Below, piece by piece: positions 1 to 64,000 of a stretch of DNA of 64,000 nucleotides. The DNA comes from Candidatus Poribacteria bacterium. GTDB lineage: Bacteria > Poribacteria > WGA-4E > WGA-3G. The position numbers and the translations under genes were made by a program. Below the pieces are notes generated by a model. It saw only the letters and a program-made list of their open reading frames with translations, made no database searches and had not been told where the DNA came from. The stretch lies in the NCBI GenBank assembly GCA_965242965.1, contig OZ251518.1, positions 2,720,001-2,784,000 of the forward strand. Direction: 5' to 3'. Position 1 is the stretch's first letter, and each line of letters opens with the position of its first letter.

Positions 1-3000
1 GAAACCGGATATCAAACAGAACGCTGTTATCCAATCATTGGCTCAGCACCTCGGCTTTGATGTAGATGCGCCGTGGAAGGCGCTCGCACCTGAACACCAG
101 CACGCTATCCTCTACGGCACCGGCGATACCACCATCTCTTTTACACGGCCGCCTATCAGAGGCAATGCGCGCTCGCGCCGATACCTCGGACGGTTTCAAG
201 GCATCATCCCCGCGCAGGAACAGGTATATCAGGGACTGCCCGAAGAAGATTTGCCCGAATTTTTTGTCAACATGCCGTGCCGCGAATGCAACGGCAGCCG
301 CCTCACCCCCGCTGTCAACGCTGTCACCCTTAACGGCACGCCTATCACCGAGGTGCTAGCGATGTCCATTGAAGATGCTGCCGCCTTCTTCAACGCGCTT
401 GAACTCCCACCGCGCGAAGCATTCATCGCCACTGAATTGTTAAAGGAGATTCGCGGGCGGCTCGGATTCCTCCAGCATGTCGGATTAGGCTACCTCACGC
501 TGGCTCGTTCTGCACCGACACTCTCCGGGGGAGAATCGCAGCGGATACGGCTCGCCAGCCAAGTCGGCGCGGGCCTGCGCGATGTTATCTATGTTCTCGA
601 TGAACCTAGCATCGGGCTGCACCCCCGAGATCACGCAGGACTCCTATCAACCCTCATTAACCTCCGTAATCAAGGCAACACCGTCATCGTTGTGGAACAC
701 GATGAAGCCACGATGCGCATCGCCGACTGGATAGTCGATTTTGGACCGGGGGCAGGTGTCAAGGGTGGTGCTATCATCGCTATGGGCACCCCCGAGCAAA
801 TTAGTGACGAAAGCGATTCACTCACGGCGCAATACCTCCGCGGTGACAAGCAGATAGTGCAGCCCGCATCGCGCCGTCCCGGTAACGAGAAGTGGGTGCA
901 AATTTGCGGCGCGCGCCAAAATAACCTCAAAGACATTCATCCGAAAATCCCTCTCGGCACGCTCTGCTGCGTCACCGGTGTCAGCGGCTCTGGGAAGAGT
1001 TCCCTCGTCCACGATATCCTCTATAACGCGCTCGCCCGCGATTTGATGCGCGCGAAGACGGTCCCCGGTGCCTACGAGAAAATCCAAGGGTTGGTTCTCA
1101 CAAAAAAGCCGTGGCTAGCGACAGAACCCCTTGCTACGGGAAGCGATGGCATCGTCAAAAAAGAAAAAGCCGTGCCTGTCTCGGAGGTAATCGACAAAAT
1201 TATCCACATTGACATGGCACCCATCGGCCGCACGCCGCGTTCTAACCCTGCTACTTATACGAAGGTGTTCGATGCCATTCGCGCCTTCTATGCCAATTTA
1301 CCGGCATCGAAATTGCGCGGTTACAAACCCGGGCGGTTTAGTTTCAACGTCACCGGTGGTAGGTGTGAAGCGTGCAGCGGCAACGGCGCGAAAAAGGTGG
1401 ACATGGGCCTGCTTTCCGATGTTTGGGTGGCGTGCGAGGTATGTGAGGGACACCGCTACAACAGCGAGACGCTCACCGTGAAATACAAAGACAAAAACAT
1501 CGCCGATGTGCTGGAGATGGATGTTGATGTCGCCCTCGCGCATTTCGCCGATATTCCGAAAATTGCCAGGCCGTTGAAACTGCTACACGATGTCGGGCTT
1601 GACTACATCAAACTGGGACAGCCGGCACCGACGCTCTCCGGTGGCGAAGCACAACGGATTAAACTATCGCGCGAACTCGCCAAACGGAGCACGGGGAAGA
1701 CGCTCTATCTCCTTGATGAACCCACGACAGGGTTGCACGTTGACGATGTCAATAAGTTGCTTTCTATCTTGCACCGCCTCGTTGATGCCGGCAATACCGT
1801 CGTCGTCGTGGAACACAATCTGGAAGTGATTCAGTCCGCCGATTATCTCATCGACTTGGGGCCGGAAGGCGGCATGCACGGGGGCAACATCGTCGCTGTC
1901 GGCACACCGGAAGAAGTCGCCGAAATACCTGAATCTTACACAGGACAGGCACTCTGCGGCCAATTTCATATCGACAACGTCAGTGACAGCAATGGAAAAA
2001 TAGCCGGCACGCCACAAGAGAACACGGCAGAACGCATTGTGAAAGACAAAAAAATCACCGTGCGCGGTGCAGAAGAAAATAACCTCAAAAACATTGACGT
2101 TGACATTCCGCACGGCAAACTGACGGTGCTGACAGGGGTGAGCGGTTCAGGCAAAACTTCGCTGGCACTGGATACGCTTTACGCCGAGGGACAACGTCGT
2201 TACATTGAGACGCTCAATACTTACGCGCGTCAATTCATCGGGCAAATGGAGAAACCGAAAGTGGCGAAGATTGATGGGTTGTCCCCTGCCATCGCCATTT
2301 CACATACGAGTCCCACGCAGCAGCCACGCTCCACCGTCGCAACGATTACCGAAATCCACGATGGACTCCGGACGCTTTATGCGCGATGGGGGCAGCCGCA
2401 CTGTCCGGATTGTCTTGAACCGGTGCTGCCACAGACTGCCCAAGAAATCGCCGAGATAGTCTTTGCAGCACACCACGGCAAATACGTTGAGGTGCTGGCA
2501 CCGCTCACCAATTATCGGATGTCCGGTCAGAACGTCGGCATGGATATGGATGCCACGCCGGGACTAAAAGGTAATGAGGACTTCCCGCAGGCTTTCCGGC
2601 GATTGCAGAAGGAAGGGTTCGCGCGCGTCCAAATCAACGGCAAAATGCATCGGCTTGATGAGGCACCCCTCCTCCACAAAGGCATCCGGCAGGAGGTGTT
2701 GCTTGTTATTGACAGGCTGGAACTGGTAGCGGAGGAAGAGAGCCGTTTTATGGAGGCAGTGGAACTCGCGCTTTCACAAGGAGAAGGGTTCGTCGCTATC
2801 CAAGAACAACATCGCGATAGGGCCCTACCAGAACAGCATTTTTTCAGTGAGCATGCGGTATGCCCATCCTGTGGGGACAATTTCCCGCAACTCACGCCGC
2901 GCCACTTCTCTTTTAACAACAAACTCGGCGCGTGCGGGTTCTGCGATGGAATCGGTAGACTGCCATTAGGCACAGGCACTGTCGGCGGATACTCGCCGGA

Positions 3001-4834
3001 AGTCTGCACACTCTGCGACGGCAGCCGCCTCCAACCGTTCCCCAGCCATGTCAGGTTCTGTGAGAAAACCATCGCGGAAGTGATGAACCTGTCCATTACC
3101 GAGATTATCCAATTCTTTGGAGAGCGCGTGGCCGCGATTGAGACAGAACTCGCCGCCAACCCAGAAAACGTCAAAATTCCAGAGGAAGTTAAGGGCCCCA
3201 CGACTTCAAGGGCGACGCACCCGTCTCTCCATGCCCACACGTCACCCGAATTTGAGGCGGAGGTTCTCCGACACCTTCAGACGCGCCTCCGGTTCCTAGA
3301 AGACATCGGACTCGGCTACCTAGAATTAGCCAGACCGGCTCCGACGCTCTCTGGCGGTGAAATCCGCAGAATTCGACTCGCCAGTCAACTCGGCAGCGGA
3401 CTCACCGGTGTTACCTATATCCTCGATGAACCGAGCATCGGGTTGCATCCCCGCGACCAGGAGAAACTCATCACGGCGATGAAGGCGTTGCGCGATATCG
3501 GTAATAGCGTGCTTGTTGTCGAGCACGATAAAGACACGATTTTAGCGGCAGACCATCTCGTGGACTTCGGTCCGCGCGCAGGCGAACATGGCGGTGAAAT
3601 TGTCGCCACAGGCGAACCGGATGTATTCACTTCCAATGGAAACGTCTTGAATGCCCGGCCCTCGCTCCAAGGCAAGGGGGAGAACGGAAACCGTTCGCTG
3701 ACGCAAGCCTATCTCTCCAATGCGCTGCAGATTCCGGTGCCGAAAAAGCGTCGGAAAGGCATCGGCAAATCGCTCACGCTCACCGGCGTGCAGACGAACA
3801 ACCTGAAGGACATTGATGTCAGGTTTCCGCTCGGCACGCTTATCGCCGTGACAGGCGTTTCAGGGTGTGGAAAGAGTTCGCTTATTGATGGCACCCTGCG
3901 GCCCGCCCTTGAAAGCCGCCGTACTGTCCAGACTGGGGAGGAAGAAGGCGAATTCGATTACGAACGCTATCGACAGATGGTGCAAGAGAAACAGCAGCAA
4001 GGGCAGCCTATCTATCGGAAGATCCGTGGCATCACGGACGTGAAACGGCTTATCAACGTAGATCAGAAACCCATTGGCGAAACACCGCGCTCCAATCTGG
4101 CAACATATACAGAGTTGTTCACGAAGATTCGTGCTGTCTTCGCCGAGCAACCCGCTGCGCGACATCTCGGCTTTGGCATGGCACGGTTCAGTTTCAACCT
4201 CAACTACGGACAGTGCGAGCAGTGTGGCGGCCATCGGTTCAACCGCGTGGAGATGCATTTCCTGCCTGATGTTTGGATGCCGTGTGAGGCGTGCGGTAGC
4301 ACCGGCTACAATGCCGACACGCTTTCTGTCCGATACAAAGGCAAAAACATCGCCGAGGTGTTGCAATTGACGGTGGCAGAGGCACTTGAACTCTTCAGCG
4401 ATGTGAACACCGTTGGTAACAACATCCGGCACGTGTTGGAAGTGCTTACGGCGGTAGGGTTGGACTATCTCTCCTTGGGACAACCTGCGACGACGCTCTC
4501 CGGCGGCGAGGCACAGCGTATCAAACTCGCGAAGGAGCTGGCACGCCGGCACGTCGGTTCCACCCTTTACCTCATGGACGAACCCACCACCGGGTTGCAC
4601 GTTGACGATGTTCAGAAGTTGCTGAAAGTGTTGAACCAACTCGTCGATGCTGGCAATACGATTATCGCTGTCGAACACAATCTGGACGTGATTAAATCGG
4701 CAGATTGGGTTATCGATTTAGGCCCGGAGGGAAGCAAAGACGGCGGCGAGATTGTCGCTACTGGCACACCGGAGAAAATTGCCGAAATTTGGACATCGCA
4801 TACAGGCCGGTTTTTACGGGAGGTGCTGTCGTGA
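1..4834 (+). CDS. uvrA: Excinuclease ABC subunit A, double-length (tandem-fused) form; 5' end lies outside the window
   Basis: Four ABC signature/Walker B sets (LSGGE..RI..A / LDEP or MDEP). Three Walker A motifs (GVSGSGKS, GVSGSGKT, GVSGCGKS). UvrA zinc-finger segments (FSFN..GGRCEAC..G, CPDC, CPSC). A second UvrA N-terminus 'ITVRGAEENNLKNIDVDIP' at ~2055. Confidence 0.95.
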   Translation, partial: KPDIKQNAVIQSLAQHLGFDVDAPWKALAPEHQHAILYGTGDTTISFTRPPIRGNARSRRYLGRFQGIIPAQEQVYQGLPEEDLPEFFVNMPCRECNGSRLTPAVNAVTLNGTPITEVLAMSIEDAAAFFNALELPPREAFIATELLKEIRGRLGFLQHVGLGYLTLARSAPTLSGGESQRIRLASQVGAGLRDVIYVLDEPSIGLHPRDHAGLLSTLINLRNQGNTVIVVEHDEATMRIADWIVDFGPGAGVKGGAIIAMGTPEQISDESDSLTAQYLRGDKQIVQPASRRPGNEKWVQICGARQNNLKDIHPKIPLGTLCCVTGVSGSGKSSLVHDILYNALARDLMRAKTVPGAYEKIQGLVLTKKPWLATEPLATGSDGIVKKEKAVPVSEVIDKIIHIDMAPIGRTPRSNPATYTKVFDAIRAFYANLPASKLRGYKPGRFSFNVTGGRCEACSGNGAKKVDMGLLSDVWVACEVCEGHRYNSETLTVKYKDKNIADVLEMDVDVALAHFADIPKIARPLKLLHDVGLDYIKLGQPAPTLSGGEAQRIKLSRELAKRSTGKTLYLLDEPTTGLHVDDVNKLLSILHRLVDAGNTVVVVEHNLEVIQSADYLIDLGPEGGMHGGNIVAVGTPEEVAEIPESYTGQALCGQFHIDNVSDSNGKIAGTPQENTAERIVKDKKITVRGAEENNLKNIDVDIPHGKLTVLTGVSGSGKTSLALDTLYAEGQRRYIETLNTYARQFIGQMEKPKVAKIDGLSPAIAISHTSPTQQPRSTVATITEIHDGLRTLYARWGQPHCPDCLEPVLPQTAQEIAEIVFAAHHGKYVEVLAPLTNYRMSGQNVGMDMDATPGLKGNEDFPQAFRRLQKEGFARVQINGKMHRLDEAPLLHKGIRQEVLLVIDRLELVAEEESRFMEAVELALSQGEGFVAIQEQHRDRALPEQHFFSEHAVCPSCGDNFPQLTPRHFSFNNKLGACGFCDGIGRLPLGTGTVGGYSPEVCTLCDGSRLQPFPSHVRFCEKTIAEVMNLSITEIIQFFGERVAAIETELAANPENVKIPEEVKGPTTSRATHPSLHAHTSPEFEAEVLRHLQTRLRFLEDIGLGYLELARPAPTLSGGEIRRIRLASQLGSGLTGVTYILDEPSIGLHPRDQEKLITAMKALRDIGNSVLVVEHDKDTILAADHLVDFGPRAGEHGGEIVATGEPDVFTSNGNVLNARPSLQGKGENGNRSLTQAYLSNALQIPVPKKRRKGIGKSLTLTGVQTNNLKDIDVRFPLGTLIAVTGVSGCGKSSLIDGTLRPALESRRTVQTGEEEGEFDYERYRQMVQEKQQQGQPIYRKIRGITDVKRLINVDQKPIGETPRSNLATYTELFTKIRAVFAEQPAARHLGFGMARFSFNLNYGQCEQCGGHRFNRVEMHFLPDVWMPCEACGSTGYNADTLSVRYKGKNIAEVLQLTVAEALELFSDVNTVGNNIRHVLEVLTAVGLDYLSLGQPATTLSGGEAQRIKLAKELARRHVGSTLYLMDEPTTGLHVDDVQKLLKVLNQLVDAGNTIIAVEHNLDVIKSADWVIDLGPEGSKDGGEIVATGTPEKIAEIWTSHTGRFLREVLS

Positions 4835-5727
4835 GCGCGCCCGACTACTACGCCTGCTTAAAGCTTGATAGAGACGCAACGGCGGCGGACATCAAAAAGG
4901 CGTTCCGTAACCTCGCGAAACGCTACCATCCAGATAAAAATCCGGAACCAGCCGCCGCGAGAAGGTTTCGCCGCATCTGGCGCGCCTATAACGTCCTCCG
5001 AGACGCAAAGCAGAAACGTGCTTATGACAAGACGCTCCGCGCAGCAGAAAGCACCGTTGCAAACCACGCCTACGGGGCACGCAAGCACCCGCACACTGCA
5101 GAGACGGTAGACAGGCTGTTTCAAGCACTGCTCCAGCATCGCTACGAGACAGGGATTGCACTCTATGAACAATTGCTGCAGCGATTTGAGAGAAATGGCG
5201 AGAAAAAAGGCGGAGGTGTAACCCTTGACGCGGTGTTGAGTTATGAGGAGAGCCGCGACTGCGAATTCCTCGTCGCCGAAGCTTACGAGAAAATTGCGTT
5301 TCAGAAAACCTGCGCGCAGGTTGCCGCGAATTACAGACAACAAGCCATCGTGCTGTATGAGTCCTTGCTCGCCGCTGAAGCGCAACGTCCCTGCTTCCGG
5401 CACTTCACCCGTGAAGTGAAGGAACGGCTGAAAATGTTATATCTTGCCTACTATAAAGATTGCACTGCTAAAATCACAGCGAGGGACGGGAAACCCTCAC
5501 CCTACGAGGAATGTGAGACTAAAGGGGTTTTATTGGGAAAAGTCCAGGCACTACACCTGCCGAAACGCGAAACGGCGTGGATTTACAAAAAAATCGCAGA
5601 ATTTTATGTTGAAATCGAACGGTACCCCGAAGCACGCGAGGTTTTGCAATTGGCGTTTGAACTGCATCCCCGACTCGCCGGTGCCAAAAAGATTTGTGAA
5701 ACGTTGAATATCGTTCAGCCAAAATAA
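4831..5727 (+). CDS. DnaJ-domain protein with C-terminal TPR-like helix pair
   Basis: GTG at 4831 overlaps the uvrA stop (GTGA). J-domain 'DYYACL...IKKAFRNLAKRYHPDKN' with HPD motif. TPR-like end 'KIAEFYVEIERYPEAREVLQLAFELHP'. Confidence 0.85.
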   Translation: MSAPDYYACLKLDRDATAADIKKAFRNLAKRYHPDKNPEPAAARRFRRIWRAYNVLRDAKQKRAYDKTLRAAESTVANHAYGARKHPHTAETVDRLFQALLQHRYETGIALYEQLLQRFERNGEKKGGGVTLDAVLSYEESRDCEFLVAEAYEKIAFQKTCAQVAANYRQQAIVLYESLLAAEAQRPCFRHFTREVKERLKMLYLAYYKDCTAKITARDGKPSPYEECETKGVLLGKVQALHLPKRETAWIYKKIAEFYVEIERYPEAREVLQLAFELHPRLAGAKKICETLNIVQPK

Positions 5728-5729
5728 GT

Positions 5730-5998
5730 GAGGGTGTTTCATAACTCCGTTTCGGTAGTTATCCCCCCTTGGGGACAGGCGAATATCAGAAGCCATCGGG
5801 CCCACCTCTGTAGTTCGGGAGCGCCCGCTCCCGAACGGGTCAGGATCAGGCGATCCTGACCTACAGGGGGGAGATACGGTCTGACAGCAAAACGCATGGC
5901 GAGGGACAGGCCCTCGCCCTACGTGAAAGGGATGCGTTTTTTTCACCGTATCGCGGGGGTTTGTCCCCGCGACGTTGAACGATATATGAAACACCCTC
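5730..5998. mobile_element. MITE-like element, 269 bp, 14-bp TIRs, 8-bp target duplication AAATAAGT
   Basis: GAGGGTGTTTCATA at 5730 and TATGAAACACCCTC ending at 5998. AAATAAGT at 5722-5729 and 5999-6006. Confidence 0.85.
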
Positions 5999-6095
5999 AA
6001 ATAAGTAGGCTGAAGCAAATACCGTATCTTCTGTCCGGTAGGCGCGGTGCCTATTGAGGGGATTTCCCCGCGTCTGTCTAATGCGGAGCATTTTG

Positions 6096-6965
6096 ATGAG
6101 AAAAAAAGTTCAATGGGAACGAATGTTCCCCGATGAATTAGAAGCGGCGTTCGCCGCGTGTCCCGGTGTCTATTTCACTTACGGCCTCTGTGAACCGCAC
6201 GGGCCGCACAACGCTGTCGGACTTGATAGTCTCAAGGCGCACGCGATTGCCTGTGCCACTGCGGAGCGGTTCGGCGGCATCGTCGCGCCGCCCGATTATT
6301 GGCACATCCACGAACACGGCATGTATGCGAATTGGGCATATCAACACGTCGGTGAAGCGCGCAGTTGGCTCACCGCTATGCCGGCGTGGCAGCACTTCAA
6401 AAACGTCTGTTATCACGTCCGTGCTGCAGACGCACTCGGCTTCCACGCCGCCATCTTCCTCACCGGGCATTACGGCCCGAATTGGGAAGATTTGAAAACG
6501 TTGCTGGAATTGATTCAACCCGCTTTTGCGATGCGCCTCTATGGCCTGCCTGACTTTGAAGCGAACACGCGCGGCTTTGAAGGGAACGAAGGGGCAGACC
6601 ACGCTGGACGCGTTGAAACCTCGTTGTTGAGTGCTTTGGACCCGGCGTGTGTTGATATGACACGGTTGCCGGAACCCGATGCCCCCGGCCCGCACTTCGC
6701 CATGGGCAAGACAGCGCACCAATCCAACCGGCAGGAAGGCGAGCGCATGGTGAACGATGAAGTTGAATGGCTCGGAAAGAAGATGCAGGAACTCTTGGAT
6801 GCGTATCCGCAGAACAGGCAGTCCCAACCGCTGACGTTCAACGAAGTGGAAGAGTTGTGGGAAGAAACGGTGAAGCCCGCGCTCAAGGATTTTAAGACGA
6901 TGCAAAATTCCGGAGAACCACCGCCGGAAAATTCACAGTGGTTTCGGCAGTGGCGCATTCCATAG
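6096..6965 (+). CDS. Creatininase-family amidohydrolase
   Basis: Motifs 'GLCEPHGPHNAVGLD', 'TGHYGPN' and 'DHAGRVETS'. Confidence 0.85.
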   Translation: MRKKVQWERMFPDELEAAFAACPGVYFTYGLCEPHGPHNAVGLDSLKAHAIACATAERFGGIVAPPDYWHIHEHGMYANWAYQHVGEARSWLTAMPAWQHFKNVCYHVRAADALGFHAAIFLTGHYGPNWEDLKTLLELIQPAFAMRLYGLPDFEANTRGFEGNEGADHAGRVETSLLSALDPACVDMTRLPEPDAPGPHFAMGKTAHQSNRQEGERMVNDEVEWLGKKMQELLDAYPQNRQSQPLTFNEVEELWEETVKPALKDFKTMQNSGEPPPENSQWFRQWRIP

Positions 6966-6971
6966 GAGGAC

Positions 6972-7724
6972 ATGATGCAAGACAAAACACGCTCTCTCGC
7001 AGAGACATACCAACAAGACGGATTTTTAACCGGCATCCCCATCGCCGATGCCACGGAAGCGGCGCGCTATCAAACCGCTTACAACGCACTCGAAGCGGAA
7101 GTCGGCGCGGAGAAATGCGAAATCGGACTCGTGGATTGGCATTTTGAACATCAATTTATCTGGGACATCGCAACGCACCCGAAGATTGTCGATGTCATTG
7201 AGGCACTCATCGGGCCTGATGTAATGTTGCTTGCCACCCACTTCTTCTGCAAGTATGGGCCTCGCGAGAAGTTCGTGGCGTGGCATCAAGACGTTACCTA
7301 CTGGGGATTAGAGCCGCCAGAAGCCGTCACGGCATGGTATGCGGTTGACGACAGCGATACCGGCAACGGATGCATGCAGGTGATTCCCGGCAGTCACCGG
7401 CACGGTATCCAAGCGCACGGCACGTCTGAACGCGCCGGGAACCTGCTCAGCATCAATCAGGAAGTGCCGGTGACAGAGGACGCGGCGGCATCAGCAGCAG
7501 ACCTGGTGCTGAAAGCCGGTGAGATGTCTATCCACCACGGGGCACTCATTCACGGCAGTCTTCCGAATCACTCCACTCGGCGGCGATGCGGACTGACGGT
7601 TCGTTATATCCCACCCACCGTGCGGCAGGCAGAAGAGAATTCGTTGAAACGGCCTTGGAAACCCATCCTCCTCCGGGGCGAAGACCGGCATCACCATTTC
7701 ACCACGGTGCCAGAACCGTTTTAA
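6972..7724 (+). CDS. Phytanoyl-CoA dioxygenase (PhyH) family Fe/2OG oxygenase
   Basis: RBS AGGAGG. Motifs 'WHQD', 'GCMQVIPGSH' and 'HGS.PN.S.RRR'. Confidence 0.9.
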   Translation: MMQDKTRSLAETYQQDGFLTGIPIADATEAARYQTAYNALEAEVGAEKCEIGLVDWHFEHQFIWDIATHPKIVDVIEALIGPDVMLLATHFFCKYGPREKFVAWHQDVTYWGLEPPEAVTAWYAVDDSDTGNGCMQVIPGSHRHGIQAHGTSERAGNLLSINQEVPVTEDAAASAADLVLKAGEMSIHHGALIHGSLPNHSTRRRCGLTVRYIPPTVRQAEENSLKRPWKPILLRGEDRHHHFTTVPEPF

Positions 7725-7726
7725 AT

Positions 7727-8635
7727 GCGGGTATTTCATAAATCGCTCACCGTCGCGGTGCCAGGCCCTTGCCCTGCGGTGCAGGCAGCAACCGTCCGCT
7801 TTCACCGTAGGGCGAGGGCCCTCGCATGCCACACGCGCATGCGAGAGGGTTTCCCTCGCCATGCCTAGGTCTATCAAACCGCTCTTTTAGGTCCGTAGGA
7901 CCTTAATGTCTATAGCTCCTCGCGCGGCGAAGACTCTTAAGGTCTGTAGGACCTTAATGTGCGCCGCACCGCGCGGCTAGTATGCTATTAAGGACCTAAA
8001 GGACCTTGAAAAGGGTGGCAGGCACGTTTTTCTATAGACATGCAGGACCTAACGGACCTGAAGAGCCGTTTTTTCAAAAGAGATTTCACCGCCGCGCGGG
8101 AGAGAATCCTGCAAATCCTAGAATCTTGTGAATCCTGATTCAGACACCTAGAGGCATCGCGGGGGACAGGCCCCCGCGCTACCGGAACCGCGACATTTTC
8201 TTCACAAAACGGCCCCTTTCACCGTAGGGCGAGGGCCTGTCCCTCGCCATGCTCCGGTCTATCAAAAAAACTCTTTTAGGTCCGTAGGACCTGAATGTCT
8301 ATAGAAAAACGCGCCGCACCCTAGCAAGGTCCGTCGGACCTTAATATTGCATCGAGACCGGGAGGGCTCTCCTACGGGGCAATCGCGGGGGACAGGCCCC
8401 CGCGCTACGGGAACGGGACATTTTCTTCACAGAACGGCCCCTTTCACCGTAGGGCGAGGGCCTGTCTCTCGTCGTGCTGCGGTCCATCAAACACCTCTTT
8501 TAGGTCCGTCGGACCTGAATGTCTATAGAAAAACGTGCCGCACCCTAGCAAGGTCCGTCGGACCTGAATGTTGCATCGAGACCGGGAGGGCTCTCCTACG
8601 GGACGCTCGCGGGGGACAGGCCCCCGCGCGACATT
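7727..8635. repeat. Intergenic cluster of GTAG-REP palindromes, an AGGTCCnnnGGACCT four-box module and a lone TIR
   Basis: CGTAGGGCGAGGGCCTGTCCCTCGCC and CGCGGGGGACAGGCCCCCGCGCTAC copies. Boxes at 7889, 7940, 7991 and 8044. Internal ~230-bp duplication. Confidence 0.9.
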
Positions 8636-8713
8636 ACCGTGATATTTTCTCTACATTCACCGAAACTTATGATATAATAATTACCAGAAAATTTGGAAAT
8701 GGAGGGACATATC

Positions 8714-8953
8714 ATGAAAGAAAAATTCGTTGGGAAGTGTTATCTCCCCGGTTTCGATCCGGCGACTTACACCGATCCGGTGCTTGAAGAATGTTATCGA
8801 ATGAAACGGGAGTTCAACGCGCAGTTCAAGACATTCGAGGAACGCCACGCGTATCTAGTAGCACAAGAAATAGAAAATCGGAAGAAGGGGCACAACTATG
8901 CGCCGATTCCGCCGCATTTGGAGCGGTATCCTCATCAGGAGGACGTAGACTAA
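8714..8953 (+). CDS. Small hypothetical protein (79 aa)
   Basis: Extended -10 (TGATATAAT, ~8670) and RBS GGAGGG. Non-repeat sequence between REP clusters. Confidence 0.6.
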   Translation: MKEKFVGKCYLPGFDPATYTDPVLEECYRMKREFNAQFKTFEERHAYLVAQEIENRKKGHNYAPIPPHLERYPHQEDVD

Positions 8954-8954
8954 C

Positions 8955-9260
8955 CGTGAGGGCTCGCGGGGGACAGGCCCCCGCGCTACGGTGAAAAAAA
9001 CGCCGCCCCTTTACGTAGGGCGAGGGCCTGTCCCTCGCCATGCCTCGGTCTATCGAACGATCGCGGGGGACAGGCCCCCGCGCTACGGGAACCGGACGGT
9101 GTTTCATAACTCTGTAGTTCGGGAGCGCCTGCTCCCGAACGGGTCAGGATCAGGCGATCCTGACCTACAGCGGTGAGGCGGTCTGACTCTCCTACGGCGC
9201 GCCATCAAACGTTCGCGGGGGAATCGAGACCAGGAGGTCTTTCCTACGGAGACATCACTC
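8955..9260. repeat. GTAG-REP cluster
   Basis: Same palindromic modules as other intergenic regions. Confidence 0.85.
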
Positions 9261-9304
9261 GCATCAAGACTTGACCCCGTCGACGACGGCTTACGGAGAG
9301 AAAC

Positions 9305-10504
9305 GTGATTGCACCAGATACGTTATTGAACGCCTCGCGAACAACAAAAAATTACGATGCCATCGTTATCGGTGCAGGCGGGATGGGCAGCGCGACAGCC
9401 TATCATCTCGCCAAAGCTGGCGCGAAGGTGCTGGTTTTGGAACAGTTCCAGCGCGGGCACACCTTCGGCAGCTCGCACGGCGAGACGCGCATCATTCGGC
9501 TATTCTACGATAAGCCGTTCTACACCGAGTTGATGAAATCCGCCTACGCCGAATGGCGCTCCGTGGAAACCGAGGCAGGCATTCCTTTGCTTTTCACTAC
9601 AGGGAGTATCAGTCTCGGCGTTGCAGGTAATCACTATAGCATGGCCACGCGCGATAGTTTGACGGCAGCAGGGGTTGCCGCCGAGGTGTGGGATGCGCCA
9701 CAACTGGCGCGCCGTTTCCCGCAATTTCAGGTGCCGGAGGAGATGGACATCCTCTGGCAGCAAGATAGCGGATTCCTCCATGCAGCCGCCTGTGTCTCAA
9801 CGCTTTTGCAGTTGGCAGAACGCCACGGCGCAGTTATCCGAGAGAACACCCCTGTCACCCGAATAGACTGGCAGGCAGACATGCCACGGGTTGAGACGAA
9901 AGCAGGACGCTTTCACGCCAGAAAACTCATCGTGACAGCAGGAGCGTGGACAAGTTCGCTGCTCGCCGAATTGAATCTCCCGCTTACTGTGACACGGCAA
10001 CAAGTATGCTATTACCGTCCGGCGGATGCTGCCGATTTTCAGCCAAACACCGGGAGACACGGTTTGAAATCGCGCGCGCCTTTTCCTGTCTTCGTTGAGG
10101 TAACCGCGGAGAACGAATTTTTCTACGGCATCCCTTATTTCGGAAAAAACGGCGTAAAAGTGGCACGGCACGGAGGGGGACAGCCCATCTCTGCGGATGC
10201 CTGCAACCGCACCCCCGATGCTGATTACATTCAGCGGCTAGATACCTATGTGCAGCAGCGCATCCCGGCACTCGGCAAAGCGGTTCACGCCGAGGGGTGC
10301 CTCTATACCGAAACCCCGGACGAAGATTTCATCATTGACGCGCATCCCGACTGTCCCGATGTGCTGATAGCCGCTGGGTTTTCTGGACACGGGTTTAAGT
10401 TCTGTGCCCTTGTCGGCCGCATTCTGCAAGCATTGACGCAGAGTGGCAAAACGGAGTTTGACATCAGCCATTTTTCCATTCGGCGGTTGATAGCCGACGA
10501 CTAA
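9305..10504 (+). CDS. solA: N-methyl-L-tryptophan / monomeric sarcosine oxidase family FAD oxidase
   Basis: Motifs 'IVIGAGGMGSA', 'GSSHGETRIIR', 'CLYT.TPD.DFIID' and 'GFSGHGFKF'. Exact start uncertain. Confidence 0.85.
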   Translation: MIAPDTLLNASRTTKNYDAIVIGAGGMGSATAYHLAKAGAKVLVLEQFQRGHTFGSSHGETRIIRLFYDKPFYTELMKSAYAEWRSVETEAGIPLLFTTGSISLGVAGNHYSMATRDSLTAAGVAAEVWDAPQLARRFPQFQVPEEMDILWQQDSGFLHAAACVSTLLQLAERHGAVIRENTPVTRIDWQADMPRVETKAGRFHARKLIVTAGAWTSSLLAELNLPLTVTRQQVCYYRPADAADFQPNTGRHGLKSRAPFPVFVEVTAENEFFYGIPYFGKNGVKVARHGGGQPISADACNRTPDADYIQRLDTYVQQRIPALGKAVHAEGCLYTETPDEDFIIDAHPDCPDVLIAAGFSGHGFKFCALVGRILQALTQSGKTEFDISHFSIRRLIADD

Positions 10505-10506
10505 GT

Positions 10507-10535
10507 TGCCAATGGCGAGGAAATATGTTATGATT
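10507..10535 (+). promoter_or_regulatory. sigma70-type promoter
   Basis: TTGCCA-17 bp-TATGAT, followed by RBS AGGAGG before 10581. Confidence 0.55.
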
Positions 10536-10580
10536 TTGATGACAAAATCTTAGTCATGAGAAGGAGGTTGTTAAAAAAAA

Positions 10581-11642
10581 ATGGCACCCTTACGTGATAA
10601 ACCACCAAAATCGCCGGTTGAATTTATCATCGGCGTTGACGACAACGGGCACGAGATAACGGAGACTTGCGCGTTAGCCGATGTATTTTTCCCGACGTTG
10701 GGCATGTCTAACCATCCACTCTTCATTGATTTCAACAAAAAGGTGTTAGACAAATACCGGCAAGCCGCCGAGGGATACCTGCTTTGGGATATGTGCGTCG
10801 CGAGTCCCATCCACAATTGGAGCATTCCGATTGACAGTTATCACGACGACAAAGTGAAAGTCCTGTTGGGGTATCTGTCAGAGCTGCCGTATGCAGAGCA
10901 ACTGCATTGGCGCGCGCACAACATCCCGCCAAACGGCGGCGTGAGCGAGGCATATTATCAACTCTACATAAAGAGTTTCCCCTTCCGGGACGCGCAGCAT
11001 CCGCAAATCTGGTTCCGAGATGCATACTATCAGCTGCAGGCGAAGTGCTCTGAATATCTTGGCTGGCAGTTGTTGCTGCCGCCACAACCCGATGCGGAGC
11101 ACTACATCGCCGATTTGACGCTGCCTGCACCTGACGAACATCGAGATTTTGACGCGTTGGTGACAAGCCTTTGCGCGCTTTGCATTGACTCGCTGAACCT
11201 CTCAAGACTCAAAAAATTAGGAACAGCCGAAGGGAAGCGTGCTGTGACGCAACGCCAGCATGTCTTGTCCAAGCGTTACCAGCAGACATTAGCAGAAAAG
11301 GATACCCTCGCCTATTTCTTGGAGATTTTGTCCTCCCGGGAGGCCGCCCTTCGCGATTACTGCTATTTTATGTTGGAACTCCAACGACTCCGCTGCACAA
11401 GCGCGGCGTATCGCAAAAGTAGCAACTACCGCCAGATTGCCGATGACTTCGGGGTTGACAACCGGAACCTTCAGACGGTATTTGCGGGCATCCTCACGCA
11501 AGCGAGCAGCCTCGTCACCCATTTTTGTTCACTAGTGACGAGGGTGTTTCATAACTCCGTTTCGGTAGTTATCCCTCCTTCGGGGAGGGCGAATACCGAT
11601 AGAAAAGCGAGGCGGTGCCGTGCATCGGGCCCACCTCTGTAG
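10581..11642 (+). CDS. Hypothetical protein; last ~34 codons are read from a MITE (probably 3'-truncated)
   Basis: Good RBS. The ORF runs into the TIR at 11540 and ends in repeat-derived peptide 'RVFHNSVSVVIPP...'. Confidence 0.7.
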   Translation: MAPLRDKPPKSPVEFIIGVDDNGHEITETCALADVFFPTLGMSNHPLFIDFNKKVLDKYRQAAEGYLLWDMCVASPIHNWSIPIDSYHDDKVKVLLGYLSELPYAEQLHWRAHNIPPNGGVSEAYYQLYIKSFPFRDAQHPQIWFRDAYYQLQAKCSEYLGWQLLLPPQPDAEHYIADLTLPAPDEHRDFDALVTSLCALCIDSLNLSRLKKLGTAEGKRAVTQRQHVLSKRYQQTLAEKDTLAYFLEILSSREAALRDYCYFMLELQRLRCTSAAYRKSSNYRQIADDFGVDNRNLQTVFAGILTQASSLVTHFCSLVTRVFHNSVSVVIPPSGRANTDRKARRCRASGPPL

Positions 11643-11823
11643 TTCGGGAGCGCCCGCTCCCGAACAGGTCAAGATCAGGCGATCTTGACCTACAGGGGTG
11701 AGACGGTCTGACACCAAAACGCATGGCGAGGGACAGGCCCTCGCCCTACGTGAAGGGGAAGCGTTTTTTATCGTATCGCGGGGGCCTGTCCCTGCGACGT
11801 TGAACTATTTATGAAACCCCCTC
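11540..11823. mobile_element. MITE-like element, close relative of 5730-5998, no target duplication
   Basis: TIRs GAGGGTGTTTCATA and TATGAAACCCCCTC. Flanks differ (CTAGTGAC vs AATTTATT). Confidence 0.8.
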
Positions 11824-11867
11824 AATTTATTCACCGCCCTGCCCGGGCGGTTAACAGGTGAAACACT

Positions 11868-13352
11868 ATGGAAAAACGAACAAAAATCATTCTCATCGCC
11901 GTTATCTGCATCGCGCTACTTCTCGTCGCGTTCTTTCTCTTTGTGCCAAGGGATTCGGAACGGACTGTGGCGGCCCCTGCACCGCCGCGGGAAGTGACAC
12001 CGATTCCATTACCGCCGCCGAGCCCTTCAACCATCGCAGTGAAGGCGGAATTGCCCATCGCCGAAGTCAGACAGAAAGCCGCATCAGCCCTCAGCGACTA
12101 TCTCCGCAAACCCATCCAGCGGGAAGACATTGTCAAGGGCATCACTATTGAATCTTTCGTCAACCTCATGCCGGGCACGATGACGATGACGAGCGCCCCA
12201 GACAGCACCATCTCGGTGCAAATGCCGTTTCAGTTTAAGGGCTGGGCACGTGCATCTAAAAAAGTGCTCGGGCAAGTGATTCGGCAGCGCGAGGATTTCA
12301 CAGGCAAGGCAACAGCGACGCTAACTCTGACATTAAGACTTGATTCAGATTGGAGCATCCGGCCGGAAAGTGAACTTGAGATTGTGATTCAGGAGGCGAC
12401 ACTCCGCTTCTGGGGTATCCCTATCTCCATTCGGAGCATCTTTACGCGATTGGTGGAAGATGTCGTTGCCCCGAAATTAGAGGAACTGATTGTGAAACAT
12501 ATCGCCCGCGTTGATGTGAAGACGCGCGTCGCGAGCGTATGGGAACGCCTCCAAGAACCGACAAAAGTCCGAGAAGAACCGCCTATCGTCCTTGTCATGG
12601 AACCGTTAGAAATCGCCTCGCAACATCTGTCCGGTAACGAGGAAACCCTCTTTATCAGCCTTGGGATAAGAACCTATATTCAGGTGCTCATCGGGGATAT
12701 CGCCGCGTCGCGACTTGAAGACGCGCCACTGGCACTGAAACCGCTGCCAGACTTACAATTTGTGGACGCGCTTGAATCAGGTTACCACATTCTCGCGCCT
12801 ATTGAAGTCGCTTACACTGCCATTGAAAGATTGGCGGAGCCGCATGTGGAGAAGGCGCATGACTTGAGAGGTATTGAAACACACGTCGAAACCTTGTCCC
12901 TTTACGGAAGCGGAAATCAACTCGTCGCTGGTGTCGCCTTTAACATGCCCGCGTTTGACGCGCGTGGACAACTCTACCTCCTCGGAACGCCGGTATACGA
13001 TGCAACGACGATGTCCATCGCTGTCACCGAATTCAATTATGCGCTGACAACGCAAAGCCTGTTGCTGGAATTCGCAGAGGATATCGGCGAAGGCATCTTT
13101 CCAAACCTACGGACAACAGTTGAGGAAAAACTGGTTTTCTCACTCGAAGAACGGTTGACAGATTTGCGAGATATGTTAGTGCGTGTCATCGAAAACCGCC
13201 AGATTGGTTCCTATGTCACCTTGCGCGGGACAGTCGATTCGGTTACCCCGGAGGCACTCTATTTGACGCAAACCGGCTTACGCGTGCCTTTCCGTTTGCA
13301 GGGTAGTCTCTCTTGCGAAGTGCACTTGGGCGAAACCGGACCAACCGAGTAG
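11868..13352 (+). CDS. DUF4403-like membrane-anchored protein
   Basis: N-terminal TM helix, Pro-rich linker, 'PSTIAV..ELPI' and 'GQLYLLGTPVYD' segments that resemble DUF4403. Confidence 0.6.
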   Translation: MEKRTKIILIAVICIALLLVAFFLFVPRDSERTVAAPAPPREVTPIPLPPPSPSTIAVKAELPIAEVRQKAASALSDYLRKPIQREDIVKGITIESFVNLMPGTMTMTSAPDSTISVQMPFQFKGWARASKKVLGQVIRQREDFTGKATATLTLTLRLDSDWSIRPESELEIVIQEATLRFWGIPISIRSIFTRLVEDVVAPKLEELIVKHIARVDVKTRVASVWERLQEPTKVREEPPIVLVMEPLEIASQHLSGNEETLFISLGIRTYIQVLIGDIAASRLEDAPLALKPLPDLQFVDALESGYHILAPIEVAYTAIERLAEPHVEKAHDLRGIETHVETLSLYGSGNQLVAGVAFNMPAFDARGQLYLLGTPVYDATTMSIAVTEFNYALTTQSLLLEFAEDIGEGIFPNLRTTVEEKLVFSLEERLTDLRDMLVRVIENRQIGSYVTLRGTVDSVTPEALYLTQTGLRVPFRLQGSLSCEVHLGETGPTE

Positions 13353-13379
13353 GTCTTTCCTTAAAATCATATTTTAATT

Positions 13380-14320
13380 GAGGGTGTTTCATATCTTGAA
13401 GTCTTCCCAGTAGGAGAGACCTCGGGGCTCGATTTCCTGTAGGAGAGACCTCCCGGTCTCGATGTTCCCGCAGCGCGGGGGACAGGCCCCGCGAGCGTTG
13501 ATTTGCTGTCATAGTCTGGGGATCTACGGTAACGGGACGATTTCTTCACGTTCGCGGGGGACAGGCCCCGCGCTACGGGAACGGGACGGTTTCTTGGCAG
13601 CAGAACGGCCCCCTTTCACCGTAGGGCGAGGGCCTGTCCCTCTCCATGCTGCGGTTCATCAAACCGCTCTTTTAGGTCCGTAGGACCTTAATGTCTATAG
13701 CTCCTCGCGCAGCGAAACCTCTTAAGGTCTGTAGGACCTTAATGTGCGCCGCACCACGTGACTTGCATGCTATTAAGGTCCTAACGGACCTTGAAAACGG
13801 GCCGACACGTGTGGCTATAGACATGCAGGACCTAAAGGACCTGAAGAGACGTTTTTTTCAAAAGAGATTTCGCCGCTGCAAGGGAGAGCATCTTGTGAAT
13901 CCTGAGTCAGACAACTAACGGAGATCGAGAGATCGCGAGGGACAGGCCCTCGCGCTACGGTAATCGGGGCATGGTTTGCTGCACGCGAGGGACAGGCCCT
14001 CGCGCTCCCCCTCTGTAGTTTGCGATCGCCTGATCGCGATCAGGTCAAGAGCAGGCGCTCTTGACCTACAGACAGCGATGCTCAATTACCGTAGGGCGGG
14101 GGCCTGTCCCCCGCCGTGCCCGGGATGCGATGAAAGTTCGCGAGGGACAGGCCCTCGCGCTACGGGAATCGGGACGTGGTTTGCTGCACGCGCGGGACAG
14201 GCCCCCGCGCGCTCCCTCTGTAGTTTGCGATCGCCTGATCGCAATCGGGTCAAGAGCAGGCTCTTGACCTACAAACTACGGTAATCGAGCGATCGCGAGG
14301 GACAGGCCCTCGCGCTACGG
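13380..14320. repeat. REP cluster starting with a lone TIR; includes the four-box module at 13674-13843
   Basis: GAGGGTGTTTCATA at 13380, many GTAG palindromes, and an internal ~200-bp duplication (13930-14320). Confidence 0.9.
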
Positions 14321-14351
14321 TGACAAGGACCGTTTTTTTGCAACCAAAACC

Positions 14352-14420
14352 TTGACAAAAACGTTAAAAAACATTAAAATCACATTTTAATTTGACAAAC
14401 GCGCGAAAATGTGGTATAAT
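14352..14420 (+). promoter_or_regulatory. Two tandem sigma70 promoters
   Basis: TTGACA(14352)-17-TAAAAT(14375) and TTGACA(14392)-17-TATAAT(14415). Confidence 0.8.
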
Positions 14421-14426
14421 ATATTC

Positions 14427-14989
14427 ATTACACAAATTTGGTGCGATAGTAACCCTCATCAACGAAAAAGGAGCGCGAAACATGACATCTCAAATCGCTT
14501 GCATTTCCGCGGATATGCCGAAGTGTCTGCATCCGACGTGCCAGCCGCATCGGCTGCGCGCCGTGTCTCCATTTGCGCGTCCAGTTGATGACACCGCACT
14601 AAACATAAGTTCGATTTACCCCCCCCGTCCTATATGTCCGTTAACCCGTGACGTTATCGGCGGGAAGGCGATTCGGGGGAATATCTCATCTGAATCCCAA
14701 CCCAAAACCCGCGTGCTTTGCACGCGCATATCTTCTTTTGCCTCGTGGCACGCGCTCGCCTTCGCGAGCTCGCTCTTGCCACGGGGATTTTTGCGTTGCA
14801 TCGTCCGATGCAACGGTTACCAGCGTTGTTCCGGGGAAACTTCACTCCCCACTAGGGGTATTAAGGGGCAGGATAACCGTGGGCACCCGCCCACGGTTAT
14901 CTTGTTTTCTCCGAAACACGCGCGCCTTTCGCCTACCGAGGCGGGAGTCCCCTATTCATTTGATTTTCATAACTCTTGGAGGAATTTGA
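14427..14989 (+). promoter_or_regulatory. Long leader with uORF (ATG 14482), C8 tract and hairpins
   Basis: RBS AAGGAG. C8 at 14619-14626. Hairpins at 14794-14815 and 14872-14901. Similar to the leader at 49453-50080. Confidence 0.55.
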
Positions 14990-17900
14990 ATGAAAAGCAA
15001 ATCGCTTTTTTCCTTAAGTTTACTACTGCTGTTTGCCGGGATAGTTGCCATGATGGGAACACCGACAGACGTGCAAGCACAACTCTTGATTGATAGCATC
15101 AGGATTTACGTGAATCCTGACATGGTTGCGCCCGAGAACGACAACACGCCAAATAATTTTGCTGAGGGGTGGGTACCGTCAAATAATTTTGATGGCCAAA
15201 TCGCGGCCATTGATAATTTTGAGGAGGGAACGCTTCAAGGGGGCATCTTAATCGATGAATCAAACGCGCACTCGGCGGGAGCAGATGCTTTCACCGCGAA
15301 CGCGGGCGATATCATCGCCATCGCATTTAGGCTGCAAGAGGCTGGAACGAGCACCAGGATGGTATCGCATATAAATCTAGCCTTCGATACGTTAGGGCGA
15401 CCACATTCTCCACACATGTTTAATGGAGAGTCCTATCGGAACACTCGAGGCCCTAGCCGTTTCCTACAAACTTCAGGTGGAGCCAAGGTGAATGTAACTC
15501 CAAACACCTATTTTACCGCGGTCTACCTCTACCAAGTGAGGTCAGGAGACAGCGATGTGAACGGTGATTGGATTAGTCGTCGTCCAGGGACCAGCGGTAG
15601 GACCAATGACGGGCCCTTCATCAGATATGATGGGCCTCCGCTCGTTGAAATTCCCGCCAGTGCCACTGTCCACTATCCCAGGATAGATGGTAGCGTTTCG
15701 ACGATTCCTCAGGTGACGCGCCTGACGATAAACAGTCCGCCCGCCGGGCAGTCAGGACGCTCCCGCTATTACAAAGTCCGCCAAGAGTGTTTGGATCATC
15801 AACGAAAATACGGGGATGTCTACACGACTGCTTGTGAGTTAGTGCAGGACCACGGCTGGGCTCTTCCCAACGATCCGACTCATCCGGTGACGCTAGCCAA
15901 TAGCCTGCCGACTGCCTTTTTCAAAGCCGGCGACACGATAGAATTTCAGTTGCATTTTAGCGAAGAGGTGATTGTGACAGGGGCTCCAATCCTAGAGCTC
16001 ATGCTTGATGGGGGGACCGGACGGATGCACTACGTATCCGGGAGTGGGGCAACGACACTTACCTTCCGATACACAGTGCAACAAGGCGATACGGCTTTCG
16101 GTGGCATCGCGGCTTGGAATGCTTGGGGTAACATCAGGGATGGCAATAGCATCGAAGATATGTCAGGGCATAAAGTGAATAGCGTTACCCGGGACGTTGA
16201 ATCGGCGATTCGGGCATTTTTTGCCGGTCAAGAGGGCATCAGGGCGGAGGAGGCTCATCCCTGGTTAGACCCGCCAGGTGCCCACTGGAAAAAGTATGCC
16301 ACCGGTATCGCTGAATACCTTGTGGATACTGTTCCCCCGACGGTGTGGATTCCCGGCTTGATAAAGAATGGGGAGACACACACCGACGATAGACGGAATA
16401 CGTTTGTGAGTGTGGAACCGACTTATCTTGCTGTCCCCACATTTACGGAGGCAGATCTCCGAGCGTCTATTACGGAAAGTGAATCACAGACAGATGCCTT
16501 TGATGTGGAATTCCGCTTTTTCAATTGGGACGGCGGGGCATTAGCCGACGAAGTGGGGATAAGTTTTACCGGCGATGATGTGGAGATCACGGGGGCGAAT
16601 GTGGAGCGAGCCGATTGGGCGGTTGAAACTACCTATATCGGGTTAGACCATCGTGCTACCAATCAGTGGCCGCCTACCGACAGATCGGGGCAGCTAGCGG
16701 GTTCAGCCCATAAGCCAGGGCATGCAAAAAACTCCGCGTCGTTCCTCGTCTACAAGGCGACAATTCGTCCGGCCCTGGGTTTTCAGGGCAACGTGTCCAT
16801 CAGTTTGCCGGCGGGTGCTACCCAAGATATCGCCGGCAACGACAGTTATGCCTCAAATACGTTGACAGTGCCCGTGAGCAATCCATTGCGCGTGGTGGAA
16901 ACGCCGGAGATTGTCGTGCCTCCCGCCGGTGTCCATACCGCCGGGGATAAGATTGAAGTGGAAGTGACGTATGACAAGGATAATCTCCGCTATGAAGGCG
17001 ACAACCCGCCGTATCTCACGCTGTATCTCGGCGAAGAAGTGCCGGCAAATGCTCGGCATGCTGTCTGGAGTGCCTCAGAAGACACGAATTCGACGAAAGT
17101 AACGTTCGCGTATACGGTGGCAGCAACGGACACGGTGGCAGAGGCAGTGCGTGTCCCTTCCGTCAAGATAATGGTTCCTGAAGAGACGAGTTTGCTTTCT
17201 GGTTCCCTCGGTGCGTCGGCTGAGCGGCAGTCTGGGACAGAGGAGCCTGCGGCGGCATCTGGCACTGCGCCAAAAACGGTGCCGGTGATAGAGCCGTCGC
17301 CGTTGACAGATACGTCTGGCAGTGAAGTTGCACCGGTAGTTTCGGAGACACCGGTGGTGCCGTATACGCTGATTCCTGAGGAGACAGCACCGAAGGCGGC
17401 CGCCACAGATGTCCCAGAGGATCCGATTGTCTTCAACGAACTCGGCAATGGCAGCGGCGATGCTGATGACTGGCTGGAACTCCGCAATGTGACAGGATCT
17501 GCCGTGTCCTTAAAAGACTGGGAGCTCAGCATCGTGCAGGATGGCAAGAAGGAAGATACCTCCCTGATTGCTTTTGTAGAAGATGTGAGTGTGCCGGCGA
17601 ACGGGTTGTTGCTGATTACCAACAGCGATCCGACGGCGAAAGGCAATGCGCTTGCAGGTGGGGATGATGTAGAGACTGCCGAGGTCGAAACAAAAGGTTC
17701 TTCGCACCTGTATCTTGTCAAATCGGAGTTGTCCCTACCTGACGATGGAAAATTCCTGTTGATTCTCCGGAATGCGCAGAAGAAACTCGGTTTAAACGAG
17801 GCGTTCGTGGATGTCGCCGGTGGCGGCGGCAGTGATACCGATGCATTCGTCCGCGAGCAGACAGGCGACTATGATACGCATGTCTGGCCCTTGCAAGTGC

Positions 17901-19105
17901 TGCAGGCACCCGGTGGTGACACTGAAGATGCCCTCGGTTCAGGCAAAGTCTGGCAGCGCGCCAAGGCGGATATCGTCGGGTATCATCGAGATGCCTGGGC
18001 AGAATCGGCATTCACGGGCATCGGTTATGACAGGAAGGTGACAGAGTCCGCTGCCACTTCCGGCACACCGGGCTATCCGAATGGTGCAGTGAAACCAGGG
18101 TCTGCCACGCCGAAAGGCAGTATCACCTTCAGCGAAATCATGGTGGATTCCGGCGGGCGCACACTGCCGCAGTGGATCGAACTCTACAACAATTCCAAAA
18201 CGGATGCTATCAATCTCAACCGTTGGGAGTTGGAGATTCAGAATGTCGATTCCGAGGATTTAGTCGGCCGCCCGATTGTCACGTTGACACTCGGTGAAAA
18301 AGTGATTCAACCGAATCAAACGTTGCTCATCGTGGCGGGACCGGCGCGTGCATCGTCGGATTCGTATCTGCCGGCGGACAGGGTTTATGATCTGTTGGCA
18401 CTGCATGATAAGAATCTGCGCATCAAAAGCGCGCGCGATACCTTCTTAAGTACCGAAGGGTTCTACCTGCAACTCTCCGATAGGAACGGGAATCTCGTCG
18501 ACGAAGTCGGTAACAGGGACAGCGATCGGCGTTCGGACGATGCACCGGCCTGGGCATTACCGCTGAGTTTTGAGGAAGGTTCTCGGAGTTCCATCATTCG
18601 GCGTTATGACAAGAGTGTTGCGCTGCCGGGACGAAAGCGTGCGAGTTGGGTTTTAGCATCGCGCATCAAGCCATTTGATGAGTCTCTCCATTACGGCCAT
18701 GCTGATGACATCGGCACGCCGGGGCATCGCGAAGGTGGTGCATTACCGGTAGAGTTATCAAGTTTCTCGATGACGCGCACCGAGGCAGGTGCTGTCGTCT
18801 TGACATGGACAACCGAGTCGGAGGTAGACAACGCGGGCTTCAACCTGCGTCGCAGCGAGAAACGCGCGAGTGGTTTCACGCTCTTGAATCCTGCGCTCAT
18901 CGCCGGTGCCGGCACGACAGGTGAACGTCAAACCTACACGTTTACCGATACGTCTGCGAAGCCGGGTGTTGAGTATTACTATCAGATTGAGGAAGTGGCG
19001 TTTGATGGGAAACGGGAAACGTTAGTGACGCGGTTGTTGCCGGGTCCTGTTTCTGCGGCAAATCGGATGCTGACGACGTTTGGCGAGGTGAAGAAAACGA
19101 AGTAA
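14990..19105 (+). CDS. Large secreted adhesin-like protein: Ig-like repeats, two lamin-tail-like domains, C-terminal LPVELSSF domain
   Basis: Signal peptide. 'AGDTIEF...YVSGSG.TTLTFRYTV' type repeats. 'IVFNEL...DWLELRN' and 'ITFSEIM...QWIELYN' domains. Ends 'LTTFGEVKK'. Confidence 0.8.
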   Translation: MKSKSLFSLSLLLLFAGIVAMMGTPTDVQAQLLIDSIRIYVNPDMVAPENDNTPNNFAEGWVPSNNFDGQIAAIDNFEEGTLQGGILIDESNAHSAGADAFTANAGDIIAIAFRLQEAGTSTRMVSHINLAFDTLGRPHSPHMFNGESYRNTRGPSRFLQTSGGAKVNVTPNTYFTAVYLYQVRSGDSDVNGDWISRRPGTSGRTNDGPFIRYDGPPLVEIPASATVHYPRIDGSVSTIPQVTRLTINSPPAGQSGRSRYYKVRQECLDHQRKYGDVYTTACELVQDHGWALPNDPTHPVTLANSLPTAFFKAGDTIEFQLHFSEEVIVTGAPILELMLDGGTGRMHYVSGSGATTLTFRYTVQQGDTAFGGIAAWNAWGNIRDGNSIEDMSGHKVNSVTRDVESAIRAFFAGQEGIRAEEAHPWLDPPGAHWKKYATGIAEYLVDTVPPTVWIPGLIKNGETHTDDRRNTFVSVEPTYLAVPTFTEADLRASITESESQTDAFDVEFRFFNWDGGALADEVGISFTGDDVEITGANVERADWAVETTYIGLDHRATNQWPPTDRSGQLAGSAHKPGHAKNSASFLVYKATIRPALGFQGNVSISLPAGATQDIAGNDSYASNTLTVPVSNPLRVVETPEIVVPPAGVHTAGDKIEVEVTYDKDNLRYEGDNPPYLTLYLGEEVPANARHAVWSASEDTNSTKVTFAYTVAATDTVAEAVRVPSVKIMVPEETSLLSGSLGASAERQSGTEEPAAASGTAPKTVPVIEPSPLTDTSGSEVAPVVSETPVVPYTLIPEETAPKAAATDVPEDPIVFNELGNGSGDADDWLELRNVTGSAVSLKDWELSIVQDGKKEDTSLIAFVEDVSVPANGLLLITNSDPTAKGNALAGGDDVETAEVETKGSSHLYLVKSELSLPDDGKFLLILRNAQKKLGLNEAFVDVAGGGGSDTDAFVREQTGDYDTHVWPLQVLQAPGGDTEDALGSGKVWQRAKADIVGYHRDAWAESAFTGIGYDRKVTESAATSGTPGYPNGAVKPGSATPKGSITFSEIMVDSGGRTLPQWIELYNNSKTDAINLNRWELEIQNVDSEDLVGRPIVTLTLGEKVIQPNQTLLIVAGPARASSDSYLPADRVYDLLALHDKNLRIKSARDTFLSTEGFYLQLSDRNGNLVDEVGNRDSDRRSDDAPAWALPLSFEEGSRSSIIRRYDKSVALPGRKRASWVLASRIKPFDESLHYGHADDIGTPGHREGGALPVELSSFSMTRTEAGAVVLTWTTESEVDNAGFNLRRSEKRASGFTLLNPALIAGAGTTGERQTYTFTDTSAKPGVEYYYQIEEVAFDGKRETLVTRLLPGPVSAANRMLTTFGEVKKTK

Positions 19106-19106
19106 A

Positions 19107-19325
19107 CGTAGCGCGGGGGCCTGTCCCCCGCGAGCTCTCGATTAACGCAGCATGGCGAGGGACAGGCCCTCGCCCTACGATAAAACGGGCCGTTCTTCTC
19201 ACCGTAGCGCGGGGGCCTGTCCCCCGCGATCGTTTCAGGCTCCGAGCGGGTTTCCCCCGCGATCGTTGCATGGCGAGGGACAGGCCCTCGCCCTACGGTA
19301 AAACGGGCCGTTCTTCTCACCGTCT
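19107..19325. repeat. GTAG-REP doublets between convergent genes
   Basis: Two inverted REP pairs. Confidence 0.85.
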
Positions 19326-19330
19326 GCAAT

Positions 19331-21262
19331 TTAAATCCAACTATACACCGCCGAACGCAACACCAAACTCAACAGCGGCCAAAAACAGCCCATCAACGCT
19401 TCCCCAAGCACCAATCCGATGAAAAACGGCACCGCACGCCGATACGCGTTCACACCGCCGTGCCGGAGGATAACCCATTTCGCCACCATCGCCAAGAAAA
19501 GCGGAAACCAGATTACGTCTGTCGTCCCCGGCGCAACACCGATGACATACCCTGCCGGATGCAACGGACACCACACGAAACGCGAACGGAGAAACATGAT
19601 ACCCAAATTCGCCGCAAAGGCGAGGCATAAAACCGAGGTCGCCAGCCAATCTGTCGGTTTCGGACTCACCAGCCACGATGAGAGGAAGTTGTAGGTATCC
19701 GCACCACCGGCGTGAATTTGTTCGGAACCAGCGGCGACTCCTTCTCGATAAATCGCATACGGATAGAGGATCAGACTAGACAAAATCCCGACGAGACTCG
19801 CAATTATTAGCACGATGAACATCGTGCGGTTGCGAATGCCGGTGCGTTCAGCAAGTTTGAACGCCTCCAGCTGGTCTGGCATAGGATGCGTTCTGAAGGA
19901 GGCATAACTCGCGCCGCTCAGCCAATTCAGCAGCGAGAGCATCGTGAGGTTGCCCGGTTTCAGTCGCCGCGTGCCAAGCAGCGAAATCATCATATATTGC
20001 GGTGTCAAATAGCCGATGGCGTGTATCGGCGGGCCCAGTTCTGCACGCATGCGCGTTAATCCGACAACAATCATCAGGTAAATCGCAATGAAAATCGCGA
20101 ATGCCCACACCGACATCCCACCACGGACACAGAATATCGCCAGCAAAAGCAGCGAGACACCGAGCGTTATCACCGCACTGCGATGCGAGAGTGCTTCGGT
20201 TTTCGTGGTTTCGCGATTCGGGCGGAATACCTGCGAAAATACGGATGCAAAATGCTTGCGCGCGTGCCAGCAAGCGATAGCCAGAAGCGCAAGCAATGCA
20301 CCGGCTCCTTGTTCGCCGAAAAACGGATAGCCCGGCAACGCCGCTATACCCGCCATGCTCCCGAAGAGCAGTTGTCCCTTTTTCATGAAGTAGAAGAAGG
20401 TGCAGGAAAACGCCAGATCCAGCGGTAAAATGAACGAAAACCCGATGAGATATGGGTGAAAACGGAGCGGTGTGCTACCCATCGCGCTCCACGGCTTCTG
20501 CGTGAAGTAAATGTTCAGATTATACTTTCTGACAGGAATTTCTGGCAGCACGGGAAAAAAGAACTGCAATCCGTTGAGCAGATTGATGCCGGCGGCTATC
20601 CCGAATCCAATCCACAGCAGACGGTTGTTAAAAATACTACGGCCTGTCGTTATCTCCAGCGGAATTTGGATAATCGGGTATGCCAGTTTTTCGTTCTCGA
20701 TCCACTGCTTGCGGAGAAGCGAAGTGAGACATAAGAAAATCAGCATCAACAGGAAGACCACGGCAGACCAGGACAGAATCGGCACAATCCAATATTGCAC
20801 GTATCCTTCCGTAAAAAAGTTCACCTCGCCTTCATAGAAATCGTGGACAACTCTCGGTTCTTTCACCACCAGCCATTCGGGGAGGTGATGGAACAGTAGT
20901 GCTTCCCAGTCATTTTCCGGCGTAGCGAAGCGGAAGGCGTAAGGGATAAGCCCCATCAAGCGCGGGATGCAGTCGTGTCCCGAAAACGCGCTGCCGACAG
21001 CGAGCATGGCGTATACAACGAGCAAATCTCGCTGTTGCATCGCAGCGCGTGGAAAGATGCGCTGCACGCCGAGGTTCAGCACCGTAATCATCAAAATACC
21101 GAACATGACGTTGACGGACATCGCCACCGTGGTCAGGTGTGCAGTGTGCCAAATCATTTCGACGTAGGCAATCCAGTAACTATTCGCAATGATGAGGACT
21201 GCGCCGATGAACACCGCGCGTTTCGCAATGGCGTGTCCTGTCTGTTTTTTTGTTGTTCGCAT
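19331..21262 (-). CDS. Multi-pass membrane protein, DUF6785-like
   Basis: Many TM helices. Motifs 'QW...EKL.YP', 'RMRAELG' and 'W.PLHPAGY'. Confidence 0.7.
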   Translation of the reverse strand: MRTTKKQTGHAIAKRAVFIGAVLIIANSYWIAYVEMIWHTAHLTTVAMSVNVMFGILMITVLNLGVQRIFPRAAMQQRDLLVVYAMLAVGSAFSGHDCIPRLMGLIPYAFRFATPENDWEALLFHHLPEWLVVKEPRVVHDFYEGEVNFFTEGYVQYWIVPILSWSAVVFLLMLIFLCLTSLLRKQWIENEKLAYPIIQIPLEITTGRSIFNNRLLWIGFGIAAGINLLNGLQFFFPVLPEIPVRKYNLNIYFTQKPWSAMGSTPLRFHPYLIGFSFILPLDLAFSCTFFYFMKKGQLLFGSMAGIAALPGYPFFGEQGAGALLALLAIACWHARKHFASVFSQVFRPNRETTKTEALSHRSAVITLGVSLLLLAIFCVRGGMSVWAFAIFIAIYLMIVVGLTRMRAELGPPIHAIGYLTPQYMMISLLGTRRLKPGNLTMLSLLNWLSGASYASFRTHPMPDQLEAFKLAERTGIRNRTMFIVLIIASLVGILSSLILYPYAIYREGVAAGSEQIHAGGADTYNFLSSWLVSPKPTDWLATSVLCLAFAANLGIMFLRSRFVWCPLHPAGYVIGVAPGTTDVIWFPLFLAMVAKWVILRHGGVNAYRRAVPFFIGLVLGEALMGCFWPLLSLVLRSAVYSWI

Positions 21263-21449
21263 CGGTGGGCGTGCTTATGCGATGAAACGCACGCAGTTTG
21301 TATAGGCATGTCCTTTCGGATAGGGTTGTGCGATTTACGGTAAATTATGCGAGGCGAAAATTTGCTTGTTGATTTTCCTGTCAATATGATATACTAAAAT
21401 AAGGAACGATGTCAAGAGAAATTGTCGCGGCTTAGCCATCAGAAATTCC

Positions 21450-21479
21450 TTGACTTCTACCCGATTTTTAAGGTATAAT
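21450..21479 (+). promoter_or_regulatory. sigma70 promoter upstream of dnaN
   Basis: TTGACT-18-TATAAT. Confidence 0.6.
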
Positions 21480-21505
21480 TTAGAAGGACAGACGCAAAAC
21501 GAACT

Positions 21506-21537
21506 CGGTAGGCGCGGTTTGAAACCGCGCCTACCGG
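21506..21537. repeat. GTAG hairpin in the dnaN leader
   Basis: CGGTAGGCGCGGTTT-G-AAACCGCGCCTACCG. A relative lies at 62697-62723. Confidence 0.75.
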
Positions 21538-21623
21538 TGAAGAATTATAGCACTTGCGGAAGTCTTGTCTGATAATTACTGAGCCTTTTTGATAATCACT
21601 TAACCTAATAGGAGACTTTGAAA

Positions 21624-22736
21624 ATGGAATTAACTTTCCAAAAAGAACCCCTCTTGCACTCGCTGCAGGTGCTACAAGGCGTTGCAAGTGGGCGCAATAC
21701 CTTACCGATTCTGTCAAACGTCCTCATCCGTGCCGAGGCGGGGAACATTGAATGTATCGCGACAGACCTCGAGGTGGGCATCCGCGTCAAGGTGGACGGC
21801 AATATCCAAGAAGAAGGCGCGATTACCGTTTCCGCCAAAAAATTGGCGGACATTGTCAAAGAGCTGCCAGCCAAGGATATCCGCCTGACGACTACCGCGA
21901 ATGACCGGGTGGAATTGGAGTGCGGCAACGGCGTTTACAAAATCATTGGCCTGCCCGATGAGGAATTCCCGCAGCTCCCCTCCGTTGACGGTGAGGCACT
22001 GAACATTGATGGAGAAACGCTGCGCGGCGTTCTCGCAAAAACCGAATTTGCGGCATCTACCGAAGAAGTCCGGTATTTCCTCAACGGGCTCTATTTCAAC
22101 CTTCTTGAAGAGAGGACGGAAGTAGTCGCAACGGATGGCCGGCAACTCGCGCTGGCGCACTTCGATCCGCTCACACCGCCGGAAGGTGTGACAGGGTTCA
22201 TCGTGCCGCTCAAGGCGGTGCGCGAAATCGCCAAAACCTTCGCGAGCTCCGACTCCGTGAACGTCTCCATTTTCGAGAACCAGATCTTGTTCTCCGATGA
22301 GCACGCGACGTTGACGACGCGGTTGGTAGAAGGGGAATACCCGAAGTATGAGAAGATTATCCCCGAACCGGAGGCGACAGAAGGCCGCACCGTTTTAAAC
22401 CGAGAGGCGATGCTCAGGGCGACGCGCCGCGTTTCCTTGCTGTCTAACCCGAAAAACTACTCTGTCTGCTTGGAGATTAACGAAGAAGAGCCGAATATCC
22501 GAATCTCGGCGAAGACACCAGAACTCGGTGAGGCGCACGAAACCGTCGGTGTTGAGTCCTGCACGAAGAGTGTGCGGATCGGGTTCGATGCACGGCTGCT
22601 GATGGAGGCACTCGCGCACATTGACGCGGAAAATATCCAATTGGAATTCTCCGGCGAGTTGAATCCGGTTGTTGCGAAGCCGGCGGATGAGCCGGGGCAT
22701 ACGTGCCTCATCATGCCGATGCGGTTGGAATCGTAA
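21624..22736 (+). CDS. dnaN: DNA polymerase III beta sliding clamp
   Basis: Motifs 'TLPILSNVLI', 'ATDLE', 'R.FLNG', 'VATDG', 'GEYPKY.KIIP' and C-terminal 'LIMPMR'. Confidence 0.95.
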   Translation: MELTFQKEPLLHSLQVLQGVASGRNTLPILSNVLIRAEAGNIECIATDLEVGIRVKVDGNIQEEGAITVSAKKLADIVKELPAKDIRLTTTANDRVELECGNGVYKIIGLPDEEFPQLPSVDGEALNIDGETLRGVLAKTEFAASTEEVRYFLNGLYFNLLEERTEVVATDGRQLALAHFDPLTPPEGVTGFIVPLKAVREIAKTFASSDSVNVSIFENQILFSDEHATLTTRLVEGEYPKYEKIIPEPEATEGRTVLNREAMLRATRRVSLLSNPKNYSVCLEINEEEPNIRISAKTPELGEAHETVGVESCTKSVRIGFDARLLMEALAHIDAENIQLEFSGELNPVVAKPADEPGHTCLIMPMRLES

Positions 22737-22772
22737 GCGGCACGGGGGACATTCTTCTCCTCCTTTTGAGCG

Positions 22773-22804
22773 ATAAGGACGGATAGAACGCTATCCGTCC
22801 TTAT
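22773..22804 (+). terminator. Hairpin after dnaN
   Basis: ATAAGGACGGATAG-AACG-CTATCCGTCCTTAT. No long U-tract. Confidence 0.5.
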
Positions 22805-22830
22805 GCCAGAGCAGGGAACAGAGATGCATC

Positions 22831-23037
22831 ATGCAAAACAAAAACTTGCGACAGCAGGCGGTAACGCTAGTCGAACAACTTCCCGATGAGAAACTCAAAA
22901 CCGCTGTTGATTATCTCACTTCCCTTGAGGAGGAAGTTTTGCAAGACAGCGAGGCTCCTCAGAAAGGGCTTGGAACAGCAATCCATGAGATGTTCAAACC
23001 GTTCGGTGGGGTGGAATTGGAGATACCGCCACGGTAG
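22831..23037 (+). CDS. Small antitoxin-like protein without an adjacent toxin
   Basis: C-terminus 'GLGTAIHEMFKPFGGVELEIPPR' resembles FitA/plasmid-stability antitoxins. Confidence 0.5.
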   Translation: MQNKNLRQQAVTLVEQLPDEKLKTAVDYLTSLEEEVLQDSEAPQKGLGTAIHEMFKPFGGVELEIPPR

Positions 23038-23063
23038 TCAATGCGCGGGCAAGGAGAGAGGCT

Positions 23064-23696
23064 ATGAAAACCGTAATGAAAAGGGCTTTTGACCCTTCCA
23101 CTGAGCAAGCCTACGAAATAAAATTTCCGGCACCCGAAGAAGTCAAAAAAGCCATCCTTGAATTGGAATTTCCGCATGAGGGAATAACGGTTGGGGAAGC
23201 CGCCATTACGTTGGCTGATATCTTTCAATTGTCGGGCGAGCAGCGAGAAGCGAAGAACCGCGTGGGATACAAAACGTTCCGTTACGATATCGTCATGCCT
23301 GCTTTTAAGGAGTTGTCGGATGAAAGGAGGTTAGAGCAACCCAAGGGACCGCATACCCCCTATGTCCGCACCGAAATTGAGCCGTTCACGCCGAATCCGG
23401 ACCCGCAGGTATCTGTTTCTATTGAAGAAATTTACCAACGGCTCCGCAAGGAGTTGACAGGGGACTTGATACAAATCATCAGGGAGTGCTTAGCCCCCTA
23501 CGAGAAACGCTTCGACAAAATCGATGCGCGCTTTGACAAAATTGATGCGCGATTTGAGCAACTCCACGAGGACATCCTGAAACTCGCCTTAACTGTTGAA
23601 AGGTTAAGCACCGAGGTTGAGTGGATGAAGCGGATAGTGCTTGGGATTGGCGGGGGTATCCTCCTCTATATCATCAAGATGATTTTCTTCCCGTAG
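23064..23696 (+). CDS. Mrr-N-like winged helix fused to a coiled coil and C-terminal TM helix
   Basis: Mrr-type N-terminus and linker 'SIEEIYQRLRKEL..DLI', then 'RFDKIDA' heptad repeats and a hydrophobic tail. Confidence 0.6.
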   Translation: MKTVMKRAFDPSTEQAYEIKFPAPEEVKKAILELEFPHEGITVGEAAITLADIFQLSGEQREAKNRVGYKTFRYDIVMPAFKELSDERRLEQPKGPHTPYVRTEIEPFTPNPDPQVSVSIEEIYQRLRKELTGDLIQIIRECLAPYEKRFDKIDARFDKIDARFEQLHEDILKLALTVERLSTEVEWMKRIVLGIGGGILLYIIKMIFFP

Positions 23697-24167
23697 ATGC
23701 AAGCCGCGAGCACGACTATCGTGCGTTAAAACGAATACGGTTGGCGCGCGGACAAAGCGCGCTCACCAACAATCAGGAGACTGATTCGGTTTAGAAAGCA
23801 TATTTCAGCAAACCATCACATTTTAACTCTCTGTGCGGAGTTGCTCTTCGTGCGGTTAATCGCGATGGCGTGGACCGTCAATATCCCAGATCTGGTTTTC
23901 CTTGCTGTCCTCAAAACAGCACTCGATAAGGCATAGGAGCCCTTCACATCGGTATTGAGACGAACAGCGGCTGCGAACAAACGAATGCTATTACCGCGGA
24001 GGAAATGGCATCCTTGACGAGTCTGAATGGCAATGATTTCAGAGAGATCAGTTATCCCCTTACGTAGTTTGAGATCGCCCGATCTCAAACAAATGTTAAT
24101 GAGGAAATAGGTATCTTGTGCAATGTAGGTTCACAACCTATGTTCTACTAGAGAAGGAGACTACTGA

Positions 24168-25328
24168 GTGCACAACAAAACTGTCAACCTTGACAACCCT
24201 GAAAATGGCGAGGCCTACTATATCAGAGGATTCGGCCACTACGAAGCTGGCGATTATGATAAAGCTATCGCGGACTTTGACGAGGCACTCCGGATTGACA
24301 CCGAGAATGCTGAAGCCTACAAACTCAGAGCATCTGCCTACGCGGCTAAAGGGGACCACGATAAGGCTATCAAGGACTTCACCAAGGCCATTAGCATTGA
24401 TCCCAACGATGCCACAACCTATAATCGGAGAGGGTACAGCTACTCACACAGAGGCTATTATGACGGGTCTATCAAAGACTACAATAGGGGACTTCAGATC
24501 ACCCCTAACGATGCCGCCATCTATAACAATAGGGGATTCGCTTATGCTGCGAAAGGCGAATCCGACAAAGCCATCGCCGATTATAGCAAGGCTATCGCTT
24601 TTCTGCCTAACTATGCCACTGCCTATATTAATCGGGCGTATGTCCACTCGCGCAAAGGCGATTATGAGCTGGCTATTGAAGACTGCACCAAGGCTCTCAG
24701 CATCAAGCCCGACTATGCGACTGCCTATACTAGAAGAGGATGGGCATACGCTTTTAAAGGCGAATCTGACAAAGCTATCGTAGACTTCAACAAGGCTATC
24801 AACTGCGATCCCAACTTCGCCACAACTTACGATGGCATGGGGTATGCCTATGCAGCCAAGGGCGATTATGATAGTGCCCTCAGGAACTACAACAAGGCTA
24901 TCAGTCTCAAGCCTAACCACGCTCCCCTCTACCTCAGCAGAGGCGATTTATATTGCGATATGGGTAAACGCGCGAGGGCCATTGAAGACTACGATAACGC
25001 CGTCAGACTCTGTCCTAACTATCAGACAGACTTCGTTAACCACAAAATGCACAAGTTCATTAAAGGCCAGGATGCGGTTAACGGGGCTATTAACCTATTG
25101 GCCAGCGTAATTGGCATTCCACCGGGTAAAAGCCTTGCTGATTTTTTGATCAATCTGATTGACAATCGAGATAAAAATCCTGCAGCCTTCTACTATGCGG
25201 GCGTGCACGCACTATTCCAGAACGATGGGGTTTCGGCTGCGAGATGTTTCAAGTTAGCTTTGAGTTTTGGATACGAAGACTCAGCTAAGATTGAGCAACA
25301 TCTTGAAAATCTCGCGAATCGGACATAG
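24168..25328 (+). CDS. TPR-repeat protein (~8 repeats)
   Basis: 34-aa repeats 'AY.NRG.AY..KGDYD.AI.DF.KAI.I.P'. GTG start with RBS AAGGAG. Confidence 0.9.
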   Translation: MHNKTVNLDNPENGEAYYIRGFGHYEAGDYDKAIADFDEALRIDTENAEAYKLRASAYAAKGDHDKAIKDFTKAISIDPNDATTYNRRGYSYSHRGYYDGSIKDYNRGLQITPNDAAIYNNRGFAYAAKGESDKAIADYSKAIAFLPNYATAYINRAYVHSRKGDYELAIEDCTKALSIKPDYATAYTRRGWAYAFKGESDKAIVDFNKAINCDPNFATTYDGMGYAYAAKGDYDSALRNYNKAISLKPNHAPLYLSRGDLYCDMGKRARAIEDYDNAVRLCPNYQTDFVNHKMHKFIKGQDAVNGAINLLASVIGIPPGKSLADFLINLIDNRDKNPAAFYYAGVHALFQNDGVSAARCFKLALSFGYEDSAKIEQHLENLANRT

Positions 25329-25446
25329 CAGACTGAGCCGCCTTTGGCCTGCCTACTATGCACCACAATACCTGCTGCGGAAGAACCTGCCCTAGGATTC
25401 GGGGCAGGTTTCAATAGCAGCCTACGGTTTTTTAGAGGATTTTAGG

Positions 25447-25587
25447 GAGGGTGTTTCATATATCAATGCCTTTCCTGATAGGAGAGCCCTCCCGATCTCG
25501 ATTTCTGCCCCTACCGGCAATTCTCCATTTTTTCACCGTATCGCGGGGGCTTTCACCGCGACGTTGAGCGATTTATGAAACACCCTC
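25447..25587. mobile_element. Short MITE-like element (141 bp)
   Basis: Perfect 14-bp TIRs. Flanks ATTTTAGG / ATTTTAGT (7 of 8 match). Confidence 0.8.
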
Positions 25588-25595
25588 ATTTTAGT

Positions 25596-27467
25596 CTATA
25601 CATACAACGCCTCGCGCAACTCCAAAATGCGTTGGTAATTTTTATGAGCAACGACGACGAGCATTGCCTTTGCACGGCTCATGCCTGTATAAAGGAGCCT
25701 GTTCAGGTGTTTTTCGCGGGGAAGCGTGATTCCACCTTCCAAAACAACCGTATCCTCGGCCATCGGAAGAACTAGAATAACCACGTCGCTTTCCAGCCCT
25801 TGGAAGTCATAGACATCACTATACCTGAGTGTATTCCTGAGCGAGGAATCGCCAGGGATCACAACCCCTTCCGCGTACTTAAAATCTGCCTCTGAAATTT
25901 CCCGTATGTTGCGAGGTTTCCAACCAGCGTACTCGCGCTCGGTATCAAACTCGTTGCCGATACCGCTGGACAGCAGGATTATTTGCTCAGGGTGGAAATT
26001 GGCATTTTGCCAATCGGATAGCAAATTATCCAGCAGATTTTCCAAATCTTCTGGGGAGTTGAAGTATTCGATTTGAACGTCGGGCCCGTACACGCCAGAT
26101 CTCGGTGGAGCTTCAATATCAACCAACATCGCGATTTTAGTCGCTATTTCCTCTGTATTCCGGCAGTTGGTTTCCAGCCGGTCGTTGGCCCAATAGAGTC
26201 CAAAGTCCGCCAGCACATCCGTTCCCTTTCTACCGAGTTCAGTCGGATAGACGATATCTTGATGGGTGAAATCGCCAAACATTGTCCAGCGTCCCCCAGC
26301 CAATCCGTCTTTCAGCAGCGCGTCCATCAGTTTAAGGAACACTGGATCGCACAGATTCTGTGCCTCGTCGACAATCAGATAGTCGAAAATGCCCTTCTGG
26401 CTCAGATCCTCAACCGTCTCCTCTACGAACTGTTCCCACTGGTCATCCAGATAACCGGACTTCAGCGAACCTTCAAGATTTGGGGAATTTTCCAATCTCC
26501 GCTGGTGCTTCTCCGCAAACGTTGGGTCTGCGAAAACTGAATCTTCGCTGAAAGCCCGAAGTGGCAGTGTCGCGGGCGTGCCTGCTACAATCGCACCCCA
26601 AAAATTTCCCGCCCAGGCATCAAAACGCTCGCTCAGATTTCGGTTGCTGCACAGTAGGGCGACGATTTCACCGTCATCACAACGCTGTTTGGCAAGTTCC
26701 ATCGCAAGGACAGTTTTGCCTGTGCCGGCAGCACCATCAATCACACAACGGTGATTCTGCTCGGTTAATTTCAAACTGTTAAGTTGATTGGTTGTCAGCC
26801 GCAGCAACAACGCGCGGTAAGTCGTTAATTCGGAAGCGTCTATCTTGTCTGGTTCGATCACCTCTCCACTGCCCTCCAAGGTAGTCCGCAGTTGATCTAG
26901 GGATTCCAATGCTTCCCTTGATTTCTCAGGATTAGTACTAAGTAGAGTCCTCACAGATTGTGGGGGCAGTTCGGTGGCATAATCTTTTAACATGTTCCCC
27001 AGTTTATTAGCGTCCCGGGCAACATATCTATCGATTATCAATGCTTCCTGAGGTAGCCTCACACCCTTCGGGAATTGACCGTCCGTGAATGCCACGGCGC
27101 ACCCAAGCGAAAGCAATGAATTTGCGGCAAAGTGGGAATCAAATTCATCCTTCAACGCAAACATCGCACTGCGGGACTGTTGGGGCGGCGGTTGAACCTC
27201 AACGCGCTGAGGCAGCCTATACCATCTCCCTTCGTCGATTTCATAGCCTCCGCCTTTTGCCTCAACGCAGATGATGGAGCAGTTATCTGCATTGAGGATA
27301 ACGAAATCAATCTCGCGCGGTCTTGCAAGACTTTTGGGATTTTTCACGCATTGTGAATGAAACACTACCCAATTTCTGGCATGAGGCGCGCTCTTAAGAT
27401 TCTCAAAAATGATTTTTTCTGACATCGGGGCATCGTCAGAAATTTCTGGGGGAATCATTTCGGGCAT
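25596..27467 (-). CDS. NERD nuclease + SF1 (UvrD-like) helicase
   Basis: 'EIDFVI...VEAKGG' (PD-D/ExK), Walker A GAAGTGKT, 'IVDEAQ', 'NCRNT', 'FQGLESD' and 'LYTGMSRA'. Confidence 0.85.
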   Translation of the reverse strand: MPEMIPPEISDDAPMSEKIIFENLKSAPHARNWVVFHSQCVKNPKSLARPREIDFVILNADNCSIICVEAKGGGYEIDEGRWYRLPQRVEVQPPPQQSRSAMFALKDEFDSHFAANSLLSLGCAVAFTDGQFPKGVRLPQEALIIDRYVARDANKLGNMLKDYATELPPQSVRTLLSTNPEKSREALESLDQLRTTLEGSGEVIEPDKIDASELTTYRALLLRLTTNQLNSLKLTEQNHRCVIDGAAGTGKTVLAMELAKQRCDDGEIVALLCSNRNLSERFDAWAGNFWGAIVAGTPATLPLRAFSEDSVFADPTFAEKHQRRLENSPNLEGSLKSGYLDDQWEQFVEETVEDLSQKGIFDYLIVDEAQNLCDPVFLKLMDALLKDGLAGGRWTMFGDFTHQDIVYPTELGRKGTDVLADFGLYWANDRLETNCRNTEEIATKIAMLVDIEAPPRSGVYGPDVQIEYFNSPEDLENLLDNLLSDWQNANFHPEQIILLSSGIGNEFDTEREYAGWKPRNIREISEADFKYAEGVVIPGDSSLRNTLRYSDVYDFQGLESDVVILVLPMAEDTVVLEGGITLPREKHLNRLLYTGMSRAKAMLVVVAHKNYQRILELREALYV

Positions 27468-27708
27468 ATCCCTAACTCCTTGTTATCTAAAATGAAGTTG
27501 AATCAGACCGCGGCTCTAGGACGAGCTCGTCTGAAGCTCTGGCACATTGCGAAGCGAGTTTGACTGTTCGGGCTCAGGCGAGCCCGACTACAGTCAAGAA
27601 GTGGTTATGGAAGACCAAGACAAACCAAGTTAATTTGGTATTAGGTGCTGAGCCTTTCATATTTCAAAAGGCTTGCTAAATGAAGTCAACGAATATGATT
27701 CAATTTAG

Positions 27709-27837
27709 GGCGAGGGACAGGCCCTCGCCCTACGGTATCGCGCTGAGGGACGCATGGCGAGGGACAGGCCCTCGCACTACGGTAAATAGAGCGGCTCTAC
27801 TTCACCTCTGGCGAGGGACAGGCCCTCGCCCTACGGT
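27709..27837. repeat. Three tandem REP palindromes
   Basis: GGCGAGGGACAGGCCCTCGC(C/A)CTACGGT three times. Confidence 0.85.
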
Positions 27838-27879
27838 ATCATGCCGATGTTGGAAACTGAGCCGGTAAATAGAGTGGCC

Positions 27880-28785
27880 CTATTTCACCTCCGCGCCAGA
27901 CATTTGTTCTAATGCCAATAGCAACGCTTGCGTGCCGAGGCGGCCGTGCCCCTGCGCCTGCACCGCCGTATAGAGCTGATGCACTAACGCTAACCCCGGC
28001 AGACTCAAATTCATCTTGCGCGCCTCGTCTAAGGCGATGCTCATGTCCTTGATGAAATGCTCCACGAAGAAACCCGGGTCAAAGTCACGTTTCAATACAC
28101 GCGGTGCTAAATTGTCGAGGGACCAGCACGCTGCCGCGCCGCCACTAATCGACGACAACATCGTCTCTAAATCCAACCCGGCTTTGTAGCCGTAAAGTAA
28201 CCCTTCACAGACACCTATCATCGTGCCGGAGATGGTAATCTGGTTGCACATTTTGGTGTGCTGTCCTGCGCCCGCGCCGCCTTGATGGACAATGTTTTTG
28301 CCCATCGCCGAGAAGAGCGGCATCACCGCGCGCACGGCATCGACATCACCGCCTACCATGATGGAGAGGCGTGCCTCCCGCGCGCCGACATCACCACCCG
28401 AAACGGGGGCATCCACCGATAAGACACCCTGTGCCTGCGCCGCCGCGTAAATCTCTTGCGCGAGAGAAGGCTCTGTCGTCGTCATATCGACAACGATGCT
28501 GCCGCGTTTCGCGCCTTTTAAGATGCCGTTATCGCCGAGGTATACCTCGCGCACATCCGGTGGAAACCCGACAATCGTGAAGACAACATCGGATGCGGCG
28601 GCGACTTCACTCGGCGAATCTGCCCACGTCGCGCCGGCTTCGATGAGCGGCTCCGCCTTCGCTTTGGTGCGGTTGTAAACGGACATCGCGTAGCCGAGTT
28701 CCATCAGATGCTGGCACATCCAGCGTCCCATGACACCGGTGCCAATCCAACCGAGTTTCGTTGTGGTGGGTTCAATGGTTAGCAT
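27880..28785 (-). CDS. NAD(P)-dependent beta-hydroxyacid dehydrogenase (GarR/MmsB family)
   Basis: Motifs 'GWIGTGVMG', 'DAPVSGG', 'KMCNQ' and 'HFIKD'. Confidence 0.9.
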
Positions 28786-28894
28786 AATCCTAATTCCTCT
28801 TTTGGTTTTACCGTAGCGCGAGGGCCTGTCCCTCGCGCTCGTAATGCCATCACCGTCGTGGACAATGATTCCGTTTGCGATGCAAGAGGCATCG

Positions 28895-29947
28895 CTACGA
28901 CGATGACGTTTCGTTTCCTTTCAAATCCTTTGTCAGTTGTGAACCGAGGACAATCCCGCCGATGCCGACAGCGCAATAAATGGTGAAAAACCGGGTCAGC
29001 AGTGTCCAAAGCCCTACCAATTCAGGGCGAATGAGGTTTCTCATCAATAAAACACTCGTGATTTCGGCGATGCCGCTTGCACCCGGGCTGGGAGCAAACA
29101 GCGTGACGAAGTTGAGAATCATCCCCGCGGCGCACATTTCCCAGAGCGTCGCGCCGCCGCCGAGTGCCTTGACGACGACATAGCCGCCGACGAACCGGCA
29201 GGCGAAAAAGCCTATTGTCAATAACAGACTGAGCAGACAGGTGCCTTTATGATGGCTGATGAACATCCGTGTGAACGCCTGATGCTCGGTAATGAGTGCC
29301 TCTAGTCTAACAGTTATCCTCTCAAAGAGGGTTCCGATGAAGGGAAACCGAGTCCCCAGAAAAGCCCCGAGCCCTTTGAGGGGTGCCTGAATGATCTGTG
29401 GCTTGAGGAGCAACAGCAGAAAGCCTGTGAAAACCAGCGCAAATACCAGCAAACTATATCGACTCACCAGCGTAATGCCTCTCGGCAGGAACGGCGGATT
29501 CAGCCAAAGCACATACCCGGCGGAAAGCATGAGAATGGACAGCGTGCCGAGAAAGCAGATGATGCCTGTCGTCATCGCGGCAGAGAGCGGAACGCTTGTC
29601 CGCGTGAAGATATAGAGATGCCCTATCCCGCCAGTCTGGAATGGCGTGACACCGGAAACGCAGAGGGTAGCTAAATTCGCACGAAGACTATCGGCAAATC
29701 TCACTTTGGGTGCCATCTTTGAGACGAAAATGTGGAAGCGGAGACTGCCGCAGAGCCAATCCGCAAACATACAGAGGCACGCTAACAGCAGCGTCTCCAC
29801 CCGCATTGTGCGCAGCACTTCCCCGATATCCTGAACGCCGCTCCACAAAAAAATGAGGCATAACCCGCCGAGAGTGCATAACGTGAAGAAAAGCACTCCA
29901 CGGATAAGGTTTTTGCGGCTCAGCGAACGGCCCAAATCTTCAGGCAT
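28895..29947 (-). CDS. Lysylphosphatidylglycerol synthase TM (flippase-like) family protein
   Basis: Multi-TM protein with 'VTPFQTGG' and '[10 protein letters not shown]'. Confidence 0.8.
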
Positions 29948-30794
29948 TAATGTTTACATCCTCAGCAAAGGTCAGACTCATATCCAACGGCATAGCGGAA
30001 TGCGTCAACGCGCCGACAGAGATAACATTGACACCCGTTGCTGCAACCGCCCGCACCTGTTCCAGCGTGATGCCGCCGGATGCCTCCGTGAGGGCTCTCC
30101 CGCCAATCTGTTCAACGGCGCGCCGCATGAGTTCAACGGACATGTTATCAAGCATTAAGACATCGGCACCTGCCTTCAGTGCCTCGTCCACCTGCGCCGC
30201 TGTCTCCACCTCTACCTCAATCTTTGCAGTATGCGGGACAACCGCGCGTGACTTCTGCACCGCGTTCGCTATGCCACCGGCGGCGACGATATGGTTATCC
30301 TTAATCAACACGCCATCGAAAAGCCCGAATCGGTGATTATGTCCCCCACCGATGCGCACGGCGTATTTCTGCACAGCGCGCCAACCAGCCGCTGTCTTCC
30401 GCGTATCCACGATTTTGACATCGTAGTCCGAAACGGCGTTGACAAATTGCGCCGTGAGCGTGGCGATACCGGAAAGCCGCTGCAGGAAGTTGAGCGCGGT
30501 GCGTTCGCCTATCAGAATTGACTTCGCGCTGCCCTGCACCTCGGCGATTCGGGTGCCTGCGACAACTTCATCACCCTCGTTAACCAGCGGACGAAAAATG
30601 AGTGTCGCATCGAGTCTCTTGAACACGCGCGCCGCCACAGGCAGCCCTGCGACAACACCACCGCTTTTGGCAACGATGCTCCCAACCGCTTGTTGAGAAT
30701 CCGGGACCGTCGCCTCGGTGGTGATGTCGCCGATGCCGATGTCCTCCGCGAAGGCGAGTTCAAGTAGGGCATCTATTGAACGCAGGTTGAGCAT
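29940..30794 (-). CDS. nadC: Quinolinate phosphoribosyltransferase
   Basis: Motifs 'ED...GDIT', 'ERTALNFLQRLSGIAT', 'DTRKT', 'LIKDNH', 'MLDN', 'EASGG' and 'GALTHSA'. Confidence 0.95.
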   Translation of the reverse strand: MLNLRSIDALLELAFAEDIGIGDITTEATVPDSQQAVGSIVAKSGGVVAGLPVAARVFKRLDATLIFRPLVNEGDEVVAGTRIAEVQGSAKSILIGERTALNFLQRLSGIATLTAQFVNAVSDYDVKIVDTRKTAAGWRAVQKYAVRIGGGHNHRFGLFDGVLIKDNHIVAAGGIANAVQKSRAVVPHTAKIEVEVETAAQVDEALKAGADVLMLDNMSVELMRRAVEQIGGRALTEASGGITLEQVRAVAATGVNVISVGALTHSAMPLDMSLTFAEDVNINA

Positions 30795-30829
30795 AGTTTC
30801 TTGCCCTTTTAAATTACGCGAATTCCAAT

Positions 30830-31744
30830 CTAATACCGCTCCAAATACGGCGTAAGGAACTTCTTCGCATCTTCCGTCACTTCCCACGCATTTGGCCAGA
30901 AGCAGAGATCGATGGAGAACCAGTCGCCATCGTAGCCGGTTTCTTCCATGATGACAGGGATAATCGCGTCAAAGTCAAGCACGCCTTGTCCGAACGGCGC
31001 GTGCGTGCTCGTCTCATCGTGATGGAGCGTGTTATCGGAATCAATGAGGTGGAAATGTCCGATTTGCCCCTTGAGTTGCCGCGCCAAATCTATCACGCCG
31101 TTATCGCCGAGTGTTTCCTGTTCGCCTACTTGCCGCGCGCCGACGACTGCGCACATCTGCGCATGGCATGTGTCAAACATCACCTTGAAATTGGGATGCC
31201 CGACTGCTTGTGGCATTGCGATAATCTCGCTCGGTTTGTTGAACATGAAGCCGGGTTCAAACTCCCAGAGCATGAGGACACCGTGGTCTTCCGCAACTTG
31301 CGCGCAGCGTTTCCAGACATCGACAATCCGCGCCCAGGCTGTCTGCCTGTCTACGCCGGGAATTTCTGCCTCTGCATCGGTGACAGTATCCACGCGAATC
31401 GTGGGTGAACCGAGGTCTAAGGCGAGTTGGAGGTTTTCTTTGAACAGCTTGAAGTATCTGTCATCCTCCTGCGCCTCGTCCGTGGCGGGCCCGGGGTGAG
31501 ACCAGAAGTCGGCGGCGAGCCCGGAGACTTCCAAGCCGTGTGAGGCGATGAGTGCTTTCACAGCATCCCGGTCACTTTTCATCGGGTAGTCATTGATGTC
31601 AATGTGCGGTTTGAACGCGCCTATCTCCACGCCATCAAAATCAAGTTCGCTGAGGCGTTTGACGACGGTGTCAAACAGCACGGGGTTGTCTTCATAGGGG
31701 CCAAAAGTGTAAGCCCAACTGCCAATGGACAATTTTTTTGCCAT
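30830..31744 (-). CDS. Sugar phosphate isomerase/epimerase (xylose-isomerase-like TIM barrel)
   Basis: Motifs 'WEFEP', 'FDTCH', 'HFHLID' and 'G.G.LDF'. Confidence 0.85.
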   Translation of the reverse strand: MAKKLSIGSWAYTFGPYEDNPVLFDTVVKRLSELDFDGVEIGAFKPHIDINDYPMKSDRDAVKALIASHGLEVSGLAADFWSHPGPATDEAQEDDRYFKLFKENLQLALDLGSPTIRVDTVTDAEAEIPGVDRQTAWARIVDVWKRCAQVAEDHGVLMLWEFEPGFMFNKPSEIIAMPQAVGHPNFKVMFDTCHAQMCAVVGARQVGEQETLGDNGVIDLARQLKGQIGHFHLIDSDNTLHHDETSTHAPFGQGVLDFDAIIPVIMEETGYDGDWFSIDLCFWPNAWEVTEDAKKFLTPYLERY

Positions 31745-31777
31745 GTTTCGTTTCCTTTTTAGCAGAATCGTAACTAG

Positions 31778-31939
31778 AGTGCGGGGGCTTGTCCCCCGCG
31801 CGATTTTATCCGTTTTCACCGTAGTGCGGGGGCCTGTCCCCCGCAAACTTCAATGCGTTTTCACCGTAGTGCGGGGGCTTGTCCCCCGCGCGATTTTATC
31901 CGTTTTCACCGTAGTGCGGGGGCCTGTCCCCCGCAAACT
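31778..31939. repeat. REP tandem duplication, 90-bp period
   Basis: 72-bp unit at 31778 and 31868. Confidence 0.85.
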
Positions 31940-31943
31940 CCTA

Positions 31944-33053
31944 TTAGGAGATTGTCGGCGGATAACAGCAGATAATCTCCATCGGTTCGTCACTGGTGCT
32001 GACGATGTCGTAGCCTGGGAGGCACCGCGGAATGAAAACGGATTTACCGCGGCGGAGTGAGACATCGTCAAAAGCCCCGCGCAGTTTACCTTCGCCGCCT
32101 AATGTGACGAGGCAATAAAACCCTTTTCCGGCGGGCATGCTGAGGGTTGAAGCCACTGTCAGCCGGGAACAACCGAAGTATTGCGATGCTTCCTCCGGCA
32201 CAATCCGGTCTTCGCGGCTGTCGCCTTCTTCCCTGACGAGTGCAGGTGTGCGCCGGATGTAGTTGTTGAGGTAGTCCAAGTCTAGTTTGTCAAATTCGGC
32301 GGCATCAACAGCCAGATCCCAGCCGAGTCCGAGGTGTCCGGCTTCTCTGTCGTATGGGAAACCCTCCCATTCGGCGAGGATGTTCCAATCGGTGGGTTCT
32401 TGCGGTTCCAGCACGCAGAGTCCTGTGCCGAGTGAATGGACAATCGGCGTGCGTAAGAAGTATACTTCGCCCACCTTCGGTTCAACGACGTGCATGAGGC
32501 TGCGCAGCGTTTGCACGTCCTGTGCTTCCATTAAGCGGCGGAAGTCTGCCTTGTCAACGGCTTCCTTCCATCCTATCCACGCTTTTGCGCCGGGGCGTGT
32601 GCCGATGAGTATCCATGCCTCATTTTTGCCGAACGGCGAGTTGAGGTGTTCTTGCGCGAAGTCCGGGTTCGGATGCCAGTGTATGGGGATATGCGCCCCT
32701 TCGCCGACATCGAAAATCTTGAGCAGCACTCCCAGGTCGGTGCCGTATTTAGCGACGTGCGCGCTGCCGAGGGTTTCTTCGGGGAACGCGTCCAACAGCT
32801 CCTTCAGTAAGACGACTTCGCCGCTGGGGAGTTGGATGCGGCTTAAGCCTTTGTCCGGCGGATTCTCTCTGCCGGGGGTGATTGCCCGGTTCGTCGAGAA
32901 AATCCATTCTTCGGAATAATAGTCGTCTTTAGGTTCTGGTTCGCCCATGAACTCGGCGCGAAGTTTTCCACCGTTATAGAAATGCAGATAGGTATTCGGT
33001 GCCAAGGCGATGGGCGCGGCTAACATTGATTTTAAATCGGTTTGTGATGCCAT
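31944..33053 (-). CDS. Class I mannose-6-phosphate isomerase-like cupin
   Basis: Motifs 'LLKIFD...IHWHP', 'GKNEAW' and 'VHSLG...LEPQE'. Confidence 0.8.
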   Translation of the reverse strand: MASQTDLKSMLAAPIALAPNTYLHFYNGGKLRAEFMGEPEPKDDYYSEEWIFSTNRAITPGRENPPDKGLSRIQLPSGEVVLLKELLDAFPEETLGSAHVAKYGTDLGVLLKIFDVGEGAHIPIHWHPNPDFAQEHLNSPFGKNEAWILIGTRPGAKAWIGWKEAVDKADFRRLMEAQDVQTLRSLMHVVEPKVGEVYFLRTPIVHSLGTGLCVLEPQEPTDWNILAEWEGFPYDREAGHLGLGWDLAVDAAEFDKLDLDYLNNYIRRTPALVREEGDSREDRIVPEEASQYFGCSRLTVASTLSMPAGKGFYCLVTLGGEGKLRGAFDDVSLRRGKSVFIPRCLPGYDIVSTSDEPMEIICCYPPTIS

Positions 33054-33081
33054 ATTGCTGTCCTTTTTCTGATTTTTTATT

Positions 33082-33171
33082 AGTTTAACATGTTACGCGG
33101 AATTTTGTCAAGTTTTTAATGTGGGGATTTTTTCGTTTGCGCTTGACAAACGCGGAAAGAGATGGTAAAAT
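33082..33171. promoter_or_regulatory. Divergent sigma70 promoters
   Basis: Plus strand TTGACA(33143)-17-TAAAAT. Minus strand TTGACA(33111)-18-TAAACT. Confidence 0.65.
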
Positions 33172-33237
33172 ATCTCTATCAACAAATCCCTGTAAAGGGC
33201 CGTGAGACGAATGACGCTAACCCGGAGGATAAAAGCG

Positions 33238-35430
33238 ATGAGATACTTCTTGGCACTCATAGCGATTTCGGTTTTGTTTTTCCCTAGCGGAAGCTGCGCC
33301 CAAGAATACACAACCTGGGGCTTACCCGACGGTGCAAGGGCTCGTTCTGGGAAAGGACGGATAACGGCTATCCGATTCTCTCCAGATGGCTCGCTGTTGG
33401 CAGTGGGGAGCACCGTAGGGCTCTGGCTCTATGATGCGCATACCGGTAAAGAGATTGCACTGCTGCGCGGCATCGGCGACACCAAGAAAATAGTCTTTTC
33501 TCCTAACGGTGAACTCCTTGCAAGCGCAGGCTGGGGCATCATTCAATTGTGGGATGTCGCCACATACAGCGAATTGCACACGTTCCCCAACAATATCACC
33601 TCTCGTTTGGGAGAGACGATGGCTTTCACCACGGATGGGAAAACGCTTATCTGTTTAGGGGGTAAATGGGAACCGCAGTTTCAGGCGTGGGACGTTCACT
33701 CGGGGGAATTGCTGCCAGATATTCCGGCGCGGAAACGCAGGGCTCTGCCGGTGAGAAAAGATGAGGAACTTAGCCTCACTGTTTCCACGGATGACCCGGG
33801 GCACCAGAAAGACCGGGGCTACTACGCTCAAGCACTTTCCCCGGACGGTTTACTCTTCGCCAGCGCGCCGCGTGGCATCACGATTATTGATGGGGTTTCC
33901 GATGGTGAGATTCGGTTAACGGACGTTAGAACCGGGGAGGTTATTCCAACGGCTATGCCCATGTTTGCCCTTGTTGACGGCATAGTATTTTCGCCGGATG
34001 GCAGAACGCTTGCCGACGTAGGAAGGCGGCACGGCATGAATTTGTGGGATATCCGCAGTAGCCGCAAATTGACTGCTATTAATCTCCCGACACGCAGAGT
34101 GAACGCGCTGGTATTTTCGCCGGATGGCAAAACGTTTGCAATTGCCAATGCGAAGACTGAGGTTCGGTTGCGCGAAGTAAGCACTGGCAAACGCATCTTG
34201 TCCTTCACATCGGAGCCTGCTCCCTCCTTACTGAGGACGGATGCGCTCGCTTTGGCATTCTCGCCAAATGGCGAAACGCTTGCCATCGCGACAGAAAGCA
34301 CCGTTGAAATGTGGGATGTCCACACAGGGCAACGGCTGTCAACCCTCGCCGAGCATCCGGCGATAGATACCCTGATAACGAATAACCAGAATTTTCTCAG
34401 TGTTGGTTTCCAATGGCGGGATATCCAGACAGGACAGATTCAAGCAGACTTGACACCTGGCGTAACTGCGCTTGTCTCATACGCTGAGGAGATAGAGGAC
34501 ATTTGGGCCGTCGCCTTATCACCTGATGGCACAACGTTCGCCACCGGAAGTGAAGCCGGTCTCCTGCATCTGTGGAACGCGCGGACTGGGGAACTTTTGT
34601 CCACTTTAAGAGGGCATACAGGTATCGTCACAGCATTGGCATTCACTGCTGATAGCGCACTGCTTGCGAGTGCTAGCAAGGATGGCACGATCCGGTTGTG
34701 GGCGGTAGCCACGGGACAACTGAAGGCAACGCTCACGGAGCATGATATTGGCGTTGCATTGGAAACTCAGCTGCATGTTAGGGCGGAAGTCCTGCAACCA
34801 TCGGAATTTGGCGAAAGTCAGGAGCCGGAACCATCGCAACCTGTGGAAGAATCTGAAGAGACTGAAGATGCGTGGAATTCCTTATTTGACGTGTTCGTTA
34901 ATAATCTCGCATTTTCGCCCAATGGCGCGACGCTCGCAAGCGCAAGTTTGGCTGGCACCATCTGGCTGTGGGAGGTAGACACCGCCCGATTGATAGCAAC
35001 CCTCAAAGAGCATGAGCCGTGGATGAAGGATTCTAGCGAATTCGCCAAGGTGGGATTGGCATTCTCCCCGGACAGCACGCGCCTCGCGAGTAGTAGTTGG
35101 GATGGCACCATCATGATATCGGGCATGATATCGGCGTTTCGCACAGAGGAGATGCCACTTCTCCTTCCGGGAAAAGCAGGACCGGAGTTTACGATACAAT
35201 TCACAGCTTTGGCGTGGGCACCGGATGGCACCCGACTTGTCAGTGGTAGCATGGCTGAAAGCCTCCAAATCTGGGATACGGAGACAGGCACCGAGTTGCG
35301 CACTATCCAAGGACATACGGGCGGCATAACTGGCGTGGCATTTTCGCAGAATGGCAAAACCGTCGCCAGTGCCAGTAAGGACGGGACAATTCTTTTGTGG
35401 GATTGGGATAAAATCACTGCAATACGGTAG
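33238..35430 (+). CDS. Secreted WD40-repeat protein
   Basis: Signal peptide, 'WGLPDGARAR.GKG' start and many 'FSPDG..LAS...I.LWD' repeats. The stop TAG is part of a REP GTAG. Confidence 0.9.
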   Translation: MRYFLALIAISVLFFPSGSCAQEYTTWGLPDGARARSGKGRITAIRFSPDGSLLAVGSTVGLWLYDAHTGKEIALLRGIGDTKKIVFSPNGELLASAGWGIIQLWDVATYSELHTFPNNITSRLGETMAFTTDGKTLICLGGKWEPQFQAWDVHSGELLPDIPARKRRALPVRKDEELSLTVSTDDPGHQKDRGYYAQALSPDGLLFASAPRGITIIDGVSDGEIRLTDVRTGEVIPTAMPMFALVDGIVFSPDGRTLADVGRRHGMNLWDIRSSRKLTAINLPTRRVNALVFSPDGKTFAIANAKTEVRLREVSTGKRILSFTSEPAPSLLRTDALALAFSPNGETLAIATESTVEMWDVHTGQRLSTLAEHPAIDTLITNNQNFLSVGFQWRDIQTGQIQADLTPGVTALVSYAEEIEDIWAVALSPDGTTFATGSEAGLLHLWNARTGELLSTLRGHTGIVTALAFTADSALLASASKDGTIRLWAVATGQLKATLTEHDIGVALETQLHVRAEVLQPSEFGESQEPEPSQPVEESEETEDAWNSLFDVFVNNLAFSPNGATLASASLAGTIWLWEVDTARLIATLKEHEPWMKDSSEFAKVGLAFSPDSTRLASSSWDGTIMISGMISAFRTEEMPLLLPGKAGPEFTIQFTALAWAPDGTRLVSGSMAESLQIWDTETGTELRTIQGHTGGITGVAFSQNGKTVASASKDGTILLWDWDKITAIR

Positions 35431-35870
35431 GCGAGCCCTCCTGGTCTCGATGCAATAGACTCGTTCGGGTGCAGGCGCACCCGAACTACAGAGCGGTTCG
35501 GTGGACCGGAGCATGGCGAGGGACAGGCCCTCGCCCTACGGTGAAAGGGAGCCGTTCTGCGGCTAAGAAACCGTCCGGTTACCGTAGCGCGGGGGCCTGT
35601 CCCCCGCGAACGTCCCGTAGGCGAGCCCTCCTGGTCTCGATGCAATAGACTCGTTCGGGTGCAGGCGCACCCGAACTACAGAGCGGTTCGGTGGACCGCC
35701 GCATGGCGAGGGACAGGCCCTCGCCCTACGGTGAAAGGGAGCCGTTCTGCGGCTAAGAAACCGTCCGGTTACCGTAGCGCGGGGGCCTGTCCCCCGCGAA
35801 CGTCCCGTAGGCGAGCCCTCCCGGTCTCGATGCAATAGACTCGTTCGGGTGCAGGCGCACCCGAACTACA
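35427..35870. repeat. 190-bp tandem repeat (2.3 copies) built from four REP modules
   Basis: Near-identical units start at 35427, 35617 and 35807. Confidence 0.9.
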
Positions 35871-35949
35871 AGGCGAGAGTGCGCGCTGTCTATAGTTCAG
35901 GAGTGCCTGCGCCTGACATGTTTGTGCTCAGGTGCTTGCACTTGATGTT

Positions 35950-36234
35950 TTCCCGGTAGGAGGGACATCCCTGTCCCGATACAAACCACATCAAGATCCG
36001 GCGGAAGAATTCGAGACCAGGAGGGCTCTCCTACACTTGATGTCCCGGTAGGAGGGACATCCCTGTCCCGATAGGAACCACATCGAGATCCGGCGGAAAA
36101 AATTCGAGACCAGGAGGGCTCTCCTACGGGGACATCGCTTGCATCGAGACCAGGAGGTCTCTCCTACTGGGGAAACGGAAGCACTCGGGGTGTCGCGAAA
36201 CCATTTTGACAACAACGAGTTATGAAACACCCTC
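35950..36234. repeat. REP cluster ending in a lone TIR
   Basis: GTAGGAGGGACATCCCTGTCCCG twice, GAGACCAGGAG..CTCTCCTAC three times, and TATGAAACACCCTC at 36221-36234. Confidence 0.8.
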
Positions 36235-37261
36235 ATTTAAAAACCACAATCAATTTCCGTGCAACAGCATGTTGCGCAGCCGCCTTCGCATGAATAACCA
36301 AAATATACCGCCCATTGCGCACGAGGATATCCTCATCTGTCAAACCATCCCACTGCGCGACGTTGGGGCCGATAGAACAAGGCGCGTGATCTAAAAGCCG
36401 CCGAAGCCGCCTGTCTCGCAAATCAAAGATGTCCATCGTGACGAACGCTTGGACTGCATCCGGCGCGTTCAAGCGATAGATTATTGTGAGGCGATGCATG
36501 TCGGGCGCGAAAAAGACGCGCGGCGACAGTGTGACATTCTCAATTGTAAGACGATTGGAACGCAACATCTCGATTTTCGGTGCCATCAAGGTATAAACAC
36601 CTAAGTGGTTAATCGTGGCAGTCACGGTGCCTTGAAGCGCGTTCACTCGGCCGCTCAGCGGCACCCATCTTTTCTGGTAACGTTCCCAAAAATGGATGCG
36701 GGGTATTGCGGGTATCACCTCGCTATGCGCAAATCGTAATTGTGCAGGACGTTTCAAAACGAGTTTGTCAGGAGACAGCCGAATAACGCTGACGAGCCGC
36801 TGGGATTCTGACAACGGCAGCCCTGGCGGCGCGATAATCTCTACCGCTATCCGTTGTGGAGTTAAAAACGCATTCGGTGGAAATTCTATCTTGACCCCGG
36901 TGGGACTGCTGAAAGTCCCTCCCTCAATACCAATCGTTTGAGTGGCGGGGACAATTTTAATCGGCGCGGCTTGCTCTATAGAGGCACCCTTCGCTATAAG
37001 CGTCCCCTCGCCGACAAACACCGCCGTGAACACGGGAGGTTCGCCTGAAACTTTGCCTAAATTTCTGGAGATAAACCAGCGGACAGGAACGCGTTGTCCA
37101 TCGGTTGATACTGCCGTGAGGCGGTAAGCCTTGCCAGAGATGAGTTCGTAGGGAGGAGTCAGTTCCACTTCACCATCAAATAAGTGAATCTCGAACTCGG
37201 CGGAAACGGGCATGCACAGGGTTATTGTCAAGATAACGATTAGGCGCGAGATATTAATCAT
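36233..37261 (-). CDS. Secreted protein with ZU5-like and C-terminal FlgD-Ig-like domains
   Basis: Signal peptide. 'GG.F.SP.GVKIEFPPNA' and 'IFDL....LRRL...WDG......V.NG.Y'. Confidence 0.7.
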   Translation of the reverse strand: MINISRLIVILTITLCMPVSAEFEIHLFDGEVELTPPYELISGKAYRLTAVSTDGQRVPVRWFISRNLGKVSGEPPVFTAVFVGEGTLIAKGASIEQAAPIKIVPATQTIGIEGGTFSSPTGVKIEFPPNAFLTPQRIAVEIIAPPGLPLSESQRLVSVIRLSPDKLVLKRPAQLRFAHSEVIPAIPRIHFWERYQKRWVPLSGRVNALQGTVTATINHLGVYTLMAPKIEMLRSNRLTIENVTLSPRVFFAPDMHRLTIIYRLNAPDAVQAFVTMDIFDLRDRRLRRLLDHAPCSIGPNVAQWDGLTDEDILVRNGRYILVIHAKAAAQHAVARKLIVVFK

Positions 37262-37455
37262 TTCATTTTCACCGTAGCTATTTCCCCGTAGCGCGGGGGC
37301 CTGTCCCCCGCGATCTCACACTGTTACTTGAAAGACGTATTTTCATTTTCACCGTAGCACGGGGGCCCTCGGATGCCACACGCGCATCCGAGCGGGTTTC
37401 CCCCGCGATGCCTCGCTGTCACCGTAGCGCGGGGGGCCTGTCCCCCGCGATGCCT
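37262..37455. repeat. REP cluster
   Basis: CGTAGCGCGGGGGCCTGTCCCCCGCG copies. Confidence 0.8.
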
Positions 37456-37503
37456 CGCCCAAGCGAACATGGCCCTCACCCACCGAAACTGTGGAGTCAA
37501 ACA

Positions 37504-39525
37504 ATGAATGCCCTTATCAAATTAGATCCGTTGTTAAAACCTTATGCGACACAACTGTCCCAGAGATACGCACGCTATCTCCAGCGCAAGACTGAAATTG
37601 AGAAGGCAGACAGCCAAGATGGCGGCCTCCTCGGACAGATAAGCCAAGGGCACCGATACTTCGGATTTACCCGCAGCGGCACCGGCATCTGGTATCGTGA
37701 ATGGGCCCCTGCTGCGCACGCGCTCTCCCTCATCGGCGATTTTAACGGGTGGGACCGCGGCGCACACCCGATGACGCGCGACGAATGGGGAGTGTGGCAC
37801 ATTTTCCTGCCAGATGGACTCCCTCACGGAAGCCGCGTGAAGGTGCATGTCGTCTCCGAACTCGGCGCGCGGGACAGGATTCCTGCCTATATCCAGCGCG
37901 TCGTGCAGGAAGGAGACGCTGCCTTCGTCGGGCAGTATTGGGCACCACCGAACCCGTATCAGTGGCATCACGAGTCGCCAGCGCGTCTGAAAAGGGCACC
38001 TACGGACCGCAGCGAAGGATTGCGGATTTATGAGGCGCATGTCGGTATGGCGCAAGAGTCAGAAAAAATCGGCACTTTCACTGAATTTACGCACAATATC
38101 CTCCCTCGCATTCAGGCACTCGGCTATAACGCCGTGCAACTGATGGCAATCATGGAGCATCCTTACTACGCGAGTTTCGGGTATCATGTCAGCAATTTCT
38201 TTGCGGTGTCAAGCCGATTCGGGACACCGGAGGAACTGAAGCACCTCATTGATACTGCACACAGCATGGGGTTGCTGGTTATCATGGATTTGGTGCATAG
38301 CCACGCTGTTAAGAATTTTGACGAAGGATTAAACCGTTTTGACGGCACCGAGCATCACTATTTTCACGCCGGGGCGAAGGGTGTCCACACCGCTTGGGAT
38401 TCGCGCTGTTTTGATTATCGTCAATATGAAGTGCTGCGGTTTCTGCTCAGCAACATCCGCTATTGGCTTGAAACCTATCGGTTTGATGGATTTCGCATTG
38501 ACGGTGTCACCAGCATGCTCTACGAAGACCACGGGCTTGGGCAGAAATTCACCGGTTACGATGACTATTTCAACGCGCAAGTTGAGTTGGATGCGGTTGC
38601 CTACCTCATGTTGGCGAATGAGCTCATTCACGCCGTGAACCCGAACGCTATCTCTATCGCGGAGGAGGTGAGTGGGATGCCCGGCCTCGCGCGCCCGACG
38701 GAAGAAGGCGGCCTCGGTTTTGACTATCGCCTCGCCATGGGCATCCCCGATTATTGGATTCAACTCATCAAGGAGAAATCAGACGAAGAATGGCACCTCG
38801 GCGAGATTTATGGCATGCTACTCAACCGCCGCGCGGGCGAAAAACACATCGCTTACGTTGAAAGCCACGACCAGGGTATTGTCGGCGATAAGACGCTTGC
38901 GATGCAACTGATGGACGCGGAACTCTACGAGAACATGAGCATCTTTTCGGAGAGCCCAGTCATCGCGCGCGGGATTGCGTTGCATAAACTCATCCGCCTC
39001 CTCACCTTTAGCCTCGGCGGCGAGGGATACCTCAACTTTATGGGCAACGAATTCGGGCATCCGGAGTGGATAGACTTTCCACGCGCGGGTAATAACGACT
39101 CCTATTACTATGCGCGACGGCAGTGGTCCCTCGGTGATAGCGACACTCTCCGTTACCAACATCTCAACGCTTTCGACGCGGCGATGCAACAACTCGATGC
39201 GCAGTTCTGTGTGCTAACGGATACCGACGTTCAGTTTCTCTTCATTCGCGAGGAGGCGAAGCAGCTCGTGTATGCGCGCGGCGGGCTCGTCTTCGTCTTC
39301 AATTTCCATCCGACAATATCCTATCGGGACTGGCGTATCCCTGTGCCACAATCTGCTGATTACCGCGTTGTCCTCAATACTGATGACATCGGGTATGGTG
39401 GACAGGGGCACGTTGCGGCAGATACACACTATCCGTGGCAGGATATTTCGATGGAGGGGCAGGCGCAGTCAATTCAGGTGTATGTGCCTGCCCGGAGCGC
39501 GCAGGTCTTGTCTCCGTTCCCGTAG
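37504..39525 (+). CDS. glgB: 1,4-alpha-glucan branching enzyme (eukaryote/Bacteroidota-like GH13_8 type)
   Basis: Motifs 'IYEAHVGM', 'MEHPYYASFGYHV', 'FDGFRIDGVTSMLY', 'IAEEVSG', 'ESHDQ' and 'LNFMGNEFGHPEWIDFPR'. Confidence 0.92.
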   Translation: MNALIKLDPLLKPYATQLSQRYARYLQRKTEIEKADSQDGGLLGQISQGHRYFGFTRSGTGIWYREWAPAAHALSLIGDFNGWDRGAHPMTRDEWGVWHIFLPDGLPHGSRVKVHVVSELGARDRIPAYIQRVVQEGDAAFVGQYWAPPNPYQWHHESPARLKRAPTDRSEGLRIYEAHVGMAQESEKIGTFTEFTHNILPRIQALGYNAVQLMAIMEHPYYASFGYHVSNFFAVSSRFGTPEELKHLIDTAHSMGLLVIMDLVHSHAVKNFDEGLNRFDGTEHHYFHAGAKGVHTAWDSRCFDYRQYEVLRFLLSNIRYWLETYRFDGFRIDGVTSMLYEDHGLGQKFTGYDDYFNAQVELDAVAYLMLANELIHAVNPNAISIAEEVSGMPGLARPTEEGGLGFDYRLAMGIPDYWIQLIKEKSDEEWHLGEIYGMLLNRRAGEKHIAYVESHDQGIVGDKTLAMQLMDAELYENMSIFSESPVIARGIALHKLIRLLTFSLGGEGYLNFMGNEFGHPEWIDFPRAGNNDSYYYARRQWSLGDSDTLRYQHLNAFDAAMQQLDAQFCVLTDTDVQFLFIREEAKQLVYARGGLVFVFNFHPTISYRDWRIPVPQSADYRVVLNTDDIGYGGQGHVAADTHYPWQDISMEGQAQSIQVYVPARSAQVLSPFP

Positions 39526-39561
39526 GGCGGGGGCCTGTCCCTCGCCATGTCACACTTAACC

Positions 39562-40100
39562 GAGGGTGTTTCATATATTGATGTCTTCCCGGTAGGAGAG
39601 ACCTCCTGGTCTCGATTGCTCCCCGTAGGAGAGCCCTCCCGGTCTCGATGTTCCCGTAGCGCGGGGGCCTGTCCCCCGCGTTGTGCCTCGTCAAGCGGTG
39701 GCGTTTTAGGTCCTTTAGGACCTACATGTCTATAGCAGCACGTGTCGGCCCGTTTTCAAGGTCCTTTAGGTCCTTAATAAAACACGCGCGGATCTGGCAA
39801 AAGCTATTAAGGACCTAAAGGACCTTAGTGTTCTTCGCGGGCGCGCGTGCTATAGACATTCAGGTCCTACGGACCTGAAGATAACCAGAGACGTTTTTTT
39901 CGTTCTCCCCTCTCTGTAGTTTGTGATCGCCTGATCACAAACGGGTCAGGATCAGGCGATCCTGACCTACAGGGGTGATGAGGTTTACCAGCCAAACGCA
40001 TGGCGAGGGACAGGCCCTCGCCCTACGTGAAGGGGCGGCGTTTTTTCACCGGAGCGCGGGGTCTGTCATCGCGACGTTGAGCGATTTATGAAACACCCTC
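39562..40100. mobile_element. MITE-like element, 539 bp, 8-bp target duplication ACTTAACC
   Basis: Perfect TIRs. ACTTAACC at 39554-39561 and 40101-40108. Cargo includes REPs and the four-box module. Confidence 0.9.
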
Positions 40101-40185
40101 ACTTAACCGAACGCTCGCGGGGGAAACCCGCTCGGATGCGCGTGTGGCATCCGAGGGCCCCGCGCTACGGGGACCGGGCAGCGGT

Positions 40186-41028
40186 TCATGTAGTCCGATT
40201 ATCCAGCGAATACTCGCGATTACCACCCGGGCCGCCGCCAATAGCCCATGTCCCTCGGAACAACGACTGCCGTTTCGGCGGCATTGTTTCTATCACCTCA
40301 TGGCTCAGATTGAGCCGATGCCACTGCGCCCAAATCGAGTTATAGCAGTTGAAAACGGCGCACCGCGGGTTATCCGGATTCGTCCAATCGTTCGCTGCAT
40401 GAACGAGACTCTCCGTGAAAATGACGACGGAGCCCGGCGGACAACTATATTCGTCCATTGCCTCGCGCATGTTCGCCTCCCACGGCGAGCCGCCGATGTT
40501 GGGGCGGTACGGGTCTGGGCCGCCGTAATTGAAATGTGCTTTGTGGGAACCGCTGAGGAAGGTGGTGCCGCCTTGTCCTGCCTTCACCTCCTCCAATTCC
40601 CACACGACGCGCGTCAATCCTGCGAAAATTTTCGCACCCGCAACCTGGTAGCGCATTGCGTTCGCTTGTTGCGGCGGCCGGACGACGTGCGGCAGTCCAT
40701 TATCCCCGCGCGTAGAAACGTCCCAGCCCGGCGGTCTCACCGTGGTAAACGAACCTTCGCATCGGAAGCCGTAACAGTCGTCTCTGACAAACGGCTCTTC
40801 AGACAAAATCTCGTTCAGAATGCCGACAATGGCGGGATGATCTAGCAGATTCTGCAGCGCGCCTTGGTAACTTTGTCTGGCACCGGCATACACTTCTGCC
40901 TTCGTCTCTTCAATTTCCGATGCTGATAAGATTTCCGGCAACAGAATCCAGCCGCGCAGATCGAAGAAAAACTTCTGCTCCGGTGTCATCTGCACTGGTG
41001 TATCGGTTCGGTTTTGCTTGGAGTTCAT
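40186..41028 (-). CDS. PhyH-like dioxygenase
   Basis: Motifs 'EQKFFFDLRGW', 'GGT.FL.GSHK' and 'GSVVIFTE.L.H'. Confidence 0.8.
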   Translation of the reverse strand: MNSKQNRTDTPVQMTPEQKFFFDLRGWILLPEILSASEIEETKAEVYAGARQSYQGALQNLLDHPAIVGILNEILSEEPFVRDDCYGFRCEGSFTTVRPPGWDVSTRGDNGLPHVVRPPQQANAMRYQVAGAKIFAGLTRVVWELEEVKAGQGGTTFLSGSHKAHFNYGGPDPYRPNIGGSPWEANMREAMDEYSCPPGSVVIFTESLVHAANDWTNPDNPRCAVFNCYNSIWAQWHRLNLSHEVIETMPPKRQSLFRGTWAIGGGPGGNREYSLDNRTT

Positions 41029-41104
41029 CGTGTTTCCTCCTAAATCGGTTTTCCTTGCGGTTTATGTTATCAGAAATTGGCGATTTTTGCAAATCGTGGA
41101 AAAA

Positions 41105-41133
41105 TTGCATGTGCCGCGAAAATGTGGTATAAT
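41105..41133 (+). promoter_or_regulatory. sigma70 promoter
   Basis: TTGCAT-17-TATAAT. Confidence 0.6.
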
Positions 41134-41185
41134 ATCTATCAAATATGGAGAAAAATGCACTTTACCGAAACATAAGGAGGACCTA

Positions 41186-42211
41186 TTGAAGTTCAACACC
41201 CTCTTTTTTGGCATGTTTTTGATATTCAGCACCGTCGCGAGTGTATCGGCGGATGCCCCCAAGTCGCGCCCAGATAGCCACGCGCCTATCGGTGTGATGG
41301 GGGAGCATGGGCATAAAAGTCGCGAAATCATGCTTGCTTATCGCTTCATGGGAATGCAAATGGAAGGCCTTCAGTCTGGCACAGAATCGGTTGAGGCGGC
41401 AGACGTGCTACATCATTTTATGGCAGTGCCAACACAGATGTCCATGCGGATGCACATGCTTGGTGCGATGTTCGCACCGCACGACCGGGGGACGCTCATG
41501 GTGATGACGAATTATCTCCAAAAACGCATGGACATGATGGGGGCGCACCACTCTACAGGCGGTGCGCACGGCCATGCTGCGATGCCCCATGAAATGTCCA
41601 GCGCGGGACTCGGCGACACCAAAGTGGAAGCGATACTCTCGCTGTGGAAAGGGCATAACCTGACGCTGATTGGCAACGCGGGTGTTTCGCTACCAACCGG
41701 TTCCATCGAACAGATGGGGGAGAACAAGCAGATTCTTCCCTATCCGATGCAACTAGGGAGCGGTTCGTTTGAACTGCGTCCGGGTGTAACGCTTGCAGGG
41801 TATCTCGGCTCCTGGTCCTACGGTAGTCAGTTGCGGGGCAGATTGCCACTCAACACGAACGCGCGAGACTATCAATACGGCAACGCTTACACGGCCACGG
41901 TGTGGGGCGCGCGGCGGTTGAGCGATTGGCTCAGCCTCGGTGCAAGACTCCGCTTTGCCCAGTGGGATACGTTCACGGGTAGCGATGCGGACTTGAATCC
42001 GATGATGAGTCCGAATCACCGGTCGGATTGGCGCGGCGGGCGGCAGCTCACACTGGCGATTTCCGGCAATCTGCTTGTGCCAACAGGTGCGTTAGCCGGA
42101 CAGCGGTTGGCTATTGAGTTTCAGCGTCCGATGTATCAAGACTTCACAGGGACACAACTCAAGACGACATGGGAGCTCATGTTCGGATGGCAATATGCCT
42201 TCCGGTTGTAA
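41186..42211 (+). CDS. Met/His-rich outer-membrane 'transporter' beta-barrel, possibly metal-related
   Basis: RBS AAGGAGG + TTG. Signal peptide. 'RPDSHAPIGVMG.H', 'GLGD', 'LPTGS', 'LPYPMQLGSG' and terminal 'GWQYAF'. Confidence 0.75.
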   Translation: MKFNTLFFGMFLIFSTVASVSADAPKSRPDSHAPIGVMGEHGHKSREIMLAYRFMGMQMEGLQSGTESVEAADVLHHFMAVPTQMSMRMHMLGAMFAPHDRGTLMVMTNYLQKRMDMMGAHHSTGGAHGHAAMPHEMSSAGLGDTKVEAILSLWKGHNLTLIGNAGVSLPTGSIEQMGENKQILPYPMQLGSGSFELRPGVTLAGYLGSWSYGSQLRGRLPLNTNARDYQYGNAYTATVWGARRLSDWLSLGARLRFAQWDTFTGSDADLNPMMSPNHRSDWRGGRQLTLAISGNLLVPTGALAGQRLAIEFQRPMYQDFTGTQLKTTWELMFGWQYAFRL

Positions 42212-42233
42212 TCACATCATGGTGCTTTCACAC

Positions 42234-42630
42234 CCGTAGCGCGGGGGCCTGTCCCCCGCGATCTCTCGGTGAAAGGCAGCTCCGCGAGGGACAGGCCCTC
42301 GCGCTACGGTACAGCAGGTGGTGTCCGTTTTCCGTAGTGCGGGGACCTGTCCCCCGCGTTTTCTCGGTGAAAGGCAGCCTCGCGAGGGACAGGCCCTCGC
42401 GCTACGGCGCGACAGGCGGCAGGCGTTATCGTAGCGCGGGGGCCTGTCCCCCGCGTTTTCTCGATCCCCCGCGTAGCGCGGGGGCCTGTCCCCCGCGATC
42501 TCTCGGTGAAGGCAGCCTCGCGAGGGACAGGCCCTCGCGCTACGGTGTGACAGGCGGTGTGCGTTTAACGATGGCCTGCCTCGCGCTACGGTGCGGCAGG
42601 CGGCGTGCGTTTAACGATGGCCTGACCTTT
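42234..42630. repeat. REP doublet array between convergent genes
   Basis: Three inverted REP pairs with a conserved linker. Confidence 0.9.
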
Positions 42631-42633
42631 CGC

Positions 42634-43638
42634 CTAACGCTTCGGACGCGCCGGCACCTGCGTCTCTGCGGATTCATAAATCAAATCCATCAGCTCCGAT
42701 TGGATAATGCCGTTCATCGGGCTAGTGCGCGGTTCGGCTCTGCCCAAAATGGCATCGATGAAGTTGTCATCCGGGTTACCGGCGTTCATCTCGTCGGTAA
42801 TCGGCGGCGGATCCAACGCCTCGTTGCCTTTCCAGACGCGAATCCAACCGCCACCCCAGCCATCAACTTCAATGCGGCCGTTATCAAAGACTAACGCCAT
42901 GTGCGTGCCGCCGGGGCTCGGACAATTGCCGCTGACAGCCATCGCCGCCAGCACGCCGTTTTCAAACTTGACGTTAATGGACGAGTTAATGTCCACCTCC
43001 CGACCCTGGTTATCCGTAAAAGCGTAGACCTCGGCGACGTTTGATTCCACTGCCCAGCAAAGGCTATTGAGGAGGTGCGCGCCGCTATCATACGCCTGTC
43101 CACCGCCGGAGAGTTTCGGGTTCTGCCGCCACGTTCCCGTCGTACCACCCTTCCAGCCCTGCGTAATGTAACCGATGACCAGCTCCAATTTCCCAAGTTC
43201 GCCGATGCGGATAGCCTCGCGGATGTAATAGAAATTCGCCGTGCAGGGAGTATTGTAGCCGATTGTCAGCACCAACCCGGTCTGCTTCACCTTCTCGGCG
43301 AGGGTGTAGGCATCCTGTGAAGAGGTTACCATAGGTTTTTCCATCAGCACGTGGCACCCTGCTTCAAGTGCCTGCATTCCCTGCTCAAAGTGCAAGGTAT
43401 GCGGCGTGGAAATGACGACAGCGTCCGGTTTCGTCTGCGCGAGCAGCGTTGCGATGTCGTCGTAGGCACCGGGCCGCGGGCTCAAGTCAGCCAGATTTCT
43501 GTCAATGTAGCCGTTGGCGATGTCGGTATTCACATCACAGGTGCCGACGATCTGGACATCGGGGTTTGCGTTCATGCGCCGTGCATGGCCGGAGGAATTC
43601 CCTCCGCAGCCAATCATGGCAAGTCGAATTTTAGACAT
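42634..43638 (-). CDS. Gfo/Idh/MocA family oxidoreductase
   Basis: Motifs 'IGCGG', 'ISTPH..H', 'HVLMEKP' and 'GGG...D.G.H'. Confidence 0.9.
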   Translation of the reverse strand: MSKIRLAMIGCGGNSSGHARRMNANPDVQIVGTCDVNTDIANGYIDRNLADLSPRPGAYDDIATLLAQTKPDAVVISTPHTLHFEQGMQALEAGCHVLMEKPMVTSSQDAYTLAEKVKQTGLVLTIGYNTPCTANFYYIREAIRIGELGKLELVIGYITQGWKGGTTGTWRQNPKLSGGGQAYDSGAHLLNSLCWAVESNVAEVYAFTDNQGREVDINSSINVKFENGVLAAMAVSGNCPSPGGTHMALVFDNGRIEVDGWGGGWIRVWKGNEALDPPPITDEMNAGNPDDNFIDAILGRAEPRTSPMNGIIQSELMDLIYESAETQVPARPKR

Positions 43639-43654
43639 AGTTTTCTCCTATATC

Positions 43655-43803
43655 GGGACCGGGAGGTCCCGTCTACTGTTGTCGAGACCGGGAGGTCTCG
43701 CCTACGGTATTGCATCGAGACCGGGAGGTCTCTCCTACTGAGAAATCAAGACCCGAGGTCTCGCCTACGGAAAAAGCATTGAGACCCGAGGTCTCGCCTA
43801 CCG
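43655..43803. repeat. Array of GAGACC..GAGGTCTC..CTAC palindromes
   Basis: Five copies upstream of the Gfo gene. Confidence 0.8.
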
Positions 43804-43815
43804 GGCGTTGTGCAA

Positions 43816-44604
43816 TTACAAATCTGCGAGGGTGAGCGCGCCCTCGCCAAATACGCGGTTAAAGGAAGAGCCGTGGCGCGACACCGTCTCACCATCCATA
43901 TAGCAGACGCTGAACGCGCGCCGCGGCATCTCGGTTTGGTTTGTGCCGGAACTGTGAAGCAGCCAGTTGTGAAGCAACACCACCTCACCCGCCGCTAATT
44001 CCAGCGGTTCCGGGGTAGATTCCGCGACGATTTCGTCAATGTGTTCCTGTGACAAGAACCCAGAACCGTGCGATGGGTTAATCAGACTGCTGTGCGACTT
44101 CGGAATAATATGCACGCAGCCGTTTGCAATCGTCGCCGGATCCAACGCGGTATAGATGGTAATCTGCGGATCTCTGTCCAGGTCCGTCCATCTATCTTGG
44201 TGCCACACGAGATACGTGCCTTCGTGCGCCGGTTTATTCATAAACATTGCGCGGAAACAAGCGACAGGTGTATCGTCACCGTAAATTTTCGCGCAGACTT
44301 CGCGGAAAACCGGTTTCTGAAGATACGCCAAAAAATAGGCATCGAGTTCCAGATTCTGGATTTTCCGATACAACAGCGTCGCGCCTTTATGGCCTCTAGA
44401 CTGCGGGCCCGGCGAATTCTTCCCCGGTTCCCGGTCCAACTGCATCATGATTTTCTCATAATCCAGCGGTGCTTTGCCGAGCATGATATCGTCCATGCGC
44501 TGTTGTAAATCGGCGAGTTCGGCATTGCTAGCCACCTGTCCAATGCGAACGTAGCCGTTCTCCCAAAAGTGTTCCCACTGTGCATCCGTGATATGCCGTT
44601 TCAT
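43816..44604 (-). CDS. PhyH family dioxygenase
   Basis: Motifs 'WHQD', 'NGCV.IIP.SH' and 'LLH.SG.N....RR'. Confidence 0.9.
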   Translation of the reverse strand: MKRHITDAQWEHFWENGYVRIGQVASNAELADLQQRMDDIMLGKAPLDYEKIMMQLDREPGKNSPGPQSRGHKGATLLYRKIQNLELDAYFLAYLQKPVFREVCAKIYGDDTPVACFRAMFMNKPAHEGTYLVWHQDRWTDLDRDPQITIYTALDPATIANGCVHIIPKSHSSLINPSHGSGFLSQEHIDEIVAESTPEPLELAAGEVVLLHNWLLHSSGTNQTEMPRRAFSVCYMDGETVSRHGSSFNRVFGEGALTLADL

Positions 44605-44727
44605 CTGTGCCTCCGAATGAGAAAGTCTGTTCTTCAATATAACAGAGTTCCGTGAATTTTGCAAGATACATTTGTTACAAGATGAAGATTTCCGCGTTTC
44701 CAAGCGGTTGCTGTGCAGCAGCAAAAC

Positions 44728-45920
44728 GCCACGGTTACCGTAGCGCGGGGGCCTGTCCCCCGCGATCTCTCAAACAAAACGAAAAACGTCAGAAACTCCA
44801 GAGGCATGGACGTTTACTGTCACGATCGATGCATGGCGAGGGACAGGCCCTCGCCCTACGGTGATAGGAGGGGTGTTTTAGGTGCCGTAGCGCGGGGGCC
44901 TGTCCCCCGCGAAGCCTCTTGTTGTCTGAAGCAGGATTTACAAGATTTACACGATTTGCAGAATTATCTCCCGCGCAACGAGCATTCTTTTTGCAATGGA
45001 CACCTCTTCAGGTCCGTAGGACCTGCATGTCTATAGAAAAAACAGATCTGCCACCGTTTTCAAGGTCCGTTAGGACCTTAATGGAAATGGCAGCCGAGCG
45101 AGTCAAGGCACATTAAGGACCTAAAGGACCTTAGGTTCATCGTGTCGCACGGTGCTATAGACATTAAGGTCTTACAGACCTTAAGTCCCGAGTGGAAACG
45201 CCACGGTTACCGTAGCGCGGGGGCCTGTCCCCCGCGAGTGTTCGATCCAAACGAAAAACGTCGCGGTTACCGTAGCGCGGGGGTCTGTCCCCCGCGATCT
45301 CTCCGCCGAAACGAAAACGTCCGCAGCCCCAGAGGCATGGACGTTTACTGTCACGATCGATGCATGGCGAGGGACAGGCCCTCGCCCTACGCTGGGAGGA
45401 GGGGTTTTTTAGGTGACGTAGCGCGGGAGCCTGTCCCCCGCGAAGCCTCTTGTTGTCTGAAGGAGGATTCACAAGATTTACACGATTTGCAGGATTATCT
45501 CCCGTGCAACGAGCATTCTTTTTGCAATGGACACCTCTTCAGGTCCGTAGGACCTGCATGTCTATAGAAAAACAAACTGCCACTGTTTTCAAGGTCCGTT
45601 AGGACCTTAATGGAAATGGCAGCCAAGCGAGTCAAGGCACATTAAGGACCTAAAGGACCTTAGGTTCATCGTATCGCGAAGGCTATAGACATTAAGGTCT
45701 TACAGACCTTAAACCCCGAGCGGAAACGCCACTGTTTTCGTAGCGCGGGGGCCTGTCCCCCGCGAACGTTCAATCCAAACGAAAAACGTCGCTGGGAACG
45801 TAGCGCGGGGGCCTGTCCCCCGCGATCTCTCCGCCGAAACGAGAAACGCCCGCAGCCAAGAGGCCACGGACGTTTGCCGTTAAGACCGGCGCATGGCGAG
45901 GGACAGGCCCTCGCCCTACG
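44728..45920. repeat. Large REP cluster with a ~531-bp direct duplication
   Basis: GAGGCATGGACGTTTACTGTCACGATCG at 44801 and 45332. Four-box modules at ~45010 and ~45541. Confidence 0.9.
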
Positions 45921-45938
45921 ATGAACGGAGACAGTTCT

Positions 45939-47540
45939 CTATTTCCGAATCACCATCTTGCGGGTTGCTTTGAATTCTCCCGCGGTCAATGTGTAGAAAT
46001 AGACCCCGCTTGCAACGGGTTCTCCCTGTGCATTGCGGCCGTTCCAATAGGCTGCGCGAGAACGGTTTTGATAGATGCCCGCGGGTAGCTGACCGAGGTC
46101 TAACCTGCGGACGAGTTTTCCGTCTGCCGAATAGATAGAGACTGTCACCTCAGCGGGCTTTGCCAACTGATACGGTATCCATGTCTCTGGATTAAACGGA
46201 TTTGGATAATTCGCAAGCAGGACAGTCTCTTTCGGCTGTGCTTCAACGTGGATTAATGCCGCTAAGAGCCGTTCCAGCGCGGCGATCCCCGCCGGATCTG
46301 CATTCGCTGCCTTTGCATCACGGAGCCACCGCTGCACATCTGCTGCCTGTAGACTCCCGGTCTTGATGTTTTCCTGTGTCAACACAGGTGCACCCGCGGC
46401 CGCATCCACCGCCTCTGCCACAGCGATGAAATCATCAACATCAACCTTCCCATCGTTATTAACATCCGCCCTCCGGTTTGCACCGGCACCGACAGTCTTC
46501 CCGTAGTTCCTTGCTACCTCCACCAGATCGTTCACGTTGACTTTACCATTCCCTGTCACATCTACCGTGAGCAACCGCCACAAACTGATTTGCCTTCCAT
46601 CAGGCCCTCTACCGGCGAGAATCTGCCCATTCGACGAAAACGCTATTGACTTACTGATGCTGCCGCCTCTGTATCCCGTGAGCGTGGCTTTGAGGGCACC
46701 GGTGTTTGGATGCCATAGGCGGATGGTGCTGTCACTACTCGCACTCGCCAGCGTCTGCCCGTTCGGATGGAACGCTAACGTATAAACATCACCGGTATGT
46801 TTCCGCAGCACGCGCCGGGTGCCGTGCGTATCTGGATCCCAGAGGCGGATGGTGTGGTCGTTACTCCCGCTCGCGAGGATGCGGCCATCCGGATGCCACG
46901 CCACGCAGTAGACATTCGCCGTATGCCCCCGCAGCACGGCAAAGTTGATACCGTTGTTTGGATTCCACAACCGCACCGTGCCATCCAAACTCGCACTCGC
47001 CAGCGTCCTACCATCCGGACTCCACGCAACCGAGACGACACCGTTCGTATGCCCCCGCAGTGTGCGCAGATGCCGCGGGTTGGTTTTACTCACATCCCAG
47101 ATGCGGACGGTATTGTCCCAACTCCCACTCGCCAGCCGATAACTGTTCGGCTGGAAGGCGAGGCTAGTGACTCTGTTTGTATGTCCCGCCACGTCGCCGC
47201 GCCAGTCGCCATCGTCGCTATAGCGCATCCGAATGTCATGATTACCATGCCCACCATAGGCGATGAAGTCGGGGTCATGCGAGGGGAGCGCAACTGCGAA
47301 GACAGAATTCCCGACATCTTTTTTCCAGCGTTGTCTGCCTGTGGTGACATCCCAGGCGCGGAGGGTGTCGTCGCCAGCCCCACTGATGAGCGTCCCGTTA
47401 TCCTTGAAGGCTATCGCATAGACATTGTTCGTGTGTCCAGTCAAGGTATCGGTGTGGACGTATTGTTGTGCGGTGGCGGTCGTCACTGCCATCGCGGCTA
47501 TTAACACTAGCGTTAAAGTTAAAACCATTAATTTTTTCAT
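45939..47540 (-). CDS. Secreted WD40 + dockerin-like + T9SS-CTD/FlgD-Ig-like protein
   Basis: Signal peptide, ~7 WD40 repeats, 'DVTGNGKVN..DL' and 'ADVNNDGKVD', and 'NYPNPFNPETWIPYQL...ATRKMVIRK'. Confidence 0.9.
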   Translation of the reverse strand: MKKLMVLTLTLVLIAAMAVTTATAQQYVHTDTLTGHTNNVYAIAFKDNGTLISGAGDDTLRAWDVTTGRQRWKKDVGNSVFAVALPSHDPDFIAYGGHGNHDIRMRYSDDGDWRGDVAGHTNRVTSLAFQPNSYRLASGSWDNTVRIWDVSKTNPRHLRTLRGHTNGVVSVAWSPDGRTLASASLDGTVRLWNPNNGINFAVLRGHTANVYCVAWHPDGRILASGSNDHTIRLWDPDTHGTRRVLRKHTGDVYTLAFHPNGQTLASASSDSTIRLWHPNTGALKATLTGYRGGSISKSIAFSSNGQILAGRGPDGRQISLWRLLTVDVTGNGKVNVNDLVEVARNYGKTVGAGANRRADVNNDGKVDVDDFIAVAEAVDAAAGAPVLTQENIKTGSLQAADVQRWLRDAKAANADPAGIAALERLLAALIHVEAQPKETVLLANYPNPFNPETWIPYQLAKPAEVTVSIYSADGKLVRRLDLGQLPAGIYQNRSRAAYWNGRNAQGEPVASGVYFYTLTAGEFKATRKMVIRK

Positions 47541-47636
47541 GATAGATTTCTCCTTGTTATGCAAGTTCGCGGGGGACAAGTTCCCCCGCGCGATGTAAAT
47601 TGTGGGCAGGCTCGTGTGCCTGCCCGGGTGTTCCGT

Positions 47637-47818
47637 TGTCTGAATCAGGATTTTCAAGATTATAGGATTTCCAAGATGAGGGATTGCTTGTCATCGTAAA
47701 TCCTCTGTCGCGTTAGGAACGATTTCCCTGATTGCGATTTCTACGAGAGGCCGCCTTGGCTAAGCGATGCTCTCCTAATCTTGTAAATCCTATAATCTTG
47801 TGAATCCTGATTCAGACA
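47637..47818. repeat. 182-bp element bounded by ~40-bp inverted AATC(C/T)TG-type repeats
   Basis: TGTCTGAATCAGGATTTTCAAGATTATAGGATTT ... AAATCCTATAATCTTGTGAATCCTGATTCAGACA. Confidence 0.75.
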
Positions 47819-47931
47819 GTTAATTGCATCGTCACCAGACAACGTGTCTGGGGTTACGGCGGGAGGTTGCGGGTGCCTTTCGGCGATGCAGTGCCTCCCG
47901 TAAACGTGGAAACGTTCCAAAGTTCACGCGC

Positions 47932-49452
47932 TCAGTCTTCATCGCGGCCCGTTAGCAGGTTCCTGATGGATTCCAACAATGGAGCATCAATGTCCACACC
48001 GTAACTTGTTAGCAGGAGCCTGATGTATTGCAGCAATAAAGCCTCAATGTCCTCAATGTCCACATCGCGGCCTTCCGTTAACGTCCTGAGGATTCGTAAC
48101 AAAACCTTAATGTCCTCGTTGAGGTTTATGGATTCCGGCAATGAAGCCTCGTCCCCATCGTAGATTGCTAGCAGGTTGCTGATGGTTTTCGGCAATGAAG
48201 CCTTAATATCTTCATCGCGGCCTTCCGCTAACGTCCTGATGCCTCCTAACAAAACCTCAATGTCCTCGTCAAGGTTTTTCGTTAGCAGGTTGCTGATGGA
48301 TTCCGGCAATGAAACCTCAATGATTCTCTCAAAGGCTTCAATGCTCCCATAGCGTTCGTAAGTGAATCCACCAACGAGATTTGCCCCCTTTACCCTGGCA
48401 ACAATCAAGTCAACTATGGCTTCCGTCCATTCGTGTTTGTGGATTCGCGCCATGCCGCGGTGGTAATAAATCTCGGCTTCGTTTGAATTCGGCAGCCTGA
48501 GTGCCACATCGCAGTCCGCAATCGCTTCGGTATACATGCCGATTTTGCAGTAGGCACGACTACGATTATTATAGGGCGGCGGATAATCGGGTTTCTGCTC
48601 TATCGCCCGGGTATAACACTTAATAGCTTCCCGTTTTGCCTGAAGAAGCGTTCCTTCGTCGGGATAAAGTTCTCCTTCCCCTTCCCCCGCTCTGCTTTCC
48701 CAAACAAGCCCCTCACCATATGCACGGTAGGCATCCTGATGGATTCGCCGGTTTGTAATAAATCCGTGAATATCGTTGTAGATAGTTTGAGCCTCTATAC
48801 CGTGGAAGTTTCGCAGGTACGCAAGCATGGTCCCTTTGAGGGCTGCGGGAACACAGACGATGCATACATTTTCATTCTCCGGGCCAATAAAGCCCTCAAG
48901 CGGCCGAATGAAAACGCTCTTCTGGGCTTGAACACGATGGCGGGGCTCTTCTGGCATCCAAACCATCTTGTTCACCTCCTTGGTTCTTTTCAGCAAGATA
49001 ACTCTGCCTGGTTCGTTGGGAGAACCGTCACAGGCAAAGAAGAGTGCGATGCGGTAATCAACGGTAAAATCTATCAGGTTCGTATCGCCGCCGTAGTGCT
49101 TGAGTTGGGCTAGGATTGAAAAATCCTTATCCCTATCTGTTGTCATCGATACTTCAAAACGCTTAAGCGGACTAAGTTGACGCGTAGACTTATCGATAAT
49201 CCCGAGGTGCGGCTTCGCATCGTGCAGTAATTCCAGTTGGATATACTCTATTTGAAATTGTTTCAGCGAAAGTTGCTGCGCAATCTCAGCGTATTTGCGG
49301 TAGAGACTTGAAGATACGCGCCCACAGTATGGGGCTTCCAAATGGCGTTTGGGTTCGCCGCGGTAGAGGTACGCGCCACCAAGTGAGTTCTCCTCTATTT
49401 CGCGGATGATGCCTTGGACTGCGTCCAGATCGGATCGGTTCAGCGTGTTCAT
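47932..49452 (-). CDS. FRG-domain + TPR protein with repetitive C-terminal tail
   Basis: Motifs 'YLYRGE', 'L.HYGG.TNLIDFT.D..IALFFAC' and 'RVQAQKSVF'. TPRs. RBS AGGAG. Confidence 0.85.
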   Translation of the reverse strand: MNTLNRSDLDAVQGIIREIEENSLGGAYLYRGEPKRHLEAPYCGRVSSSLYRKYAEIAQQLSLKQFQIEYIQLELLHDAKPHLGIIDKSTRQLSPLKRFEVSMTTDRDKDFSILAQLKHYGGDTNLIDFTVDYRIALFFACDGSPNEPGRVILLKRTKEVNKMVWMPEEPRHRVQAQKSVFIRPLEGFIGPENENVCIVCVPAALKGTMLAYLRNFHGIEAQTIYNDIHGFITNRRIHQDAYRAYGEGLVWESRAGEGEGELYPDEGTLLQAKREAIKCYTRAIEQKPDYPPPYNNRSRAYCKIGMYTEAIADCDVALRLPNSNEAEIYYHRGMARIHKHEWTEAIVDLIVARVKGANLVGGFTYERYGSIEAFERIIEVSLPESISNLLTKNLDEDIEVLLGGIRTLAEGRDEDIKASLPKTISNLLAIYDGDEASLPESINLNEDIKVLLRILRTLTEGRDVDIEDIEALLLQYIRLLLTSYGVDIDAPLLESIRNLLTGRDED

Positions 49453-50080
49453 TCGCTTCTCCTTCTCCTAAAATACAAGTTGGTTTGGCTGTAATGCCTG
49501 AGTGAAAAAAACACCTGTCCACATCGCGTCGCTGCCGCCTTGTCCACTGATACCTTTCCATTCGTGGGCCCTATCAGCGTCTTTTCCCGCGGGCGCGCGT
49601 CCGCCGCGCGCAGATGCGCCGCCCCAACACCAGCGACGCGCAGAAATATCCGACTGAAACGAGGGAGGACAAACGTGAGAAGCAACGATGGAACCGGGAG
49701 CAACAGAAAATGTGGCAGGGAAATGCATCGGGCCAATCCCGATGCAACGAAAATAACCCGCCACGCAAAGAATGCGTGCGGGGTCGATGACAAAATGACG
49801 ACGAAAGTCGCCGCTGTCAAGTGAATAAACTTTGCTTAACGCCTGTGGGTGTCGGGGGGGGTCGAGCCTCCCCTCCGGGCATTAAGCCGAACGGGAACGC
49901 GGCGTGACGGCGCGACAAACGGGCATAGACGCACGGCAAGCGCGCATCTCGCGGCGCCCAAGCAGGTCTACGGCGACCTCGTTAGCAATGGCATAATCAA
50001 TTCGCTGGTTCACGGTATCGTTCCTCTGTTCGGTTTTGGTCTCGCGGTGACGCGTTTTTTTTCGCGCACATCACCACGTT
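49453..50080 (-). promoter_or_regulatory. Long leader with uORF (GTG 50013 to TAA 49882), C8 tract and hairpin
   Basis: RBS AGAGGA. G8 on the + strand at 49854-49861. Hairpin at 49724-49746. Similar to the leader at 14427-14989. Confidence 0.55.
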
Positions 50081-50087
50081 TGCATTA

Positions 50088-50292
50088 ATGATAAACGAAC
50101 ATGCAATAAATGTCAAACATTTTTTTGCGAAAAATCGTGGAAATGTTCACAATTAACCATATTCTACATGAATTTCGGTTTTTTGTCAACGTTTTTCTGC
50201 GAAAAATCGTGAAAACAGTTAAATTCACGCGAAAAATCGTGAAAAATGTTTAAAACTGAGTTTATTTTAGCAAATGTCGCATTTTTTGTCAA
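50088..50292 (-). promoter_or_regulatory. Three tandem sigma70 promoters
   Basis: TTGACA-17-TAAAAT (50292-50264), TTGACA-17-TAGAAT (50189-50161) and TTGACA-17-TATCAT (50116-50088). Confidence 0.8.
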
Positions 50293-50321
50293 GGGTATTT
50301 CGCGAAAAAAACGCTGCTGCT

Positions 50322-51348
50322 ACCGTAGCGCGGGGGCCTGTCCCCCGCGAACGTTCGATCCAAACGAAAAACGTCGCTTGGAACGTAGCGCGGGGGCCTG
50401 TCCCCCGCGATCTACCGACCTAAACGAAAACCGTCCGCAGCCCAAGGGCCCCGGACGGTTTCTGTTAAGACCGAGGCACGGCGAGGGACAGGCCCTCGCC
50501 CTACGATTCGGGGGGACGGTTCGGACAACTAGGAAAGAAAAAGCATATTAAGGTCCTACAGACCTTAGCGTGCCGTGCGTTGCAGCTGCTATAGACATTA
50601 AGGTCTTACAGACCTAAAGAGACTTTCGGCGCAATAAAAACCCCTAATCTTGAAAATCTTGGAAATCTTGGAAATCCTGCTCCAGACCGAGGCATGGCGA
50701 GGGACAGGCCCTCGCCCTACGGTGATAGGGGCAATCAAGCATGGCGAGGGACAGGCCCTCGCCCTACGGTTCAGCGGCGTGGTTCGGATAGCCACGAGAT
50801 AAAACGCACATTAAGGTCCTACAGACCTTAGCGTGCCGTGCGTTGCAGGATGCTATAGACATTAAGGTCTTACAGACCTAAAGAGACGTTTTATCGCGAT
50901 AAAACCCCCGAATCTTGCAAATCCGGAGCAGGATTCTCACGGTCACACCTGTCAAGACAATCAGGTTTTCCTGATTGTCCCTCTTCAGGTTTCCCTGATC
51001 GTCCCTCTTCAGGTTTCCCTGATCGTCCCTCTTATCACGATTCTCACGATTATAGGTTCTGATGCACCAACACCCCGTGGCCTGCCACAACCGCGCCGGC
51101 GTACCAGATCCCTAATCCTGTGAAATCCTGTGAAATCTTGGAAATCTTGCAAATCCTGCTCAATCTTGCTCATCTTGAAAATCTTGGAAAATCAGAGCAG
51201 GATTATCACGGTCACGCCTGTCAAGACGATCAGGTTTTCCTGATTGTCCCTCTTGACAAGATTTCCAAGATGAAGACGCTAATCCTGCTAATCTTGAAAA
51301 TCTTGTAAATCCTGCTCATCTCTTGAAAATCTTGTAAATCCTGCTCAT
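50322..51348. repeat. REP cluster, two-box modules, 24-bp tandem x3 and AATC(C/T)TGnn 9-mer arrays
   Basis: CAGGTTT(T/C)CCTGAT(T/C)GTCCCTCTT three times (~50962-51033). 9-mer arrays at ~50647-50680 and 51114-51348. Confidence 0.85.
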
Positions 51349-51408
51349 ATTCGGCGAAGCGGAGTTCTATCTATATCCGCCTGTGTTTTCAAAAGAACAT
51401 TTTTCACT

Positions 51409-51437
51409 TGACAAAAAACGGAAAATAGGCGACAATT
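51409..51437 (+). promoter_or_regulatory. sigma70-type promoter for the Omp85 cluster
   Basis: TTGACA-17-GACAAT. Confidence 0.5.
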
Positions 51438-51498
51438 TTCTTACTCGGACTGAATCGTCCTATAACAACAAAACCTTTGTTGATTACGGAGCTCTGCA

Positions 51499-53328
51499 AT
51501 GAAAAATGTTTCCCTTATCCTCTGGCTCCTGCTGTGCATCGGGCAGGGAGTCGTCAGTGCCGAGACAGGCACGGTGGCGTTTGATTACCCGGACGCGCCG
51601 GAGCCGCTCTTCCAACTCAACTTCAATCGGGAACTCATCGCGCTCGTCACAACTGATGAACGCTTCAGAGCAGTGGAGAACCTGTCTCTCCACACCTACG
51701 CTGCCGAGGATGACGTTTTCGATGCATTCGTCCGTTATTACGGGGAAACGTTGAAGGCGAATGGGTGGCACACCTTCGCGGAAGCAGAGGACATGCACAT
51801 CTACGTTCTGGCAGCATCGGATTTACCGGGCATCTTCGCCATTGTGAAAAACGGCGCAGAGGTATCGCTACTCAACATCGTCGGCGCACTGGCAGAAAAC
51901 CGTATGGCGGCAGTGCTGCGTAACCTCCATCTGCTCGGCATTGAGATACCCGCGCTGAAATCGCTTAAAGGACAAGAAGCCGCAAACGAGGAGGTTCCGA
52001 CAGCATCGCGCGACTCAGTGAGTATTTCAACGGCAGCCAACCCAACTCAACCTGCATCGCCATCGAAAACCTTCACTTACAAACCGGATGGTGGCATAGG
52101 CGGACCCGGTATCAGGTTCAACCGTGTCACCGGTTGGGAACTCAGTGCCATGTTCAATTACAGGATACCGGGTATCCCAATTTCAGACGATAAGCAAAAA
52201 CCGAGAATTGATGGCATAGCGGGTTATGGGTTTGGGAATAGGCTACTCAGCTATGACATTACCCTAGACATGCCGCTGATGTCATATTCACGAAAACAGG
52301 TGAGTGCTTCGGGTGGAACGATAACCCGGCATAGGATATTCGGACTCGGATTAAGGGCGAAAATGTTTCGCAAAATGGATGTCATTACCCCAAACATTGC
52401 TATCGCCCAACGCGCGGACGCTAGCAATCCCTTCGGGCTCTTGTATAGCCTCTTCGGTGGGGCAGACCTGCACGACTACTACCTACGAAACGGGTTTGAG
52501 ATAGGGCTCCGCTGGGAAGGCGGACGACAACAAGTTCCGATGCATGCCGCCACGCTGACGTTTTTCGCCGAGACGCACGAAAGCCTCCCAAAAAGCACCG
52601 ATTGGCATTTCCTCAATTGGCAGTCAGCGCGGAAAGCGCGGGAAAATCCGGAGATAACGGATGGGCGGATGCGGAGCATCGTCTTGCAATACGATTTCAA
52701 CACGCGGGCGTTGAAAGAGGATGAACTCGCGCGCAGCACAAACCATCACCTTGAAGACAGGCAAAATACGCAGGCTTTGCAAGATGCGATTGCGCACAGC
52801 AAACTGCATCACCTCGGGTGGCACAACACGTTCCTCGTTGAGTCTAGTCAGCCCGCGCTCGGCTCAGATTTTGATTTTACGCGGTATCAGCTGCACCTAC
52901 GGTATGCACATCCGTTAGGCAGCCACCACATCCGGGCGCGGGCGATAGGCAGTTTTGCTACAGCCGCCTTGCCAATTCAACGCCAATTCGCTATCGGCGG
53001 ACCTGGGACGCTGAACGGTTATCCCCTCTATGAGTTTGCCGGCGACCGGGGTATCCTCGCCAACGTTGAATTTTTCTATCGGGTGCCTAATATATCTGCC
53101 CCTGCATTTCAATTTGAGTCTGATTTCCCGACTTTTGTCGTGCCGTTTCTTGATAGCGGACAGGTATGGAATGCACACGGTGAAAATGATGCCTCTGAAC
53201 TGAAAAGCAGTGCCGGCATCGGCCTGCAAATCGGGGAAGACAATTTTATTTTACGCGGCAACGTTGCGAAAGCGTTTGAAGCAAAACAAGGGATGCAATT
53301 CAATCTAATCTGGTTTTACAGTTTTTAG
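51499..53328 (+). CDS. Omp85/BamA-TamA-like beta-barrel with an N-terminal DUF4252-like domain
   Basis: Signal peptide. 'QF.IGG.GTLNGY', 'FLDSGQVW', 'SAGIG' and terminal aromatic 'WFYSF'. Confidence 0.75.
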   Translation: MKNVSLILWLLLCIGQGVVSAETGTVAFDYPDAPEPLFQLNFNRELIALVTTDERFRAVENLSLHTYAAEDDVFDAFVRYYGETLKANGWHTFAEAEDMHIYVLAASDLPGIFAIVKNGAEVSLLNIVGALAENRMAAVLRNLHLLGIEIPALKSLKGQEAANEEVPTASRDSVSISTAANPTQPASPSKTFTYKPDGGIGGPGIRFNRVTGWELSAMFNYRIPGIPISDDKQKPRIDGIAGYGFGNRLLSYDITLDMPLMSYSRKQVSASGGTITRHRIFGLGLRAKMFRKMDVITPNIAIAQRADASNPFGLLYSLFGGADLHDYYLRNGFEIGLRWEGGRQQVPMHAATLTFFAETHESLPKSTDWHFLNWQSARKARENPEITDGRMRSIVLQYDFNTRALKEDELARSTNHHLEDRQNTQALQDAIAHSKLHHLGWHNTFLVESSQPALGSDFDFTRYQLHLRYAHPLGSHHIRARAIGSFATAALPIQRQFAIGGPGTLNGYPLYEFAGDRGILANVEFFYRVPNISAPAFQFESDFPTFVVPFLDSGQVWNAHGENDASELKSSAGIGLQIGEDNFILRGNVAKAFEAKQGMQFNLIWFYSF

Positions 53329-53369
53329 GAAAAAAAGTTATCCAAAAAACGTAGTCATCGCCAACGGCG

Positions 53370-54695
53370 ATGACGGATTACGTAAAGAAACCTCCTTTGC
53401 AGAGAAAACCTCTATCGAACGCCATGCGAACAACAAAAATGCGAAAACAGATAAACCGCTCCCTACTCATCTCACTGGCTATCCATATCGGCTTGATGCT
53501 AGCGGTATCGCCGTTCCTCGTGAACCATCTCCATGAAACGAAGGGAAGCATTTCCGTTGAGATACTCAAGCCGGAACCCGAGAAACAGCGGCGGCAGCGC
53601 GTGCTGCAGCAACGTCCGCCGGTGACTCCGCAAGTTTCCAAACAGGCAGAAGCATCGCTGTCTGCGCCGGCTGCGTCAACTTACGCGCCACAAGTCATCG
53701 CGCCCAAAGCACCGCAGCACGCGGATGTTGCCCCGGAGATAGTCACGCACGCCGAGATACCGCAGACAGACGCGCCGGCTCTCCCAAATGCGAGTTTTGG
53801 CGATGGGAAGACAGCGGCGGGTCCGGTTGTCATTGAAGGTTCGCAGGGTGCAGGATACGGCGGCCCCGGTGGGCGTGGCACCGGCGGCAGCGGCAGCGGA
53901 AACGGCATCGGCGGACGCTTTATCAAACGCACGCAGGCAGACGAACCGGGGTTAATTGACATTAAAAATACCGGTACGGGGCTCGGCATTTTTGACACTA
54001 CCGTGATGCCGGGACACGGATTAACCGCCGATGTCTACGTGCTTGAAGGGGGTAGTTCAGCCTTCTCTGTTTATGTCAACGATGAACGGGTGCTACATAT
54101 CGGCAACGGGCCCATTGCGGTGATGCCTAACTTTGAACTTTTGACACCCATCTATACGTTTGTAACCGCAAATCTAAATGTGCCGCCGAGAGAGTATACT
54201 GAGGGATTTCCCTCTCCAAAACAGCAGAATATCGTTGAGAATTTCGCTATCCGCTTTCGCGGGCAACTGGCAGTTGACACGCCGGGGGAATGGACGTTCG
54301 CGCTTTATTCGGATGACGGCTCAAAGTTGTTCATTGATGGACAACTCGTTGTCGATAACGACGGTATCCACGCACCGCGGTTTGAAGGAGGTAGCGTGAA
54401 GTTAACAGCAGGTATGCATCCTGTTGAGATTCACTATTTCCAAGGCCCGCGACATATCATCGCGCTGCAATGGTTCTATCTCCCACCAAACGGATTTCCA
54501 GATGGCGAAGCCCGGCACTCCCAAAGCCAACGATTCACAAGCGGCACACAAAATTCCCATCACCATTCGCTCACTACCGCTGGGAGGATTGTGCCGCCGG
54601 AACTTATCTATGCACCCGGCGCGACTCGCGTTCCGGATGCGTTGAAGAAGTTGCAGCAGCGGCTCAGCGAGGTTAAGAAGGAAGAAAAACGGTAA
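53370..54695 (+). CDS. Membrane-anchored PA14-domain protein with TonB-like Pro/Gly-rich linker
   Basis: 'SLLISLAIH' TM anchor. 'ENFAIRF.G.L...TPG..TF.L.SDDGSKLFIDG..VVDNDG.H'. Start uncertain. Confidence 0.8.
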   Translation: MTDYVKKPPLQRKPLSNAMRTTKMRKQINRSLLISLAIHIGLMLAVSPFLVNHLHETKGSISVEILKPEPEKQRRQRVLQQRPPVTPQVSKQAEASLSAPAASTYAPQVIAPKAPQHADVAPEIVTHAEIPQTDAPALPNASFGDGKTAAGPVVIEGSQGAGYGGPGGRGTGGSGSGNGIGGRFIKRTQADEPGLIDIKNTGTGLGIFDTTVMPGHGLTADVYVLEGGSSAFSVYVNDERVLHIGNGPIAVMPNFELLTPIYTFVTANLNVPPREYTEGFPSPKQQNIVENFAIRFRGQLAVDTPGEWTFALYSDDGSKLFIDGQLVVDNDGIHAPRFEGGSVKLTAGMHPVEIHYFQGPRHIIALQWFYLPPNGFPDGEARHSQSQRFTSGTQNSHHHSLTTAGRIVPPELIYAPGATRVPDALKKLQQRLSEVKKEEKR

Positions 54696-54819
54696 CCCAT
54701 TTTCACCCGTTCTTTCACCGTAGCGCGAGGGCCTGTCCCTCGCATCGCATACACCGTTCTTTCACCGTAGCGCGAGGGCCTGTCCCTCGCATCGCATCAG
54801 AATGGAAAGGAGATCTCGC

Positions 54820-57264
54820 ATGAAGCCCGCTATAGCCTTTAACAACCTTTATCGGAATCGGTGCCTTGCCTTCATCGCGTTCCTGTTGCTAAGCTGTCAG
54901 CCGACGCACGCGCAATCAGCACTCGGCTACGTCGCGTTCGATTGCCCGAATGCGCCAGCCGCCGAATTCCAATTCGATTTGGATAAACGCGTCATCGCGC
55001 TCGTCACGGAAGACCCGGGTTTTAAAAGCATTCCATTGTTCAAGACGTTGGAGGCTTTACACCTCCGCCACTACCGAAACCGAAACGTGGATTTGCCGGA
55101 GATGCATCGGTATTATCGCGAGGTGCTAACCGCGCTCGGTTGGAACCGGCTCAAGGAGGCCGTTCCGAAAACCGATTCGGAACTACATCTCTATACGCTT
55201 CGGCAAGGCGACAGCGTCTTCGGCATTTTTGTCATCGTCGAAAGTGATGGAGGCGTTTACCTGATTAACATCGTCGGCGAGATGCCGGCGGGACAGGTGC
55301 GCGAACTGTTACGCAACCTCCAACTCCTCGGTATTGAAATCCCTGAACTGATGACGCTAGGACAACTCACTGAGGTGCAGATTGTGCAGCTCCCGAAAGA
55401 ACAGGAGCCAGAAAAAACCGCGCCGAGGAAAGCAGAAACCGGCGAAGAGGAACCGTCATTGACTGAAAGAACCGCGCAGCCTTCTCTCAGCAAAGAAACG
55501 CGAGCCCCCTCGCCGTGGAGCTACCAAGGCAAGCCGATTTATGTTCTTAGTTATGTTGGCACACCAGAGCAGCACGCCACGATGAGCAAGGTGCTTAGTG
55601 AGGGTTCAGGAGACATCGAAAAGGTGCTGCCAGTCATCCGCACGCTCATGCATCCAAAGCCGATATCTCTCCGAGTTGAAGGAGAAGGCACTGAACGCAC
55701 GGCTGTCATTACCGTGGTGGCACCGGCATACAGACTGAAATCGTTGACGATTTCCGAATCCGGGACAGTCCGAGAGCAAGAATCGGTGGATGCACATTTA
55801 GGTGGGAATCAAGGCAGGGAGAGCTCACCTACTGCAACGCGGTTTCGGGATGCAGGCGCGCCTATTCATGAACTGCACATCCGAGGGAATCAGAAAATCG
55901 AGGAAGCACACATTCGGAAGACGCTTAACAATGCCTCACCGGACATTGAAAAGGCATTGGATACGCTGTTTCGCGCGATGCCCTATTTTCATCAGGTGAA
56001 ATTGGATATTAACAAGGAAGGCGCGAGGCGCATCGCGACTATCACCGTTGACGAAAAACGGCTATCTACTGATGCATACCTCGGGCTGAATCCACCGTTC
56101 CGTTCGGGGTTTAACCGCGTTACGGGATGGAGAATCGGCACGGGCTTTGAAGTTGGGAAACGCAAACAGGTAGGACCGCTGTGGATGTGGAGCATCGAAG
56201 AACGGGAGGGCAATCCTACATCAAAACTTTTTGGGAAGGTAGATTATGCGTTTGGCAACCCGCGTCTCCACTACCGAGTCGGTGGAACTGCGAATTGGGG
56301 AAAACCTTACGTCTGGAATCTGGGGCTAACCGCACAAATCCATCGCGATACCGCCGTCATTGCCCCGGAAATTTTTCCGCATAACACCCGCGGTCTTTCC
56401 CAATTTTATCGTGTTTTGGGGGGACTCGATTTTCAGAACTACTATTTGCGGCAAGGCGTTGCGCTCGCCTTCCGATGGACACCGGTGATGCCGACGCACG
56501 CGTTCAAAATCAGCATGGCGGCAGAAACTCACGATAGTCTGCAAAAAAGCACGGATTGGACTGTCGCCAACTGGACATCGGCGCGGGAAACGAGAGGGAA
56601 TCCATTGATAACCGCCGGGGACATGCGGAGCCTCGCGTTCCAATACGATTTTAACACGCGAAACAAAAATCTCGGTTGGCACAATACACTCCTCGTTGAG
56701 CATAGCAACACCGCCTTCGGTTCCGATTTCGATTTCACGCGAGCGCAATTGCATTTCCGCTATGCCTTCCCACTTGGCAGCAACCGCATCCGCACCCGAT
56801 TGTTGTTGGGTTACGCGAACGCGTCGCTGCCACTCCAACGCCAATTCGTCGTCAGCGGAACGGGTGGGTTGCGAGGATATCCGCTGTTCGCCCCTGCAAA
56901 CGAGTCGGAAAGGAGAACCACTTCAAATTGGTATCGGCACTCCCTCTATGCCTTTGCAGGCGATGGCGGCTTTCTGTTCAACCTTGAATATCACTATCGG
57001 TTGTCAAACCTATTCAATCGCGACTTTTTCAACGCTATGTTTGCGGTTTTGTTCCTTGACGAGGGACAGGTGTGGCATGAAACCGATAAAAATTTTCGCT
57101 TTGACCCGGAGGCGAATATCGGTATCGGTTTCCAACTCGGCGAAGAGGATGCCGTTTTCAGATTGAACCTCGCTACACCTTTGCGCGCCAATTCGCCTGC
57201 GAACAAGCGGCTTTCGATGGGCTCCGGGTTTGTCATCACCTCCATCTGGTATCAGGATTTTTGA
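54820..57264 (+). CDS. Second Omp85-like barrel with DUF4252-like and two POTRA-like domains
   Basis: RBS AAGGAG. Paralogous to 51499. 'IHELHIRGNQKI', 'GG LRGY', 'FLDEGQVW' and 'WYQDF'. Confidence 0.75.
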   Translation: MKPAIAFNNLYRNRCLAFIAFLLLSCQPTHAQSALGYVAFDCPNAPAAEFQFDLDKRVIALVTEDPGFKSIPLFKTLEALHLRHYRNRNVDLPEMHRYYREVLTALGWNRLKEAVPKTDSELHLYTLRQGDSVFGIFVIVESDGGVYLINIVGEMPAGQVRELLRNLQLLGIEIPELMTLGQLTEVQIVQLPKEQEPEKTAPRKAETGEEEPSLTERTAQPSLSKETRAPSPWSYQGKPIYVLSYVGTPEQHATMSKVLSEGSGDIEKVLPVIRTLMHPKPISLRVEGEGTERTAVITVVAPAYRLKSLTISESGTVREQESVDAHLGGNQGRESSPTATRFRDAGAPIHELHIRGNQKIEEAHIRKTLNNASPDIEKALDTLFRAMPYFHQVKLDINKEGARRIATITVDEKRLSTDAYLGLNPPFRSGFNRVTGWRIGTGFEVGKRKQVGPLWMWSIEEREGNPTSKLFGKVDYAFGNPRLHYRVGGTANWGKPYVWNLGLTAQIHRDTAVIAPEIFPHNTRGLSQFYRVLGGLDFQNYYLRQGVALAFRWTPVMPTHAFKISMAAETHDSLQKSTDWTVANWTSARETRGNPLITAGDMRSLAFQYDFNTRNKNLGWHNTLLVEHSNTAFGSDFDFTRAQLHFRYAFPLGSNRIRTRLLLGYANASLPLQRQFVVSGTGGLRGYPLFAPANESERRTTSNWYRHSLYAFAGDGGFLFNLEYHYRLSNLFNRDFFNAMFAVLFLDEGQVWHETDKNFRFDPEANIGIGFQLGEEDAVFRLNLATPLRANSPANKRLSMGSGFVITSIWYQDF

Positions 57265-57266
57265 AC

Positions 57267-58028
57267 ATGCGATTTTTAACAGTCTTTACACGCGAAAAAA
57301 TATGGCACGCCTTCATCGGAGTCGCGCTCCTACTCCTATGCGGAGCTCCCGCGCTGCCCAACGGCGAAAGCGAACGGTATGATTTCACCTTCGTCCGCCT
57401 CAAATACGGAGGGCAACTCACTCGGCGGAGTAGTTGGCGGGTGGATTGGCCCGCGTCCGACAGGAATTTCATCTGGCAACTCCGAAAACAGACGCATATC
57501 GATGCCAATCCGCGCGAAAAGATTCTTGAGGTAGGTTCGGAGGCACTGTTCCTCTATCCGTTCGCGTATATGTTGGAAGTGGGAAGTCTTCGGTTGAGCG
57601 ATGCAGAGGCGGCAAATCTGCGGGAGTATCTTTTGCGAGGCGGGTTCATTTTCATTGACGATTTCCACGGCGAACGCGAATGGCGGCTCTTTTATCGGGA
57701 GCTGAAAAAGATCTTTCCGGAACGTGAACCGGTGGATATTCCGATTTCGCATCCTATCTTCCGCTGCTTCTTCAAAATTGACAAATTGATGCAGATTCCT
57801 GGTCTGCGTTCGCTTTTCAGCGGCCGCACCTACGAACGAATTGATGGGTATCCTGCCTACTGCCGCGGTGTATTTGATGACAAAAACCGGCTCATGATGA
57901 TAATCCACTTCAACAGCGACTTAGGCGATGCCTGGGAGCATGCCGCTGAAGATTTTTATCCGCGCGAGTATTCGGATATGGCGTTGAAAATGGGGATTAA
58001 CGCCGTTGTCTATTCGCTCACGCATTAA
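57267..58028 (+). CDS. DUF4159 family protein
   Basis: Motifs 'FTFVRLKY', 'W.VDWP.SD', 'YPFAYM', 'LREYLLRGGF...DDF', 'DLGDAWE' and 'MGIN.VVY.LTH'. Confidence 0.85.
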   Translation: MRFLTVFTREKIWHAFIGVALLLLCGAPALPNGESERYDFTFVRLKYGGQLTRRSSWRVDWPASDRNFIWQLRKQTHIDANPREKILEVGSEALFLYPFAYMLEVGSLRLSDAEAANLREYLLRGGFIFIDDFHGEREWRLFYRELKKIFPEREPVDIPISHPIFRCFFKIDKLMQIPGLRSLFSGRTYERIDGYPAYCRGVFDDKNRLMMIIHFNSDLGDAWEHAAEDFYPREYSDMALKMGINAVVYSLTH

Positions 58029-58079
58029 ATCGTTTTTCCACAGTGACATCCGTTGACTGAATATGTTATCATGTTACCT

Positions 58080-58973
58080 GAGAGTGTTTCATATTTCGAT
58101 GCGTTCGGTAGGAGAAACCTCCTGGTCTTGATTTCTTTGCTGTAGGAGAGACCTCCCGGTCTCGATGCTGCCAGACTTGCAAACTACAACGGTAGGCTTA
58201 TTCTCTTGGGCAGGCGTGCCTTCTCTTGATCCGTTCGGGAGCGGGTGCTCCCGAACTACAGATCCGGGGCATGAGCATGATCGCGGGGGACAGGCCCCCG
58301 CGCGACGATAAAAAACGGCCCCTTGCCGCGTAGGGCGAGGGCCTGTCCCTCGCCAAGCACCGGCGGGGGACAGGCCAAGCAGGAGCAGGATTTACAAGAT
58401 TATCACGATTAGCAAGAGAGGAGCAGGAGACTGTAGTTCGGGAGCACCTGCTCCCGAACGGGACATGGCGAGGTGGACCTCTTCCGGGCCCGTAGCGCGG
58501 GGGCCTGTCCCCCGCGATCGCACGATCTGCGAGAAAAACCACCCGCCAGCCAAAGCCGTTTCCTGTTCCGATCGAGGCACGGCGAGGGACAGGCCCTCGC
58601 CCTACGGGCCGCGGCACGTTTTTTCATAGTAGCGATCGTCCGACCCGCGCGAAAAACGCACGCAGACTAACGCTATTTCCCTCCCGACCGAGGCACGGCG
58701 AGGGACAGGCCCTCGCCCTACGGTCAGCGGCAAGTTTTTCTACCGCAATCGCCCGACCCGCGCGAAAAATGCACACCAGCCAAAGCCGTCTCCCGTTCCG
58801 CGCCGGCGGGATGGATTCTGGATCCTAAAAAAATTTAACTAGGAAAGAAAAAAGCAGTGTGATATACTGTTCATGTCAGGAAACTTCATAGGGTGTCTCC
58901 TAAAATGTTTTTGGTTCTTCATGCTAGGATACTCCATCTCCTAACGTTTTTCAACGATTTATGAAACACCTTC
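58080..58973. mobile_element. MITE-like element, 894 bp, 9-bp target duplication ATGTTACCT
   Basis: GAGAGTGTTTCATA ... TATGAAACACCTTC. ATGTTACCT at 58071-58079 and 58974-58982. Confidence 0.85.
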
Positions 58974-59019
58974 ATGTTACCTGGGCTCAATAACATACCA
59001 TGATGGAGGGAAATCTCTG

Positions 59020-60153
59020 ATGATTATTAAACGGCTCATCGCCCAAAATTGGCGGAATTTTCAACACATTGATGTCCAGTTAAGTGAACGGCAGTTCATC
59101 GTCGGGCCGCCTGCATCGGGCAAGTCCAATCTGCTTGACATTTTTCGATGCCTGCGTGAGATTGCAGCAGAAGAAGGCGGCTTCCAGAACGCCATCGCCG
59201 CGCGCGGCGGCACCGCGCAAATCCGATGCTTCACCGCTAAACCCGATGCAGCCATCGCACTTGAACTTCACCTCGCGCCCAACGCAGCAGCACCGGCGAC
59301 ATGGCGATATGCCATCGGCTTCTGTCAAGTGCCTCCGACGCTCACGCATGAACGGGTGTGGCACGGGAATAAACTGCTGCTCGCACGCCCAACTGCAGAA
59401 GACGCAAACACGCCTGAGAGGCTCCACCAAAGTGCTTTGGAACCGAATAACTGCAACGCCGATCTTGACGAACTCACACTTTTTTTACAGTCAATCACCG
59501 AGTTGCAGGGGGCACCAAAACTCTCCGAACCTCCCCATTTGCTTCAGGAGACCGCGGCGAATGGACACCCTTCACGGACGATGCTGAACGGATTGCTTGA
59601 AAGAATCGCCACTGCTGACGAAGAAACTCGCCGGGCACGCCTGAAAACGATTGAAGAGGGACTCACCCTGGCAGTGCCACAGTTTGCGCAATTGGCATTT
59701 ATACGCGATGCTGTCACGGGGCATCCACATTTGCAGGCCCGGTATTCGCATTGGCCCCCACAGGCGGGGTGGCAGCGCGAAGACCTGTTTTCCGATGGCA
59801 CGCTGCGGCTCATCGGATTGTTGTGGGCACTGCTTGAAAGCGAGACGGTGCTCTTGATAGAGGAACCAGAACTTTCGTTGAATCCTGAAATTGTCTCGCA
59901 ATTCGCACCGATGTTCTGGGGAATGCAAGCGCGGAAAGAACAACAGGTTTTGATTAGCACCCAAAGCGATGTGATGCTGGCAGAACCCGGCATTGATAGC
60001 ACGGAGGTGCTCATGCTCACACCAACAGAAACGGGGACAGCGGCGAAATTAGCCGCCGATATTGAGGACGTGCAAGCCCTTCTGAACGCAGGACTTACAG
60101 CGGGCGAAGTCGTGTTTTCAGGATATGCCGAACCACTGAGTTTATTACAATGA
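59020..60153 (+). CDS. ABC-type (AAA_21/AAA_15-like) ATPase
   Basis: 'NWRNF', Walker A GPPASGKSN, signature 'FSDGTLR', Walker B 'IEEPE' and 'ISTQS'. Confidence 0.85.
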   Translation: MIIKRLIAQNWRNFQHIDVQLSERQFIVGPPASGKSNLLDIFRCLREIAAEEGGFQNAIAARGGTAQIRCFTAKPDAAIALELHLAPNAAAPATWRYAIGFCQVPPTLTHERVWHGNKLLLARPTAEDANTPERLHQSALEPNNCNADLDELTLFLQSITELQGAPKLSEPPHLLQETAANGHPSRTMLNGLLERIATADEETRRARLKTIEEGLTLAVPQFAQLAFIRDAVTGHPHLQARYSHWPPQAGWQREDLFSDGTLRLIGLLWALLESETVLLIEEPELSLNPEIVSQFAPMFWGMQARKEQQVLISTQSDVMLAEPGIDSTEVLMLTPTETGTAAKLAADIEDVQALLNAGLTAGEVVFSGYAEPLSLLQ

Positions 60154-60806
60154 GTTTAAACAGAGTTATCCTGGCAGTTGAGGACAGGTTGAGCGAAGCC
60201 GTTGCGACGAAAATTCTCAATAATTCGGGTTTTGAAATCGTGAGAAAATCGGGGCAGCCAAGAGGTTCTCTCCTGAAAGGAAAATCGCACCTCCAAAAAA
60301 TAGCACCGGAATTCAACCGTTCCGCCGCAGGCCCCAACTATTTCTTTATGTTAACAGATTTAGATTCTCCCCAAGATTGTCCTGCGAACCTGATTCAATC
60401 TTGGGTGAGAAGCCCACTACATCCTAGATTTTTCCTGCGCGTTGCAGTGATGGAAGTAGAATCTTGGGTGATGGCAGACCGGATAGCTATCGCGGCATTC
60501 CTAGAAATACCACTCGCTCAGGTTCCCTCTCGGACAGACGAAATCCTTCATCCCAAGGAATTTCTCGTGTCATTTGCCAGGAAGAGTCCCTCCGCCAAAT
60601 TACGAAAAGAGCTCGTTCCGGGAAGAGGCAGACGCAGCTTAAACATAGGGCCGGGATATAACAGGTGCCTGAGCGATTTTGTCAGCGACGCTTGGGATTT
60701 AGCACGCGCCGCCGCTGTCTCACCAAGCCTGAAAAGAACAGTAGACCGGCTCCACAGCGCACAACCGGCGCAAGCAACACAAAGCAACGTAGACGTTCCC
60801 TCATGA
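60150..60806 (+). CDS. DUF4276-like TOPRIM-related protein
   Basis: Motifs 'AVED..SE', 'LTDLD', 'EVESW..AD' and 'SPSL.R'. ATGA overlap with the ATPase gene. Confidence 0.75.
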   Translation: MSLNRVILAVEDRLSEAVATKILNNSGFEIVRKSGQPRGSLLKGKSHLQKIAPEFNRSAAGPNYFFMLTDLDSPQDCPANLIQSWVRSPLHPRFFLRVAVMEVESWVMADRIAIAAFLEIPLAQVPSRTDEILHPKEFLVSFARKSPSAKLRKELVPGRGRRSLNIGPGYNRCLSDFVSDAWDLARAAAVSPSLKRTVDRLHSAQPAQATQSNVDVPS

Positions 60807-61561
60807 AAACCCTAATGCTTTTGGCGATTTTCTCACTTTTTTGGATTTCTGCCTCGTTCCCAGATGAAATTTATGATGCCGAAACGCCGCGGCCCACAGC
60901 GGAAAACCACAGCTATGACTTCACCTTTGTCCGTCTCAAATATGATGGCGGTTTTTGGCGGCGCAGTGGTTGGCGGGTGGATTGGCCCGCGTCCGACAGG
61001 AATTTTATCTGGCAACTCCGAAAACAGACGCACATCAATGCCAACCCGCGCGAAAAGATTCTTGAGGTAGGTTCGGAGGCACTGTTCCTCTATCCGTTCG
61101 CGTATATGTTGGAAGTGGGAAGTCTTCGGTTGAGCGATGCGGATGCAGCCAACCTACGAGAATATCTCCTACGCGGCGGCTTCCTCTTCATTGACGATTT
61201 TCACGGCACAAACGAGTGGAAAACTTTTTACCAGCAACTGAAGAAAATCTTCCCGAAGCGCGAACCGGAAGACATCCCCATCTCGCATCCGCTTTTCCGA
61301 TGCTTCTTTCGCATTGACGCACTGATGCAGATTCCCTCGCCGAACGCGCTCCGCAGAGGCAGAACACACGAAAGCAATGGATACAACGTTCGTTGCCGCG
61401 GTGTTTTTGACGACAAGAACCGGCTCATGATGATGATTAACTTCAACACAGACATCGGGGACGCGTGGGAACATGCGGCGGAACCCTCCTATCCGCGCAA
61501 ATATTCGGATATGGCGTTGAAAATGGGGATTAACGCCGTTGTCTATTCGCTCACGCATTAG
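60803..61561 (+). CDS. DUF4159 family protein (paralog of 57267)
   Basis: ATGA overlap, signal peptide and the same motifs as 57267. Confidence 0.85.
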   Translation: MKTLMLLAIFSLFWISASFPDEIYDAETPRPTAENHSYDFTFVRLKYDGGFWRRSGWRVDWPASDRNFIWQLRKQTHINANPREKILEVGSEALFLYPFAYMLEVGSLRLSDADAANLREYLLRGGFLFIDDFHGTNEWKTFYQQLKKIFPKREPEDIPISHPLFRCFFRIDALMQIPSPNALRRGRTHESNGYNVRCRGVFDDKNRLMMMINFNTDIGDAWEHAAEPSYPRKYSDMALKMGINAVVYSLTH

Positions 61562-61613
61562 CACTTTGCGAAATCCTTAAACCTTTTGTGTCAAACGCAG
61601 GTCTAAATAAAAT

Positions 61614-61886
61614 GAGGGGGTTTCATAAATCGCTCAACGTCGCGGGGGACAGGCCCCCGCGCTACAGTAACGGGAGGGTTTCTGAGTCGAAAAACGGCCC
61701 CCTTCCGCGTAGGGCGAGGGCCTGTCCCTCGCTATGCGTTTTGCTGCCAGACCGCATCACCCCTGTAGGTCAGGATCGCCTGATCCTGACCTGTTCGGGA
61801 TCAGGCGATCCCGAACTACAGCAGTGGGCCCGATGCCTTTCGGCATTCGCCCGCCCCCAAGGGGGATAGATTTATGAAACACCTTC
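61614..61886. mobile_element. MITE-like element, inverted relative to 5730-5998
   Basis: GAGGGGGTTTCATA ... TATGAAACACCTTC. Flanks only loosely similar. Confidence 0.75.
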
Positions 61887-61922
61887 ACATAAATCCTAAC
61901 ACTTAAAACGGAGGAAAGAACA

Positions 61923-62690
61923 ATGCTTACTCGCAAACAGAAGTTAGATTTTTATGAAAACGGCTATATCACCATCCCCGGCGTTGTGCCCAAGTTAATG
62001 GTGGATGCCGCCCGGCAAGCGATTAACCACTCTATCGGGGCTGTCGGGATGGACCAGGGAGATCTGGAACGCTTCCGCGCGCAGTCATATTGCAGCGAGA
62101 TTCGGAACGCGCCACAGCTCGTCGCTCTCTACGCGAAAACGCCTGTCCGTGAAATCGCAGAATCGTTGATGGGCGAAGGGAACGTCAACGTCCCCGGTTC
62201 GGCGCAGATTGCGCTGCGGTTTCCGGGGCCATTGCACACCGATCCGAATGAACCGCGCGGCCATCTTGATGGATTAGGCAGCGGCACGAACGGCATGGAG
62301 AAAGGGGTTTATCGGCGCGGGTTTACTGCACTCGCTGTCGTCTATCTAGCAGATGTGCCTGAGCCGTATAGCGGCAACTTCACCGTGTGGCCGAAATCGC
62401 ACAGCTTCTTCGCCGATTATTTCAAGAAGGAGGGACATGAACTGTTAGCGAACGGAATGCCGCGGACTGAACTTCCGGAAGGACCCAAGCAGATAGTTGG
62501 CAAGGCAGGCGATGTCGTGTTGACGCACCATCAGATAGTCCACACGGCGGCACCGAATGCAGCGGCGGACATCCGATACGCGGCCATCTTCCGACTCCGT
62601 CACGTCGACTGCGAGAAAAACGGCTACGATGGCTATACTGACATCTGGCGCGAATGGCCGGGGATTCAAGAAGTGGTAGCGAGTGCATAG
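61923..62690 (+). CDS. PhyH family dioxygenase
   Basis: Motifs 'FYENGY', 'HLDG', 'GNFTVWP.SH' and 'GDVVL.H....H.AAPN....IR'. Confidence 0.85.
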   Translation: MLTRKQKLDFYENGYITIPGVVPKLMVDAARQAINHSIGAVGMDQGDLERFRAQSYCSEIRNAPQLVALYAKTPVREIAESLMGEGNVNVPGSAQIALRFPGPLHTDPNEPRGHLDGLGSGTNGMEKGVYRRGFTALAVVYLADVPEPYSGNFTVWPKSHSFFADYFKKEGHELLANGMPRTELPEGPKQIVGKAGDVVLTHHQIVHTAAPNAAADIRYAAIFRLRHVDCEKNGYDGYTDIWREWPGIQEVVASA

Positions 62691-62696
62691 CAGACG

Positions 62697-62875
62697 GTAG
62701 GCGCGCTTTCAAAGCGCGCCTACAAACAAAACACATCAAGACCAGGAGGTCTCTCCTACCCGAAGAATCAAGACTGGTAGGCGGGACATCCTTGTCCCGA
62801 TACGAAACACCAACAAAACACATCGAGACCAGGAGGTCTCTCCTACCGGGAAGACATTGATATATGAAACCCCTC
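62697..62875. repeat. REP cluster ending in a lone TIR
   Basis: GTAGGCGCGCTTTCAAAGCGCGCCTAC, GAGACCAGGAGGTCTCTCCTAC and TATGAAACCCCTC. Confidence 0.8.
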
Positions 62876-64000
62876 ACTTCACCACCAACATCTTCCGCGT
62901 CGCTGTGAAATTGCCTGCAGTGAACGTGTAGAAATACACCCCACTTGCCACAGCCTCTCCCGCAGCGTTTCTGCCATCCCAATACGCCGCACGGCCGCGG
63001 ATATGATAGATGCCCGCCGGCTGATAGCCGAAATCTAACCTCCGAACCAACTGCCCATCGGCCGCATAGATAGAGACGCTGACTTCAGCAGGCACGGACA
63101 ATTGATACGGTATCCACGTCTCCGGGTTAAACGGATTCGGATAATTCGGCAAAAGTGCTGTATCCTTCGGCGTTAACACCGCCAAAAGGTAGTGGAGGAA
63201 GAGGACACCGCGCTGATATTTCGCATCGGTGCCGTTCGGTTGCATCGCCTGCGCCTGCGCAAGCCACTGTTGCACCATGGCCGCGGTCGGCGCGTGAGAC
63301 AGCTGCACCTCCACAGCCGGTGCCCCTGCTGCGCCACCCGCTAGCGCGCCAGCCACCAAAACCAGATCCGCGATGTTGACAAAGCCATCACCGTTGAGAT
63401 CTGCAGGATTCCCTGCATCCCGTTCCCCAAAACGGGCGGCGATAAACGTCAAATCCAGAATGTTCACGAGGCCATCGCCGTTGGCATCTTGCGAACCGAC
63501 AACGATGTTCAACTCCGGCGGCATCACATGGAGTGTATCACCAAAACGCGTCCCTGCCTGAAAGTTCTCCAGCGTCACCCGGCTGTTCCCTTTCCCGATG
63601 ACAGTGAAATTCACCGAGAGCAAGGTGCCGTGTGGAAACCCCTTGTCTCTGGAGAGTTGGACAGACTTTAACCCGATAATCTTACCGGTGCGATTCTCGA
63701 TGGTGCCCTCGTCAAAGAAGGTCGCGCCATCGTTCTGCTTCAGAAAATCGCCTTCGCTGACCTGGGTGGCTTCTAACACAGCGGGATTGAACGTCAAATC
63801 CGCTTGCCACCCCTTCAAATCGGTGACGTTTGCTGTATTCAACGAGAGCGTGAACGTATCTCCCACCTCAAACTCCGTTGCATCGGTGGAAAAGGAGAAG
63901 TTGAGACTCGGACGGAACAGGGTGTATATCGCGTCAGGGGCAAACCCAAAGAAGCCGCTAAACCCACCATGCCCACGGTTGTCAACGGCGACTAGCAAGG
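62874..64000 (-). CDS. Cohesin-like + dockerin-like + T9SS-CTD/FlgD-Ig-like protein; 5' end outside the window
   Basis: 'VGDTFT....NVTDL.GWQ..L.FNP.VL', 'DANGDGLVNILDL' and 'NYPNPFNPETWIPYQL'. Confidence 0.88.
   Translation of the reverse strand, partial: LLVAVDNRGHGGFSGFFGFAPDAIYTLFRPSLNFSFSTDATEFEVGDTFTLSLNTANVTDLKGWQADLTFNPAVLEATQVSEGDFLKQNDGATFFDEGTIENRTGKIIGLKSVQLSRDKGFPHGTLLSVNFTVIGKGNSRVTLENFQAGTRFGDTLHVMPPELNIVVGSQDANGDGLVNILDLTFIAARFGERDAGNPADLNGDGFVNIADLVLVAGALAGGAAGAPAVEVQLSHAPTAAMVQQWLAQAQAMQPNGTDAKYQRGVLFLHYLLAVLTPKDTALLPNYPNPFNPETWIPYQLSVPAEVSVSIYAADGQLVRRLDFGYQPAGIYHIRGRAAYWDGRNAAGEAVASGVYFYTFTAGNFTATRKMLVVK

Follow-up and report, generated by a model that had tools for sequence, protein, structure and literature searches.

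The window analysed here, a 64-kb stretch of DNA from Candidatus Poribacteria, contains two unrelated genes that are each preceded by a long leader of the same layout (leader A on the forward strand and leader B on the reverse strand). This raises the question of what such a leader does and why different genes carry it. Leaders A and B belong to a single type of regulatory cassette, which is common in this lineage and probably switches surface-protein genes on or off. As its mode of action we favor, with a probability of about 0.55, a slippage-prone frame switch that may be coupled to attenuation, by analogy with the pil1 locus of S. gallolyticus. New here are the family structure, the three-frame design, the presence of B copies before unrelated genes, the distribution over the phylum and the published precedent. 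The architecture, frames, hairpins and distribution described below were computed.

According to the original prediction, both leaders share one layout of tandem promoters, an RBS with a start codon, an 8-C tract, a GTTAA shortly after it and a hairpin. This layout was confirmed: the promoters are of the sigma-70 type, GTTAA follows the C8 tract after 13 nt, and the hairpins have U tails. The positions of the features are given in Table 1. For the main promoter of leader A, the −35 hexamer is invariant in all 19 aligned family-A copies, as are four of the six −10 positions and the 3′ half of the spacer, which includes the TG extension. The leader B promoters at 50189 and 50116 are each preceded by a repeated motif (about 17 nt), and a third copy of this motif is located upstream of the 50189 promoter. 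The 1371-aa protein behind leader A has a signal-peptide-like N-terminus and a lamin-tail domain, and belongs to a group of about 27 paralogues that follow A- and C-type cassettes. For the FRG protein behind leader B, there was no close orthologue (best match, 46%). A scan of the 64-kb window for tRNA and tmRNA genes found none.

Table 1. Positions of the features of leaders A and B and their genes in the window
Feature	Position	Strand	Remark
Leader A upstream tandem promoter, TTGACA-17-TAAAAT	14352-14380	+	11/12 consensus positions
Leader A main promoter, TTGACA-17-TATAAT with TG extension	14392-14420	+	12/12 consensus positions
Leader A RBS AAGGAG	14468-14473	+	
Leader A leader-ORF ATG	14482-14484	+	
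Leader A leader ORF as found here	14482-15093	+	203 codons, long (−1) frame
Leader A C8 tract within leader ORF (Pro codons)	14619-14626	+	137 nt past ATG
Leader A GTTAAC	14640-14645	+	13 nt past C8 tract; TAA unused in window copy
Leader A hairpin Ta and T-rich tail	14710-14739	+	terminator-like, −11.2 kcal/mol, z −3.3
Leader A hairpin T1, then U run	14741-14797	+	−32.3 kcal/mol
Leader A GGGGA-TTTTT-GCGTTGCATCG..CGATGCAAC feature	14783-14814	+	
Leader A hairpin T2 and UUGUUUUCU	14865-14912	+	−32.8 kcal/mol, z −6.5
Main ORF behind leader A, own RBS GGAGG	14978-19105	+	1371 aa
Leader B three tandem promoters	50292-50088	-	−35 hexamers at 50292, 50189, 50116
Leader B RBS GAGGAA	50026-50021	-	
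Leader B leader-ORF GTG	50013	-	
Leader B leader ORF as found here	50013-49882	-	43 codons, stop TAA 49884-49882
Leader B C8 tract	49861-49854	-	152 nt past GTG
Leader B GTTAA	49840-49836	-	13 nt past tract; TAA is the usual leader-ORF stop of the family
Leader B hairpin 1, tail CAUUUUG	49812-49797	-	−8.3 kcal/mol
Leader B hairpin 2, tail UUAUUUUCGUU	49785-49755	-	−18.2 kcal/mol
Leader B GGG-TTATTTT-CGTTGCATCG..CGATGCA feature	49758-49724	-	
Leader B hairpin 3	49746-49724	-	−16.0 kcal/mol
Leader B long (−1) frame	49881-49468	-	137 open codons, early TAA to TAG 49470-49468
Main ORF behind leader B	49452-47932	-	506 aa, FRG domain and TPR repeats

The two leaders had also been proposed to be homologous. 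When leader A was compared with leader B by blastn, the best match had an E value of 0.004 over 31 nt of promoter, and the TTTT-GCGTTGCATCG block gave 0.087. Because nhmmer matches were dominated by REP-like palindromes when 100 nt of upstream flank was included, trimmed models were used instead. The flank-trimmed A and B HMMs gave no cross-matches at E below 1e-5. Homology of the two leaders cannot be demonstrated by pairwise alignment; their kinship rests on their shared architecture. The peptide motifs that were said to be shared are present in the frames of the named start codons, but the frame of leader B is broken by its TAA after 43 codons, and the motif RAVTP of leader B is the product of a frameshifted reading particular to the window copy. 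These shared motifs reflect features of the nucleotide sequence, namely the C tract, the arms of the terminators and the U runs, and no conserved peptide. The values of pN/pS were 0.75-0.83 in the leader frames versus 0.85-1.12 in shifted frames. For the leader-ORF frame (0.75-0.76), this selection test suggests weak purifying selection, but no clear peptide constraint.

The typical leader ORF is about 55 codons long; the tract is located about 45 codons in, and the stop is the TAA of GTTAA, five codons past the tract. The original prediction offered a leader peptide as one alternative, and the A copies fit it: an RBS, a start codon and a frame open to the tract were found in 22 of 22. An RBS and a start codon were present in 16 of 19 B copies, and an RBS-like sequence, a start codon and a frame open to the tract in 44 of the 50 cassettes. 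From these sequences, the leader ORF looks translated. The stop codon of the leader ORF is precisely the GTTAA TAA in 36 of the 50 cassettes found in this genome. The same holds for 13 of the 16 B copies that could be analysed and for 32 of 44 distinct loci of other genera, where a free frame would be expected to end there in 1/3 of cases. The large indels between TAA-state copies (9, 12, 6 and 9 nt) are upstream of the tract and preserve the frame.

The three frames behind the tract differ. In most copies, a stop is reached in the +1 frame within about 35 nt. By contrast, the −1 frame is open for 250-540 nt over the U-tailed hairpins to the main gene, or is itself the main gene. We counted stops in the frames 0, +1 and −1 over 240 nt past the GTTAA TAA. 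The counts were 20, 30 and 0 for the A copies of this genome (−1 frame stop-free in 11 of 11), 56, 44 and 5 for the C copies (14 of 16), 22, 24 and 5 for the A copies of relatives (8 of 11), and 5, 29 and 9 for the B copies (11 of 16). Owing to small indels, different copies use different frames as the long frame, which still stays open. The long-frame peptide is not conserved (pN/pS 0.83 versus 0.93 and 0.92). Thus, because the long frame stays open across copies that use different frames and its peptide is unconserved, openness is kept, not a protein. In subfamily C, the −1 frame is the gene of 1400-1500 aa itself, and the tract is in the 5′ coding region of that gene. One subfamily-C copy, which carries C8, forms an in-frame fusion of 1562 codons, whereas the seven C7 copies of its paralogue group stop at GTTAA.

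The C8 tract of leader A fixes the reading frame. As found here, the leader A ORF crosses all three hairpins and overlaps the main ORF by 104 nt from its ATG; compared with sister copies in the TAA state, it has an additional G at 14609. In leader B, the run 49919-49917 is longer by one T than in the sister copies closest to it, which shifts the frame. The TAG of its long frame overlies the RBS of the main gene, 15 nt ahead of the main ATG. None of the 16 B copies of this genome is in the long frame. The frame state of both window copies is set outside the tract, by the G and the T mentioned above, and these single-base changes could be ordinary mutations or assembly errors.

The idea of a dispersed regulatory cassette is supported by about 50 copies in this genome and by its presence in relatives. 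Family A has 11 copies in the genome, ahead of paralogous giant lamin-tail proteins; family B has 19, ahead of unrelated genes (at least 13 unrelated proteins); and 17 partial "C" copies were matched by the A model. The layout is highly non-random: a run of six or more Cs followed by GTTAA at 8-16 nt occurs at 56 sites genome-wide (about 4.7 expected), with a promoter 152-282 nt upstream at 50 of them. Within the phylum, the composite layout pattern was found in 47 of 176 genomes, versus one match overall for the reversed control pattern. The layout is maintained over seven genera despite sequence turnover. The genes behind the cassettes encode surface, repeat-domain or FRG proteins, among them "eukaryote-like" proteins, namely giant lamin-tail, fibronectin/cadherin, leucine-rich-repeat and TPR proteins.

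Hairpins start about 65 nt (A) or 24 nt (B) past the leader stop, which is at +15 from the tract, and each is followed by a U-rich tail. Their stabilities are −11 to −33 kcal/mol (z −2.7 to −6.5). In the alignments, 97.9% of cells were paired versus 38-50% with the partners slid. Seven pairs were changed on both sides, versus 0-2 with the partners slid, and these compensatory changes stem mainly from two or three sequences. The T1 stem is preserved in relatives via compensatory changes; T2 is near-invariant within family A and has 3 pairs with both sides changed. It should be mentioned that a simple terminator scan detected Ta and the first B hairpin but missed T1 and T2, which were obtained from folding and pair counts.

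The tract ranged from C6 to C10 in the 50 cassettes linked to a promoter and reached C12 in further cassettes, and other genera had C7-C21. Tracts of C10, C16 and C15 are found at three loci whose flanks are near-identical. Variation between species and between paralogues is clear, and among relatives the length of the tract is unstable although the flanking sequence is retained. Runs of at least 8 G or C are over-represented in this genome: there are 118, and 37 of them are within cassettes. We also inspected contigs from four public runs, which are pieces of about 80-150 nt from many paralogues. An extra C at 14618 was seen in 2 contigs of one run and 1 of another, where it is indistinguishable from paralogues, and a missing base at 14609 was also seen. 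Because the pieces are short and come from many paralogues, these differences are not assignable to the window locus. Among the public runs listed as containing the locus, there was no RNA run. When metagenome contigs were scanned with the B-type tract pattern, there were 0 matches. A 20-mer of hairpin T2 was found in 6 metagenome contigs; none of them fits either family model, and therefore these are chance matches.

The frame switch that we favor would work as follows. A strong sigma-70 promoter would produce a transcript with a small translated leader ORF in its 5′ part, and the run of 6-12 Cs would choose the frame in which ribosomes leave this ORF. Ribosomes in the commonest frame would halt five codons on, at the GTTAA stop, and those in the −1 frame would cross the hairpins to the main start or, in one subfamily, enter the main gene directly. 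Slipped-strand mispairing that adds or removes one C would toggle the locus between two states, "short peptide" and "long peptide". In the former state, the hairpins would form, or Rho would load on the naked C-rich RNA, and transcription would mostly end before the gene. With the long peptide, translating ribosomes would block termination and bring ribosomes to the main start. About 50 genes, mostly for surface and eukaryote-like proteins, would thereby be switched independently and heritably. Three elements of this model are inferred, namely that tracts slip within populations, that transcription terminates at the hairpins and in which direction the effect goes.

The precedent is pil1 of S. 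gallolyticus, for which a phase-variable leader peptide acting with a premature terminator was shown experimentally (Danne et al. 2014, PMC3894217). There, the peptide of the commonest frame ends ahead of a stem-loop terminator and expression is low; the longer peptide of a shifted frame ends in or past the terminator, and translation prevents its formation (PMC3894217). Like the cassettes, pil1 has a promoter, an RBS and a short leader ORF with a slippage-prone repeat, and it controls a surface adhesin (PMC3894217). There is also a likeness in the reading frames: at the sequence level, the short peptide of the cassettes stops before the hairpins and the −1 frame runs past them. The pil1 repeat consists of 22 GCAGA units (PMC3894217), whereas the cassettes carry a homopolymeric C tract. 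Moreover, pil1 has one hairpin, in contrast to two or three in the cassettes. Of the two shifted frames of the cassettes, a single one is long; it extends in many cases as far as the main start and, in one subfamily, is continuous with the gene. Furthermore, as judged from sequence, the cassettes amount to about 50 loci per genome, and their layout is conserved over several genera, with a conserved GTTAA stop five codons past the tract.

Two other known systems are comparable. Homopolymeric-tract contingency loci are found in the 5′ coding region of genes for surface proteins or restriction-modification systems in Neisseria, Campylobacter, Bordetella and Helicobacter. In these loci, the length of a G or C run fixes the frame and families of surface proteins switch independently, as would also be the case for the cassettes; subfamily C is exactly of this type. 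However, the tract of families A and B belongs to a leader ORF of its own, several hundred bases ahead of a gene that has its own RBS, and the host of the cassettes is not a pathogen but an uncultured sponge symbiont. In the tna operon (TnaC) and in amino-acid attenuators, leader peptides control Rho-dependent or intrinsic termination. There too, the position of a ribosome on a short leader ORF determines whether transcription continues. In those systems the supply of a metabolite or charged tRNA places the ribosome, whereas in the cassettes the reading frame appears to do so. The cassettes contain proline codons, but none of the genes behind them is for proline synthesis, and an amino-acid biosynthesis attenuator of the trp, his or leu type was therefore rejected.

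On/off switching of surface genes by slippage counts as a hallmark of pathogens adapted to a host, and a role in host interaction is ascribed to "eukaryote-like" proteins. In this uncultured sponge symbiont, about 50 genes appear to be under slippage control through one compact cassette. If this is confirmed, symbiont populations in one sponge would be mosaics of surface types, and annotation would have to change, since genes now taken to be "frameshifted" or to have long leaders would in many cases be switchable. What has so far been shown for one streptococcal pilus operon would become a genome-wide, modular and transferable device. The conserved stop context also provides a concrete handle for finding further translational control.

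Several features exceed the needs of a simple on/off mutational switch, namely the strong bias for the TAA frame, the fixed five-codon spacing, the conserved GTTAA and, in other genera, a C-terminal pattern of two or three prolines, a few residues and an I-R end. We considered whether the cassette is a regulated, non-mutational leader-peptide device with the short ORF to GTTAA as its normal state. Proline codons or a conserved C-terminal context would stall ribosomes according to the supply of EF-P or proline-tRNA, or C CCC CCC would cause a frameshift; the stalled or shifted ribosome would govern Rho loading or terminator formation, and the tract would be kept for its coding, not for its mutability. 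The TAA frame holds in this genome and elsewhere even with 14, 15, 16 or 21 Cs, and the spacing and GTTAA are fixed over families that otherwise share little. In other genera, the prolines are repeatedly followed by a few residues with I-R or T-C at the end, directly ahead of the stop, as an arrest peptide (SecM, TnaC or ApdA) might have, but pN/pS in families A and B (0.75-0.76) is without clear peptide constraint, and the residues after the prolines vary by family (V, S, L, D). With respect to programmed −1 frameshifting, C CCC CCC is in register in the TAA-state copies, where the tract reads ACC CCC CCC, a formal fit to the slippery heptamer X XXY YYZ. However, CCC-type sites are poor −1 slippery sequences, and no conserved stimulatory structure was found at the required distance, 5-9 nt past the tract. 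The RNA after the stop is C-rich and G-poor at many loci, and poly(C) is a classic activator of Rho. Against such a device, the tract is far more variable in length than a fixed stalling motif requires, and subfamily C acts as a plain in-frame/out-of-frame fusion. We regard this explanation as tentative and rather unlikely.

A bolder proposal combines the two mechanisms: the cassette would be a translational sensor of a new class, beyond a mutational on/off switch, and DNA slippage would be a second, slower layer of control. The polyproline run, five-codon spacer and stop context would stall ribosomes or make them slip by −1, and the sensor would tune Rho-dependent or intrinsic termination for about 50 host-interaction genes. 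The GTTAA-stop frame is found in about 72% of loci across genera, tracts of 14-21 Cs included. We consider such a sensor unlikely.

The leaders might instead have no regulatory function and be decayed 5′ ends that were duplicated together with surface genes, and the frame differences would then be errors of the assembly, in homopolymers or elsewhere. In favor of this, the A and C leaders travel with one paralogous gene family, subfamily C has its tract inside the gene, the assembly is of metagenome type (2 contigs, 94.66% complete), and both window copies are shifted by single-base differences. Arguments against it are the B-type leaders ahead of at least 13 unrelated proteins, a layout held over seven genera, a long frame that is open though its peptide is unconserved, and near-consensus promoters, of which the main A promoter is almost constant among copies. 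This explanation is very unlikely.

The long leaders with several stable hairpins, some covariation and conserved short motifs (for example, GTTAA and a downstream CGGCAG block) would also be compatible with a structured cis-regulatory RNA, riboswitch-like or protein-binding, in which the open frames are incidental. The original prediction had not recognized a known ncRNA, and this was upheld: a credible match to Rfam (release 15) was absent even at E up to 10, with 0 gathering-score matches in the 64-kb window and only chance-level scores (E 0.07-10) for the leaders. Furthermore, the RBS and start codon are conserved, indels ahead of the tract preserve the frame, one specific frame is depleted of stops in four separate copy groups, and the stop position is conserved. 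A structured RNA with incidental frames is thus highly improbable. Least probable of all is a mobile non-autonomous (MITE-like) element with an outward-facing promoter: the B copies are 80-92% identical ahead of unrelated genes and have a sharp 5′ boundary adjoining REP-like palindromes, but terminal inverted repeats are absent around the B cassette, the cassettes always point to the downstream gene, and their 3′ end differs with that gene.

Two minor observations concern individual loci. The DUF4403 neighbor has an 89% orthologue in genome G002, and the A copies of G002 lie away from that orthologue. A cassette copy at position 2222329 of contig C1 is among the tract-plus-GTTAA sites of the genome studied here.

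The leader of the lamin-tail gene (leader A, 14352-14989, plus strand) and that of the FRG gene (leader B, 50292-49453, minus strand) had been predicted to share one layout. All features predicted for the two leaders are present, with coordinates as predicted. They are collected below, together with the hairpins that lie in the long-frame path.

Features of the two window leaders
Feature	Leader	Position	Strand	Property
Tandem sigma-70 promoters	A		+	two, near-consensus
Tandem sigma-70 promoters	B		-	three, near-consensus
Leader ORF start with RBS	A	14482	+	ATG
Leader ORF start with RBS	B	50013	-	GTG
C8 tract	A	137 nt past ATG	+	
C8 tract	B	152 nt past GTG	-	
GTTAA	A and B	exactly 13 nt 3' of tract		
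Hairpin GCGTTGCATCG..CGATGCA	A and B			preceded by G-rich arm, then U run
Hairpin Ta	A	14710-14726	+	-11.2 kcal/mol, U-rich tail
Hairpin T1	A	14741-14786	+	-32.3 kcal/mol, U-rich tail
Hairpin T2	A	14865-14908	+	-32.8 kcal/mol, U-rich tail
First B hairpin	B	49812-49797	-	-8.3 kcal/mol, U-rich tail
Second B hairpin	B	49785-49755	-	-18.2 kcal/mol, U-rich tail
Third B hairpin	B	49746-49724	-	-16.0 kcal/mol, no tail noted

The best blastn match between the two leaders (E = 0.004) spans 31 nt of promoter, and their global alignment is unconvincing. In the whole genome (5.70 Mb, two contigs), 56 sites have at least six Cs in a row with a GTTAA 8-16 nt further on, as compared with about 4.7 predicted from how dense the two motifs are. 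In 50 of these 56 sites, TTGAC[AT]-N16-18-TAnnnT is found 152-282 nt upstream. The case for regarding leaders A and B as related lies in their common architecture rather than in pairwise alignment, and the observation of two related leader cassettes is real. The further copies expected of a dispersed cassette were also found: blastn detected 11 leader-A-like loci (family A) and 19 leader-B-like loci (family B). A trimmed family-A profile matched 17 shorter relatives (group C). No known riboswitch or ncRNA had been recognized in the original prediction, and Rfam likewise gave no match to leader A or leader B.

Each family-A locus precedes an ORF of more than 1100 codons, and the ORFs behind family-B loci have 100-720 codons. 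The genes behind the A and C cassettes are paralogues of one giant lamin-tail-domain protein family (59-88% identical). In contrast, those behind B cassettes are for the most part mutually unrelated: the ones listed encode FRG plus TPR (window copy), TPR, tyrosinase, trypsin-like peptidase, dockerin, cohesin with a secretion tail, Big_5 and a coiled-coil protein, and several have no Pfam match. Other cassettes precede fibronectin/cadherin giants, LRR-LTD-fn3 proteins, a laminin-G lectin, a TonB-dependent receptor and an ABC-2 permease; an Eco57I-like methylase gene has the tract and GTTAA upstream without a promoter match. The DUF4403 gene adjoining leader A (11868-13352) has an 89% orthologue in a genome of the same genus (G002, contig C1, 463731-465200), near which no family-A copy was found. 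Thus, the position of the lamin-tail gene and its cassette is not conserved.

The family-A copies examined number 22: 11 of this genome, 10 of G002 and one of another genome, G001. Each has an RBS resembling AAGGAG, a start codon (ATG or GTG) and a frame open to the tract. The large indels in the leader ORF between copies of two species that stop at GTTAA are 9, 12, 6 and 9 nt long. For family A, pN/pS is 0.76 in the leader frame, as against 1.02 and 1.12 when the frame is shifted; the corresponding values for family B are 0.75, as against 0.98 and 0.85. The leader ORF thus looks translated, and the RBS, start codon, open frame and indel lengths bear out the leader-peptide alternative of the original prediction. 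The peptide itself is under hardly any constraint. Because of this, the peptide motifs noticed in both leaders, which are indeed present, are regarded as nucleotide features (tract, terminator arms and U runs) and not as a conserved protein. The RAVTP motif read in leader B is confined to the window copy. This copy carries an extra T at 49919-49917 relative to its nearest sister copies, so that its leader ORF ends at the TAA at 49884-49882, 5' of the tract.

Past the tract, each of the three frames behaves differently, and all families show the same pattern. Frame 0 stops at the TAA of GTTAA, five codons past the tract, and most copies have a frame +1 stop 4-34 nt past it. Frame -1 is long. 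It extends for 250-540 nt in A and B, and for the majority of C copies it is identical with the main ORF of 1400-1500 aa.

Stop codons within 240 nt after the TAA, by frame
Group	Frame 0	Frame +1	Frame -1	Stop-free copies in frame -1
A, this genome	20	30	0	11/11
C	56	44	5	14/16
A, relatives	22	24	5	8/11
B	5	29	9	11/16

The long frame stays open despite small indels that put different copies into different frames further on, although its peptide is not conserved (pN/pS 0.83 versus 0.93 and 0.92). What selection seems to maintain is openness, in other words translation as such. For window copy B, the long frame ends at a TAG (49470-49468) on the RBS, 15 nt 5' of the FRG start codon. Several other copies also have the end of this frame close to the main start, at a distance of up to about 35 nt.

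All six hairpins are more stable than shuffled sequence (z -2.7 to -6.5). In a 19-sequence alignment of family A, 97.9% of cells are paired versus 38-50% with slid partners, and both-sided changes occur at 7 pairs versus 0-2. Since two or three sequences account for most double changes, the covariation evidence is genuine but thin.

For the pil1 pilus operon of Streptococcus gallolyticus (PMC3894217), a mechanism has been shown by genetics. Its leader peptide gene carries a repeat prone to slippage. Translation in the common frame finishes the peptide 39 bp 5' of a premature terminator, and expression is then low. Shifted frames give a longer peptide with its end inside or beyond the terminator, and the ribosome blocks terminator formation. 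Because the cassette matches this anatomy point for point, we consider that it is most likely a homopolymer version of the pil1-type switch. Gain of one C would put a locus that stops at GTTAA into the long-frame state. The cassette would then represent a known type of switch in a new variant, one that is very large and widely conserved. Among the papers listed by full-text literature searches, none links Poribacteria with phase variation, apart from an incidental hit, or, judged by title or abstract, with homopolymer switches.

Among the 50 promoter-linked cassettes of this genome, the leader ORF is in the GTTAA-stop frame in 36, the +1 frame in eight and the long frame in five, and one is otherwise placed. 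Window copy A is one of the five: its ORF (14482-15093, plus strand) runs across the three hairpins and overlaps the main gene by 104 nt, owing to an extra G at 14609 and not to tract length. One C-type copy with a C8 tract is fused in frame with its gene (1562 codons), and in the seven C7 copies of the same paralogue group GTTAA ends the leader ORF. The long-frame state is absent from the 16 analysable B copies of this genome.

The main rival to a purely pil1-like reading is a second layer of control, in which ribosomes would stall on the proline run or slip on C CCC CCC, or the loading of Rho onto C-rich RNA would be controlled. Room for it is left by the GTTAA at a fixed five-codon distance in families with little else in common, and by the 72% of loci in the GTTAA-stop frame even where tracts of related loci differ by non-multiples of three. 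A bare mutational switch, for which any early stop would suffice, makes this fixed GTTAA superfluous and does not predict the 72% preference.

Within the pil1-type reading, type C would be the classical in-gene form of the switch, and types A and B the leader-peptide form. Together, types C and A suggest that evolution led from the in-gene form to the leader-peptide form. In group C (for example, contig C1 of this genome at 3921212, 4262531, 4428806 and 1117342), the tract lies inside the 5' coding region of 1400-1500 aa giants, which have no RBS of their own 3' of the tract; the protein is obtainable only fused to the N-terminus of the leader ORF, which is signal-peptide-like.

Among 40 relatives searched by blastn, family A is confined to two other genomes of the same genus, both of which also have family B; one additional relative gave a weak 26-nt match to family A. 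The composite pattern (TTGACA, 212-242 nt, C7, 9-15 nt, GTTAA) matches 47 of 176 genomes of the phylum. With the window's own genome excluded, these fall into its family (42/111), a second family (4/29) and elsewhere (0/35); the reversed pattern, used as a control, gave one match in total. In 32 of 44 distinct loci (47 in all) read from other genera, the leader ORF ends at the TAA of GTTAA. Their tracts have 7-21 Cs, and a small hairpin with a T run is common 3' of the stop. Three loci with near-identical flanks have C10, C16 and C15; thus, tract length drifts while the surroundings hold. A few matches starting TTGACATACCAATT (G001, G002 and a further genome, G009; for example, G002 C1 1866076-1866333) were excluded from the 47 loci. 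These lack a -10 hexamer and resemble a conserved coding gene in which C7 and GTTAA occur by chance.

Many of the other-genera loci L084-L118 have one TTCACA block just 5' of the GTTAA stop and a second about 20 nt 3' of it. In the same region (20-70 nt past the stop), these blocks are followed by a hairpin with a stem of about 7-8 bp and a T run, and by a conserved GCCCGCACG block. At the matching place, this genome has a CTCGGCAGG block. REP-like palindromes with a GGGACAGGCCC core and a T run at the end are clustered immediately 5' of both window cassettes (14100-14320 and 50320-50500), and may insulate the cassette promoters against upstream transcription; an nhmmer profile retaining 100 nt of this flank gave matches throughout the genome. 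The promoter region of leader B (50116-50245, minus strand) contains three copies of a motif of about 17 nt (TTTCACGATTTTTCGC-like), two of them a few bases 5' of -35 hexamers. This motif is also kept in the other B copies, and could be an operator or UP-like element. G/C runs in this genome number 588 of length 6, 106 of 7, 78 of 8 and 29 of 9, a fall-off that is not geometric. Runs of at least 8 are over-represented (118 in total, 37 inside cassettes), and the 81 outside cassettes may mark further switchable genes.
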